Shown here: piece by piece, positions 1 through 64,000 of the stretch | Position numbering within the stretch: position 1 is the stretch's first letter | How the letters are laid out: each line of letters begins with the position of its first letter | Source: Neophaeotheca triangularis | Taxonomy: Eukaryota | Assembly: GCA_054600435.1 (NCBI GenBank) | Contig: BAAIJX010000033.1 | Span: 1 to 64,000, forward strand | DNA: 64,000 nucleotides | Direction of reading: 5' to 3' | Notes under the pieces: generated by a model | Seen by the model: the letters and a program-made list of their open reading frames with translations, nothing else | Database searches by the model: none | Told to the model about the DNA's origin: nothing | Position numbers and translations under genes: made by a program

Positions 1-215
1 GGGAGGGGTGCGAAAAGTTACCTACACTCTGCAATAGTACCTGCCTTAGTTAAATTATAATGAATCTTCGACCGTTAGACACAAAGCTGAGCTTGTATTC
101 AGTAGCGTTGGGATTGGCGACGGGTTTCTTCGAGGAGAAACGCTACAGACTAGCTAGGTAGTAGTACCTACCTATCTACCCAAGCTACTGTACCGTCACT
201 TGACCCCCACGAGTC

Positions 216-216
<1 letters not shown>

Positions 217-310
<94 letters not shown>
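217..310. repeat. (TG)47 microsatellite
   Basis: Perfect TG dinucleotide run of 94 bp. Confidence 0.98.
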
Positions 311-311
<1 letters not shown>

Positions 312-1061
312 AAGCGGACGGTGAGGTGTGCATGTCATCTATTCTCCTCTCCGTAGGACCAACCTGAAAGTGATCAGGTGCGAGGTGAGCGGACCAATCA
401 AAGGTAAGGGGCAAGCCTCGGTTTCGGAGGGTTGTCTAATAGCAGTAAGTAGTGACTGCCTAAGGATAATACTAGTAGATGATGATGTTGCTGTGCCTGG
501 GGATCACCTCCAGCTGGGTAGTGGGTAGTGGGGATTCTGGAAAGTACCAGTGGCAGTGACTTTTAGCCAAGGTTGGATGACATCTCATCTCGTAGACCTG
601 CTCGTTTTCGGACTGGTCCCCGAGAACACGCCCAAGGTTGAAGGTACCCTGAAGACTAGGTACTAGTACTACTAGGTGTGCCGGAACAAGCTCTGACGGT
701 GCTACGATCATCACACAGATGCGCAGGTGTCGTGTGGAGAAGGTGGAGAAAGCCAAAAGTGGGGAGAAGAGGCGCATACTCCCGAGGTTAAGGTTGGCTA
801 CCCTTTTTGTCATCTAATTCGTACATTAATATTGCCGTTTGTCTTGTCGGCTGTAGACGGCAAGCAAGGAAGGTTTTCGCAACTACACGGCCGGGTACAT
901 TCATTGTTTGCATAAAGTGTGCTCGAGATTGTCGCCAGGAGTGACACCGCTATCGTCTCGGTCGTCACATGTCGTTCAAACCCTCTTCTCAATCTCGGCG
1001 GCCTCTATAGCGGACAGCAGTACTCCTGGGCGCCATGCTATCTCCCTTCCTACATCGCGCC

Positions 1062-2091
1062 TCACGAGCCCCCGCCTAGCCTGAGCATTCTACCCAGTAA
1101 GCTTGCCCGCAAAACCTGGCCCGAAGTGGTCGTCTCCGGGGGTGCCTTTTGATAAGCCCAAAACTCGTCCTTTGTGATCTTCCAGAGATTCAAGTCGCCT
1201 ATAACGATCTGGCCCGAGTTGAAAGCGTCAAAGATTTGCGCGTCTCTCGGGGGCGCTGTCGAGTCGAGTGTTGAATCCTCGCGTGTCGGTTCCTCCACGT
1301 CGTCGTCTCGAGTGCTGCTTGCAGTAGTGGCTTGGCCAGATGGATTCAGATTCTGCATTTCGATATCGTTTTGCTCGGTTGATCGTCGTACACCGCGTTC
1401 CTCAGAGTCAATATCCTGCCTACTCGCTTCCGCTCGTGGCTGCGACACCGCGGTCGCCGAGGCACGAGTTTCTTTCAGCCTTTTCGCTGTCACATGCGCC
1501 GCCATATGTGTCAATTGTAGCAAGATCACTAGCAGATCCAACAACACAAGATGCACCTTGCTGCTCGGTCCCCTTTGTCCGATGAAATCCATAGCTAGTC
1601 CACCGTGCAGATAGCCTCTCGTCGCTTCGCCGGCGGACGGCGCTGCATTCCAGATGTGGAAGAAGATGCAAATCAGGCTAGACACCAATATCCCTCCAAC
1701 GTACGGTCGATTCTGCGGGGGCTCCGGGAAGATGGCTGGCTTGGGCGAGAGGAGGATGAACTGTACGAGGGCTCGCAATAGGAAGCGCAAGAACGAGCAG
1801 CTTTGAGAATTGTCAACTTCTTTTCGTCCTCCACGCGTGCTTCCTCGCGCTATTCACTTACTCCATGTAGTAAATGGTGCTCAGCTCAGCGTAGACGTAC
1901 ATGTCCAGTGTGTTACACAAGTCGAGTAGCAAGTCTCTCCTCTTCTTGTTGAAGACCAATCTGTTGTTCTTGCGCGCTTTCGCCACTTGGGCAGCACTGG
2001 GTATGAGGTCCGCCGGTGCTGTAGTTGCTCCATCTTCGCGGTCGTTGGGATCGTAGGCTGGGGCTGCGGACGAGGAGGGCTCATCGCTCAT
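1062..2091 (-). CDS. DUF1746 membrane protein (Dsc4/Vld1-Gld1-like subunit of the Golgi Dsc E3 ligase complex), 2 exons
   Basis: ATG at 2091 (MSDEPSSS). Intron 1801-1861 (GTAAGT..AAG) joins YYMD/CSFLRFLLR. The motif RGYLHGGLAMDFIGQ and the hydrophobic helices are typical of DUF1746. Confidence 0.8.
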
Positions 2092-2344
2092 GTCTTGTCG
2101 ATATTGAGATTGGGCAAAGACCTTCACATCGTTCGGAGGTCATCGAAATTCTCAAACCGTCGAAGAGAAGTCGTCAATTGCGTATGAGTGTTGTATGTCG
2201 GTGTTGGCGATGGTGTCCACGACGGCTACGAGCGAGCCGTGCATGACGTCGGCTACAATTGCCCGAATGGGATCAAATGGCTCGCGTCTCCCAAACAAAT
2301 ACACACGTTCCCTTCAACACCACAATCTAGACGAAGAAAGCAAC

Positions 2345-3646
2345 ATGGCAAACTTCTTCGATATCCGAGCACGCCAGGCGGCGGCAGCAGCCAATGCCTC
2401 AAGCTCATCGAAAGTACCCATTTCAGAAACGCCTCGTTTACAGCCATGGGTGGAAAAATAGTAAGACCCAACCACGCCTGTCCTGTCCTGTCACACTCTC
2501 AAGCCCCTCTACTAACCTACATCCCCAAGCCGTCCAAAGTCCCTCGACGATGTCGCCTCGCAAGACCACACCGTCACGGTCCTCCGCCGCACCCTCCAAT
2601 CCAACAACCTCCCACACATGCTCTTCTACGGGCCCCCAGGCACAGGCAAAACCTCCACAGTGCTCGCGCTCGCCAAACAGCTCTACGGGCCGGAACTGAT
2701 CAAATCCCGCGTGCTCGAACTCAACGCTTCAGACGAACGCGGCATCTCCATCGTGCGAGAAAAAGTCAAAGACTTTGCGCGCATGCAGCTCTCGAACCCG
2801 CCCGCCGGGCCCGCGGGCGTCGAGTACCGCAAAAAGTACCCGTGTCCGCCGTACAAGATCATCGTGCTCGACGAGGCGGACAGCATGACGCAGGATGCGC
2901 AGAGCGCGCTGCGCAGGACCATGGAGACGTATTCGAAGATTACGCGGTTTTGTCTCGTGTGCAATTATGTTACGAGGATTATCGATCCGCTTGCGAGTCG
3001 GTGTAGCAAGTTTCGGTTTAAGAGTTTGGATGAGGGCAATGCTGGGAGGAGATTGGGGGATATTGCTAAGTTGGAGGGGGTGGGCATGGAGGAGGGCGTG
3101 ATTGAGACGCTTTTGAGGTGTAGTGAGGGGGATTTGCGGAAAGCGATTACGTTTTTGCAGTCGGCGGCGAGGTTGGTGGGAGCGACGCAGCCGCAGGGTG
3201 GGCCGGAGAAGAAGAAGCGAAAGCGCAAGGTGGAGGACGAGGAGGATGAGGAGAGCGGCGATGCTATGGATGTGGATGGTGCTGCCGCGTCTGCCCCGTC
3301 GCTACCCATCACCGTCCGCAGCATAGAGGAGATTGCCGGTGTCATTCCGCCGGCGACGATCGAGACTTTGACGACGGCCATGCAACCCAGCACCAAGGGC
3401 ACGACGTACGGCAAAGTCTCCAAGGCGGTCGAAGATCTTGTCGCAGAAGGCTGGAGCGCGACACAGCTGGTCACTCAATTGTACGAGCAAGTCGTGCTGT
3501 CCGATGAGGCGACCGGAGATTGGCAGAAGAGCAAGATTGTCATGTGCTTCTCCGAGACCGACAAGAGGCTGGTGGATGGGAGTGACGAGCATCTGACTAT
3601 CCTCGACTTGTGCTTGCAGATTGCTGGCATTCTTGGGCAGAAGTAG
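2345..3646 (+). CDS. RFC2: Replication factor C small subunit (yeast Rfc2 / human RFC4 type), 2 exons
   Basis: MANFFD start. Intron 2461-2529 restores PWVEKYRPK. Walker [26 protein letters not shown] and GDLRKAI motifs are present. Confidence 0.93.
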
Positions 3647-4498
3647 TAGAGTGGTGTTTGCCGCGGAGATCATGGGCTGGGCTGTTCATGTCATGGGGAT
3701 AGCGAGGGCGTTGCTGGTGTTTCTGGGCGTTTCGAAATGGCATTTGTTGTGTACGAGACTCATGAGATCCGCTGGACTGAGAAAGTGGCTCGTTTGTAGA
3801 ATAGTTGCAAGTTTGCAAAGAAACAAGAACGATTCAGCTCCAGTGAACAGAACCTCGGAATCCCGACCTTGTGCGTGAATGATCATTGTTGGTCTTACGC
3901 TTCCTTCTAAATGACTAGAGAAGTGTGCGCACAGCGATGCGGGACAGTCCACCGATGTAAGGAGAAAAGGTACTTCAAAACGGTCAATTTGGCCGGCAAC
4001 GTCAAAACATGCTTGGGGAACATGAAGCGGGCATTTCATATTGATTATTTTTTTGGTAGCTACAAACATCCTTCCCCTTCCTCACCAAAAAAAAAAGGCA
4101 AGCGAGAGCTGAGTTTTCATATTGTGTTTTCTTCGAGTGGTGTAGTGGAAGCTCACAGAATCCAAAAGTGATCGTGAAACCCCCCTCCCCCCCTCTGCCC
4201 TTCGTTCCGCCATCGCTTCACCATCCCCTCCGTCCTCACCCATGTCCTTTCCATCGAAGTTCACAGTCTGTGGTACCACCTGGTCTTCCCCTTGTCTCTC
4301 TGTTTACTCCGTCCCTTTGAAAACAGTCCCGTAGATACGACCAACGCCCTCGCTAAAATCATCAAACACGGCCGTTTCCCGGTTTCCCACTTTGTCTCTT
4401 TCCCTAGCGTACACACCCGTAGTCTTTGTCGTGGGTGAAAATTGTTGTTGTTGTGCAACGTCGGTTGCTCAGCGGCGACATGTGATGCTGATCTTCGC

Positions 4499-6651
4499 TT
4501 AAGCAGGTTGCTGGAAAGCGTCGGCAGGTAGCTGGTCCTTGACGCCTTGGAAAGCCTCCAACGCCCTCTGAGGGTTCCATGCGACCTGCTCGAGACACTC
4601 TTTGGAGTAGAACAGGGTCATGTTGGTGGCCTTGGACAGCTCGGCGCACATTTGCTCGGCCATTTCGATGGTGAGGCCGTTGGGGAGGGCTGGCACTGGT
4701 GGGGAAACGCCGCGCTGGTGCTGTTGTTCTGCTGTGCGGTCGTACCCGGTGATGTCCTCGGGCTCGAAAGCGTCGGAGCCGCCAAAGCAGCGAACGACGA
4801 GCATGTCGCTGACTACACGTACGCCAGAGGAGCCGCCTGGACCGATGATGAATGTGCGGTCGAAGCTTCGCTTCTTGTCGGTGGGCTGGCTAGTGCTTTT
4901 GTCGGTTTCGTTGAATTCGCCGTGGACTGTGATGCAAAAGCCGTCGACAGCTTGGCCGTCGTTGTTGGGGACGCCCGGCTGGATGTGAGCCTCGATCATC
5001 CACTTGCGCGCTTCAGAAGCGAGGTCTGGGTGTTTGGTCCCTGGGAAATGGGCCCAGGCATCGGCAATGGCCTTGGTGCCGACGAAGCGACGCTTCATGC
5101 GTGCTGGCAACTGTTGGATTTTCTTCAGGTTGCGGCTGTCCCTAATGTAGTCGTTCCATGGCGTCCTTTCCTGGCCATCTGTGGCGGGGTCGGTGGGGGC
5201 TCTAGTGTTGACGGCGTAAGAGAAATCTGATTGCTCGTCGTAATACATGGCGGCGAGTGCGGGGCGGTCGGCGTCGAAACCGGCGAATAGGTTTCGGACA
5301 AAGGTCTCAGCAATGCCACCCTCGTCCTGGAACGCGGGGCTGCGAACAGGGAATGGCAGCACGGGCTTGGCTTGGTTGGTGACATCTTCTTCCGTGCGGA
5401 CCTGGACTCCGTTGAGCATGCGAAGAGAAGGCCACCATTTCATAACCGTCGTGATGTAGTCGGGCTCGTTTTGCTCCAAAGGGTTGCCAGTGAGCATGAG
5501 GTGTTGTACGTGACGAAAGCGTTTGCGCCACCCGATGAGTGCGCCAGTCTTGTCCAGCTTGTTGTTTGAAAGGTCAAGGTTCTTCAGCTTTGGAAGAGTC
5601 AAGGAAAGCTTGTCGACCGGGTTGAGGTCGGAAAGGTCATTGTTGGAGAGTGAGACGCTTTCGATGGCGGCATACATCTCCTCATCCTTCTCGAATGACT
5701 TCTCCAACACCGCCATTAGGGCAGGGAAGAACTTCTCGGTCGAGCTCTGCTTGTCGAAAACGCTCTTGTTCTTCAGAATCTCTTCTTTGCCGAAGGCGGT
5801 GAGATCGAGGAGCTTGGTATCGGCGTTGTAGCGGGCTTCGAGGAGGGCCTTGAGCATCTCCTTCAAGTTTTGAGTTTCGGCCTTGTGGTCCTTTTGGTCG
5901 CGGCCGAGCTTCTTGACCTCGATGTTCACACCCGCCCAGGCATAGCCATTGAGGCGTATGATAGATCCGAAATCTTCCGATGGTATGCTGATGATCAGGG
6001 CGTCATCTTCAACACGAGACTGTTCTGTAAGTTAGTACTGGTTCGATGGCTCGGCGCCGATCAACCAGGGGTATAAAGCAAGCCGAGAGGGCGCATCGCG
6101 GTCGTCGTCCTGAGATTGGCTGCAAACGATGGCAGACCGGATGTAGCAGCTCCTCGCGGCAGTAAAAAGCGGCCACCGGCGCCGAGTCGATGACGCAGGC
6201 GACAACATACCTTCTTGATCTTGACACTCCTAGCTCTTGATCCAAGCTTGGTGCTTGCCTTCTTTTCCAGCCACTTCACCAACGAGCTCACTCCGCCATC
6301 TTGACTGTCCGAAGCCTTGCTCTTGCTCCAGCCTGTGACTTTCAACTCGACCAACCCCTTGCGCTCTCCCACCGGGGTTCCTTGAGTGGCAGCTTCTTTG
6401 AGTGCCTCTCTCTGCGCAGCTGAGCCTGCAAGATGAGCAGCGAGCCTTGGTGCCCTAGTCGAGCCCGGCTGCCTCCCCGCACCCTTCACCACGCCGCTCT
6501 TCTTGACACCTGCTCCGCCTCTGACTCCTGCGTCCATCTTGACATCTCCATCTCTGTCTGCGCGCATCTTTCCGCCCATACCGCCGCGCCTCTTTCCACT
6601 GGGACCGGTGGGGGCACCAACCGGCGCTCTGGTGTTGTTACGTGTGACCAT
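4499..6651 (-). CDS. MEX67: mRNA export factor Mex67/NXF1 (basic N-terminus, RRM, LRR, NTF2-like, UBA/TAP-C), 2 exons
   Basis: Exon 6651-6211, intron 6020-6210 (GTATGT..TACTAAC..CAG), exon 6019-4499. LRR (LKNLDLSNN), NTF2-like (RSFDRTFII) and TAP-C (TNMTLFYSKECLEQVAWN..LPADAF) motifs are present. Confidence 0.93.
6050..6186 (-). promoter_or_regulatory. Putative structured RNA element (long hairpin) in the MEX67 intron
   Basis: Nested inverted repeats CUCGGCGCCGGU/AUCGGCGCCGAG, GCCG/CGGC, GAGG/CCUC, CAUC/GAUG, CGGUC/GACCG and UCGUU/GACGA. Several mismatches are G-U pairs on the sense strand. Confidence 0.65.
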
Positions 6652-7761
6652 GTCGGCGACTTCGAAGGGCGTAAGCCTTTGCGTTGTGTGACCTCAAAGG
6701 CAAGGCCGGCCAGCGGCTTCGTCTGAATAGTGGATGTTGAGTGCTCACTTCACTTTCGGTAATCGCAAAAGAGTGGTTTCTGGTCGGACGATGGTGTTGT
6801 TTTCAGTGTGGTATGTGGTATGTGGTATGTCGCAGTGGCGTGGGTTTCAGTGGTATTGAGAGAATGGCGGATTGTGAGTAGTGGTATGTTGGAAGTTGAA
6901 GAAGAGGATGGGAAGTTGGATACGGACGACGATTTGGTCAGTCGCAAAGGCTGGCTTGAGGGTCCGTGCGCGGCGTTAGCGGGGGCTGAGAGGGCACTAG
7001 TAACGCTATTCGCGCTATTGTCCTCGGCTTGGCAGAGCTCTACTCGGATTCACTTTGGAGAGACTCATCACGTGGTCACTACTATTGACTCTGTGACTGT
7101 GACTTTGAATGCTTCACTGCCAGTGCCCGAGGCTACAACAACTAGCCAATTCACTGCTAACAATGCTCAAACCACCCATCTGATTTGCGGCGAGGCAGGC
7201 AACAGGCAACGGTTATATGAGGCAAAACAGTTCGATTCCTGGGTTAAGAACGACACCCAACGACGTTCATCAGTTGATCAGTTCATCAGTCACATCACCT
7301 GGGGCTTGTTTAGCAAACCAGGCAGACAGACTAGTAACTTATAACAATCACCTCAACTCAATAATTGCTTTCCATTGATGGGACCTCGATAGTACCGACG
7401 GGAGCTTCCAGTCTTCCTTGACGTCAGCAGGAGCTAGCTTATCTACCTACCTACCTAGGTACTATGTAGGTATTGGATATTTCTGTACCTTACCACTAGG
7501 TAGTATCAACATACCCACAGCTGCAGGCATCGTGTAGTCCCCGTGTCGGTAAACTATCCATCTAGATGCCGTCCGTCTCAGGTACGGTGACATTCACTCC
7601 ATCTGCCGCAAAGATGATGATCGGCCTGGAATGACGAGACGACAGAGATCGCTTCAAGAGCTAAGTATCTAGGTATTCCCTTACCTCTTCGATTTCGACA
7701 TTAGTTTTGTGTAATCGTGTAATCTTATCATCCCTGGGACATCTCTCCAAATCTACCAACA

Positions 7762-9390
7762 ATGGGATTTCAACAAGGTACTTGATGTTTGCCGGCCAAG
7801 ATGTACTTAGCGGGCTAACATGATTAAGACACGCTACCGGCAGATCTTCAGAAGGCATGGGACCAGCTGGACCATCTGTTCTGGGTTGGCAGCGACAAGT
7901 TAAGGCAAATTTCCCAGCGATTTCAAGAAGAGCTTCAGGAAGGTAAGACAATGTCGTCTGCGCAGCGGTACCTCTCTGCCGTTTATGGTGTAGATGCTGA
8001 CTCCAGGCAGGATTGGAAGAAGATGGCCGCAACATTGTCAGGGCAAGCCCAGGAGTTTGGTTTTCTGAGAGTGCTAACACGAAAACAGCCAATGAACATT
8101 ACATGGGTCCTCGGCTTTCCTCATGGCCATGAAAGGGGCTCGTTCCTTACCCTTGATGTTGGCGGTACCAATTTGCGAGTCTGCTGGATCACCCTAAAGG
8201 AGCGCCAAGGCGAAACCGATGTTGCTCAGAATTCCTACAAGCTTCCAGATGGGCTGAAGGAGGGTGATGCTGAGGAGTTATGGGGTTTCTGCGCTGAATC
8301 TTTGCAGGCTTTCATCAATGAGCAGGGTCTGAGGGGCACTGCCGAAGAGCCTCTTCCCCTGGGTTTCACTTTCTCCTACCCAGCGATGCAAAAGTACATT
8401 GATCATGGAGTACTACAAACGTGGACCAAGGGTCTGCAGATCTCTGGTGTCGAAGGTCACGATGCTGCCGGTCAGCTGAGGGAGGTTATAGAAAAGAAGA
8501 ATCTCCCCGTTCGTCTGGTGGCTCTGATTAATGACACGACGGGCGCGATGATTGCTTCCGCTTACAATGACGCGGACACCATAGTAGGCGCCATTTTTGG
8601 CACTGGGTGTAACGCCGCATACATGGAAGACTGCGGCTCAATTCCGAAGCTCGGAGATATCGATGGCCTCTCGGCAGACACCCATATGGCGATCAACTGC
8701 GAGTACGGGGCTTTTGATAACGGCCACCGTGTCCTACCACGCACCAAGTACGATGTGAAAGTCGACGAAGGTTCACCCAAGCCTGGAGAGCAGACCTTCG
8801 AGAAGCTCAGCGCGGGCTTATACCTTGGCGAGATCTTCCGCCTGGTACTCGTCGACTTGCAGGAACAAGGCTTGATATTTCAAAATGAAGATATAGCGCT
8901 ACTCCAACAGCCATACATCCTTGATACGGCTTTCCTGACGAGCATTGAAGACGACACCTCCGTAGGCCAGACCGAGACAGCAGAAAACTTCCACGCCACG
9001 CTGTCTCTTACCCCTTCGGACCACGAACTGGTCCTCTTCCGCAGGCTTGCAGAGGCAATAGCCGTGCGAAGCGCTCGACTATGCACCTGCGGGATTATAG
9101 CCATGTGCCGAAAGAAAGGCATCAAGTCGGGCCATGTTGCTGCCGACGGTAGCGTGGCGAACAAGCATCCGCAGTTCAAGAAGCGTTGGGCGAAAGCTAT
9201 GGCCGAGGTGCTGGAATGGCCTGATGACAGGAGGGAGGATCCTATCATCATAACCAGCGCGGAGGATGGGAGTGGGGTGGGTGCGGCTGTTATTAGTGCC
9301 ATGACTTTGGAGAGGATAAATAAGGGGCATACGGCTGGAATCAGTGAGGAGGCTGTGAGAAAGATGGCTGGGCAGTCATCAAGGCTGTGA
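7762..9390 (+). CDS. Hexokinase-family protein (divergent paralog), 4 exons, C-terminal SRL
   Basis: ATG 7762, with introns at about 7778-7828, 7943-8010 and 8037-8088. Motifs LDVGGTNLRV, LGFTFSYP, WTKG, INDTTG, IFGTGCNAAY, INCEYGAFD, FEKLSAGLYLGE and AEDGSGVGAA are present. Confidence 0.9.
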
Positions 9391-9825
9391 TTGAAGTCAA
9401 CGTGACGTCTCCTTTGATCGTTCAGGATGCCGTCCCTTAATTCGGGGCTGAGGTAGTTTACGCACTCCCTCCGTCAGGGTCAATCAACCTAAGGCTTCGT
9501 AGCGGTGCTATAAAAACGCCAGAAAGGCAGCGAGACTAGGAAGCTCTGCCCGCTCTGCACACATACCCAGCAGTAATACTTTCACCATCAAATTTCTTTC
9601 TCCGGTTGATTGCCTCTATAATACGAGACCCACTTGCAATGCGGGAAACCAAATGCTTGCTGGTGTTAATGTCTCATTCGAATAGAACCTGAGACGTAAA
9701 CTTGGGGGCCAAAAGACGCCCCACTAGTGCCTCGACTTGGCCGAACCATTGGTCTCGACGAACAACACAAACCCTCACTACTATACCTTAACCCCTATAC
9801 CCTCAAAGGCGAAGCAGTAAACATC

Positions 9826-10720
9826 ATGGCCGACCCCTTCGACGCAGCACTGTAAGCTCTCCGAGACACTTCCCCAAACACCCCGTTCCACAAGCTAACA
9901 CACCCCACTCAGCGACCTCCTCCGCCGTCTCCCACCCTCCCGCACCTCCCAAAACCTCCAGGGCATCATCTCCCTCGTCCCCTCTTTAGAAGAAGAACTC
10001 CTCTCCTCCGTCGACGTCGGACTAACAGCCAAACGCTGCCCCAAAACCGGGCGCGACTACCTCTGCTGCGACTACAACCGCGACGGCAGCTCCTACCGCT
10101 CACCATGGAGCAACGAGTTCGACCCTGCCATCGACCCGGACGACGCCGTAGACCTTGTGCCTAGCGGGCGGATCAGACGTATGGAAGAGAGCCTGAACGC
10201 CGCCGTCGACGTCTACCGCGAGCTGTACTACGAGGGCGGCATCTCGAGCGCGTACCTGTGGGCGCTGGACGAGGGGTTCGCCGGCGTCGTATTGGTGAAG
10301 AAGAGCTCGAGTGCAGGCGGTGGGAGCAATGGCGGCTGGGATAGTATACATGTGCTTGAGGTGACGGAGGCGCAGGCGAAGCGGAGCGCGCATTACAAGT
10401 TGACTTCGACGGTGATTTTGGACTTGGGGTTGAAGAGTGAGGCTGTGGGGGGTTTGGAGTTGGCGGGAAACTTGACCAGGCAGACGGAACAGGAGATGCA
10501 ACTGGCGGGGTTGAGGGAGGCTGAGGTGGAGCAGGGGCATGTGGTTAATATAGGGAGGATGGTGGAGGACATGGAGACGAGGATGCGGAATCTGTTGCAG
10601 GAAGTTTATTTTGGAAAGGCGAGGGATGTGGTTGGGGATTTGAGGAGTATTCAGCCGTTGAGCGAGGCTGAGAGGGATCGCGCAACTCACAAAGAGGTTA
10701 TTGGGAAGATGAGCAGGTGA
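9826..10720 (+). CDS. CAP2: F-actin capping protein beta subunit, 2 exons
   Basis: MADPFDAAL/DLLRRLPP is joined by intron 9852-9912. CDYNRDGSSYRSPWSN, LYYEGGISS, WDSIHV and EVYFGKARDVVGDLRS are present. Confidence 0.95.
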
Positions 10721-10867
10721 GGCGAGTGAGAGGGGGGATTATGCATAGGAACGAGGAGATCAGTACGAATAGTCGAGGATGACTCGGCTGAGGTATCAAG
10801 CGGGCTTGCAGGCCTAGCAACAACGTCGTAGGGTAAACGAACATCAATAAAGCTCACAAGAACCTCT

Positions 10868-12532
10868 CTAATCTTCATCCATGCTTTCCCAACCGCCACG
10901 CTCTCCTCCACCATTTGCCGCTTCCTCGGCCTCTTCCTCCTCTTCCTCCTCTTCATTGTCTGCCTCCACACCAATCAGCCTTTCCTCCTTTGCTTCTGGC
11001 ATCTTCACTCGCCCGGCAAACGCCTCCCTTACGGCTTTGTTGGTGCTCGTGTCCCAGACTTGAACGCTGCCTTTGCTCCCTGCCACTGCAAGCCTGAACG
11101 CTACTTCCTTGTCTGGTGCAAAGTTCGCAGCAAACACCTTGCCGACACCGAGATCGCGCGAGGTTACCATGCTAGGTCCACTGGGGCCTCCAGCGGCCTC
11201 GGAGACGTTCCAAAGCTTGACCGTGCGGTCTGTGGATGCTGTGGCGATGTATCCGGGGATTTCTGGGTTGATGGAAAAGGATGAAAGCGACTTCTCGTGT
11301 GCCTGCAGTCGCCAGGTCGCCTTGCTCTGCTCCGGAGATGAGGGCAGTTGGCGAGCGTCAAAACAATGCAGGACGCCGTTCTCAGTACTGACGTAGAAGA
11401 GGTTCTCGTTGTGCGGGTCACACTTGATCTGCTCGACGTCGCTCTCCACGCCCCATCGAGGAACCTTCGAGTCTGGGGCACGCATGTCTGCCGCAACGAC
11501 TGTTCGGTCGTATGAGCCTGACAACAGCACCGAGGTTTGCGTGGGATGCCACGCAAGGGCGCAGACTTTGTCTGTGTGGTGGGCGTAGGAGTGCGCGGCA
11601 GTGCAGGTGTTGAGATCCCAGAGCTTGACCGTCTTGTCCGCTGAAGCTGAGGCGAGCAAGTTTCGATGGGTGCGATTCGCCGCGAGAGAGAGTACGGAAT
11701 CTGTGTGATATGCTGCATTTGCCTTCTTACTCTTCTTCTTCTTCTTTTGGGGTGCCGTAGGGTCCTTGGGCTGCGTGCTTTGACCGAGGATGGCGTCCGG
11801 GTACATGCAATCGATCATGTCCAAATTCCAAAGCTCGATATCAGGATCGAGAGTTCCAACAGCTGCCATGTTGCCGTGTGAATCCGCCGGTACATCCTTG
11901 CCAACCTTCGCGTCCAGCCACTCTACGCACAAGGGGACGGCCGGCAGCATGACATCGTGGTGCACGTACAAGTTGTCCGCGCTGTCTTCGTACACGTACA
12001 CTTCAAGATGCGCAACTTCGTCCTCCACTCGGGCAGCGAGCACCATGTTGTCTGTTGGCAGGATCTGGGTCTCTTCCCTTTCCTCATCGTCTGACTCCTC
12101 GTTCTCTTTGAGAGTGATGTAAGGATCCTCCGCATTACTCGCATGATACGCCAAAGACTTGACGTTGCTGAACAGCCCGCTCATCTCGTCCTTGTCTTCA
12201 TCTTCACTGCCGTTCGGCCCAGCTGCGTCCTGTGGGTCATCGTCGTAATGCTCGAGGTCGTACTCCTTCAAATCGTCGTCCTGCAAGTCAACGTCACCGT
12301 CCTCGTCCTCGTCTTTCCTTTCTGCCTCCTTCTTCTCTTTCCGCTTGCTCGTCTCTTCTGGGGTTTCATTCACGGCTTGCTTCGCGTCTTCGAGATCCTC
12401 TTTCGCATCGTCCAGTTCGAGTTTCGCGAGCTTTGCGATCCTCTCATATTCGCTGTCGTCGAAGACATATTTGGTAGGGTACGCCGCGGCCTTCCCACGA
12501 GGCACCCAAGCAGTCGCTGTGATCATAGACAT
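10868..12532 (-). CDS. PWP1: Periodic tryptophan protein 1 (WD40, rRNA processing)
   Basis: MSMITATAWVPRG start, acidic N-terminus, NLYVHHDVMLPAVPLCVEW and WD40 repeats. Confidence 0.93.
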   Translation of the reverse strand: MSMITATAWVPRGKAAAYPTKYVFDDSEYERIAKLAKLELDDAKEDLEDAKQAVNETPEETSKRKEKKEAERKDEDEDGDVDLQDDDLKEYDLEHYDDDPQDAAGPNGSEDEDKDEMSGLFSNVKSLAYHASNAEDPYITLKENEESDDEEREETQILPTDNMVLAARVEDEVAHLEVYVYEDSADNLYVHHDVMLPAVPLCVEWLDAKVGKDVPADSHGNMAAVGTLDPDIELWNLDMIDCMYPDAILGQSTQPKDPTAPQKKKKKSKKANAAYHTDSVLSLAANRTHRNLLASASADKTVKLWDLNTCTAAHSYAHHTDKVCALAWHPTQTSVLLSGSYDRTVVAADMRAPDSKVPRWGVESDVEQIKCDPHNENLFYVSTENGVLHCFDARQLPSSPEQSKATWRLQAHEKSLSSFSINPEIPGYIATASTDRTVKLWNVSEAAGGPSGPSMVTSRDLGVGKVFAANFAPDKEVAFRLAVAGSKGSVQVWDTSTNKAVREAFAGRVKMPEAKEERLIGVEADNEEEEEEEEAEEAANGGGERGGWESMDED

Positions 12533-12864
12533 GCTGCGATGTGTGTGTGTGTGTGGGTGTGCAGTAGTTATCAGGTGCAGAAGTTAACGTCAATCTTGGG
12601 TCTAAAAAGTTTCCAGCTCGAAATTTTGGCATGACGGCTTATCGATAGGTCCGCTTCGCATGTGATTGAGGGGAGTTACAGTGGAGATGTCGGGTGGGCA
12701 TGATTTTTTCCGTACTCGAATGCAATTTATGTGCACACCGATTTTGTTTAAATGGCACGGTCAGCTTTCGTAGAGAGTCTCATGGGAGTAATGGTTTCTT
12801 TTTTCTATGGATTGTCTATCATGTACCAAGCGCAGGACCTCGCGTCTTTACTCATGTCTTCCCT

Positions 12865-13938
12865 TTACAAAAGAGGGTTGGAGCGGTACTCCGGCACCTC
12901 GCCATTTGCTTGCTCGCTGCCCTTCTTGACCTCGTTGTCAGCCTCTGGACCATCCTCAGCAATATCTTGCTCTGCCAACCACTTCTCGGCCTCCAGCGCG
13001 GCCATACAGCCCGAGCCTGCCGAGGTGACGGCCTGGCGGTACTTTTTGTCCTGCACGTCACCTGCTGCGAAGACACCCGCTACGTTCGTCTCTGTAGTAC
13101 CAGGGGTTGTGATGAGGTACCCGTCTTCGTCCATCTTCAACTGACCCTTGAAGAGGTGCGTCGCCGGCTCGTGGCCAACGGCGTAGAAAAGACCGTTGGC
13201 GGAGATCTCCTCCTCTTCGCCAGTCTTGCTGTTCTTGATCTTCAGGCTCTGCATCAAACCCCTTGGCTTGTCCTCACCCTTGATCTGTGTCGCATGTGTG
13301 TTGTACTTGATTTCAATCTTTGGGTTCGTGCTCAGTCGTCTCGCGTTCGTCTTGCTCGCGCGGAGTACGTCTCTCCGTACAAGCACAGTGACCTTCGACG
13401 CCTTCTTGGTCAGGTAAACGGCCTCCTCAACTGCACTGTCACCTCCACCAATCACTACCAATGGCTTCTCGCGGAAGATAGGAAGCGATCCATCGCAGAC
13501 AGCACATGCGGAGACACCGTTGCCCCAGTACTGCTCCTCTCCGTCCAGATTCAGTCTTCTCGCCTTAGCGCCAGTCGCTATCACAATGCTGTCTGCGGTG
13601 TGCGTCTCTTCCTCCAAGTTCTCGTCATCTCCCATGGGGTGCAACCAGTACTTGAAAGGCCTCTGGCTAAGGTCGATCTTGCCAACAGTTTGGCTGACAA
13701 TCTCAGTGCCGCAAGCCTCGCTTTGCGCGCGCATGTTGTCCATGAGGGTAGCGCCCTGGATCTTTGTAAAACCAGGGAAGTTCTCGACCTCGTCGGTGGT
13801 GGTGAGCTGTCCTCCTGCGGCAATTCCTAGCGCAAGAAACCCCTCGTACATGACAGGCTTGAGGTCGGCACGGGCGGCGTAAATTGCGGCGGTGTGGCCT
13901 GCTGGGCCGGAGCCAACGATGACCAACTTGGAATGCAT
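12865..13938 (-). CDS. TRR1: Thioredoxin reductase (low-MW type); AUG-initiated form, with a possible CUG-initiated extension from 14100
   Basis: MHSKLVIVGSGPAG, ENFPGF, redox motif CAVC, GGGDSA and GVFAAGDVQD..YRQAVTSAGSG. Confidence 0.96.
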   Translation of the reverse strand: MHSKLVIVGSGPAGHTAAIYAARADLKPVMYEGFLALGIAAGGQLTTTDEVENFPGFTKIQGATLMDNMRAQSEACGTEIVSQTVGKIDLSQRPFKYWLHPMGDDENLEEETHTADSIVIATGAKARRLNLDGEEQYWGNGVSACAVCDGSLPIFREKPLVVIGGGDSAVEEAVYLTKKASKVTVLVRRDVLRASKTNARRLSTNPKIEIKYNTHATQIKGEDKPRGLMQSLKIKNSKTGEEEEISANGLFYAVGHEPATHLFKGQLKMDEDGYLITTPGTTETNVAGVFAAGDVQDKKYRQAVTSAGSGCMAALEAEKWLAEQDIAEDGPEADNEVKKGSEQANGEVPEYRSNPLL

Positions 13939-14972
13939 CTTGCGGTTCTGCTGAAGGGTGGAGAGTGTTGGAGAGGTGGTTGGAGAAAGTGCCTCTGCGG
14001 TTGTCGCGGGTCTGTAGAAGGACGCTGCCGCTAATGGGAGAGAGAGACCAGAAAGAAAAGTGGTTCGAAAACCGGTGCGGCGGAATGCGTTGGCGAACAG
14101 TTTGGCGGCGTTGGGCTGATATGTGTGAATAGACAGAGTATTTTGGGGGAAGGGTGAGGAGTATTGAAATGATAGAGCGAGGGGCAACTTCAATGAAACT
14201 GAAGATGAATCAGCACATTTTCTAGGGTCTTATGGAAGGCTCGCTAAGGTATCTTCTTATTAGTTTCGGGGTTTTTGTGCAGAAATGCGTTTGTAATGGT
14301 TCCAGCCAGATTGACAAGGATCAGCCGATGGCCTCGGGACTTTGCCAGTGCCTGCCGAGTGATGACTGACAAACAGCCCTGCTACGTAGCACTTCCGTGT
14401 CGGGTCTGGAAGACAACTCAAAGGAATTCCATACCCAGCATTGACGATACCTGTTTTCACGGCATTATAGCTACGAATGAATTCCGTATCAACACGTCGA
14501 GATGCCGTTCCGACCTGCCTGATTGGCTTATGGTTCTTGAGAGTATTACGAGAGGATTCAAGATCTGGTGCGTCAAGCAAATGTACGCTCTACTATAAAG
14601 AAGGGTACCTATGAAGCCAGCAGTCTTGATCTAAAGCAAATGGGTATCATGCACTAAAAGCAACGCTTGTACGCTTCTCAAATTCGCGCCATGTCGAGAA
14701 CTTCACATGATGTTGCACCGAGCAGGATGATGGCCATGCTCAACGTGCTCTGCCTCGAGTGCTACCCCAACGCCCGTCCCTGGTCTGGAGGTGGCCCGGT
14801 GAGTCGGAGGAGCGGGAGGGCGATCATGGAACTGAGCGAAGAATCGAGGATGAGAGCAAGCCTTCTGCGGCATCGGGTCAACTGCTCGCGAAGCGCGTCC
14901 TGTTCTTGCTGGGCCTGTGTCAGGAACGGGAAGAGCGGAGGCAATCGCTGGAGAAGAGTCACTAACAGCACC

Positions 14973-16022
14973 TCATCCGTTGTTTGAGAGGAGTTGAAGC
15001 GCACTTTTGAAAGCTTGTACGACTTGGACATCTGCGAATGAATTGTAAGTGATGGCCATTGCAAAGCGCCAATGCGCTTGCTTACAGTGTTTTCTTTTTT
15101 CCTCCAGCGAATTCTCCTCGTTTTGAACGTAAGCCATATGCGTCGAGAGTCTATTGTAGATATTAGTGGATGAAACATTGCTTGCCGGTGTGATTGCTTG
15201 CCTCAAGTGGCTTCTCTCGACCTCGCGGCCGCCGATTTCTGAGATCCAGACGGTGAAGTACTGTGCTTGCAGAGTTAGATAAAGCCACTTCCATCGACAG
15301 TTCATCTGGTTGCAGCGAACCTCTGAAAGATGATTGTACTCGTTGTACAACTGCCGCTCTTCAGCAGCTAGATCCCGCAATTTTTGATGATATCTCTCGC
15401 TGAGATCGTCCCAGTCGAAATTCTCGATCAGCCTATCAGGGTCGAATGAGGAGTCCCGGTCGGCTGATCGTTCGTCAGGCATTGGCTCCTCGTCCTCGCT
15501 ATCTTTGGTGGCTGGAGCCGCTTTCTTGCGTCGAGACGATTTTTCCACAGCAGCATTCTCGCTCACAGAAGGACGCTTCAGATGAGGAGCTTGCTGTCCG
15601 TGGCTTGCCTGCCCGGACATGGGTGGCATTTGAGACCCGGGGGCCGATAAGGATGTCTGCTCTAGCTCCAGGGTTCGTGGAATGGTGCTGCTCTGAGATG
15701 CCTGGCTGGGAAGCATGGTGCCTGACGAGTTTAGTCTGGTTGAGGTAGGCTTGGCTGTATGCTCGTTGGCTTCAGGCTGGTCGGCACTGTCTGTACTCGT
15801 GTCGACGTTTGTTCGAGGCACGGTACTGTTGAGTGTCGTCCCCTCCTCCCGATCAGATTCAGTTGATTCGTATGCTGCCGCGGTTGCCTCCACAAAAGGT
15901 GGGCGCGAGTTGGCAAAGCTGTCCCCTCCGTTACTACCGGTCTCCAAGTCGCTGACTTCTTCGCGGTGTGGCGATGCATTTGCCCTTTCCTGCTGCTCGC
16001 CCCCCATGCGCATCCCAGGCAT
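14973..16022 (-). CDS. Hypothetical protein (disordered N-terminus, helical/coiled-coil C-terminal domain), 4 exons
   Basis: ATG 16022. Introns 15261-15320 (GTTCGC), 15151-15201 (GC donor GCAAGC) and 15032-15085 (GTAAGC). The spliced C-terminus reads FDWDDLSERYH..YFTVW..HYVQVVQAFKSALQLL. Confidence 0.7.
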   Translation of the reverse strand: MPGMRMGGEQQERANASPHREEVSDLETGSNGGDSFANSRPPFVEATAAAYESTESDREEGTTLNSTVPRTNVDTSTDSADQPEANEHTAKPTSTRLNSSGTMLPSQASQSSTIPRTLELEQTSLSAPGSQMPPMSGQASHGQQAPHLKRPSVSENAAVEKSSRRKKAAPATKDSEDEEPMPDERSADRDSSFDPDRLIENFDWDDLSERYHQKLRDLAAEERQLYNEYNHLSEVRCNQMNCRWKWLYLTLQAQYFTVWISEIGGREVERSHLRQAITPASNVSSTNIYNRLSTHMAYVQNEENSLEEKRKHCKQAHWRFAMAITYNSFADVQVVQAFKSALQLLSNNG

Positions 16023-16463
16023 GATGGGAGTCGTCAAAGTGTGTTTGGAATCTACCTGGGGCAGCTGGAAGATTGAAGCGGTGGGATGTAACTGGTAGTG
16101 AAGGCAAGTGGGGCAACAATCACGTCGCGTGCGCGAGAACATGTGACTGGTCTGTCCTGATGCCTGACCCTTAGATTCCACAGGCACTCGTCTCTTTGTC
16201 CTTGCCACCGCCATCTGCGACGCTACGACACACAACTACCTTTCAATACCTCACCTTAGCAAACACTTTGGATTCTTCGTGCCGTGTTATGCACCGTCTG
16301 CATCATCTAACCATCTCACAAGATTTAGAAGTCTTGTGAGCCAGCAAAGACTAGGCAATTTTGTCCCTCTTGCCATGGAGTGAAGTAGCACTGCCATCAT
16401 GACCAGGAGGCAACATTCGGCTCACAACGAAGTGCAGAGCCGCTGTCTCCACACTTGCCCAAC

Positions 16464-18029
16464 ATGAGCTGTGACATATGTGCGAAGCCTTTCAAAGGAA
16501 GCCGGAAGCCCACCTGCGTCTCTTGCGCCCAAGCCGCACTCTATGGATCGCGCGTTCAGCATGTGTTTTCGGCTCTCGACAGAGAAAAGGCTCATACGCA
16601 TGGGGAGGCTATTTTTCGCCCCGGCAACGACGGAGTGCTTGCAGCACTCGCTGAAGACGCTGATTGGGACACTATTACTGGTGGTATACAGAAACTAGGT
16701 GTCGAGCGGAAGCACGGCGAGCTTGAGGCTTCCAGGCAACGCATCACTGCCATCTCCGAGCAAGCAGCCAATCTCAGGCGGCAAATGGAGGAGTATCGAG
16801 AGTACGCCGCTGAGCAAACCGTCCGTCACGAACAACGGCGGCAACGCATGACGGCCGAAGCGAAGGCTTTAGGTGATCGCAAGAAAACCTCCCTTGATTC
16901 CATCGGGGTTACGAACAGAACGATGAACAGGAGTCTGAACAAAACTCACAGGCGAGTCATGGATGCTCGAGCATATTTGTGCAAAGAAGCCGCCACACTT
17001 GGAGGACTTAAGCATCGAATGTGCAAAACCAAGGACGGCAGGACGGAGAACGACTATATGCTTGGAGGCACATCAATTCCAAACCTTAAACGACTAAACA
17101 ACATAGATCATCAATCTGTTTCGGCCTCGCTGGACAGCATTTGCCGCCTGCTCTGTCTCTGTTGCCACTACCTGTCTGTTCGTTTGCCGTGCGAGATTCT
17201 ACCGCCGCACAACGACTTTCCGCATGCCGTAATCTTGCCCGCCGAGAAATCCTATCAGTCTGTAGACGTCGCTTTTCCTAGCACTGCTTCCGGTCACTCA
17301 CCTAGCCCATCTGCATCGTCTACATTGGACCAGAAGTCCCTGCCGAGACCTCGACTACTGCATCTAGACCGGCCATTGCCCAAGCTCGCAAAGGAGGATC
17401 CCAAGATGTATGGCCTTTTCGTTGAGGGCGTTACTCTACTGGCGTGGGACATCGCATGGCTGTGTAAGTCCCAAGGTGTCGACACGATCAATACCCTCGA
17501 TGATCTTTGCGCGATTGGCAAAAATCTTTGGCAGCTACTGCTGGGTCCTGCTATGACGACGGCTGTGGCGCGACCACGCCTTGATCGGGAGGTGTCGACT
17601 GCGAATGATACGACTTCACGCAAGGATCGACCCAAGACCCCCCAGTCAGGAGCGCAGCTCGGCGAGTACTCTCACGGCAGTGCTCATCGATCACTGTCGG
17701 GTGTTGAAGGTACGGGAATTTTTCAAGGCTGGAAACTTGCCTCTTCGCAACGTCTTGTCGATCGACTCAAGTCGCACCTTCAAGCCGAGATGTCTGGTGC
17801 AGAGTGGGAAGTGTTGGAGGAGCGCGAGTGGAACGAGGACCGTGAGGACGAAGAAGCTGTACTTGTTGGCGGTACTCGACCCTCTCCGGACGCCCGACAT
17901 CCTGGCATGAGCATAATGACTGTTGCGCATGATGATGGTTTTGGCGACGGTCCGGAACCATCATCGCTGTCCAGTAATAGAGGCGCCAGTGGATGGACAA
18001 AGCTGCGTGGAAGAGATCATGAGGAATGA
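16464..18029 (+). CDS. Atg14/UVRAG-like PI3K complex subunit
   Basis: N-terminal CxxC..CxxC (CDIC..CVSC), a long coiled coil, then HYLSVRLPCEI and FVEGVTLLAWDIAWLC motifs. Confidence 0.75.
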   Translation: MSCDICAKPFKGSRKPTCVSCAQAALYGSRVQHVFSALDREKAHTHGEAIFRPGNDGVLAALAEDADWDTITGGIQKLGVERKHGELEASRQRITAISEQAANLRRQMEEYREYAAEQTVRHEQRRQRMTAEAKALGDRKKTSLDSIGVTNRTMNRSLNKTHRRVMDARAYLCKEAATLGGLKHRMCKTKDGRTENDYMLGGTSIPNLKRLNNIDHQSVSASLDSICRLLCLCCHYLSVRLPCEILPPHNDFPHAVILPAEKSYQSVDVAFPSTASGHSPSPSASSTLDQKSLPRPRLLHLDRPLPKLAKEDPKMYGLFVEGVTLLAWDIAWLCKSQGVDTINTLDDLCAIGKNLWQLLLGPAMTTAVARPRLDREVSTANDTTSRKDRPKTPQSGAQLGEYSHGSAHRSLSGVEGTGIFQGWKLASSQRLVDRLKSHLQAEMSGAEWEVLEEREWNEDREDEEAVLVGGTRPSPDARHPGMSIMTVAHDDGFGDGPEPSSLSSNRGASGWTKLRGRDHEE

Positions 18030-18666
18030 AAGTTACATGTTGGCGGTGTTTGCGAGCACAAGATACCCAAGAGTCGAATCACTTTCTATGTTCCGCACGC
18101 CTGACAAGTATCAGGCAATTAGTCGATTTATTCGTCCACTCACCACAACGGTTAATACCGGTGACATGCTTTTTACGGCTAGAGTAGGGCTTCACTGGCC
18201 ATGGGTTGCCCCAAGCGCACTAATGTCCACCGTAGATCGTTCATTTCCTTCTTCACTAGCGAGCCCAGCACCACGATGTTGCTCGTGCCTTCACGAATTG
18301 TTTTAACCGGCCTTGGGGCAATATTTGACAGGGAAACTTGTTGGTTATAACGATTGCCAACTTCTAGTATCGCGAGAATTGCGTGTGATCCTTTGCGGAG
18401 ACGACCCTTGAACGCTGGCAGGGCTGCATATTCAGTGAGTCAGGCAATATAGAGCATATGGTAGTATGTTTTCTTCTGATTCTTTCTCCTTCGCCTGCTG
18501 CTTTCGCCTTTTCTCACCAACGACAGCTTAATTGCTGGGAACGTTGCCATTCCTTACGCCTCACTTAAGTCACTCGTTCGGTATCCAAAGTATTCTGCAC
18601 TACTCTTCTGTATTACGAAAGTCCCCTACCCAGCACCCACTTCGAGAGAGCCAGAAAACCCCAGTC

Positions 18667-19734
18667 ATGCGTCCTGAGCGCATGGCGATACTGCTCGTGG
18701 CTAGCTTGGTTTCTCTCGTCGATGCCGCCAGCATTCGACCGCGACACCAAGAGCTTCACGCGAAGAGGCAGCAAGACATTGCAGCAACCTTGGATCGTGA
18801 CTCCCCTTCCAAAAATTCTCCTAGCGCAAGCATGAGTCCGTTGGCGAAGTCGCAATTATCCTCGACCGCGTTGGAGTCCAAGCCGCAGACCTCTTCTATC
18901 AGTGAATTCAAATCGATCGCACCGAACAGCAATCAGTGGGCCGTGACCTACATTCCCTACGCGGCTGACGGCTCCTGCAAAGCCGCTGACGAGGTGGCAT
19001 CGGATATTGCTGCCATCGCATTGAAAGGATTCACGACCGTCCGCCTCTACGCAACGGACTGCTCTGGTCTCCAGGTCATCGGCAGCGCCAGCGAGGCTCA
19101 CGATCTGAAAATGATCACGGGAATCTACGTCGGCGACGATGGGATCGGTACGGGCACTGAAGAGCAAATCGCAGACCTCATCGAATGGGGCTCGGGCCGC
19201 TGGGATCTGGTGGAGATGGTGGTGGCGGGCAACGAGGCTGTCTTCAACGAATACCTAACTGCGGTTCAATTGGCCGAGTTCGTTCGCGAGACTAGGGAGA
19301 GGCTGCGTATGGCAGGTTATTCGGGTCCAGTCACCACGGCTGAGCCACTCGTCATGATTCAGGAGAACTCGGCTTTGATATGCGAAGTGGTGGATGTTGT
19401 TGCCGCGAACATTCAGCCCTTTTTTAATGCCGCTCTGACGGCCGAGAGGGCAGGGAGATTTGTAGCCAGCCAGCTAGGTGATCTGGCTAGATGTTGTGGT
19501 CATGAGAAAGAAGCCTACAACTTGGAGACTGGTTGGCCTACTCAGGGTAGCCCTAACGGTGGTGCTTTGCCAGGCTATGCTCAACAAGCAATTGCGATTG
19601 GGAGTATCCTTCTGGAGGCTGGTAGGAACAGCGTGATTTCTAGCTACACCGACGATGCTTGGAAATCGCCGGGAGAACTGGGCATCGAGCAAGCCTGGGG
19701 TGTCTCGGAGTTGTTTCAGGGACAAGTTTCGTAA
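18667..19734 (+). CDS. Secreted GH17 beta-1,3-glucanase/glucanosyltransferase (Scw/BtgE-like)
   Basis: Signal peptide, Ser-rich linker, VRLYATDC, catalytic GNEAV and ETGWP motifs, NIQPFF. Confidence 0.88.
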   Translation: MRPERMAILLVASLVSLVDAASIRPRHQELHAKRQQDIAATLDRDSPSKNSPSASMSPLAKSQLSSTALESKPQTSSISEFKSIAPNSNQWAVTYIPYAADGSCKAADEVASDIAAIALKGFTTVRLYATDCSGLQVIGSASEAHDLKMITGIYVGDDGIGTGTEEQIADLIEWGSGRWDLVEMVVAGNEAVFNEYLTAVQLAEFVRETRERLRMAGYSGPVTTAEPLVMIQENSALICEVVDVVAANIQPFFNAALTAERAGRFVASQLGDLARCCGHEKEAYNLETGWPTQGSPNGGALPGYAQQAIAIGSILLEAGRNSVISSYTDDAWKSPGELGIEQAWGVSELFQGQVS

Positions 19735-19929
19735 GCGGTTTGGAGTTCATTGGGATCTCTCATGGCATTTGCTGCACACTGCAAAATATTTGTGGTCGTT
19801 TTCTTAGCTTCGGGCTTTATAGTTTTGATGATACCCTTGCCACACGGCCAATACGCTCCTTGCTTACGCCTTCAACGCCTCGCTTGCAAAAGTACCCGTC
19901 AACATCCGTTTCCTTGCCACACGCATGCT

Positions 19930-20583
19930 TCACATCTCGCCGCACTGTGACACTCTCACATCGATGACCGGCTGGTGGGAGTCGCTGCTGACCCGCACAG
20001 CTTCGATTTTCCGCACGACATCCATGCCCTCGACTACCTTGCCGAATACGACATGCTTGCCGTCCAGGTGAGGAGTCGGAACTGTGGTGATGAAGAATTG
20101 ACAGCCATTCGTGTTGGGGCCTTGGTTCTGAAGTACGGAGATGGAATCAGTCTCAAATTTTTTATCAGGGACTCAGATACCACCTACCGCCGTGCTCAAC
20201 AAGCCAGGTTCATCGTGCTTCAAATTGAGATTCTCGTCATCCATGAACTCGGGCCCGTAGATGGTGGTGCTTCCTCGACCGTCGCCCTTGACGAAGTCAC
20301 CGCCCTGGAGCATGAATCCCGAGATCACGCGGTGGAATTTGGTGTTCTTGTAGCCTTGCGGCTTGCCCTTGTCGTTCTGCGTCTCACCGGTGCAGAATTG
20401 GCGGAAGTTCTCGGAGGTGCGAGCTGAATGTGACGAGGAACGATTAGTGGCGATATCGAAGATCTGTGGTAAATGATGGGAGAACTCACGAGTGACATCG
20501 TGGAACAGCTCGAACTTGATACGACCGAGTGGTTCGCCTCCCAACGTGACGTCGAAAAATGTGATGGGGTTTGGTTCGGCCAT
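19930..20583 (-). CDS. Cyclophilin-type PPIase, U4/U6 snRNP cyclophilin H-like, 3 exons
   Basis: ATG 20583, introns 20424-20489 and 20128-20187. [47 protein letters not shown] and a QCGEM* C-terminus. Confidence 0.9.
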
Positions 20584-21203
20584 AATGGGACGTAGGGGTA
20601 AGGATGTGCCAGGATACGTCAAATGTGGTTCCCTTGCCTAGGTATGTTCAGCTGTATTGCGAAAGGGTCAACAAATTGTGTTTCAGACACAGATTTTGGT
20701 GTTGGCACATACTTCACTCTTGGAAGTATTTTACGCTCGTGCCGAGATTCAAAGAGGGTAGCAAGACAAGAAGAGTGGCTGATAAAAGGTCAGTGAGTTA
20801 CTCGAACTCCTTTATATGCCGGTAGTAGAGCTTCCTAATTCCTAAGAGGTGACCCATTAACCGGGGAGTGAATGTTTCTGGAGTCCAGCTACCTTAGGGC
20901 GAGAGTTTGGGTTGTGAATCAGCCTTTTGACTCAAACTTTTGACTCAGGCCCGCCCCCACCACCATTGCTGCATACTTTACATATTCGAGCTCCTACAGA
21001 ACATCTCCCTCCATACCCATCGATCCCGTGAACTTCGACCTCCAATATTTCCGTAGAAGGTCGACTCGACTGCCGCTGTATTCGATTGACCGACCCATCC
21101 GTCGACACAGACAAAACTGTCGATCCTTAAGCCCTTTCCACAGGCGCTAAGGCGCACCCTTTTCCATTCTCCTCGAACCTTCGCACCGCATAGGTCTTTT
21201 ACT

Positions 21204-24200
21204 ATGGCGTTGAACGCCGCTTCTCACAATATCCCTGGCGAGAAAACGGGCCCGGCGACTGGCCAGCCCCCACCACCCTCGGACGACACTAAGGCTGCAC
21301 TGCTCGATTCCGCAAAAGGCGACGCCGAGGGCCACAATGCGCCAGGCAAAGATGGAGGCGAAAAGGGTGGGGAGAAGAAGGAGAAGAGTGAACGTGAGCT
21401 AGCCAAGGAGCGACAGAAGGCCGAGAAGGCTGCTAAGCTTGCTGCCAAACAGGAGAAGCAAAAAGCTATGCAAGCGGCGTCGAAGCCCAAGGAGGGCAAG
21501 GAGAAGAAGAAGCAGGAGAAGCTTCCGCCGTACAAGGAAGAGACGCCGAAGGGTGAAAAGAAGATACTCAAAAGCCTCGACGACGAGTATCACAAAGCCT
21601 ACATCCCCAGCGTTGTCGAGAGCGCCTGGTATGACTGGTGGGAGAAGGAGGGCTACCATCATCCCGAGTTTGCGAAGGATGGCAATGTAAAGGATGCTGG
21701 CTATTACGTGATCTCAATTCCACCCCCAAACGTCACAGGTGCACTACACATTGGTCACGCGCTCGCGACAAGTCTGCAGGACGCGCTGATCAGATGGAAT
21801 CGCATGAAAGGCAAGACTGTGCTCTACGTTCCAGGTTGCGATCATGCCGGCATCAGTACGCAGTCTGTCGTGGAGAATATGCTCTACAACCGCCGCAATG
21901 GCATGACACGTCACGATCTCGGCCGAGAGAAGTTCGTCAGCACGGTCTGGGAGTGGAAAGAGGAGTACCACCAGAAAATTAACGCTGTGCTCAAACGCCT
22001 CGGTGGATCTATGGATTGGTCGAGGGAGGCTTTCACGATGGATGAGAACCTGTCAGCGGCAGTGCGAAGCACTTTTGTGCAGATGCATGACGAAGGCCTT
22101 ATTTACAGAGCGAACAGACTGGTCAACTGGTGTTGCAAGCTCACGACCGCGCTCTCGAACCTGGAGGTCGACCAAAAGGAGCTCACTGGCTCGACCAAGG
22201 TTGACGTGCCCGGCTACGACAAGAAGATCGAGTTCGGCTGCATCTGGAACTTCAAGTACCCTGTAGAAGGCAGCGACGAGACTATTGAAGTGGCCACCAC
22301 TCGACCGGAGACCATGCTCGGAGATACTGGTGTTGCTGTTCACCCCGAGGACGATCGTTACAAGCATCTGCTAGGCAAGAATGTCAAGCATCCCTTTGTT
22401 GACAGACTTCTACCAATTTTCGGAGACGAAACTGTCGAACGCGATTTTGGAACCGGCGCCGTCAAGATCACACCTGCACACGACTTCAACGACTTCAAGC
22501 GCGGAAAGCAGCACAACCTTGAATTCATCAACATCTTGAACGACGACGGCACGATGAATTCGAATGCGGGTCCGTTCGAAGGCCACAAGCGCTTCGACGT
22601 TCGATACACTATCGTCACTGAGTTGGAGAAGAAGGGCCTGTACGTTGGTAAGGCTGACAACCCTATGTCGATTCCTCTCTGCTCGAAATCGAAAGACATC
22701 ATTGAGCCCGTGATGAAGCCCCAGTGGTGGATGCACATGAAGCCGCTCGCCGAGCCAGCCATCGAAGCGGTCAAGAATGGGTCGATCAAGATTCAGCCGC
22801 AAAACGCTGAAAACACCTACTACAGGTGGATGGAGAACATTGACGAATGGTGTTTGTCAAGGCAACTTTGGTGGGGCCACCAGGTACCTGCTTGGTTCGT
22901 GAAGATGAAGGATGGCCCCTCATTCGACACCGACGCCAAATACTGGATCTGCGCGCAGACAGAGGAAGAGGCGAGAAAGCGAGCAGAGGCAAAGTTCCCC
23001 GGAAAGAGCTTCGACCTTGAGCGGGATCCTGACTGCCTGGACACATGGTTCTCAAGTGGACTGTGGCCATTCTCGACTCTCGGCTGGCCCAACAAGACGA
23101 ACGACTTGGAAAAGCTCTATCCAACTTCCACACTTGAAACAGGATGGGACATTCTCTTCTTCTGGGTCGCCCGCATGATCATGTTTGGCCTCAAGATGAC
23201 CGGCAAGATACCGTTTGAGGAAGTATACTGCCATTCTCTGATCCGAGACTCCGAGGGTCGCAAGATGTCGAAGTCTCTCGGTAACGTGATAGATCCCAAT
23301 GATATCATGGACGGTATCACTCTCGATCAGCTCGTCGAAAAACTTAAGGCTGGCAACCTGGCAGCGAAGGAAGTTGATCGAGCAGCCAAATGGCAGCGCT
23401 CGGCTTTCCCTGATGGTATTGACGAGTGCGGAGCGGACGCTCTACGCTTCTCCCTCATCAACTACACCACAGGCGGTGGCGACATCAACTTCGACGTCAA
23501 GGTCATGCGGAGCTACCGTAACTTCTGCAACAAGATCTATCAGGCCACCAAATACGTGCTCGGCAACCTCCCAGCGGACTATCAGCCACCCGCCGAGGGC
23601 GGCAAGACCGGCAAGGAGAGCCTGCCCGAGCGCTGGATTCTGCACAAGCTCACCACCACGGCAAAGGAGGTCAACGAGGCACTTGAGAAGCGTGAATTCT
23701 CGCACAGCACGCAAAGAATCTACGGCTACTGGCTCTACGAGCTGTGCGACGTCTACATCGAAAACAGCAAGGCCATCATTCGCGACGGCTCAGCCGAGGA
23801 GAAGAAGAGCGCTATTGACACTCTGTACACCGCTCTTGATGGCGCGCTAGCAATGATGCACCCGTTTATGCCGTTCCTGACCGAGGAGCTATGGCAACGT
23901 CTGCCAAGAAGGGCTGGTGACGAGACACCCTCCATCGTCAAAGCTGCTTACCCCCAGTACGACGCAAACATGGACGATCCCGACAGCGAGCGCGCCTACG
24001 AGGTTGTCTTGGGCTGCTCAAAGGGTATCCGGAGCCTGTTGCAAGAGTACGCCATCAAGGAAGGCGCTCAAGCGTTCGTGACACCTTTCGATGACTTGGC
24101 CCAAAACACTGCTACCTCCGAGTTCCTGTCAATCAAGTCCCTCGCTGGCAAGCAACTGAACGACCTGACCATCGTCAAGCAAGGCGACTCCGTGCCTGCA

Positions 24201-24470
24201 GGTTGCGCAGCGTACCCTGTTTCCGCATCAGTCGCCGTTTTCGTTCAGCTGAAAGGCGACGTTGACGCTGACAAGGAGGCCGAGAAGGGTAAGAAGAAGA
24301 TGGAAAAGACTGCCGACGCCGTCAAGACACAAGAGACGACGATTAAGGGGCTGGGCGCACAGGTTGGGCAGCAGGTTCGGAACATCGAGCAGGAGAAGCT
24401 CAAGGATTTGCTGAGCGAGCAGCGTGTGTACGAGGAGAGCGTGGCTAGGTTTCAACAGATGAAATTGTAG
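21204..24470 (+). CDS. VAS1: Valyl-tRNA synthetase; AUG form, with a possible CUG-initiated mitochondrial form from 21117
   Basis: PPPNVTGALHIGH, DHAGISTQ, KMSKS, LDTWFSS and a C-terminal coiled coil; 1088 aa. Confidence 0.97.
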   Translation: MALNAASHNIPGEKTGPATGQPPPPSDDTKAALLDSAKGDAEGHNAPGKDGGEKGGEKKEKSERELAKERQKAEKAAKLAAKQEKQKAMQAASKPKEGKEKKKQEKLPPYKEETPKGEKKILKSLDDEYHKAYIPSVVESAWYDWWEKEGYHHPEFAKDGNVKDAGYYVISIPPPNVTGALHIGHALATSLQDALIRWNRMKGKTVLYVPGCDHAGISTQSVVENMLYNRRNGMTRHDLGREKFVSTVWEWKEEYHQKINAVLKRLGGSMDWSREAFTMDENLSAAVRSTFVQMHDEGLIYRANRLVNWCCKLTTALSNLEVDQKELTGSTKVDVPGYDKKIEFGCIWNFKYPVEGSDETIEVATTRPETMLGDTGVAVHPEDDRYKHLLGKNVKHPFVDRLLPIFGDETVERDFGTGAVKITPAHDFNDFKRGKQHNLEFINILNDDGTMNSNAGPFEGHKRFDVRYTIVTELEKKGLYVGKADNPMSIPLCSKSKDIIEPVMKPQWWMHMKPLAEPAIEAVKNGSIKIQPQNAENTYYRWMENIDEWCLSRQLWWGHQVPAWFVKMKDGPSFDTDAKYWICAQTEEEARKRAEAKFPGKSFDLERDPDCLDTWFSSGLWPFSTLGWPNKTNDLEKLYPTSTLETGWDILFFWVARMIMFGLKMTGKIPFEEVYCHSLIRDSEGRKMSKSLGNVIDPNDIMDGITLDQLVEKLKAGNLAAKEVDRAAKWQRSAFPDGIDECGADALRFSLINYTTGGGDINFDVKVMRSYRNFCNKIYQATKYVLGNLPADYQPPAEGGKTGKESLPERWILHKLTTTAKEVNEALEKREFSHSTQRIYGYWLYELCDVYIENSKAIIRDGSAEEKKSAIDTLYTALDGALAMMHPFMPFLTEELWQRLPRRAGDETPSIVKAAYPQYDANMDDPDSERAYEVVLGCSKGIRSLLQEYAIKEGAQAFVTPFDDLAQNTATSEFLSIKSLAGKQLNDLTIVKQGDSVPAGCAAYPVSASVAVFVQLKGDVDADKEAEKGKKKMEKTADAVKTQETTIKGLGAQVGQQVRNIEQEKLKDLLSEQRVYEESVARFQQMKL

Positions 24471-26863
24471 CGTGGCTAGCCTGCAGGTTATCGCGTTGCA
24501 CATTCTGCATCTACCCGTCCTTTGCAGCTAAAAGCATCCCAATAAAATTCAATTTCTATTGTCATATACAACGAATCACACGCCCGTCCTACCTCGGCTC
24601 ATTTGATGTCCATTGCTCCCCATAGTGCCAGGTAAGCTCTGCCCGTCGTCTGTTCTGGCCGGATTCGGCCGCCGCAGCATGCTTGCATGAAGTGCAGGTA
24701 TGCTTGGCTGCCCGTTCGAGCCACCTAAGACCTGATCGAGCGTCGGGGAAGTTTGGCTTGTTGTAACTCAACACCCTGATGTAGGTCATCGGCGATGTGA
24801 GAACGGTCGATGTGCGAGGAGCGACGGGCTCCAACTGCCGGATATGACGGGATGAGATAAGTACGTACAGTATCACTCGAATCGGGCACCTTCGTGCGCG
24901 GTGGTCAGATGTCAGGTCGCGCAGATCACAGGGGTGATAGGGTCGAGGCCAGAGAATTTGCGCCGCGTGAACGCCACGACCATGGGTTCTCAAACACGTT
25001 CAAACCAGGGCCTTTACCTGTCCATCGGATATTCTTTTTGGGGAAAAGGATGGTTTGGGGTTTGCATGGCTGTTTCTCACCCCGGAGAAAATTTGACTCC
25101 AAAGCGGAACGATAACGAAGCTACAGTAGATATATAGCTGGAAGGCCAGGGCACATTTGTTCGCTCCAGACGATTGTCTTCCTGAATGCGCTACTATTTT
25201 GCGAGTATCCGATCCCAAAACGTTGTGCATGGAAGCCAGTGGCGAAGGAAGCCATTTGTTCGCAAAATCGGGAATCGTGAGCTCGACGTTGACAGCGTCG
25301 GCATCTACGGCTCTGCGCCTACGGCATGCATGCAGCCGAAAATGCCAAAGGTACTTGGTCTAGCGTGCAGTGCGTACAGGATGTTGTGGAGGCTGCATCC
25401 TTGCTCGCCAGGTCCCTTGGGCCGATCATCCCTAGATAGCAAAGTCCAATGGGGGAAGATGGGGAGCAATATCCGCTTCTTGGAGGTACACGTTCCGCTT
25501 TGACGGGTGTCCGTACCTCGAGAGGCTGAATGTGTGCCACAGTGCCGGTCTCATGGCGCAGGCTTCTCATGACCACCCTCTCCGTTACGTGAAACGCCGG
25601 GGAGCGACTAGAAGGCTCCAGCTTCGTCGTCTGCCACGATTCCGCATTGGGTACGGGGAAGCATGCCCAACGGCGAGCTGCGTGCCCAGTACAGCAATCG
25701 TTCGGGTGCGGTGCGTTTAGAGCCATTACAGCGTAGCTGCTGCGTAGGTACCCCAGTCACGACCTTCCCTGCAGTATCTCCCTGCATACGCGGGGAACGA
25801 TGCTCGAGCATCTAGAAGACTGTCGATCTTCAACCAGGTACAAGTACAAGTGGCGTTGGATGAAGCGGGGACTTGGCGCGTATACATGTCAACTCTAGGG
25901 TTTTGTTTGGAGCAGCGTTAGGTGTGTGTGTGGTCGAGTTAGGAAGACGGCTGTGGCAAACTGTAAATCGGCCCGGGCAGGGCGGGGCAGGGTGTAACGG
26001 CGGAAGGGGTACAATACATACTAATAATGCCTCCTACAACCTTGTAACTTGTGAGTTAAGCATGGCACCGGTTTGGCGCGACGGGGTTGATGTCCAACGC
26101 TTAAGTTACCCGGGAAGTCTCAAGTCAGCGATAAACGCACGGGCCATCAAAGCACTTTGATCATCTGCGATCCAGATTAAGACAGTAAGGTACTGTACTG
26201 TACCTAGGTCGGGTGTCACACTGGATCGCCTGGCGCCGGGGAAGATGGGAACGCAGCACATACACCTACTAGTACGGCAGGGTCTCGTCGACGTCCTTCG
26301 GCAGAGTAAGATATAAGCGAGTACTCCAATTCACCTCATATACCAAGCTACCGGAACCCCCTGTGGGACTACGCTTCCTCAGTAGTTGTGACTCTTGGCC
26401 AACCTTTCGGATGCGCCGAGAATCCATATGCGGCTGCACAAGACGGGGTTGTTATTAACGACGTCTACCTAGTCAGAAGAAAGATCTTCCAAGGCTGGCA
26501 ATCTATCCTGGCTCGGTGTGCCTCGCTGCGTCTGCAAATCGTCCCTGGAAACCCGCCAGCACGGGAAGCACAGCACAAGACCCACTTTGAGAGCCTCTCC
26601 GAGTGGCAGTTCGCGCAAGCATGCGCAAAGGATCTTCCGGGCAAGGTGCACCAGGTTGCTTGCACACGCGGGGAGCTCCCCCGGCGGCGGCCATTATTCC
26701 ACGACACTCTAGGATCGTACGGCTATTTTGACCGCGATCATGTCTTCTTTGGCTGGTGATTCTCTGACACCACAACGCTCACCGCTCCTGTCAGCCTCAC
26801 GAGGTACGTTGTTCTGGTGCTGGGAAGTGAAATGCCGGGTATATATATCTACTTCCTCCAGCC

Positions 26864-27593
26864 ATGAGCATGAGCAACCAATACCGCCTTCATCTCGACC
26901 TAAAACAATCTCTTCAACTACGACGGGCTTGCTCGAGCAGGCAAAAGCGCATGGTCTCGTCGTTAGTCAATGGCAACGATACCAGCTCCACACGTTCAAA
27001 TGGCAGTAGTCAGGGGTCAGGGTACGCAATCACCATCATTCGGCAGACGTTAAAGCTAACTGGCATTTAGTCGTTGCGAGCATCGAGAGTTGCATGCCTC
27101 GCCTCCTCGCGAAAACGGATTGAGCAACATGGATGCTGCCCGTTCCAACGTCAACGCCGCCGTGTGAGTTGTTCGTGACGACAAAGGTATTCTTCAGTCG
27201 CTAACTCTGTTCACTAGTGACTATCGAGATCGACGTGATGTTTATCCCAAGCACCTTCATGGCGCTTCCTATATGGACGATCTAAGCGATCCAGACACCG
27301 ATCCAGAAGGTTACTACGATTATGTTGCTGCAGCTGGCCCCGTCGAAGCTGGTGACGAGGGGAGCGAACAGGAAGGTGATGTGGACATCGATAAAGGTCT
27401 GCTGGAGAGTGAAGATACCCGAGTGGAAGTGGAGAAACCAGCAAAAGGGCCGAAGCCGCTTTCCGAGACCATGAAGATGTGGATTGCAAGCCAGGAAAGC
27501 CATGAGAAGCTCGTGACTGACCTCACCAGCCCGAAATTCCCACCCAAGCTTGAAGATCGGGACGTTGGTGATCCCTCGCCACCGACTCAGTGA
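26864..27593 (+). CDS. Orphan/hypothetical protein, predicted 3 exons
   Basis: TATA-like tatatata at about 26840. Introns 27022-27070 (GTACGC..GCTAAC..TAG) and 27164-27217 (GTGAGT..GCTAAC..TAG) are both phase 2 and give one continuous ORF into the acidic 27273-27593 ORF. The start is uncertain (26864, 26870 or 26951). Confidence 0.55.
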
Positions 27594-27882
27594 AATGAAC
27601 CGGGCGTTGTAGTCTCTACCTCCACGCCGGTTCCGACGAGGAGTACGCCAACGTACCCGCTGCACATTTCGCCGTCGTCCACGGGCCTCGAATCAGACTG
27701 TGCTTTAGCATTGCACTATGGATACCTCTTCGACTAGGTGTGCCGTCGAACGATACTGCTCGGGGCATGCGATCAGGCCTTTGGTGTCGGATCGCAGCCA
27801 TTCGCTTCGCGATGCTGCGTTTTGCACGGTCATCCCAGGTAGCATCGATATTTCCAATGGTGTATTGTTTCACTGCCATGCT

Positions 27883-28839
27883 TTAGCCATTCGTTGTGGA
27901 TGAAACATTCGTCTTGCTCTTCTCAGCCTCAATTTTCGCTAGCTTGGCTTTCTTCTTCATCTGCGTCTTGCTCAACGGTTGATCCCCCTGAACACTCCTT
28001 TCCCCCTCCTCCTTGCCCAGCACATCAGCCTTCCTCTTTTGTCCTCCAGAGGCCTGCTTCCCTTTGGCCAAGCCAGCCTTCGCGCCGCCGTCTTCTACAG
28101 TCGCTGGAGATGGTTTCTCACCGCCATGCACAACCCTGATGACTCCTCTGTAGCTCGTTCTCTTCAGAGCAGAAGTAACGACAATGCTCCTAGCCTCCTT
28201 GCTCACTGCTTCGTAACCTCTTTCTTGCCCAAGTCCCCAAACAGCGGCTAGATTGACCACGTCCCAAGGTCCTCGCAGTGACACAGCGCCCGTCGCACCG
28301 CTGCTGAGTAGCAAGCCCCTTCCACCCCTCGTGGCTCGTATGATCTGGGTAGCGTTGCTGATCAGATTCCTCCTCGCTTGAGCGTCTCCTAGAACTCCGG
28401 CGGCATAGCAGATTTCGAATCGCTTGCCAGACTTGAGTGCTTCACTCAACATCTTGAATTTGAAGAAGAAGGGGAACCGGAGCGTGAAGTCGAGCGAGAT
28501 GATGTCGCAATCGAGGCTGCTGCAGGCAAGCTGCAGGGTCCGTTCGTCTGTCGGTCTCAGCGCCAGGAGGTCGTACTCTTTCGCCAGCGAGTTCAGCCGG
28601 GCATTTTGCAGGGGTTCTGCCAGAACAATGGTAAGGCGACGCAGGACTTCCAGTTTGGGTGGGAGATCCTTGACCGGCAAAGGGTTCGGAATGGCGCAAG
28701 TGGTGTCGTTGGGCAGCTTTCCGGAGATGGTATGGTTCAAGGCTACGACGTTGTAACCCAGCTCGTGCTCGAATGCCAAGGTTCTGGCAAGATTGGAGTC
28801 GTTCTTGCCATAGGGCAGGTTCAGATCGTAGAAAGTCAT
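27883..28839 (-). CDS. RPP1: RNase P/MRP subunit p30 (Rpp1)
   Basis: MTFYDLNLP, ELGYNVVALN, YDLLALRP, DCDIISLD, RFEICY, LLLSSGA..LRGPWDVVNL. Confidence 0.92.
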   Translation of the reverse strand: MTFYDLNLPYGKNDSNLARTLAFEHELGYNVVALNHTISGKLPNDTTCAIPNPLPVKDLPPKLEVLRRLTIVLAEPLQNARLNSLAKEYDLLALRPTDERTLQLACSSLDCDIISLDFTLRFPFFFKFKMLSEALKSGKRFEICYAAGVLGDAQARRNLISNATQIIRATRGGRGLLLSSGATGAVSLRGPWDVVNLAAVWGLGQERGYEAVSKEARSIVVTSALKRTSYRGVIRVVHGGEKPSPATVEDGGAKAGLAKGKQASGGQKRKADVLGKEEGERSVQGDQPLSKTQMKKKAKLAKIEAEKSKTNVSSTTNG

Positions 28840-29148
28840 ATCTTTTGGTGACGAAGGCGCACCCTTCTCCGGCGTAAAGTGTGATCTGGTGCTGGTGCTG
28901 CCGAGACGAGGCCTCTCATTGTAACATGCCGAGCAAGAACATTGCCAGGCCTTGTTGCATGTCACTTCACCTACTCTTATGCTGACTACGGCGTTGACCC
29001 GATGGGGAAGGCAAGTGACTTTTTTGAGGCTGCGAGCAGCGGGCGAAGTAAGTTGTGTATTTCAAGGCACGACGCCCAACTGTCAGTGGAGCACTTTCAA
29101 TTCTGACAAGGGGAAGCACAGGCCGCCTTTCCAACCCCACTAACCAAA

Positions 29149-29178
29149 CACCACCACCACCACCACCACCACCACCAC
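29149..29178. repeat. (CAC)10 microsatellite between the divergent RPP1 and CK2 alpha genes
   Basis: Perfect trinucleotide run. Confidence 0.9.
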
Positions 29179-29364
29179 TTCTACTCGGCCATCACCAGGC
29201 GCGGAAACGCACAACCCGCTCGCTCGGTATTCGACCAAAACCTCGCAGACACTCGAGCATTTGTTTGCATACCTACCACAGCAGGACTTGGCGCACGCCG
29301 CCCTTTCACCACTTGCGCAGCGCCGTGCGCAGAGAGCCGGCCTTCGAGGCCTTCACGAGCAGAT

Positions 29365-30558
29365 ATGAGTCGAGTCTACGCCAACGTCAACCAGGAGCAG
29401 CCGCGGTCCTACTGGGACTACGATAGCGTTAACATCAGCTGGGGTGTTCTCGAGAACTACGAGGTTGTGCGCAAGATCGGTATGCTTGAAATCACCCCAC
29501 TGCCTGACAGCCTACCTAGCCGACTAGGCGCGTCTGCCGCAAGAGTCAACGGGGAACTTCACACTGTGGAACTTTGTACTGACCAAGATACTATTGCACA
29601 GGCCGTGGAAAATACTCCGAAGTTTTTGAGGGAATCAACATCGTCAACTACCAGAAATGCGTCATCAAGGTCCTCAAGCCGGTGAAGAAGAAGAAGATAA
29701 AGCGCGAGATCAAGATCCTGCAAAACCTTTCCGGTGGCCCTAATATTGTCGGCTTGCTCGATGTCGTGCGCGATAGCCAGTCCAAGACTCCGTCTCTCAT
29801 CTTCGAGCACGTCAACAACACCGACTTCCGCACCCTGTACCCCAAGTTTCAAGACATGGACGTGCGCTACTACATCTACGAGCTGTTGAAGGCGTTGGAT
29901 TATTGTCACAGCAAGGGCATCATGCACCGCGATGTAAAGCCGCACAACGTTATGATCGACCATGATAGCAAGAAGCTGAGGTTGATCGACTGGGGCTTGG
30001 CCGAGTTCTACCATGCGGGCACCGAGTACAACGTGCGCGTTGCTTCGAGATACTTCAAGGGCCCCGAGTTGCTGGTCGATTTCCAAGAGTACGACTACAG
30101 TCTTGACATGTGGAGCCTGGGCGCCATGTTCGCAAGCATGATCTTCCGCAAAGAGCCTTTCTTTCATGGCAACAGCAACTCGGATCAGCTTGTGAAGATC
30201 GCAAAGGTGCTTGGTACGGAAGACCTCTTCGATTACCTCGACAAATACGACATTGAGCTGGACGCCCAGTACGACGACATTCTTGGACGGTTCCCGAAGA
30301 AGAGCTGGTCTACCTTCATCAACACGGACAATCAGCGCTTTGTAAGCAACGATGCTCTCGACTTCCTTGACAAGCTACTTCGCTATGATCATGCGGTACG
30401 TAGACCGAAAAACACATAGTCCTGGAGAAAACTTGCTGACTTTTCCTGTCTAGGAACGCCTGACGGCCAAAGAAGCTATGGCACATCCATACTTCGCACC
30501 TATCAGGCAAGCGGAAGCGACGAAACAGCAGACCAACAGCAATAGCATACACCAATGA
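29365..30558 (+). CDS. CKA1: Casein kinase II catalytic (alpha) subunit, 3 exons
   Basis: [53 protein letters not shown]. Introns 29480-29601 and 30396-30453. Confidence 0.96.
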
Positions 30559-31234
30559 TGACAGTAGCTGACAATGCCCACACCAGACAGCATGAGTGCG
30601 TGGCGGTAGCATCAGTGTCAAGTCGGTCTTCTTCACCTGTCGGACCGGCAGAGGAGGTTTTGGGAGTGCTCAAGCGCCCACTTTCTCCTTCCTGTAACAC
30701 CGGCCGAGGCAGGAAGAGTGTGAGGGTTTCAACGGGGAGCTCGTTTGACCGCAGCTTGTCACGCAGGCGGATGAAGGAATGAGTTCAGAGCTTAGACAAA
30801 ATGACGAAGGGATGGCTCGGTAATGTTGCATTGGCGAGGCGTTGGCGGTGTGCGTTGTGCATATGTTATCCATGGGTGCGTGGTGGGCTGCTCTCGGGCA
30901 TAAAGTAGAGAGCGAGAGAGCAATGAAACTTGATACCCCCAGTTGTTCCACCCTGGCTTTTCGCCGGCCCATGAACACCCTACCCTGTTGTAAGATGCCA
31001 CGATGTATTGAGCCTTGTCACGTGCCAGGCATTTCAGCATCGCTCGGCTTACCTACCCAATTGCTGCGTTAGCGGCGGGTACGGCGGGAGCGCACAGATG
31101 CTCACCTTTAAACATCAAGCCCAGCGACCTCTCAAGTGACCTTCGCCCCGCCTGACACGCTACGCAACTTCGTACCGCGCACTCACTCACTTGCTACTTA
31201 CTCCAGCTGTTCCTACTGAGCAGCAAGAGTGAAG

Positions 31235-34200
31235 ATGGCAAACGGTAAGCATATCCAGACCCTTCGCTCACCCGCAGTCTTCAGCGACTCATCAATCGCA
31301 ACTAGCAGGCGAGAAAGACCGCGCGCTGCGCAACGGCAAGAAGAAGAGCGGAAAACTCGACGAGGGTCAGCGTGCGAGCACCAAGGCCGGCATGACCGAT
31401 AATTTCGACACGGAGCTATACGGGAATGAGACCGGAGACAAGTACGCAGGCTACAACACCAGCATCGCTATCGACGATGACGCAGACATGGATGACGGTG
31501 AGGACGGAATGGATGAGGGCGCTGGAAGGTTGGTCGCGCAGTACACCGCCACCGATGCGCAGAGGAACGAGTGGGCGCAAGGCGACGCTGCGGAGTCGGT
31601 CGACATGATGCAAGACAAGGAGAAGCAAGCGCAGATTGCCAGTCGCCAGAGCGAGTACCAGAACAAAATGTTCGACCGCGCCCGCTTCGACGGCGCTGGA
31701 GTCGGCATGTCGCACCAGGAAGCCATGAAGCAGCGTGAGATTGAGAAAGAGGAGGCTCGGGTTAAGAAGATTCTCGAGGATCAGAAGAAGGAGAAAATCG
31801 CCAATGGAGACGATGATGACATGGAGGATGCTCCGGCTATGGCAATGCTAAAAGAGGCGGACTCTTCCAAAGACACTGAGATGGCAGATGGTGCGACTGA
31901 AGTCGAGGACAAACCTAAGAAGAAGCGTTCGCGCTGGGACACCGGGCCTGCTGAGGCGGATGCAGCAACTGCGAACGAGGACACAGACGCGCCACCGAAG
32001 CGCCGCTCGAAGTGGGATGCACCACCTGTCGATGGCGAAGCTCCGCCGAAGAAACGCTCCAAATGGGATGTTGCTCCCGCTGAGAGCTCCGCCCCTGCTC
32101 CCGTGCCCAGCCAGGCCGTTGGAAGATCTTCTGCCAATGACATACACGGCCGCAACGCACCGATCTCAGACGAAGAGCTTGATGAATGGTTCAACTTCCC
32201 AGGCTACGAGATTCTCACGCCGCCGCCCGGTTACGAACCGAAGTTTGCTCCAGCCAAGCGTCTCGCTCCCTCCGCCTCATCGCCAGTTGAGGGCAGCTTC
32301 ATGAACCAGCAGTCTGTCGACCCCCGCTCTATGGGCAAGGAACTACCATCGGACATTCCAGGAGTAGGTGACTTGCAGTTCTTCAAGAATGAGGACATGA
32401 AGTATTTCGGCAGGCTTGTCGAGACGCAGGACGAAAGCGGTTTGAGCAACGAGGATGTCCGTGAGCGTAAAATCATGCGCTTGCTTCTCAAAGTCAAGAA
32501 TGGAACGCCACCCATGCGTAAGACTGCTCTCCGCCAGCTTACGGACAACGCGAAAAACTTCGGTGCTGGGGCGCTGTTCGACCAGATTCTTCCCCTTCTC
32601 ATGGAGAAGACACTCGAGGATCAGGAACGCCACTTGTTAGTGAAGGTCATCGACCGAATTCTCTACAAGCTCGGAAGCATGGTTCGACCATATGTTCACA
32701 AGATCTTGGTCGTTATCGAGCCGCTGCTCATCGACCAGGACTACTACGCTCGTATGGAGGGTCGTGAGATTATTTCCAACCTGTCCAAGGCTGCTGGCCT
32801 TGCCTTCATGATCAGCACCATGAGACCCGATATCGACCATCAGGATGAGTATGTTCGCAACACTACTGCTCGTGCCTTCGCTGTGGTCGCAAGCGCTCTT
32901 GGTGTGCCCACCATGCTCCCCTTCCTCAAGGCTGTTTGCGGTAGCAAGAAGTCATGGGAGGCTCGTCACACCGGCGTGAAGATTGTCCAGCAGATTCCGA
33001 TTCTCATGGGCAACGGCATCCTTCCTCATCTCGCGGGACTGGTCGACGCCATTGGAGACAATCTGAATGACGAGCAGGCCAAAGTCCGCACCGTCACTTC
33101 ACTTGCCCTCGCTGCTCTCGCCGAGGCTGCCGCTCCGTACGGTATCGAGTCATTTGACTTGATTCTCAACCCACTTTGGACCGGCGCCCGCAGGCAGCGC
33201 GGAAAGGGTCTTGCTGGCTACCTCAAAGCTGTCGGGTTTATTATTCCCCTCATGGACGAAGAGTACGCCAACTACTACACCAGTCAGATCATGGAGATTC
33301 TGCTTCGCGAGTTTCAGAGTCAGGACGAGGAGATGAAGAAGGTCGTGCTCAAGGTCGTCAGCCAGTGCTCTGCCACCCCTGGTGTTACTGCTCCGTACCT
33401 CATTAACGATGTCATGCCGGAGTTTTTCAAAAGTTTCTGGGTTCGCAAACTTGCGCTTGATAAGCGTAGTTACGCTCAGGTCATCGAGACCACAGTGGAT
33501 CTCTCCCAGAAGGTCGGCTGTGGGCACATTCTTGACAACATCGTTCCACACCTCAAGGACGACAGCGAACCGTTCCGCAAGATGGCCATGGAAACGATCG
33601 AGAAAGTCATCACCTCGCTCGGGACAGCAGACGTCGACGAACGCCTCGAAGAGCTACTCGTTGACGGCATAGTCCACGCGTTCCAAGAGCAGAGTGTTGA
33701 AGACATCAGTATCCTCAACGGCTTCGGTACCGTCGTCAACTCCCTCGGATACCGAACCAGGCCGTACATTCCCCAGATCGCCAGTACTATCCTGTACCGT
33801 CTAAACAACAAGAACTTCACGGTCCGCCAGCAGGCTGCTGATCTCGTGTCGCGCATCGCTGTGGTTATGAACCAGTGCGAGGAGCACGATACCATGAACA
33901 AGATCAGCGTGGTTCTTTACGAGTTCCTCGGCGAGGAGTATCCCGAAGTCCTCGGCTCCATCATCGGCGCGCTCAAGAGCATCGTCAACGTCGTCGGACT
34001 GGCCCGCATGCAGCCACCCATTAGGGATCTCCTTCCTCGTCTCACGCCCATTTTGCGCAACAGACACGAGAAGGTTCAAGAGAACTGCATCGACCTTGTC
34101 GGTCGCATTGCCGACCGTGGCCCCGAGACCGTCAATGCCCGTGAATGGATGCGCATCTGTTTCGAGCTGCTCGACATGCTCAAGGCACACAAGAAGGGCA

Positions 34201-34901
34201 TCCGTCGCGCTGCGAACAACACTTTCGGTTACATTGCCAGGGCCATTGGTCCCTCGGACGTTCTCTCAACTTTGCTCAACAACCTTCGCGTCCAAGAGCG
34301 CCAGAGCCGTGTCTGCACTGCTGTCGCCATTGGCATTGTTGCAGAGACTTGCCAACCGTTCACTGTGCTCCCCGCGCTGATGAACGAGTACCGTGTGCCA
34401 GAGCTCAATGTACAGAATGGTGTGCTCAAGGCCTTGTCCTTCCTCTTTGAGTATATTGGCGAGATGGGCAAAGATTACGTCTATGCCGTTACCCCACTAC
34501 TCGAAGACGCCCTCACCGACCGCGACCAGGTCCATCGTCAAACGGCCGCCGCAGTCGTCAAGCACATCGCCCTGGGCGTTGTCGGCATGGGCTGCGAAGA
34601 TGCTATGCTGCATCTACTCAACCTCCTGATTCCCAACCTGTTCGAAACCTCGCCTCACGTCATCGACCGCATCATCGACGCCATCGAGGCCCTGCGCATG
34701 GCCCTCGGCACTGGCGTGGTCATGAACTACATCTGGGCCGGGCTGTTCCACCCTGCTCGCAAGGTGCGCGTGCCATACTGGCGTTTGTACAACGAGGCCT
34801 ACATCCTCAGTGCCGATGCCATCGTGCCGAACTACCCTCGCGAGGCTTTTGAGAACTACCAGGGCATGATGGGCGATGAGATGCTCGACCTCACCATCTG
34901 A
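31235..34901 (+). CDS. HSH155: U2 snRNP splicing factor SF3B1 (Hsh155/Prp10), 2 exons
   Basis: 10-nt first coding exon, intron 31245-31308, RSRWD/RSKWD ULM repeats and HEAT repeats ([32 protein letters not shown]). Confidence 0.96.
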
Positions 34902-35552
34902 GCGCGTGCGTTCTCAAGTGACGATTGCTACGATTAGGGTGCTGGGCGAATCAGCGGGCTTACTGCATGCATGCATCATCAGATTGTGTACAAAACTCGG
35001 GGCGTTACTGCAAGCGATAACCATCAAGCGGGTACCGGCGTCATTTGCAAGGGGAGTCAAGAAGGAACGGCGTGTATAAGAAGGGCGTAGTAGGGAGTCG
35101 GTAACATTCGTCAGAATAGCTAGCTACCTTATCCAAAACATTCGTTGAATACTTCAATGCTCCCTCCCGTCTGCGTAATGTACGAAGGGCTTTTGTCAGT
35201 GAGATCGATGCCTTGTGTCCAGTGATGTTCATTGGTATGGTCGCTAATCCTTACAGGCAGCCCCTCTCTGGTGACATGTCTATCTCTTGGTGAGCTCTAC
35301 CGTAGCAGCAATCTCCTCCTAGCCAACCGCGCAGAGTCGGCGTATGGCCCAAGCCACAGAGATTCGCGTGAAAATACGTACAAACCCGCCGCTCTGCAAC
35401 GACAAAGTTTGCCCCGGCCACATTCTTTCTAGAGGCTCTAACAGAAAATCTCAATTCCATGTACCGGTGGCATACGCGCGAAGCAATCGCAGATGCCTGT
35501 CACAATAGGGTACTTCATCCAAGACCAGACCTCTCCACACATGAAATTCTCT

Positions 35553-36655
35553 TTACAATTTAGCATCCTTAGCCTTCATCATAACATCTCTCGTAAGCAA
35601 CTCTCCTTCTTTCTTGATGGGACTGAGCCGCCCAATTCTCATCAGCCGCTCTATCATTTCCTCGTCCCCGAAATGGCTATTATGTTCGAACTCCGGCTCC
35701 CTTCCATAGGCGACCCGTGCGGCATCGACTAGAATGCGCGCCGTCATACCAAAGACTCGGTAACGAGGCTGTTGTAGCGGATCGTCGGGATTACGGTAGA
35801 AGGTTTGGGGTAGCGGAGGCTGCAATGTAGAACCCGATCTCGTAGTCCTGTTGTCGCTGTTGGCTGCGGCTTCAGATTGCCCGGAAGTCCCCGCCGTGCT
35901 CGACTTCTGGCTCCCTTGCCGTTCTTCCTGCTGCTGCTGGCGCGCCCTCGAAGCGAGAAAAACCGTCGAGGGTGTGACTGGTACCCAGAACTGATGCATC
36001 CGCCATGCCGTCTCGTGCCAGCTGTGCCAGGAGCCCTTGTACCACTCCCCGGGCACAGTCTCCCTCGTCTTCTCGTCCTCGTCGTGTGAGCGCATGAAAC
36101 CGTGAAAGGGTGCGGTAAATACGGCAGCGACCTCTTTCGGATCCAGTTTCGGAAGTAAATCTCTCGCGGCATCCGGTGCCTTGTTCTTTGAGCTCGGCTC
36201 CGGGGTCTTGAGGTACGCGACGCAAGGCCGCACTCCAAGCTCCGTCATGGCCAGATTCGCGGGCAATTCGGTCAAGTGCTCCACACTGTAGCCCGCAGGC
36301 AATTTGTCATCTGTGAGCGCCAGGCCTATCTCCTCGAACGCTTCCCTCCGGGCTGTTTGGAAGGGCGTTTCCTGTAAAGTGTCGGCTTTACCGCCAGGCA
36401 GCGCTGCTTGGCCGGCATAGTTCTTGAGTTTGGCGGAGCGAATCGTCAGGACAACCCGCAAGTCGCCACGACGATCGGCGAAGAGGAGGATTAGCACAGC
36501 GGCGCGGCGAGTTAAGGGGCATTTGTAGTAGTTGGTGCGCTCGGGGGTAAAGGCGCGGAGACGGGCGAGCGCGGCCTTGATAAACGTCAGCTCGTCTGCT
36601 CCATACCAGTTGAGCAAGCCATACCGACCTTGGACGCGGGCGAGAGTGCTGCCAT
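35553..36655 (-). CDS. PCD1: Peroxisomal CoA diphosphatase, Nudix family (Pcd1/NUDT7-like), 2 exons, PTS1 AKL
   Basis: LTIRSAKLKNYAGQAALPGGK followed by the Nudix box TARREAFEEIGL; VFGMTARIL; C-terminal AKL. Intron 36576-36628 (alternative donor at 36624). Confidence 0.88.
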
Positions 36656-37189
36656 AACAATGCCATGGTTTGATGGTACAGAACGTAGCGTACACGGTGG
36701 GAGGAAGTGGTCGACCGTCTAATGCTAAGAGCCGCACAGCCGAGGTTGAACAAGGTGACGTTCCTGCTGCTTTTGGATCCCGAAACATTCACTTTGAGCT
36801 CAAATACAACGTTGATCGAACGACATGCCTACCTTTTGTCAAAGCCTGCTTTCTCGGGGAGCGTGGAAGTCTGCCTGGCAACAGATTCTCTTGGAAGAAA
36901 CGCTAAAGCATCGATCACAAAAGGCCGTTTCTCTCCATTGCCTTGAACCCCAGAGATGTTGGGCAGGCCGATGTCGCCTGGGGTTTGGACGGAGGCCCGC
37001 ATAGCTAGGCGTTAGGGGAGGAGAGAGGCAGGTAATGAGGTAAGGTAGTGATGAAGAGGTTCCTACATATGTTCGTTCCTGGGTGAGCTCCTTTACTGCA
37101 TCAACTAACAGATCAAGTAAACTACACACGCTCAACGATTAACTCCGGTCCCGAATCACGCGCCGCATAGCAAAGAAGTCGCAACCAAG

Positions 37190-37649
37190 ATGCAACTCAT
37201 CAAAGCCTCCCACAAGCCCGCTACCGCTTCCAAGCAACCGACGGAGACCTTCACAGGCCAGGTACTCATGGATCCGATATGGACCGCCGAAGACTGTATG
37301 GGCAATAACGTCTGCTTCACGCCTGGAGCCCGCACTTACTGGCACTACCACGAGCGCGGTCAGGTCCTGATCTGCACCATGGGCTACGGCTTGGTCTGTA
37401 GCAAAGGCGGCGAGCCTCGGAAGTTGGAAGTTGGTGATATTGTTCATGTGTCTGCTGGAGAGACGCACTGGCATGGCGGGACGAAGGATACGCTGATGGC
37501 ACATACAGCTATCAGTTTGGGAAGTAAGTTGTGCCCCTCCTCTTCTGCGTAGGGTTGATGAGACGGAGGTTGACCAGGGTCAAGAAACCACTTGGCTGGA
37601 AGAGCTGAAACAGGAAGAGTACGAAAAAGCGCATGAGCTATCCAAGTAG
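37190..37649 (+). CDS. Small cupin-domain protein, 2 exons
   Basis: Cupin motifs FTPGARTYWHYHERGQVL and GDIVHVSAGETHWHGG. Intron 37524-37584 leads to KTTWLEELKQEEY. Confidence 0.85.
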
Positions 37650-38018
37650 CACAGCGCGTTTTTTGGTGATAGGTAACGGGGATAGTCTTCCTGGAATCTT
37701 TGCAAGCTCTGTCCTCTTTCCAAGGCCGCCAGAACTTTCCTATTCGTAGGACCATCCTCCCGGGGCTGCTGTAGATTCCAAATGACAGCAAGAGGCCGGT
37801 ATCACCGGCCATCATTGCGGGGTGTGCTCTCGTGGTGCGCTGGCTCACGCTTCCGCCTCTAATTGCCTGTCGAGTTGGATTCCAGGTGCAAAGTGCGATG
37901 GACTTCGATCGAAGAGCCTGTAGAGGGCCTTGAGTTTCCTCATAACAACCTCGTCCTCAACGCGGCCGAAGAGTGTCTGGCGAACTTAGAGCATGCCGAT
38001 CGGCTTGCCTTCATCAGC

Positions 38019-38879
38019 TCACTTCTTTGCCTTCTGATCTTGCTTCGCCATCCTAGTTTTGTACTCTCGAGGGCTCTCGTGCTGCTTCTTTGAACCGTTC
38101 CTGCCCAGCATCTTGTCGACCAGACCAGGCGCCTGCCACATGCCCACTCCCTTCTGTTTTGCCCTCTCCTCCGCGGCCTTGTAGTTTTCTTCCTGACCGC
38201 CAAACTCGCTCCCGAACTTCGCCTCGTACACAGTTGCGAGGCCCGACCTGAGCATGTTCAACCCAACATCGGATTTGAAAAACAAGAACTTCCTCCGGTA
38301 AACAGAGCACACAATACGGTCATACTGATCCCGTCTGTAAGGATACGCGCGCACGTAATTGCCCGAAATATTCGATTTCAGCCATTCCAGTGCTTCCTGG
38401 CCATATGGCTGCGCAGGGCGCCCGAAATGCGCCAACTCAGGTGCATCTACACCTGCAATCCTGACGTGCACTGTCTGATCCTTGACTTCCTTCGGGGTCT
38501 TGTGTTGAATCTTGCGGCCGGGAATCCAGCCCCAGCCCAGCCATCTGCCGCCAGGGGTATGGAAGAGACGAAAGTTGTCGCCGTCGCCTACGCTCGTTAC
38601 GTAGCCATACAAGCTGCGCTGACGGAAAAGTGACGGCTTGAGATATTCGACTGTGGGGATTCGTCGTAGATAAGTTTTGTACAGGCGTATCAGGGCTATG
38701 GTTGTTGCGGTGGTAACGACAGATGCAATGATTGTCTGTGGTGTCGTGTAGTGCGACCAGTCAGTGCTGTTAAGATTGGATGACCAGGATCCAGTAGGTT
38801 TAGGGAGGACAGGGCTATCGGATATGTTGTCATGGTCGGCGGTGCTCGGTCGCGAAGACAGCCATTCCGGCCATCTCAT
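38019..38879 (-). CDS. LCL3: Staphylococcal-nuclease-like endonuclease Lcl3
   Basis: TM segment, YLRRIP, VTSVGDGDNFRLFHTPGG, VRIAGVDAPE, DQYDRIV and GLATVYE. Confidence 0.93.
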   Translation of the reverse strand: MRWPEWLSSRPSTADHDNISDSPVLPKPTGSWSSNLNSTDWSHYTTPQTIIASVVTTATTIALIRLYKTYLRRIPTVEYLKPSLFRQRSLYGYVTSVGDGDNFRLFHTPGGRWLGWGWIPGRKIQHKTPKEVKDQTVHVRIAGVDAPELAHFGRPAQPYGQEALEWLKSNISGNYVRAYPYRRDQYDRIVCSVYRRKFLFFKSDVGLNMLRSGLATVYEAKFGSEFGGQEENYKAAEERAKQKGVGMWQAPGLVDKMLGRNGSKKQHESPREYKTRMAKQDQKAKK

Positions 38880-39254
38880 GGCGCGAGAGGGTGGAGGTAA
38901 CTAAATACCAGAGGATGTTGTAACCATAGATACAGGCTCGTGCAAACTGCATGTTGGAAAAACGTACTTCCCGATGCAGTCTAGCCGACGCGCCGTCGCG
39001 CCTGCACTCCAGCTTCACCTGCAGGCTGGAAGCATGACGCCGAGGTCGGGCGGTTTGGCGGGAAGCGCCCAAGCTCCTCGAGAGATCGTGGGGAGACGGG
39101 AGCTTCCCACCGTGGCTTCCCAGATGAGACGGATGGGGTGGAGACACGAGACACGGGGTCGATGTACCTGCGTCCAAGGCAGACTACCTACACCTCCTGG
39201 CCTTATCCTACATCCCATCAACCTCGCCGCGTCCATACTCTCCAGCCACGCACG

Positions 39255-42200
39255 ATGGGTGGCGATTCGAGGATTATCCCCGTGACCATGTCCGGAGCCC
39301 ACTACCCACAGCATGCCGAGAAGCCGGTGGGCAAGCAGATCCACCAGATCTACCGTGATCGCTTGCGACAGTTCCTGACAACAGGCCAATACCGAGAACA
39401 TGGCCTCGTTCCAAAGTTGCACGATGGTCGACTGTCAGACGACAAACATATCAAGCTGCACGTCTGGGACGCCCCCGGCCTCACCCGGCCTACGTTCGAG
39501 GAAGCTACCAGCGAGAAGAATGAGTACCGCAAGACGCAAAAAGGCCAGGCTTTTGGGCCTAGCTGGTCGACGCACTGGTTCAAGGTGCAGTTCAATCTGC
39601 CATACGAGTGGACGTACAAGCCCCAGGTCGAGCTGCACTGGGATGCTGGCAACGAAGGCATGGTGTGGTCCGAGGATGGCAGGCCGCTGCAAGGTTTGAC
39701 TGGGAATGGCGAACGTATCGAATGGATTGTGCCCCTCGAGATGAGAGACTTTGACAAAGAACATACTATTTACATCGAGATGGCATGCAACGGCATGTTT
39801 GGCAATCCCAGTCATGGTGACACCATTCAACCACCCGATCCGAACAGGTATTTCCAACTGAAGGAAGCGGACCTGGTCAGTGTAGACCTGGAGGCACGCG
39901 GACTTTACTACGACTTTTGGGTCATTGGTGATGCTGCAAGAGAGTTCCCCGAAGATAGCTGGCAGGAGCATCAAGCCCTTCAAGTCTGCAACGAGATCAT
40001 GGACACTTTCATCAGGAACGACGGTTCAAGAGCCAGCATCGCGGATTGCAGAAAGATTGCTCAAAAGTATTTGGGTAAGAAGGTTGACTCTGCTAAAGTC
40101 TATAGCACGGAGGAGGAGCCACTGGTCTATGGCATCGGCCATTGCCACATTGACACCTGCTGGCTATGGCCGTGGGCGGAAACAAAGCGCAAGATTGCTC
40201 GCTCATGGTTGAATCAATGCGATCTCCTCGACCGCTACCCGGAGCATCGTTTTTGTGCCAGCCAAGCACAACAGTACAAGTGGCTTGAGCAGCTGTACCC
40301 GTCAGCGTATGACCGCGTCAAGGACCATGTCAAGAAGGGTAACTTCCAGCCAATCGGAGGAAGCTGGGTCGAACACGACACAAACATGCCCTCTGGTGAA
40401 TCTTTGGTTCGACAGTTCCTCTACGGCCAGCGATATTTCGAGTCTCGCTTCGGACAGCGATGCCGCACTTTCTGGCTTCCAGATACGTTTGGCTATAGCA
40501 CCCAGCTACCTCAGCTCTGCAGACTTGCTGGGATGAACAGATTCTTCACGCAGAAGCTCAGCTGGAACAACATCAACAACTTTCCGCATTCAACCTTCAG
40601 CTGGGTTAGTCTGGATGGCAGCCAAGTGATCTGTCACATGGCCCCAGCGAACACCTATACAGCTGAAGCTCATTTTGGCGATGTCAAGAGGAGCATGACA
40701 CAGCACAAGAGCATGGACCAAGACCCAACGTCCCTTCTCGTGTTTGGCAAGGGCGATGGTGGTGGTGGACCGACCTTTGGGCACCTCGAGCAGCTCCGAC
40801 GTGAACGAGGGATCGCTGATCAGGTCGGACTTCTTCCACGCGTTCACATGGGCGATAGTGTCGATGACTTCTTCGATCGCCTTGAGGGTCGTGTTGCCCG
40901 CAAGGAGGTAGACCTTGTCACTTGGTACGGCGAGTTGTATCTTGAGTTGCATCGCGGATGCTACACGACTCAAGCTCATAACAAGTACAACAACCGCAAG
41001 GCGGAGGTTCTTTTGCATGATATCGAGTACCTCGCGACGATGGCGACGATCGGTGGGAGCAAAGGATACAAATACCCAAAGAAGGATTTGGATGAAATGT
41101 GGGAGGGAGTACTGCTCTGTCAATTCCACGACTGCCTACCTGGTAGCTCGATCGAAATGTGCTACCGGGATTCTGACGAGCTCTATGCGAAGGTATTCAA
41201 GACTGGAGAAAAGACGCTCAGGGGGGCTATGGAGGCGCTTGGATTCTTCGATCACGACCGCTCTCGGCCAACGTCTGCACAGACCATGGTGAACACACTG
41301 GGCTGGGAGCGGGACGACAGCCTTGTTGGAGCTGGTCGAGCGAGCGGCGAGCGGGTAGTGACCGGAGAGCAGGTCGCCGAGGACGTCTTCGTCCTTGAGA
41401 ACGAACATCTGCGAGTCAGGATTGAAGCTGGTGTCATTACGTCGTTGTACGATAAGCGAGCCCGCCGCGAGACCGTTCCCAAAGGATCAAAGGCCAACCA
41501 ATTGGTCATATTCGATGACAAGCCCCTCTACTGGCAAGCCTGGGATGTTGAGGTCTACCACCTCAACTCCCGCAAAGAGCTCCACACGGACAGTGGGAGC
41601 TCGAAGATGGTTCGAAACGACAAGAACCGCGTCAGTGTGCAGAGCACGACAACCATCAGCGACAAGTCCAGCATCACGACTACTATTTCTCTCAGCGCCA
41701 GCACCAGCTCCGACAAGCCTAGCTACGTCGAGACCGAAGCCGACGTAGACTGGCACGAGTCGATGAAGTTCCTCAAGGTCGAGTTTCCCACCGACATCAC
41801 CAACACGGAAGCCTCGTACGAAACGCAATACGGCATCGTGCGCCGCCCAACCCACTACAACACAAACTGGGACATGAGCAAGTTCGAAGTCATCTGCCAC
41901 AAGTGGGCAGATCTCAGCGAGCACGGGTACGGAGTGTCTGTGCTCAACGATTGCAAGTACGGTTTCGCCACCGCGGGCAGTATGATGAGATTGTCGCTAC
42001 TAAGGTCCCCAAAAGCACCGGACGCGCACGCAGACATGGGTAAGCATACTATCCGCTGGGCAGTGATGCCGCACATGGGGTCTCTGGGACACGAGACAGT
42101 CCGGGCGGGTTTCGAGTTCAATTACCCTCCCCGCGTTGCTTGCCACGACGATCACGCGAGCGTGAGTAGGTTGCTTTCGGCTTTCAAGTTCACAGAGGAG

Positions 42201-42488
42201 AGCAACAAGAGTCTTGTCGTGGACTGCGTGAAGCGTGGCGAGGACGATGAAGACGCGAGCAATGGGGACATGCCTCCGAAGCAAGGACGTCACGTTATAT
42301 TGAGGGTTTACGACTCGCTAGGAGGCAGGAGCAGGGGGACAATTTCAATGGGAGATGTCAAGGTGGGCAGAGCTTGGAAGTGCAATCTCCTCGAGGATAA
42401 CGTTGAGGAGGTTGAGGTCACCAAGGATGGTCTGGAGGTCGAGTGCAGGGCTTTTGAGGTTCAGACCTTCAAGGTTGAATTGAAGTAG
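39255..42488 (+). CDS. AMS1: Class II alpha-mannosidase, GH38 (Ams1); an upstream in-frame ATG exists at 39162
   Basis: GHCHIDTCWLWP, FWLPDTFGYS, GDGGGGP, GELYLELHRG, QFHDCLPGS and LSLLRSPKAPD. Confidence 0.95.
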   Translation: MGGDSRIIPVTMSGAHYPQHAEKPVGKQIHQIYRDRLRQFLTTGQYREHGLVPKLHDGRLSDDKHIKLHVWDAPGLTRPTFEEATSEKNEYRKTQKGQAFGPSWSTHWFKVQFNLPYEWTYKPQVELHWDAGNEGMVWSEDGRPLQGLTGNGERIEWIVPLEMRDFDKEHTIYIEMACNGMFGNPSHGDTIQPPDPNRYFQLKEADLVSVDLEARGLYYDFWVIGDAAREFPEDSWQEHQALQVCNEIMDTFIRNDGSRASIADCRKIAQKYLGKKVDSAKVYSTEEEPLVYGIGHCHIDTCWLWPWAETKRKIARSWLNQCDLLDRYPEHRFCASQAQQYKWLEQLYPSAYDRVKDHVKKGNFQPIGGSWVEHDTNMPSGESLVRQFLYGQRYFESRFGQRCRTFWLPDTFGYSTQLPQLCRLAGMNRFFTQKLSWNNINNFPHSTFSWVSLDGSQVICHMAPANTYTAEAHFGDVKRSMTQHKSMDQDPTSLLVFGKGDGGGGPTFGHLEQLRRERGIADQVGLLPRVHMGDSVDDFFDRLEGRVARKEVDLVTWYGELYLELHRGCYTTQAHNKYNNRKAEVLLHDIEYLATMATIGGSKGYKYPKKDLDEMWEGVLLCQFHDCLPGSSIEMCYRDSDELYAKVFKTGEKTLRGAMEALGFFDHDRSRPTSAQTMVNTLGWERDDSLVGAGRASGERVVTGEQVAEDVFVLENEHLRVRIEAGVITSLYDKRARRETVPKGSKANQLVIFDDKPLYWQAWDVEVYHLNSRKELHTDSGSSKMVRNDKNRVSVQSTTTISDKSSITTTISLSASTSSDKPSYVETEADVDWHESMKFLKVEFPTDITNTEASYETQYGIVRRPTHYNTNWDMSKFEVICHKWADLSEHGYGVSVLNDCKYGFATAGSMMRLSLLRSPKAPDAHADMGKHTIRWAVMPHMGSLGHETVRAGFEFNYPPRVACHDDHASVSRLLSAFKFTEESNKSLVVDCVKRGEDDEDASNGDMPPKQGRHVILRVYDSLGGRSRGTISMGDVKVGRAWKCNLLEDNVEEVEVTKDGLEVECRAFEVQTFKVELK

Positions 42489-43126
42489 AATAACGCGAGT
42501 TGCGAGTTGGACGGATTGTACGAAAGAAGCATGGTACTGTGTGTGACTGTCTCTAGAAACTGTAAAGGCACAAGATCATTTCGACGGCTAACGCTCACGT
42601 CTCACAACATCGCTCACCGTATTCGCCGAGCTCTAGTCGCGGGGTGAGGTCGAGTCGAAGCGTTGCACAAGAACAATGGAACGGTGGAACCGTCAGCCAC
42701 CTTGGAGCCATGTGCAGACTTGTGTAGCTTGGTCACCTAGATATCAGTGGTACTGGGCCAAGATTACCTTTCCAGGGCCCGCTACCCGTTACCCACGCGA
42801 TGGGAACCAGGCTGCTCCGAACCCAATGGCGGCTTTTACTATTCAAGTAAGTTAGCCTGGTAGTAAGTGTTGTTATACGAGAATCCGTCCATCTCGGTAG
42901 GCTGGCGATGTTCGGGCATGCTGCTCTTACAAGACTTACTGTAGCTACCTTACCTGCCTACGGCTCTACTTCCTCGCAGAGAGGGGAGCCGCATCGCCTT
43001 GCTTGAATGATACTTACTGTAGCTGCGATAAAGGGGCTCGGGTACCATAGTGTTACACGGTGACGACGAGCGTGCTGCTGGAGTTACACGTGACGGGTGG
43101 TGGGCGAAAACGAGGCCGAGAAGTTC

Positions 43127-43172
43127 CAGTGGTGCAGTGGTGCAGTGGTGCCGTGGTGCAGTGGTGCAGTGG
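43127..43172. repeat. 8-bp tandem repeat (CAGTGGTG) x about 5.5
   Basis: Direct reading; one unit is CCGTGGTG. Confidence 0.85.
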
Positions 43173-44153
43173 GGGGGAGTTCGCGAGGTGCTCGCCCGGC
43201 GGCTTGGGTCGCCGTTCCACTTTGGTTGTCAAGGAAGCCCGAGGCAGCGTTAGCCAGCCACCTCCTGTTGTTTTTATCTGCTTTGCGGTCTTGGTGTAGG
43301 TTTTGCTATCGTGGCGACGGTGAATACTACTACTAATAAATAGGCACAGGTAGTTATATAGAAAGCTGAGCATGCGAACGATGAATGGCCAGTCGGGAAG
43401 TTGAGAGTTCGGATTGGGTAGGAGGCGAAAACAGATCAAGGAAGGCTGTTATTGATTTTTATTCGTCCAAGACTCAAATCTTAATAAATAATTGATTGGA
43501 AATAGTTAAGGCACGGACATAGCGCACCTCAAGCTGCGGCTGCCGAGTCTGCTCTCCCTCCCGTCTCCTCTCTCTCCTCTCTCCTGGGTAACGACCAACG
43601 AGGCTAACGGCATTCCTGAACTGACTCTCGTGCTCGCCCCCCAACTCCGACGCCATCCACATCACCACAATAATAATAAACCGTCGACGGCGGCAGACTA
43701 CCTACACTCGTTTTTATTTCCATTGCTGTCATTCCTCAACCTCACCACCACCACCACCACCACCACCTCCAACCCCCCCCGTTCCTACCTACCTACCTCT
43801 GACCGCCAGCCGGCCGACCGTACACGACCGTACACGACCGTACCATCGCGTCCCCACCCTGCACCTCTTTTCCCGCCGCGAGACAACGCGACCAACACAA
43901 ACGCTTCTGTTCCGCATCTACTCGACAAATTCCCCACAACTGCGGCGCCGACCTTGCTGTCAATGCTTTAATATTCCTTCCACCCGTCACGTCAGGCAGG
44001 GCAGGACATACCCTTCGTCGCGGCAAAAAGAAAGCGCACACCACTACCCCCAGGCACCGCTCAGGGCCTGCCAACACCCAACAGCCCGCTGTCTCGACTA
44101 CCGGAACACGGTGCAAGAGAGAGCACAACCACACACACTTGCTGCTGCATGCG

Positions 44154-47100
44154 ATGCGAAACATTCTAACCCAGCTCTTGGCCATTGGCCCTGAGCTAGC
44201 TTCTTTCATACTGTCTTCACCTCTCCTCTTCGCTTCGGGTGCAAATGCACAAACCCCAGAGACCGTCCCTTCTCCGGACCTGGATCTCCGTCAATTAGGC
44301 CGTGTCGCGCTCGCTGGAAACTTTGACACAATATCCCTCTACACTTATCAAGGCCAGAACGAGCAGAGCCTGAATCTCAACGGCAGTCAGTCGCTACTCA
44401 CCCGCTATCCGAATGGAGACTTTTACGATGTGGCCCTGACGGATGCACACATCCATACAATGTGCCCGTTTGTTCGGGAAGATGGAGATCTAGCTGGGGT
44501 CATGGTTGGAGGCAATTTCACGAGTCTAGGCGGGCAGAGGGCGCAAAGCATAGCGTTATACAACCCGGAGAACGGTACGGTGAAAGCATTACCTGGGCTT
44601 AGAGGGCGCGTGAATGCTGTCTACTGCGACGAGGACTCGGGCACTGTATACGTTGGAGGGTCTTTGATGGGTTCCGATTCCACCAACGCTATTACCTGGA
44701 CATCCGACTGGACAAACCTGCCGTTTGCGGGCTTCAATGGCGAAGTCACGTCAATCACGAAGAACGCAGCCGGTAACATTGTCTTTGGCGGTGCATTCGA
44801 TGGCTTGGGAAACACTACGACTACCCCAGACGTTCCCGACGCGCAGGTCATCAACTTGGGGTCTGGAAACGTCACTGCGAACGGCAGCACTGATCGCGAA
44901 GGCTATTCTGACCCCAGGAACATCATTTGCAGCACGTCGGAATCCAGCGGCGAGGGTGAGGTCTGGCTTCTTGCTGACGACACACCCGGGTACTGGCAAG
45001 GCGAATACGGCTTCGGGTTCAATCCCACGAAATTGAGGCTTTACAACACTCAAATTGAAGGGAGAGGCACCGAATCCTGGTATTTCGAGAACTTGAACAG
45101 CGGGGGAATCATGGCCCTGAACTACACCAACCCGCAGGGCGAGACCAACACTTGCTACTCGCAATGTCCGCTACCAGAGGGCAACTCCACTTATCAGGAC
45201 TTCTATTTCGTGCCTCCTGTGGGGATGGATGGGTTCAGGATCCACATCACTAGCTGGTATGGTGCTGGAGGCGGCCTCTCCGGTGTTGAGCTCTTCCACG
45301 ATGCCATGACCACCTATGCCATCGACAGTTTCAACTCGCCCGAGTGCGACGTGGTCGGTAATAACGGATCGAGTTCGACTGTGTCCCCCGAGGGCCTATG
45401 GACAAGAACTCCGAACAATGGCCTTACCGACTCCGACTACCTCACCGCATTCGCTACCAACGGATCTGCCTTGAGCAATGATACATTCGTTACGTTCACT
45501 CGGGGCATACAGCAGGCTGGAAACTACACAATCACAATCTTCACCCCCGGTTGCATCCAAGATGACTCGTGTGACACTCGAGGCATTGTTGCTGTCACCG
45601 TGCAGGGTGAAGAGGACAGTGACCCTGTTACTACGCAGGTGTACCAAACGAACAACTACGCAAAAATGGAGCAGATATACTCCGGCCCTCTTGACGTCAG
45701 CACTGACGATTTCTCGCCCACCGTGACCATTGCGCCTGCAGAAGGGCAAGAGGTTCCGCTCACGATTGTTGCCCAAAGGCTTGACTTCAATCTCACAACC
45801 ACCACTGGTGGGCTCAACGGTCTCTTCGAATACGACCCAAGCCAGGATAATATCGACACCGACTTCTCGAACAACACCATTGATGCTGCGGGTATGAGCC
45901 TTGATAGAAATGCCCAGATCAACGCCCTAGCCACCTATGAAGACCGCCTTTTAGTCGTCGGCAACTTCTCTGGCGATGACATTCAGAATGTCATGGTTGT
46001 TGAGGACGACGCGGAATCCGTGGCAGGTGGTGGCCTCAACAATGCTGTGGCGTGTCTCTACCAAAATGGCGACGATGCCTCGACGATTTACATGGGTGGC
46101 AACTTCACCAGCACTGCAGACGACGATGAGCAAGGCCTGAACCACGTAGCCGTCTACTCAATTTCGGATGACTCCTGGAGCTCCCTTGGCGCTGGTGTCG
46201 ATGGCCCCGTCACTTCTATTGTCCCGCTCATGGTAAACATCACTTCGGATGACCCAGCCGAAGAATGCATTGCAATCACAGGCGACTTCGATCAGATCAA
46301 CGGCTTCGACGACAATGACGATGCGGACGCCGATGGCTTTGCAATCTGGGTACCAAGTCAAGAGAACTGGCTCGCCAATATTGAAGACTCGGAGGTCACC
46401 ATTCGCGGCGAGCTTGTTGCCTTCACCAACGTGCCCGACAGTGACCGCCTTTACGCTGGTCAGATCATCTCGGAAACTATTGGCTTGAGCGGCGCAGTCG
46501 AGCTGGTCGGTTCAGACAGCAGCGCTTCCCTTGAATCTTTGGGAATCCAGATATCTGTCAATCCTTCATCCTCGGCAGGTCCATCCCGAAAGCGAGCCAT
46601 CGGTCCGGGGCTACAGAATTACACCGGCGTTGTCGACGGCCAGTTCTATGGCGACAATGGTCTGAACATCACCATACTTGGTGGGCAGTTCACCGCTACT
46701 GGCAGTGACGGTTCTACTGTTGAAAATCTCGCATTCATCAACAACACCGCCGACGATCAGACAATCACCGGCGTTGATGGGCTGGATTCCGATTCAATGT
46801 TCCTCTCGTCTGATACCTACGAGACCATGTTGTTCGCTGGGGGTGCTATCAGTGGCACGATCAACGACATGCGCGTCAATGGGTTGATCGTCTACGACCT
46901 CGAAGCAGCAGAGCTTGTCTCTCCGCATCCGCCGGCCCTTCAGGGTGATGAAGTTGTCGTCAATGTTGTCGCGACCCGGCCCGGCTCCTCGGATGTTTAC
47001 GTCGGTGGCAGCTTCAACTCGGCAGGCTCGCTGTCGTGTGGCCCGCTCTGCGCCTACGACACCGAGGCTCAGCAATGGAACTCTCCTGGCTCCGGACTCA

Positions 47101-47870
47101 GCGGCGTGATCTACTCTATGGTATGGTCGAGCAGCAACCAGTTGATCATTATCGGTGACCTTTCCGTAGGCGGCAATGAAACGTCAATGGCCACATACGA
47201 CGCCGAGGAACAAGAGTTTGCCGAGTTTGCCGACACGAGCTCTCTGCCTGGGCAAGTCACTGTCGCCACACCTGGCTCGGGCGATTACGACTCTTTCTGG
47301 GCTGCCGGCTCGTCTTCTGAACACCGCGCCGACTTTTTGGCGAAGTACACCGAGGAAGACTCGTGGACCACTGTTGATGGGCTTGCCGAGGGCACTTCTA
47401 TCCGGGGTCTGCAAGTACTCTCTCTCGACTCTGACCACGACTCGACCGACCTTCTCGACGACGGGGATATACTTCTAGTCACGGGTAACATTGTCCTTCC
47501 AGACTCTGGCAACTGCAGCGCAGCACTCTTCAACGGCACCTCCTTCCAGCCGTTCCTTCTGACCTCCACAAGCGACGGCTCACCAGGCTCCATCAGCCGC
47601 GTCTTCGTAGAAAACCCAGACAATCTGATGAATCCCTCTTCGTCAAGCAACTTGGCGCTCGGTTTCGTCGTGCTCATCGGTCTCGCAATCTCCCTGGCCC
47701 TAATCATGATCCTCGTACTCATCGGTCTCCTCGCCGAAAGATGGCGACGTAGGCGAGAAGGCTACGTCCCCATGTCTTCGTCCATGGAAAGGAGCGGAAA
47801 CCTCGACCGCATACCCCCGGAGACGCTGTTCCAAGGGTTAGAAGAGAAGGAGAAGCCTCCAAGAGTATAG
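44154..47870 (+). CDS. RAX2: Cortical polarity landmark protein Rax2 (type I membrane protein)
   Basis: Signal peptide, PDLDLRQLGRVALAGNFD, repeated GGNFT/GG.F beta-propeller motifs, PTKLRLYNT, TPGCIQD..C..RG, and a C-terminal TM (GFVVLIGLAISL) followed by RRRREGY. Confidence 0.9.
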   Translation: MRNILTQLLAIGPELASFILSSPLLFASGANAQTPETVPSPDLDLRQLGRVALAGNFDTISLYTYQGQNEQSLNLNGSQSLLTRYPNGDFYDVALTDAHIHTMCPFVREDGDLAGVMVGGNFTSLGGQRAQSIALYNPENGTVKALPGLRGRVNAVYCDEDSGTVYVGGSLMGSDSTNAITWTSDWTNLPFAGFNGEVTSITKNAAGNIVFGGAFDGLGNTTTTPDVPDAQVINLGSGNVTANGSTDREGYSDPRNIICSTSESSGEGEVWLLADDTPGYWQGEYGFGFNPTKLRLYNTQIEGRGTESWYFENLNSGGIMALNYTNPQGETNTCYSQCPLPEGNSTYQDFYFVPPVGMDGFRIHITSWYGAGGGLSGVELFHDAMTTYAIDSFNSPECDVVGNNGSSSTVSPEGLWTRTPNNGLTDSDYLTAFATNGSALSNDTFVTFTRGIQQAGNYTITIFTPGCIQDDSCDTRGIVAVTVQGEEDSDPVTTQVYQTNNYAKMEQIYSGPLDVSTDDFSPTVTIAPAEGQEVPLTIVAQRLDFNLTTTTGGLNGLFEYDPSQDNIDTDFSNNTIDAAGMSLDRNAQINALATYEDRLLVVGNFSGDDIQNVMVVEDDAESVAGGGLNNAVACLYQNGDDASTIYMGGNFTSTADDDEQGLNHVAVYSISDDSWSSLGAGVDGPVTSIVPLMVNITSDDPAEECIAITGDFDQINGFDDNDDADADGFAIWVPSQENWLANIEDSEVTIRGELVAFTNVPDSDRLYAGQIISETIGLSGAVELVGSDSSASLESLGIQISVNPSSSAGPSRKRAIGPGLQNYTGVVDGQFYGDNGLNITILGGQFTATGSDGSTVENLAFINNTADDQTITGVDGLDSDSMFLSSDTYETMLFAGGAISGTINDMRVNGLIVYDLEAAELVSPHPPALQGDEVVVNVVATRPGSSDVYVGGSFNSAGSLSCGPLCAYDTEAQQWNSPGSGLSGVIYSMVWSSSNQLIIIGDLSVGGNETSMATYDAEEQEFAEFADTSSLPGQVTVATPGSGDYDSFWAAGSSSEHRADFLAKYTEEDSWTTVDGLAEGTSIRGLQVLSLDSDHDSTDLLDDGDILLVTGNIVLPDSGNCSAALFNGTSFQPFLLTSTSDGSPGSISRVFVENPDNLMNPSSSSNLALGFVVLIGLAISLALIMILVLIGLLAERWRRRREGYVPMSSSMERSGNLDRIPPETLFQGLEEKEKPPRV

Positions 47871-48782
47871 TAGGGAGAAAGACCCCACTATTTCACGACC
47901 GGGACGCTGCTACGACACACATCACTACCACAAAACCACACCAATACATATCTTCGATTCCCCCTTCGCTATTTTTCTGGAACCAAGCGACGGGCGTCCC
48001 ATGGCGTTGCCTACTTTCACATTCACCAAAACGGGTTGGACACTTATTTTTTTTGCTTCCATGGTTCAGGCTAGAGATGTGCCTTGCTCACGCTATTTGC
48101 TTGGCGGTCTGATTGATTGTTTTTGTTTTTGGCCACTTATACTGATCTTCGTCCTATGTTTTAGTGAAATGGGAGGCTTTTTCCTATGTATTCACGGATA
48201 TTAGGGCCGAGGCAAAGGGAAGCAGATCGGACCGGTGGACTCCAGCGCAAGGAGGGAAGGCCAGGAAGGAGAAGGCACGTGGTTGCCCGAAACCTGCGGA
48301 CTGTTGCGTGTGGAAGGGAGGCTGCTGGGATGGGTTCAGCGAAGGGCTATGGAGCGAGTAGAGGCTTGTGCATGGTTCGCACCCAAGTGGCGCGCCTTTA
48401 GAAAAGGCCGGCGGGTACAGTGAGGCGCTGGTAGCACTAATGTATATTTGTACCACAACTTGAGAACCAATCACTGTCACTTTCACAGCTTGCCATTCTT
48501 GCATTGAAAAATGCTCGCGAGAGATACAGTAGAGTTCGTGATTTGTTCGGCTTGTAACCTTGGAAAAAGTAGAAAGCAAAAGATAACTAGGGACTCGCTC
48601 GTTAGGTATTTCCCACGGCCAAGATGCTTTTCTTCCCATCTGCTCAGCCCTTCCCTTCCCTAACGCCTCGCTCCACCCACACAAATCACTCATAATAACG
48701 CCAAATCGAAAAGCAGCCGTCTCGAAATCTAATCAATCAACAAACGCCAAACGCCTTTTCTCCCCCAGACTCAATCAATCAA

Positions 48783-50359
48783 TCAACGCTTCGGCTCATT
48801 CCGGCTCGAAGGTCTCGAAGCGCTCGAGCCCCTCGAAGTGCTTCCCTTGGCGTAATGGCCGGGATCCAGCGTCTGCTCGTTGCGGCTCGAGGGTCTCGAC
48901 GCTTGCGCGTTCTGTACGGCGTTGAGTGCCTCCTCTTCCTGCTCTCTCGCTTGCGTTTCGCGGACTTTAGCCATTACGACCTGCAGAGTCGTAGAATGTC
49001 AGTATGATGATCGGACTCGGACGTGAATGGTCGATCAGTGATGTCGTAAACTCACCTCGCGAAAGATGGCACCCTTTGCTACCTTGCTCAGACTGTGCTT
49101 TCTCTTGCCTTCGCCATCTTCTGGAGGCTTCAAACCCCCACTAGGAGTCCGATTCGCATCCAGAGCCTGCTTGGCCGCCTCAGAGGAATCGGCCGGAATA
49201 TCAGCCTCCTCCTGCTCGTTCGTTTCCTCATCCTCCTGCATTTTCAAAGACTCGATGCGGTTCGCGAGCTTGACGAGCTCGATACCACGACGCAGACGTG
49301 CTTTGGCCATGTATGCCTTGATTTCTGGCAGCAAATTGTGGTCCGTGGCACCCTTGCCTGCGATCCAGGGATCTGCCAAGGCTTGCGCAGAGGTTGCACG
49401 GTCGTAAGGGTCGGCTTTGAGAAGAGTGAGGATGAAGGTTTTGGCTTCGTGGGAGACGTCTTTCCAGTAACGCTCGTGGAAGACGACGCGGCCGTGCTTC
49501 GTTTCTTCAATCAGGTCGGGGAGGCTCTCGGAGCGGAAGGGGCTGTAACCGCAGAGGAGGGTGTAGGTGATGACGCCCATGCTCCACATGTCGACGGGTT
49601 TGCTGTGGCCCTTTTTGAGCATCACCTCGGGTGCCGCGTAGCCGAAGCTGCCGGCCATGGTCTTGAGCATGCCGTCGGGGGTGTCGAGATGCTTTGCGAT
49701 GCCAAAGTCTGCGAGTACGAGGCCGGAGTCTTGGGCTTTGGAGATGTAGAGGAGGTTCTCTGGTTTGAGATCGCGATGGACGACGCTGTTGGAGTGGAGG
49801 TAGTTGACTGCTTCCAATACTTGTCTGATGGTCTGACTGGCATCCTTCTCCGTGAACTTGCCCTTTTCGCAGATGCGGTCGAACAGTTCTCCCCCCGTCG
49901 CCAGCTGGGTGACAATGTAGTATTTATCCCTCGACTCGAACCAATCGACGAAGCGGACAATGTGTGGGTGACGCAAACGCTGCAACATTTCCAGCTCGTC
50001 GAGGACCATTTGATCGTTGCCCTTGACGTTCTTTTTGAGTATGATCTTGACCGCTACCTTGCCTTCTGGGCCGTCGGCTTCCTTGACGATACCATAGGTG
50101 CCGGCGCCGAGGGTGCGTCCGAAGCGGTATTTTGATTTGCGGTCGTAGCTGTCGGGCTGACCGGAGAGCTTGTTAAGCATGTTGGTGACTGGGGGAGTTG
50201 CTTGTCAGTTACTGTCACTGGTACCCACTTGAGCTATTCTGGGTATGTCACTCGCAGTCTTTAGGCCGAGTTCGCACGATAGGTATAAGGATAGGGGGAT
50301 ATTGTCGGCGATATGGGAGGAGAGTGGGTGGTAGTGTATGGAGACGACTCACGGGACAT
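48783..50359 (-). CDS. CMK1: Ca2+/calmodulin-dependent protein kinase (CmkA/Cmk1-2 type), 3 exons
   Basis: [14 protein letters not shown] via intron 50189-50352. [31 protein letters not shown] and the CaM-binding [11 protein letters not shown] are present. Intron 48981-49055. Confidence 0.92.
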
Positions 50360-50682
50360 GATGGCTTTCTCTTTTCGGCAGCCTCGAGGCGCCGCTTGTG
50401 GTTTCTGTCCGAGTGTCTGGCTCGAGGAAGTGGTCTGCTCTTTCTCGAACGACTTCCAAAGGTTGTGATGTAGGTAGGAGACGGGAGCTTGTAAGGCAAA
50501 CGGCGATGACGGCTGCTTCCAGTCGAGGTTGTTCTTTCTTTGTTACGAGTCAAGGAGGTGTCGAGGAGGGGAGGGAAGGGAAAGACGGTCTTTGTGTGTG
50601 TATTTGGTGTATTAATAAAAAGTGAAAGAAGGATAAGAGGAAGGAAGAGGGTCGACAGTGACAGTGGCAGGGCTGAGAAGGG

Positions 50683-50750
50683 TAGTAAGTAGTAAGTAGT
50701 AAGTAGTAAGTAGTAAGTAGTAAGTAGTAATAAGTAAGTAGTAGTAAGTA
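50683..50750. repeat. (TAGTAAG)n 7-bp tandem repeat, degenerating at its 3' end
   Basis: About 6-7 perfect units followed by imperfect ones. Confidence 0.9.
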
Positions 50751-51447
50751 GTTGTTACTTACTTAGCTGCGCCTCTCCTGGCCGAGGGGCTGTGCTCTAG
50801 AACTGCGACAGGTGCTGCGACCATTGCGACTGCTGCGACTGCTTGTGTGTCTGAGACGCGAATCTGCTGAGGCTTACCTTACTTAGGTTGACCTCGATGC
50901 CTAGAGAGAGACACGTACGTCAAGTATCAACGAAATTGCATGCTATGCTATGCTATTTTCTGCCCGTCACTTGCCCATTTACACTCTGATGGTCGGATTC
51001 CACTTCGCATGACTTGATACATGAGCATCTGCTTGCATCTTTCCCAATCCGGAAGGGACGTCTGCCACCTCCTAGTGGGGCAGTGGAGACTTCACGGCCC
51101 GACGTCCGTTTCGCCCCACGTCACATGCCGGCGCTAACATGGACCATGACCGAGCGGAGCTAGAGGTGTCCATGGATGTTAATGAAGTGAGAGGAATACA
51201 GTACATACCTAGGTAGTCCCTTATTGTAGTCATTTCCAGGCTCCAAACCTACAAACCTCACCTGCGACCTTTCGCCCAATTCCCACGCCTTCGTCCCTGA
51301 CTTGTCAATAAACACTTTGCTGGCAACCACCGCCCTCTCTCCCCTCTACCAATCACCCAAGCTTGTCTCTCCCCGCAAGCCCTTGGATTGATCTTCCTAC
51401 CAACACTACCACATCATCCTTAACACTCGAACCAAAACCTCGCAAAC

Positions 51448-52096
51448 ATGGCGCAACCCATGGGTACCAAGCGCCTGCAGAAAGAGATGATTAGGGCACG
51501 CAATGACCCGCACCGCGCCAACACCACCCAAAGGACACCACCATTAACCAAAAAAACAGGTCAACGCCCCCCTGCCCCCAGGCATCACCCTAGTCACGGC
51601 CCCCAACCTCCGCTCCTGGGACCTCGACATCCAAGTTCTCGACAACCCTCTCTACGACCCCGATGAGAAATTCCGCCTGCGCTTCCTCTTCTCCCACTCC
51701 TACCCCATCGAAGCCCCCGAAGTCGTCTTCGTCCCCCTCCCAGCCGACGAAGACCTCCCCGAAGGCAGAAAGGTCCCAATGCACCCGCACATCTACTCCA
51801 ACGGCATCATCTGCCTCGACTTGCTCGACGCGCAGGGCTGGAGCCCCGTGCAGAACGTCGAGAGCATTTGCATCAGCATCCAGAGCATGCTCGCATCCAA
51901 CACCAAAGCGGAGCGTACGTGTTCACTCACACCAAACACAGACCACAGGTCGGGCAAAAAGCACGATAGTAAGAATGTGTAGCTGACGAGATATGTCCTC
52001 TCCCCTCCAGGCCCTCCAGGTGACGCCGAGTTTGTGCGTTCGAACCGCCAGAGACCGCGCGATATCAACTTCCTCTACCATGATCCCAGCGTCTAA
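51448..52096 (+). CDS. Ubiquitin-conjugating enzyme E2, UBE2W-like, 3 exons
   Basis: KRLQKE, YPIEAPEV, HPHIYSNGIICL (catalytic Cys), WSPVQNVESICISIQSMLAS and a C-terminal YHD. Introns 51496-51559 (GC-AG) and 51915-52010. Confidence 0.88.
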
Positions 52097-52698
52097 CATG
52101 TCACATTCTCCTTTTCTAGTCAGAGTGGCCAAATGAGGTTTACACGGAGGAGAACCTGAGGGCAAAGGATCACAGTTTCATTTCAATAGGCCCGGGCTTC
52201 TTGATCACTCACCGCGGTGTTTTCTATGAGGCATGAGCGTATTGTCGGCCAAAGCGAGGCGTCGGGCGTATGGAAGGTCTTGCAAGACGGAATATTCGAG
52301 GGGACACTTTATTCACGGGGGTGCGGTTGAAGATGGGAGTGGAGTTTACATGGCAAGGCGCACGTGAGGGCAATACGGCTATAGCTCGATTATACCCTTC
52401 CCAGCCCGAGAAAACCTGAAATACGATTCAGAAATCGGTCTCATCGACAGCATCTGAAGATGCAACACTACTGCCACCAGTCTAGTGAAAATCAGAATAC
52501 ACATGATACCAATCTCTAACCCTCCCCCTCCAACCCTCTAAATGACCCCAAAAGCCATTCACAATACAAATCGAGTCTACGCTAAACGCAAACTTGTTCA
52601 GACACCTAACCATAAGTAGCCACTGAGTAACGCCTGGTATACCTTGTTTTCTTGGGCACGGAAGCTCGTGAGATCGCGAGTCTTTGTTTGTTGTTTGA

Positions 52699-55600
52699 CT
52701 ACAAAGGCTTGCCACCGATGAAGTCGCTCCACCTCCTGACTTCACTGGGGATGCCTTCGCCCTTGGGCAGCTTCTTGCTCATGCATTCGGCGAAGAGGAC
52801 GGCAGTCTGTTGTAGCGATGGTCAGTGTTCTGTTCTTCATCATCATGCTGTAGTAAATGGGAAAGAAACATACCCTAGGCTCCATGAAGAGCGGCACACC
52901 AAAGTCCACGGCGTTACGCCTCATGACATAGTCCTCGTCCACCATGCTGCTGGCCCTGGCCTTGGCCAAGTTGAAGACACCCTTGAGGTCGTACTTCTCA
53001 AACACCTGCCTCAAGGCCCTCTTGTCTTCCTTGGGGAACTCAATAACCTCCACATTGACGCTGCCGTCCTTGCTGCCGTTCTCGAGGTGCTTCTTGACAT
53101 CCTCATTGGCCGCGTAGAGTTTGTAGCCGAGAGGGTTGAGGAAGTCGACAATGGTGGCGAGGTCGGGGGTGTTGACATCACCACCGAAGAGCAGACCCTC
53201 ACCCGGCAGGGGAAGGCGGAAGTTCATGGTGCTTTGCATGGCGGTCCAGTAGGCCTCGACGAGATCAGTACCGAAGCATGCCATTTCACCTGTGCTAGCC
53301 ATTTCTACACCGAGGTAGGGGTCAGCACCAGCAAGACGAGTCCAGGAGAATTGTGGGACCTTGACAGCCAAGTAGTCACGGGCGACAGACATGAGGTCAA
53401 CGGGTTCGGGAACATCCTTTTGGAGGAGCGCGCGGGTGGCAACGTCGATGAAGTTGGTACCGAGGACCTTGGAGACGAAGGGGAAAGATCGGGAGGCACG
53501 GAGGTTGCATTCGATAACCTTGAGCGCCGGCTCCATTGAGCCATCCGCAGAAGATGCGTTGATGATTTGCATGTTGAAAGGACCGGTGATCTTCCAGGCC
53601 TTGGCAACCTTTTCGGCAATCTCTTTGACGCGCTCGACGGTTCGCTTGGGCAGGTGGGCGGGTGGGAGTACTAGAGAAGCATCACCGGAATGAACACCGG
53701 CGTTCTCGACGTGCTCACTCACAGCATGCACAAGCAATTTGCCGTTGGAAGCGACAGCGTCGACATCAATCTCCTTGGCGCCTTCAATGTATTGCGTAAT
53801 CACCACAGGGTGGTCGGGAGAAACGTTAGAGGCTGCCGTGAGCTTGTCTTGGAGCTCGTTCTCAGTCCTGATAACCGTCATGGCGGCGCCGGAGAGGACA
53901 TAAGAGGGTCGCACAAGGACAGGGTAGCCGACCTGGTTGGCAAAGTTCTTCGCCTCGTCGTACGAAGTGAGCTCCTTCCACGCGGGTTGGTCCACACCGA
54001 TGCTGTCGAGAATTTGAGAGAACTTGTGGCGATCCTCGGCTTTGTCAATGTCTTTGGGGTCGGTGCCGAGGACCTTCGCCTTGCCGGTCTCCTGCAGACG
54101 GAGAGCAATGTTCTGAGGGAGTTGGCCTCCGACAGACACCACAACACCTGAAGCAGATTCGAGCTCGTAGATGTCCATGACCCGCTCATAGCTCAGCTCC
54201 TCAAAGTACAACTTGTCAGGGAGGTCGTGGTCGGTAGATACGGTCTCTGGGTTGTACTGAATGCGCGATAGATTAGTATGTGTAAATGCCTGGTGAAACA
54301 AAGTAAATGCTAAAGTAAAGATGTAAGGAGATCCTCAGGTCTGATGTGATTGAAGTGGCCTAATCGAGCTCCGGGACGAGGCTAAAAGATGTCGAGATGG
54401 GCCATCGTCATCTGTGACTGAGAGGAGACAGGATATTGCGTTGCTCCAGAAGGATGTGGCCATGTTAGTAACCAAGGAAAAACAAAACTACTTACGTTAA
54501 TGACGACCGTCTTCTTGCCCAAATCTTTGAGTGACTGAGTAGCATTGACAGCACACCAATCGAACTCGACACTGCTTCCAATCCTGTAAACACCAGATCC
54601 GAGAACCAAGATACCGTGGTCGTTGAACTCCACATCGTGTGAGGTTGCATTGTAAGTTGTGTAGAGATAGTTGGTATCGGCCGGGAATTCAGCCGCAAGC
54701 GTGTCGATCTTCTTCACGAACGGGGTGATGCCAAAGTTCTTTCGGCGAGCGCGCACATCATCTTCAGAGCTGTTGACAGCGGCGGCGATTTGCTTGTCAG
54801 AGAATCCGAGCTTCTTGGCGTGCATCATGAGTTCCTTCTTGACGCCGAAAATCGAGCCAATGTCTTGCAGTTCGTGAGTGCAATCGACGATGTTCTGGAT
54901 CTTGTACAGGAACCATTTGTCGATACGGCTGAGTTCGTGAACGCGGTCAACAGTGTAGCCTTCGTGGAGCATAGCCTGGCCGACGGCCAACCATCGTCGG
55001 TCGGTTGGGTTCTTCAGGACGTCTTCCAGATCTTCAAAGTGATCTCCCTCTAAGCCGTGGAATCTGGGGTCTACCTGTCTGATGGCTTTTTGGAAACTTT
55101 CCTCGAATGTACGACCAATCGCCATGACTTCACCAACAGATTTCATGGAGCTGCCAATGCTGCGGTTGACGTTTTGGAATTTGGACAGATCCCAGCGGGG
55201 AATCTTTGTGACGACATAATCCAGAGAGGGCTCGAAGTTGGCAGTTGTCGTTCGCGTTACGGCATTGGGAAGTTCAGGGAGGGTGTGTCCAAGACCAATC
55301 TTCGCAGCAGTGTAGGCGAGCGGGTATCCAGTAGCTTTCGAGGCGAGGGCAGAGGAACGAGACAGACGAGCGTTGACTTCGATGACACGGTAGTCGAGAC
55401 CATCGGGCTGCAGAGCGTATTGGACGTTGCACTCTCCGACGACACCGAGATGCCTGACAATCTTGATGGCAGCAGTTCGCAACATGTGGTACTCTTCGTC
55501 GCTCAGGGTCTGACTGGGCGACACTACGATACTGTCTCCAGTGTGGACACCTAGCGGATCGAAGTTCTCCATGTTGCAAACAGTAATGCAGTTGTCACTC

Positions 55601-56514
55601 GCGTCCCTGACTACCTCGTATTCCGCCTCCTTCCATCCCTTCAAGCTTTTCTCGACCAAGATCTGAGGGCTCAGGGTCAAGGATCTCGCCGAAAGGTTCC
55701 TCAATTCCTCGGGGTTGTTCGCAAAACCGCTACCCAAACCACCAAGCGCGTACGCAGCACGGACGATGATGGGGTAACCGACAGTTTCGGCGGCCTCCAA
55801 AGCCTCCTCAACCGTGTTCACGGCCAGCGACTCCGCAATAGGGATGTTGATCTCGTGCAATGCTTGACTAAACAGGTCGCGATCCTCGCTCGTCTCGAGC
55901 GTCTTGATACTCGTACCAAGGACCTTGACTCCGTATCTCTCGAAGACTCCCATCTTCTCCATCTTGACACCCAGGTTGAGCGCAGTCTGCCCACCAAAGC
56001 TCAGGAAGATACCATCTGGCTGTTCCTTTTCAATGACATAAGTCACATATTCTGGCGTGACGGGCAAGTAGTAGACCTCATCAGCCAGAACGTGAGCAGT
56101 CTGGATTGTAGCAATGTTCGGGTTGATGAGCACAGATTGCACGCCAGCTTCCTTGAGCGCTTTCAGAGCTTGCGAGCCAGAGTAATCGAACTCTCCAGCT
56201 TGGCCAATACTGAGGCCACCGGAACCAATGACGAGGACTTTCTTGACATCGACGAGGTTCTGAGCGCCGGCGATCGCGCCAGACTCGAGGTAGGCTTTCG
56301 CATTGGGCGCGACTTGGCTCTGATTACTTGCGTAGCGTTTTGCGGATCGGGGAGTGAAGCGCTGGGTCGAGAGAGGCTTCTGCGACTGCTTCTCAAGGTA
56401 TGCGGTTCGGGAAGGGGTCAGGCACACAAAGGCACGCGACGCTGAGAGTGTCTTGGGGGCGGACTGCTTGCATTGTTGCAGCACCGGACGAGCCAGGCGG
56501 CCGCTGAGAGCCAT
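52699..56514 (-). CDS. CPA2: Arginine-specific carbamoyl-phosphate synthase large chain with mitochondrial presequence, 3 exons
   Basis: Arg/Ser-rich presequence, [22 protein letters not shown], two ATP-grasp domains and an MGS-like C-terminus. Introns 54257-54495 and 52807-52873. Confidence 0.96.
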
Positions 56515-56755
56515 AGCGAAGGCTCAAAACACACTTTGGTGCGTCAATAGAGGAAGACTGAGACTGACAGGAAGATGAGACCCGGCGAGAGGGCCTGGGA
56601 GCCTTTGTTGAACCTTTCAATGGCAGACAACACTTTTTTTCTTTCCCCAGTCATACCGCGAGAAGTCGGAACAATGTCAGAGCTCGGACCGCACAGACAA
56701 GGGCGCTAGCGCGCTTGTTAGCGGCAGATCTTGGTAAGCCTCGCTGACAGACCGC

Positions 56756-56792
<37 letters not shown>

Positions 56793-56818
56793 GTAATAAT
56801 AACAATAACAATAACAAT
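56756..56818. repeat. (AAT)n microsatellite grading into (AACAAT)n
   Basis: Direct reading. Confidence 0.9.
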
Positions 56819-57166
56819 ATGACCGATTCATCGACCAATCAACCTGGAGAAATGTTTAAATATTCCATCGAATTATACATCCAGCCAGTAGGTTGGCGAC
56901 GAGTTTGGGTCTCTGCAAATCGCAATAACAAAGACCGACATGTGCTAGTACACCAGTCGGCGCAACCGGCAACAGCCTCCTGGATCAACGCCGGACAATA
57001 CCAAAAACTTTGATGCCAAGCTTTGTCGCGCAGCGTAACTTAAGTTAGTAGACGCGCTCAATTATTACGTGCTCATGCCTTGTAACTTTACCCGTGATTT
57101 GGAAGAAGGTGCCTAACCGTGGTCATGAAGAATGCAGTAAAGTTATTAATGGTAATACACGGTTAT

Positions 57167-60135
57167 CTATGCAACACTCGCGAAAGCCCTCTTCTTCCGC
57201 CCTTTACTCATATCCTCCTCCTCTACTGGCTCATCATACAGATAATCTCCCTTCTCGGCTTCGAGGGCGTCCCTTCCCATGATGCCCAAACCCGCCAGGT
57301 TGAAGCCCAGAATGTCCCGCTCTTCATCCTGCCAGGCCTCATACGCTTCCAGTATCTCGCTCAACACTGACCTGAGCTGCCTGCTGGCAACAATCTGCTG
57401 CATGTGGGCTTGTAGAAGGAAGTATGTGACTCTCCAGGCAAGCTCAGGCCGCGTATGCCGACGCATGAAGATGGCCAAAAACGTGAAGAGAGCCGGTAAT
57501 GTGGCAAACGGTATCACGAGGAGAGCGTCGTTCAGCGCGGGGGCAGGTATTTTGACGAGCGTAGATAGTACATGCTGCTCGGCACTGATGTTGCCAAGTG
57601 CGAGAAACATCGGGTTCCTCTGAGGTGGAGCGAGCTTAGGGTTCCTTGCTTTCTCGGCCTGGTACGTCGTCATCTCTTGTAAGTCCGGGACAGCAATCTC
57701 GAGAGCTTCCACGATTTTCTCCCCATGCGTAAGGGTTGCGATGGTCTGTTTGCTGGCTGCTGCAACCTCATCGCCCTGTTGCTCCTCGTCTTGAGCGTCG
57801 CGATCGAGGTTTTGCGCCAATGTAGACTCATACATCTCTTCCAGCTCCTTTTCGCGCTCCTCTTCAAGGAAGATGAGATCGTCGCCAACTTCCCACAAGC
57901 GAATGGACTTGTCGTGACCAGCAGTGACCACAGTCTCACCTGTGCGACTTACAGCCATGGCCCATACCTCTCCCTTGTGGCCTTCCAACCGCTGTATTTG
58001 CTCGAATTTGTCGCCATCCCAGGATTTGACAACGCCATCCTTGCTCGTCGAGAAGAGTATGTGTTTCTCGTCCTGTTCGATGGGGTGGGGGATGAATGAG
58101 ACCGCCATAACCGAGTCTTGGTGTGCGAAGAAAGCTCGGTGACAGTCTCCAAAGTCCAAGCCCCATATTCTCACATTCTTGTCGGCGCTGCACGTCGCAA
58201 TTAGTTTGTTATCGATGCTAATGCTGATGTTCAGCACTGGCAATTTATGTCCGTAAAGGGTGAGGAAAAGCTTCAGAGAATCGGTGAAGAAAATTTTCAC
58301 GGTGTTGTCCAGAGTTGAGAGGGCAAGGAGGCGGTGGTCGGGCGAGAAACAGAGAGATAGAATGTCATCTGCCACCTTTAGCTGCCGCGTCTGCGTCAAC
58401 TTCAGACGTTGAGTGGTCCGCCGCGTTCCAGGAACCTCTTCGTCGACAATGTCAAAACGCCAAAACTTAGCATGCTTGTCTGCTGAACCAGTGACTACGC
58501 TTTTACCGTCAGGCGCAACAGCCATAGTCCAAATGGCGCCATCATGCGCTTTGAAGGATTCGATGAGCGTGGAAGTTCCAATGTCGTAGAGTTCAAGGTC
58601 GCCTGCTTTAGTCCCCAGGAGGATGATGCGATCGCCGGGAAGGAAGGCTGAACAAAGTGCTTGGCCACAGTCTAATGTTCGCAAACATGACTGGGTCCGC
58701 AGGTTCCATACTTTCAGCGCACCGGCAGAGGCCGAGGCAAGCATGCGGTCGTCCGATGATAGAGCCAGAGTTCGCACATCTGCTCGATGACCTGGGATGT
58801 CAAGAGCAAGGGAACGGCTGTAGTCGGGCGCTTCCTTGCTCATGGACTTTTGTTTGCTCAAATGGGACGTAACGCCGTAGAGCTCGAGCTGGTTGTTGGT
58901 CGTGGCGACCAAAAGTTGCAGGCTCTTGCTGGTTTTGCTCTTCGTCGGCCAGTCTATGGATCGTACTTTGCCGCCTGTTCGTACAATCACATACGAGACA
59001 AAAACATCGGTGATGCTTGCCTTTTCCAAGCCGTCGTCTGCTTCTGCGGGTAGAGCCTCGCCGCTCTCCTTGGCCTTTTCCCGTCTCCGTCTTCGTTTCC
59101 TGGCTAGACTCCTCTGAACCTCTTCGGCACTTCGCATCCGCCAAATCTCAACGGCCTTGTCTGAGCCATGCACAGCCACATAGTCGTGCTTAGGATGGTA
59201 AAAGATTCCCATGGTACGGTCTTTGCCTTGTCGATAGACAGCTCCTTGACTGTTCAATACATCGCTCGCCTTCTTACCGTCTCGTACGTTTGAATTGAAT
59301 TCCGCCAGTGTGTCCAGATCAAGTCTCCAAATCCTAAGTTCCCCTTCGTTTCCAGCGGTGATGCAGCTTTCGCCGTCCTGTGAAACTCCCAGAGCCCAGC
59401 ATTCTCCGCTAGTCTGGGCAACGTGGGTCTCAATACAGTGTGGAGAGCTGAGGTCCCAGATCTTGATCAATGCGTCCTTGGAAGTAGATAGCAGGAATTT
59501 CTCCTCGACTTCGTCCTCGCTTTCACTCATACCGACACCCTCGTCAGTGTGCGGGCTCTGCCTTCCTGTAGAGACTATCGTTCGCAGAAAGCTCAATCCT
59601 GTGATCTGGTCCTTGTGTCCCCTCAAGCGGAACTCGGCGGTTTCGCTTAACAGATTCCACACGATGATATCCGTGTCTTTGCTGCCGCTTGCCAGACGAC
59701 TGCCTTCTCGATCGAAACGAACATGTGTGACGGCGCTCCTGTGCCCGTTGAAGTTGACGACGACTTGCCCTGAAAGCGCATCCCAGATCCGGATACTGCC
59801 ATCAGCGTATCCAACCGCAAAGAGATCGGGTTGCACGTCGCATTGTGATATGCATGTCACCTCTGCACGGTTGGCGGAGTCGTGCCATTTAGACAGAAGC
59901 TCGCCTTTCTTGATGTCCCAGCAGAGAACCTCCTCGTTGGCGCCAACGTAAGCACGACCGGCTCCAGTGGAAAGACTGTTGCTGCTGGTGAGAGAATCCG
60001 GTGTCCAGACGCAATTTGAAGACGCTGTGGTGATTGTCCCGAAGGCTTGAGTAGCCTCGTATTTCCTGTGAGCGTTAGCGAATCTTCAAAGACTGCCATA
60101 GGAGCGAGCCAAACGTACCTGTAAGAGCGCACCAT
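57167..60135 (-). CDS. UTP12: U3 snoRNP/SSU processome WD40 protein Utp12/Dip2, 2 exons
   Basis: MVRSYR/KYE via intron 60066-60118, tandem WD40 repeats, LTLYGHKLPVL, WGLDFGDCHR and a Utp12 C-terminal domain (GFNLAGL). Confidence 0.94.
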
Positions 60136-60413
60136 TATTGCGAATGCAAAGTCGTCAAGTCGGTCTGTCTCGAACTTTTTGCGCCTCTTGCAGACTTGCG
60201 TCTCTTACCCCACACTAAGAACTAGGGTACTTACTACAGGCTTGTGCTTGCTCCCGCAGAGCCTCTCCAGCCAGCCCACTTCACGTACGCAACCCGCCGG
60301 CAAGCACAGCTAAGCGCACCTAGACAGCCTGAGGTGTATACCACTTGATCTTATTAACGTCGAGACACCTCTGTCCCTCCCCGGACCGTCCATCTAAGCT
60401 CCCCTCAGCCACC

Positions 60414-61565
60414 ATGCTTCTTCTCGACTATCAGAACGTCCTCATTGAGAGCTTACTCAAGGACCGCTTTGCTCCCGAGTAAGTGCCAGACCCTCCACTA
60501 CGGCCTGCCCGAGACCCCTCATATTGACCACGTACCGCCTCCAGTGCCTCTCCAAGCTCCATTGACCAAATTGTATCCGACTTCGACAATGTGACCTTCC
60601 ACATCAGCACTCCAAACTCAAAGTCCCAGATCCTCGTCTCAATCGCGGTCAAATGCTATCCGGAACTCTTGAACTACGGCGCCCAGGCCATTCTGGAACG
60701 CGAATACGGCTCCATGATAGTAGAGCCCGAGCAAGGCTACAATTTCTCCGTCCAAATCGACCTTGAGAACCTGCCGGAATCACAAGAGGAGAGGGACGAA
60801 ATCATCAGGAAGATCAGTCTTATGAAACGCAATGCCATGGCCGCGCCCTTTGAGCAGGCCTTTGAAGAGTATACTGCGTTGCACGAAGAGGCATCAAAGT
60901 ACACCTCGGAGTCTGCACCGGCGGGTGTCAAAGAGGGAGGCGAGGTTAGAGCGATTCACTACCGCGAAGAGGAAGCGATATACATCAAGGCCAGCCACGA
61001 TCGGGTGACTGTCATTTTCTCAACCGTCTTCCGGGAAGAAACGGATCGTATCTATGGCAAGGTGTTTCTGCAAGAATTTGTCGATGCTCGGAGACGAGCT
61101 ATCCAAAATGCCCCTCAAGTGCTCTTCCGCAACGATCCCCCCATGGAACTCCAGGGTATGAAGGGCCTCAACCCATCAAAAGGGGATGTCGGCTACGTCA
61201 CATTCGGTAAGTATCAAACTTCGACCGGGACTACGACCAAATACGCTGACGAGACGAATCAAGTACTTTTCCCCCGCCACCTCACGCCCCAGAGAAGAGA
61301 AGAAGTCATCTCGCACATTCAGACCTTCCGCGACTACTTTCACTACCACATCAAAGCGAGTAAAGCGTACATCCACAGCCGCATGCGTAGACGGACGGCC
61401 GACTTTTTGCAAGGTGAGTTCCAGTCCGCCCACGTCAAAACCGTGTGCCTTTGTAATCGGTTCGATGCAACGATGCTGACTTGTTCCCCAGTGCTACGGA
61501 GAGCGAGGCCCGAGACGGAAGAGAAGGAGAGGAAGACGGCGAGTGGGCGAACTTTCAGGGGTTGA
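60414..61565 (+). CDS. ARC35: Arp2/3 complex 34-kDa subunit (ARPC2), 4 exons
   Basis: MLLLDYQN start, DFDNVTFHIS, DRVTVIFST, KVFLQEFVDAR and YFHYHIKASKAYIHSRMR. Introns 60479-60544, 61207-61263 and 61414-61491. Confidence 0.95.
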
Positions 61566-61905
61566 ACGTGTATCGAGGGGTGAGAGGATCCCAGTACGGG
61601 TCGCAAAAATAAGATTCTGGAGAGGTCGCGTAGGAGGCTCTGAGCGGTCTATTCTCTGGAGGCTGAGAGCCTATGCTTCATGTCGGAAGCACGACCGGTT
61701 AATACAACAAGACATTCAATCTACAAGACTACCAGCCTCCCAGGGCTAAATCAAGCATCACTGATTGGCAAAGATGTGAAATCAAAAAAAAAAAAAGAAA
61801 AAAAAAAGGAAGAAATCTACAAGTCCAATATCATGACAGAGCTCCCAGTAAATTCGTAAATGTAGTAAACAGACGTAATATTCGAACAAGATGTAAAAGA
61901 ATCGC

Positions 61906-63302
61906 TCAACGATTTGCAGTGCCAGCCTCAAGCGCCCCAGGATCAGTTCCCTCCATGAACTGTCCTTGAGCTGCGGTGTTTCTCCTCCCAAAACGCGGCA
62001 ATCTGCTCCGCCAACCGCGGCTTTGCTGCTCTTGTTCTTGCTGCTGTTGCCTCGCTTCATCAGGTGCTGGTGAAATGTAAGCCCCGACGCCAGCGTCTTG
62101 CTCCCTTCGCCGCCGCTCCCGCCGCCGTGGCGACTCATTGTAGTCGTCCCTCACTGGTGCGTTCCCGGTAAACAGCATTCTCGGGTCAGCAAAGAGAATC
62201 CTCGGCCTGAGCATGGTTCCGCTCCTAGTGGTCCACGCGGGCTCCGGGTTTCGCGGAACGTTCATGCCTCTCATGCCCCGTCGCCTCCCACTCGGCTGTG
62301 CCGCCTCTTCGCCATCCTGCCTTGGCTTGGGGACGTAATAATCGGCCTTGCAAAGTGGGCAGCAGGCGCGGCGGGAGGTGAGCCAAGGATCCACACAGGC
62401 GGCGTGGAACGCGTGGCCACAGGTAAGGCCTCTAACATCATCCAGGTCTTCAAGGATATCAAGGCAAATGGCACAGCTATCCCCCGAGGCGGCTGCGAGC
62501 ATTTCTGGTGGTGCGGCAGTCCTAATAGGATCGTCTTCGTCTTCCGAGTCGGCCACACTATCGTTTCTGTGTTTAGGAGCGGCATCGTTATCTACATCCC
62601 GGTCGGTCATGGTTGTATCGGCAGTATCCATGCGCTCGACAGTCATGCGCTTCTCAGACTTGGTCGGGGAGGAAGGACCTTGGATCTCTGGTGCGGAACC
62701 GATGGCGGGGGTAGCGTGATCTTGCGAAGCGATGCCGGAAACTTGATTGCTTCTCGAGCTCTCCACACTGCCTCTGTTCTCCTTGTTCTCGTCGAGGACT
62801 CCGCCTTCTTCCTTGATACTGGCTGCCCTGCTCGGCGGCATAGAGAGTCCACCGGCAGCGGGTAGTCCTTCCGCTTCTCGCGAAGATCTCCATGATTTGT
62901 ATTTGGTCAATGGGAACCTCTCGTTCACCTCCTCCATGCTCATCAGTTTCTTCTCCTTTCGCCGTCTGTGAGGACGGCCGGGCATAGCGGCAAGGTCTAT
63001 CGGGTCGCCATTCTCGTTGAGCCGGCCGGCGGCAGCAGCTGCTCGATTGCGTTGATTGTAGCGGAAACAGTATTTGACGCCAACAATGATCCTGTAGCAA
63101 ACTGGTGAGCAAGGTTACACGCTTGGGACGGTAAGTGAGCAAAATCCTACCATAAGTTGGTGAATACCACACCGAAGCCAAGGGCGACAAAGAATAGCAA
63201 GGGCGAACTCGTTGGTCCTCCCCCTCCGCCGCCACTGTCGCCATCATCGCTCGTCGACGACGGGGAAGGGCTGGTCAGGGTCGATGTAGGATCGGCAGAC
63301 AT
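61906..63302 (-). CDS. Membrane-anchored RING-H2 E3 ubiquitin ligase, 2 exons
   Basis: ATG 63302. The TM SPLLFFVALGFGVVFTNLW/IIVGVKYCFRY is joined by intron 63092-63150. RING-H2 CAICLD..CGHAFHAACVDPWL..CPLC. Confidence 0.9.
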
Positions 63303-64000
63303 GTTTGTGTATGACGATACCTAGGCAATCGCTAGTGCTGGTTCTTGCCTTTTAGTTGTGACCAAGCCGGGGTTGTGAAGTGCACCGGGGTCGGCAATGG
63401 CGATGCTGTCGGGGCCTGAGTTCTAGGTAGTAGTTGTAGTCGGTCGCAAGGGACGTGTCGGCAAGATTGAGAAACGAAGTGCCTGTAGAGTGCGTAAAAA
63501 CGTTGTCGAGTTACTACGTGGCTCAGATGGCAGCTGACAGGACAATAGCGCAGAGTGCCATTCACTTCCGTCGAGGTCCGGGATTTACAGTGCTACTGAA
63601 GCGTACGCGGGATGGCCGGCTGAAGCGATTGCGACTGAGAGGCGTCTAATGCGAATGCGGTGTATGGAGGTGGCGATGAGAAGGGGTAAGGCAGGTAGGC
63701 TAGAAGAGGATAGGATAGGATGGAATAATGGAATGGGATGGAATAGAGATGCAAAGAGGCAAAAGCAATAGCGTGGGAAGAAAGACCCTGCAGTTGTGTC
63801 GGCAGAGTAGAGTTGGGAGCAGGCGGGACAGGGCGTCCGCGTCCGCAGTCGGCAGTAGTAGTGAGGTATACTGTGTGGCAGAGGACGTGTCGGGCGGAGA
63901 GGGAGAATAATGTGGGAGAATAAGGTAACAACGTTAGTTAATGGGAGATGCCCGCAGACGGAACGTCGACGGTCGGGGAGGGGGAGTCGAGCAAGTCGGG

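Follow-up and report, generated by a model that had tools for sequence, protein, structure and literature searches.

A conserved, probably cis-acting and apparently undescribed RNA element in the long MEX67 intron of Pezizomycotina

Nearly all mRNA exits the nucleus by way of Mex67/NXF1, and we know of no account of how fungi set the level of this receptor. The MEX67 gene of Neophaeotheca triangularis, found in the 64-kb stretch of DNA analysed here as a whole (hereafter the window), raises this question in a concrete form, as an earlier note had read its intron as one long hairpin and as a fungal analogue of the constitutive transport element (CTE) of animal NXF1, by which Mex67-Mtr2 would control its own pre-mRNA. 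Does this intron hold a regulatory element and, if so, which part of it is the element and what would be its ligand?

Regarding the gene itself, the proposed model with a single intron of 191 nt is correct (Table 1). The two exons encode 147 + 506 = 653 aa, a product 100% identical to the 653-aa N. triangularis database protein P0001, in which Pfam recognises the NXF LRR, NXF_NTF2 and TAP_C domains, together with a weak RRM_9 match at residues 138-184, across the exon junction (21.9 bits vs. a cutoff of 25.9). The intron had been described as GC-rich, which is true but merely mildly so, its GC content being 0.59 vs. 0.54 for the window. As for sequenced fragments of the locus, a 151-nt contig from two sequencing runs falls within exon 1 and a 237-nt contig of unspecified library type spans 6070-6306, unspliced over the exon 1-intron border; neither has any bearing on expression or retention.

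Table 1. Features of MEX67 and its intron in N. triangularis (window positions; all on the minus strand)
Feature	Position (strand)	Sequence or signals	Remarks
MEX67 exon 1	6211..6651 (-)	ATG 6651-6649	147 codons; exon-1 end encodes first RRM half
MEX67 intron	6020..6210 (-)		191 nt, phase 0; sole intron in coding sequence
MEX67 intron signals	(-)	5' splice site GUAUGU 6210-6205; branch site UACUAAC 6037-6031; AG 6021-6020	
MEX67 exon 2	4502..6019 (-)	stop 4501-4499	506 codons; second RRM half, LRR, NTF2-like, TAP-C
Basal stem, 5' arm	6171..6186 (-)	CUCGGCGCCGGU (6186-6175), then GGCC	species-specific
Large internal loop, 5' side	6162..6170 (-)	GCUUUUUAC	not conserved
Conserved core	6096..6147 (-)		top of hairpin; alignments; covariance-model match 69.4 bits; identity 0.72
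Core stem P1	(-)	CCGGUC 6140-6135 with GACCG 6103-6099	
Core stem P2	(-)	UCGUUU 6129-6124 with GGACGA 6110-6105	
Core apical loop	6123-6111 (-)	GCAGCCAAUCUCA	
Best-kept core word	6108-6100 (-)	ACGACGACC	
Large internal loop, 3' side	6071..6079 (-)	GCUUUAUAC	not conserved
Basal stem, 3' arm	6050..6067 (-)	GGUU, then AUCGGCGCCGAG (6061-6050)	starts with conserved module-2 word YUGAW

All the motifs that the earlier note listed for the intron lie where it had placed them, and its hand fold is the computed MFE structure, with 62 pairs, 50 of them within one hairpin running from intron nt 21 to 168, and with ensemble pair probabilities of about 0.95 (0.9-1.0) in the basal stem and 0.64-1.0 in the core pairs. 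Taken alone, this hairpin exceeds chance marginally, the MFE of -67.1 comparing with -59.6 +/- 4.1 in shuffles (z -1.82), of which 9/200 fold equally well. The antisense strand folds as well (z -1.77), and for that reason the argument that G-U mismatches in this single sequence indicate selection for RNA pairing on the sense strand fails. Complementarity between the two intron flanks exceeds that of their shuffled versions (z -3.04, p 0.010), and the two arms of the basal stem (6186-6171 and 6067-6050) are complementary segments, one shortly downstream of the 5' splice site and the other shortly upstream of the branch site, which is the arrangement of the zipper-stem splicing enhancers known from RPS17B/RP51B and RPL7B. 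This stem is made of two copies of the self-complementary word CGGCGCCG, present in N. triangularis only among 31 distinct MEX67 introns, and the 12-bp stem itself is likewise found in the window alone (1/31). The twin GCUUUWUAC motif of the large internal loop had been put forward as a protein-binding feature. GCTTTWTAC occurs three times in the 64-kb window (0.49 expected), two of these occurrences lying inside the MEX67 intron, but among the 31 distinct introns it is again found in the window alone.

What is shared with other fungi lies elsewhere in the intron. The orthologue set was drawn from related Pezizomycotina loci in metagenomes, 41 of which had sufficient upstream DNA, and the intron is located at the identical codon in 41/41 of these Pezizomycotina-like MEX67 loci; many of the compared sequences are related, and counts across loci are thus not counts of independent events. 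Counting that of the window, the 31 distinct introns are 161-206 nt long, with one of 350 nt, and a long intron persists at this codon in Dothideomycetes, Lecanoromycete-like, Helotiales and Eurotiomycete-like loci, the Mex67 proteins of the compared taxa being merely 43-60% identical to that of N. triangularis. Two yeast-like MEX67 loci are without an intron at this site.

At the top of the hairpin, a core of about 50 nt was matched by a covariance model in 34/41 orthologous introns as well as in the window, in each case as a single sense-strand match per locus that lies in the intron, with E-values of 1e-5 to 1e-17 that refer to the model's own training sequences. In some lineages the core is degenerate or missing: the loci L003, L022 and L040 score low, the match in L031 is marginal (E 0.75), and L015, L029 and the four Helotiales introns are without a match at E<=10. 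The covariance model thus gives no support for the apical hairpin of the Helotiales introns as a homologue of the core, and the CCAAUC loop word of this hairpin varies within Helotiales. No other credible match emerged from the 293 kb searched with the model, and exact-pattern scans used as a specificity control gave 0 occurrences in prokaryote genomes and 0 in viral contigs. In addition, an nhmmer profile built from Dothideomycetes alone, thus leaving out the Lecanoromycete-like loci, recovers the latter at the intron position with E-values of 1.4e-7 to 4.5e-7. Besides Neophaeothecales (the window), the core is found in Cladosporium-like, Aureobasidium (L018, with a protein 99% identical to that of A. 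pullulans), Friedmanniomyces-like and Lecanoromycete-like loci. Over 23 aligned sequences, its mean pairwise identity of 0.72 compares with 0.57 in the first 180 nt of exon 2, 0.68 in the last 90 nt of exon 1, and 0.41 and 0.36 in the intron flanks around it, meaning that across several fungal classes the core outranks the adjoining exons in conservation. Conservation of the intron in related genera is therefore real for the apical CGGUC/GACCG and UCGUU/GACGA stems and their loop, but it does not extend to the basal stem and internal loops. The maintenance of a long intron, together with a core more conserved than the exons, favours a functional element in MEX67 pre-mRNA.

Evidence for pairing within the core is more modest. 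In the alignment, 86.6% of the core stem cells are paired vs. 84.5% in column-shuffled controls, and partners slid by 3 columns still pair at 62-71% because CGACGAC is repetitive, which together indicate a core that is mainly a conserved sequence, with a weakly supported stem. Covariation in the core stem is weak: 5/14 core pairs change on both sides, a count reached by 20/500 shuffles, and RNAalifold predicts no pairs on the core alignment. One-sided stem changes leave 31 G-U cells vs. 14 A-C cells, which fits the sense strand, and one core pair runs through U-A, U-G and C-G within the Cladosporium-like group. By clade, RNAalifold yields a long helix around the core in clade C (33 pairs, 4 with compensatory change), a long helix in Helotiales (27 pairs, 2 compensatory), the core stem only in clade A and no core stem in the Cladosporium-like clade. 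The folding energies of whole introns do not stand out, with a mean z of -0.37 and 3/31 introns below -2. Flank complementarity at p<0.05 was found in 8/30 introns vs. about 1.5 expected, and the zipper arrangement recurs in part only across the orthologues. The structural distance from 5' splice site to branch site is not clearly below that of shuffles, averaging 13.1 vs. 15.0 and being the shorter in 21/31 introns (Wilcoxon p 0.09). In one sub-clade, the 3' strand of the core (CGACGAC) can also pair with intron nt +5 to +11 beside the 5' splice site, a pairing in which L001 and L004 show a compensatory U-A to C-G change and which is absent from L002, L011/12, L016-19, L023 and L032.

The unspliced RNA carries a further signal. 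In the window, the first stop in frame with exon 1 is the UGA at 6063-6061, inside the 3' arm of the basal stem, and an in-frame stop exists in 30/31 distinct introns; counted ahead of the branch site, stops number 46, 20 and 19 in frames 0, 1 and 2, respectively, frame 0 being enriched. The unspliced transcript is thus predicted to be non-productive through a premature stop, as it is for autoregulatory introns. Two other roles for the core were considered. A conserved peptide made from the retained intron is rejected, since the three frames are open to a similar extent (over at least 110 nt in 20, 24 and 26 of the 31 introns) and the frame in which the core would be translated varies among three from lineage to lineage. 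Use of the core word UUUGCAG as an alternative acceptor site would not be general, its AG being missing in Cladosporium-like loci, L011/12 and L032.

Altogether, the MEX67 intron very probably harbours a conserved and functional cis element of some kind. In our reading it is an ancient RNA element that probably controls the splicing of MEX67 pre-mRNA versus its retention. As proposed here, a conserved apical stem-loop of about 50 nt would form on the sense strand and, in several lineages, that of N. triangularis among them, would sit atop a lineage-specific long helix; this helix would pair the region after the 5' splice site with that before the branch site and may thereby aid the splicing of an oversized intron. 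The stem-loop is a putative protein-binding site which, once bound, would divert MEX67 pre-mRNA away from productive splicing. Translation of the unspliced RNA would then stop at the UGA, so that no Mex67 would be made from it and its decay would be expected. As in autoregulation of the RPL7B, RPL30 or YRA1 type, a single-copy conserved element is found in the gene's own intron, and the most economical regulator would be the gene's own product, the export receptor Mex67-Mtr2, which would make the element a negative-feedback sensor with a logic likened to that of the NXF1 intron-10 CTE, the YRA1 intron and the RPL7B intron. This full negative-feedback model with Mex67 as ligand is put forward tentatively, with somewhat less than even confidence. 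Its furthest extension, namely that Pezizomycotina have kept a MEX67 RNA sensor for several hundred million years and that Mex67-Mtr2 recognises this stem-loop in MEX67 pre-mRNA and exports, or blocks, the unspliced form, which is destroyed after translation up to a frame-locked UGA, seems to us rather doubtful.

The alternative that survives best is a conserved splicing or regulatory element acting through a factor other than Mex67, with no feedback from the gene's own product, be it a structural splicing enhancer for a long intron (zipper stem plus apical protein site) or a sensor for some other mRNP, splicing or decay protein; we regard it as possible, albeit on the unlikely side. All the conservation evidence fits it equally well, long-range flank pairing recurs across introns, and zipper stems are established in yeast, as described in the accessible part of a study of RPL7B (PMC12311795). 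The sub-clade pairing between 5' splice site and core, with its compensatory change in L001 and L004, even hints at a structural switch free of Mex67, but the many loci lacking this pairing speak against such a switch. Similarly, a purely structural enhancer leaves unexplained the near-invariant loop, the single-strand-like word ACGACGACC and the persistence of a long intron that has not shrunk, and the test of the distance from 5' splice site to branch site is not significant.

That the core works as DNA, as an intronic transcription-factor site or internal promoter with an incidental RNA fold, is improbable. Such a role would suit a conservation residing mostly in the primary sequence, the lack of consensus core pairs in RNAalifold, the equal folding of both strands in the window and a core loop that often reads CCAAT. 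A CCAAT box was nonetheless rejected because its final T is not kept across loci (CCAAC in L012, CCAAA in L025, CCAAG in L026 and L032), and the preponderance of G-U among one-sided stem changes as well as the stepwise path of one pair in the Cladosporium-like group are at odds with a DNA function. The enrichment of stops in frame 0 is a signal at the RNA level and argues in the same direction. In fungi, introns of 150-250 nt frequently harbour snoRNAs, and a small stable RNA, snoRNA-like or otherwise processed from the intron, would explain both the length and the core. An intronic H/ACA snoRNA is reported for another Pezizomycotina gene in the available text of PMC8216456, but in MEX67 this explanation has quite a low probability: Rfam gives no family match in the window gene at E<=10 and, over 11 orthologous loci at E<=1, a sole match that falls outside the intron, no conserved C/D or H/ACA boxes were seen in alignments inspected by eye, and ARAGORN finds nothing. 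Finally, the intron might simply be long and without function, its palindrome having arisen by chance or by local duplication. This reading, to which the marginal z of -1.8, the equal antisense fold and the stem and loop motifs private to N. triangularis would lend themselves, is already contradicted by a core that beats the neighbouring exons though the Mex67 proteins diverge widely, and by the long length kept in all 31 distinct introns, and is most improbable.

The preferred reading, a functional RNA element acting in cis on MEX67 pre-mRNA, matters beyond N. triangularis, since a core conserved beyond the neighbouring coding sequence in several classes of fungi, filamentous as well as lichen-forming, points strongly to control of the Mex67 level. 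Against Mex67 as the ligand stands the prevailing view that the fungal Mex67-Mtr2 complex binds RNA largely irrespective of sequence and depends on adaptors. If the furthest extension of the feedback model were true, fungi would possess an element corresponding to the NXF1 CTE of vertebrates, it would be the first sequence-specific RNA target of the fungal bulk mRNA export receptor, and feedback by intron retention would be recurrent, or even ancestral, in NXF1/Mex67 genes. With Mex67-Mtr2 as ligand, a natural high-affinity RNA would become available for a receptor usually treated as unspecific, offering a handle for structural work, and the parallel to the vertebrate CTE would bear on the evolution of intron-retention feedback. 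The element appears real and apparently undescribed: searches of the openly accessible literature turned up no account of a conserved element within the MEX67 intron of any fungus, and the terms 'mex67', 'NXF' and 'export' are absent from the main texts of two surveys of fungal ncRNA (Li & Breaker 2017; Gao, Jones & Rivas 2021).

Among known systems, the CTE invites the closest comparison. Each is a stem-loop core of about 50 nt, located in an intron of the gene that encodes the receptor for bulk mRNA export (NXF1 and Mex67 are orthologues). Retention gives a premature stop in NXF1 and is predicted to do so in MEX67. The introns differ: in vertebrate NXF1 the CTE intron follows the stretch that encodes the RNA-binding region, and in MEX67 the intron interrupts the RRM-coding part. 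The NXF1 intron-10 CTE lies in a retained intron and has a 53-nt core conserved from human to zebrafish and coelacanth, and it shares with the MEX67 core a striking conservation of primary sequence in an otherwise unconserved intron, as far as the accessible part of the source goes (PMC4338338). The CTE, which also occurs in simian type D retroviruses (MPMV), has an internal loop as its conserved protein-binding part, whereas in MEX67 the apical loop of the hairpin and its 3' strand are conserved; a conserved internal loop was not found, GCUUUWUAC being confined to 1/31 introns while the apical loop and stem strands are kept instead. Furthermore, the retained vertebrate RNA makes a functional short protein, whereas the read-through tail of MEX67 is unconserved and falls in three frames in different lineages. 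No Rfam family matches at E<=10, and the MEX67 element, compared here with the CTE by description, cannot be classed as a CTE, being at most an analogue of it by gene and logic.

Within fungi, the YRA1 intron of Saccharomyces cerevisiae, according to the available text of PMC2864733, contains modular elements acting with Mex67-Mtr2, the unspliced pre-mRNA being exported and destroyed. YRA1 and MEX67 are both export-pathway genes with an unusually long intron, carrying control elements in the case of YRA1, but YRA1 encodes an adaptor rather than the receptor, belongs to a different subphylum, has no known sequence relation to MEX67 and relies on Edc3 as decay route. In the RPL7B intron, a zipper stem draws the 5' splice site closer to the branch point, and Rpl7 represses splicing by binding to a conserved structure, as given in the accessible portion of PMC12311795. 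The anatomy is similar in MEX67, with a basal stem and a conserved core in the window and a possible alternative pairing of core and 5' splice site in one sub-clade; however, the RPL7B structures are mutually exclusive and their protein binding has been demonstrated, whereas the putative protein-binding core of MEX67 sits atop the helix in the MFE structure. Comparative screens have revealed elements in the RPS13 intron, the RPL12 5' UTR and the lysyl-tRNA synthetase intron that are thought to bind the encoded protein, as summarised in the part of PMC8216456 that is accessible. The elements of Li & Breaker 2017 and of Gao, Jones & Rivas 2021 are, in the accessible parts of these works, of the same class as the MEX67 core, that is single-copy elements in Pezizomycotina pre-mRNAs. 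The MEX67 core shows far less covariation than these screens demanded, which may be why they missed it.

In the window, two open reading frames joined across one intron encode 653 aa. Over exon 2 the product is 100% identical to a database entry for Neophaeotheca triangularis that is likewise 653 aa long; this species is a member of the Dothideomycetes (order Neophaeothecales). The domains predicted in the joined protein, namely the NXF leucine-rich repeat, NXF NTF2-like and TAP-C (Pfam), together with a weak RRM_9 match under the curated cutoff (residues 138-184) that straddles the exon junction, identify the gene as MEX67/NXF1. Introns of Pezizomycotina are mostly about 50-70 nt long.

Features of the MEX67 region and loci of the orthologues retrieved from metagenome contigs (L001-L047), whose taxonomy is approximate, from best named protein matches
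Feature or group	Position or loci	Strand	Description
MEX67 exon 1 ORF	6651-6211	-	147 codons, ends AAG/GUAUGU
MEX67 exon 2 ORF	6019-4502	-	506 codons, directly after ACAG/
MEX67 intron	6210-6020	-	191 nt, single coding-region intron, splits RRM-coding part
Conserved core	6096-6147	-	
First stop in frame with exon 1	6063-6061	-	UGA, within YUGAW; YUGAW also in L003-L010, L016-L019, L022, L023, L025, L032, L033, L040
Second possible acceptor	6025-6030	-	UUACAG, 5 nt upstream of annotated AG, just 6 nt from branch-site A; frame shift if used
Perfect 8-nt inverted repeat	6189-6196 with 6000-6007		GCGUCAUC (sense strand) in intron 5' part; other arm in exon 2, 13-20 nt past 3' splice site
Possible 5' splice-site/core pairing	6197-6206 with 6099-6110	-	Also L001, L004, L007, L025, L026; absent in L002, L011/12, L016-19, L023, L032
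5' splice-site hairpin	L003-L010, L022, L040, intron nt 1-18		Predicted pairing of GUAUGU with ACAU..AC located 6-12 nt downstream
CAAGG/CCUUG hairpin	L029, L032-L036, L037-L039, L046, last ~30 nt before branch site		Small; CAAGG, 5-7 nt, CCUUG
Neighbouring long ORF	2516-3646	+	Resembles replication factor C small subunit by eye (AAA+ GPPGTGKT motif)
Neighbouring long ORF	7828-9390	+	Resembles hexokinase-like protein by eye
Rfam match, C/D-box snoRNA Afu_298	L032 4621-4694	minus strand of locus	42.4 bits vs gathering score 40, E 0.017; about 600 nt downstream of MEX67 stop in this Lecanoromycete-like locus
Cladosporium-like	L003-L010, L022, L030, L040		
Aureobasidium	L016, L017, L018, L020, L024		L018, L020 99% identical to A. 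pullulans protein
Friedmanniomyces-like	L026, L047		Also L027, without intron region
Saxophila-like	L002, L021		
Other Dothideomycetes	further loci		
Lecanoromycete-like	L032-L036		Best named matches Dirinaria 59%, Psora
Helotiales	L037-L039, L046		Lachnellula 80%, Leptodophora 83%
Eurotiomycete-like	L029		Single; Rasamsonia 60%

Regarding the window intron by itself, the earlier note had drawn it by hand as one long hairpin, with a basal stem, an internal loop carrying the motif GCUUUWUAC on both sides and a series of apical stems. All the motifs it named are present where it placed them, and the drawing comes close to the computed minimum-energy fold, in which one hairpin (intron nt 21-168) takes 50 of the 62 pairs, with pair probabilities of about 0.95 in the basal stem and 0.64-1.0 in the apical stems. 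The basal stem is the self-complementary word CGGCGCCG in two copies, and of the three GCTTTWTAC copies in 64 kb (0.49 expected), two lie inside the intron. The complementarity of the two intron flanks exceeds that of shuffled flanks (z -3.04, p 0.010). On single-sequence evidence the fold is only marginally special, its energy (z = -1.82) being equalled by 9 of 200 dinucleotide shuffles, and the argument that G-U mismatches betray selection on the sense strand fails on a single sequence because the antisense strand reaches z = -1.77. Rfam searches of the gene region (E<=10) and of the whole window (gathering score) returned no family.

An alignment of 28 Mex67 proteins was used to retrieve 47 loci, of which L027, L028, L041 and L045 were left out, their upstream DNA being missing, and the yeast-like L042 and L044 (about 30% identity) were set apart; the RRM region of these two reads as continuous, without intron. 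In all 41 remaining loci an intron lies at the same codon between exons 1 and 2, which with the window makes 42 introns, 31 of them distinct; they measure 161-206 nt, except for one of 350 nt with an uncertain donor site. Once the latter is excluded, the alignment of the 30 other distinct introns shows conservation at the splice signals and in a single internal block (column identity 0.76 vs. 0.48 and 0.44 in the flanks). This block, the core, is the apical part of the proposed hairpin; the internal-loop motif GCUUUWUAC and the basal-stem word are each private to the window (1 of 31 distinct introns).

The core comprises a CGGUC/GACCG stem, a UCGUU/ACGA stem, a 13-nt loop and the word ACGACGACC on the 3' strand, and ACGRCGRC is present in 22 of the 31 distinct introns. 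Its alignment holds 23 segments, eight distinct introns being omitted, namely L017, with the same core as L016, and L015, L029, L031, L037, L038, L039 and L046, in which no alignable core was seen. In these 23 sequences the mean pairwise identity of the core (0.72) exceeds that of both neighbouring exons (0.57 for the first 180 nt of exon 2, 0.68 for the last 90 nt of exon 1) and is far higher than in the intron flanks (0.41 and 0.36). When a covariance model of the 23 segments was searched in 293 kb, it found a single copy per locus, always in the MEX67 intron and on the sense strand, in the window and in 34 of the 41 loci; these matches, at E 1e-5 to 1e-17, follow by construction, the others being a marginal one in the L031 intron (E 0.75) and noise (E 4.3 and 8.2). 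As an independent check of conservation, an nhmmer profile that excluded the Lecanoromycete-like rows detected each of these five loci, with the match at the intron position (E 1.4e-7 to 4.5e-7). Scanned as an exact pattern, the core was absent from 596 Gb of prokaryote genomes and from the viral contigs. A site acting at the DNA level and a small RNA hosted by the intron both fit worse than a cis-acting RNA element; a chance origin is ruled out by the conservation of the core. That it is a functional element of some kind is very probable.

Regarding structure, the core stem tested was taken from single-sequence folds. Its cells pair at 86.6% vs. 84.5% in column shuffles, two-sided changes affect 5 of the 14 pairs (a count reached by 20 of 500 shuffles), and the covariation score is 0.160 vs. 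0.133 (reached by 8 of 500). Sliding the partners by 3 columns still leaves 62-71% pairing because CGACGAC is self-repeating, and RNAalifold predicted zero pairs on the core alignment. Among stem cells, G-U combinations number 31 vs. 14 for A-C, and one pair runs through the series U-A, U-G, C-G inside the Cladosporium-like group. The pairing, shuffle and RNAalifold results therefore indicate that the core is primarily a conserved sequence, in which a sense-strand stem is plausible and weakly supported.

The long hairpin is partly conserved. Whole introns fold with ordinary energies (mean z -0.37; z < -2 in 3 of 31). Complementarity between the two flanks of the core exceeds that of shuffles (p<0.05) in 8 of 30 introns, from about six lineages, vs. 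about 1.5 expected. For L011, L012, L019 and L023, RNAalifold yields a consensus long hairpin that bears the core at its tip (33 pairs, of which 4 show compensatory change), and a small 3' hairpin besides; the four Helotiales introns give a comparable one (27 pairs, 2 compensatory). The core stem is the sole common structure in the window's own clade; it is not predicted in the Cladosporium-like clade, where a small hairpin containing the 5' splice site is. The structural distance from 5' splice site to branch site, 13.1 vs. 15.0 in shuffles (p 0.09), shows no clear shortening.

The Cladosporium-like hairpin (6 pairs, kept in 8/8 sequences) would occlude the 5' splice site. In addition, intron nt +5 to +11 (GUCGUCG-like, beside the 5' splice site) can pair with the core 3' strand (CGACGAC). 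In L001 and L004 both partners of one such pair have changed, from U-A to C-G. The pairing could be an alternative fold that competes with the core stem. The CAAGG/CCUUG hairpin of the Eurotiomycete-like, Lecanoromycete-like and Helotiales introns abuts a non-consensus UGCUAAC branch site (UACUAAC in L038 and L046), so that its 3' strand overlaps the branch-site word. The branch site of Dothideomycetes is UACUAAC, often with a separate small hairpin slightly upstream.

As for retention, the first in-frame UGA is the sole stop trinucleotide in the window intron besides the UAA within the branch site. Across the 31 introns stop trinucleotides are rare in all three frames, the core frame differs among lineages, with all three used, and no conserved peptide from the retained intron was found; a coding extension likewise fits worse than a cis-acting RNA element. 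An in-frame stop is present in 30 of the 31, and stops before the branch site amount to 46/20/19 in frames 0/1/2, about a twofold enrichment in frame 0 (34/17/15 with 24 representatives, chi-square p 0.007). In 19 of the 31, the in-frame stop that comes first is supplied by a conserved word, YUGAW, 3' of the core. It lies at one of seven distances (118, 124, 130, 133, 136, 145 or 148) past the 5' splice site, in frame each time, even where indels move the core to another frame; this pattern, a post hoc observation on related sequences, fits a retained transcript meeting ribosomes.

The reading best supported by these sequence comparisons is that the core would serve as a cis-acting RNA element of the MEX67 pre-mRNA. 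Since the intron is the only one in the coding region, holds an in-frame stop and has precedents, the candidate element would set productive splicing vs. a non-productive retained form. Mex67-Mtr2 as putative ligand, the idea of the earlier note, is attractive, and the full feedback model that would follow is given rather less than even odds. In the main texts of two genome-wide fungal structured-RNA screens (PMC5640933, PMC8216456), mex67, NXF and export are unmentioned, and full-text literature searches found no description of such a putative conserved intronic element of autoregulatory type in this gene and clade.

Regarding precedents, the retained intron 10 of NXF1 is described as keeping a 53-nt core of the constitutive transport element (CTE) across vertebrates, mammals and fish included (PMC4338338), and Drosophila sbr as having an intron-containing transcript too (PMC8151460). 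In yeast, the YRA1 intron contains modular elements acting with Mex67-Mtr2 (PMC2864733), and the RPL7B intron a zipper stem plus a conserved structure to which the gene's own protein binds (PMC12311795). Judged by the features tested, the MEX67 element does not belong to the CTE family: it occupies a different intron, is conserved in its apical loop rather than in an internal loop, and matches no Rfam family. Its putative likeness to the CTE, the YRA1 intron or the RPL7B intron would lie, at most, in the way of working.
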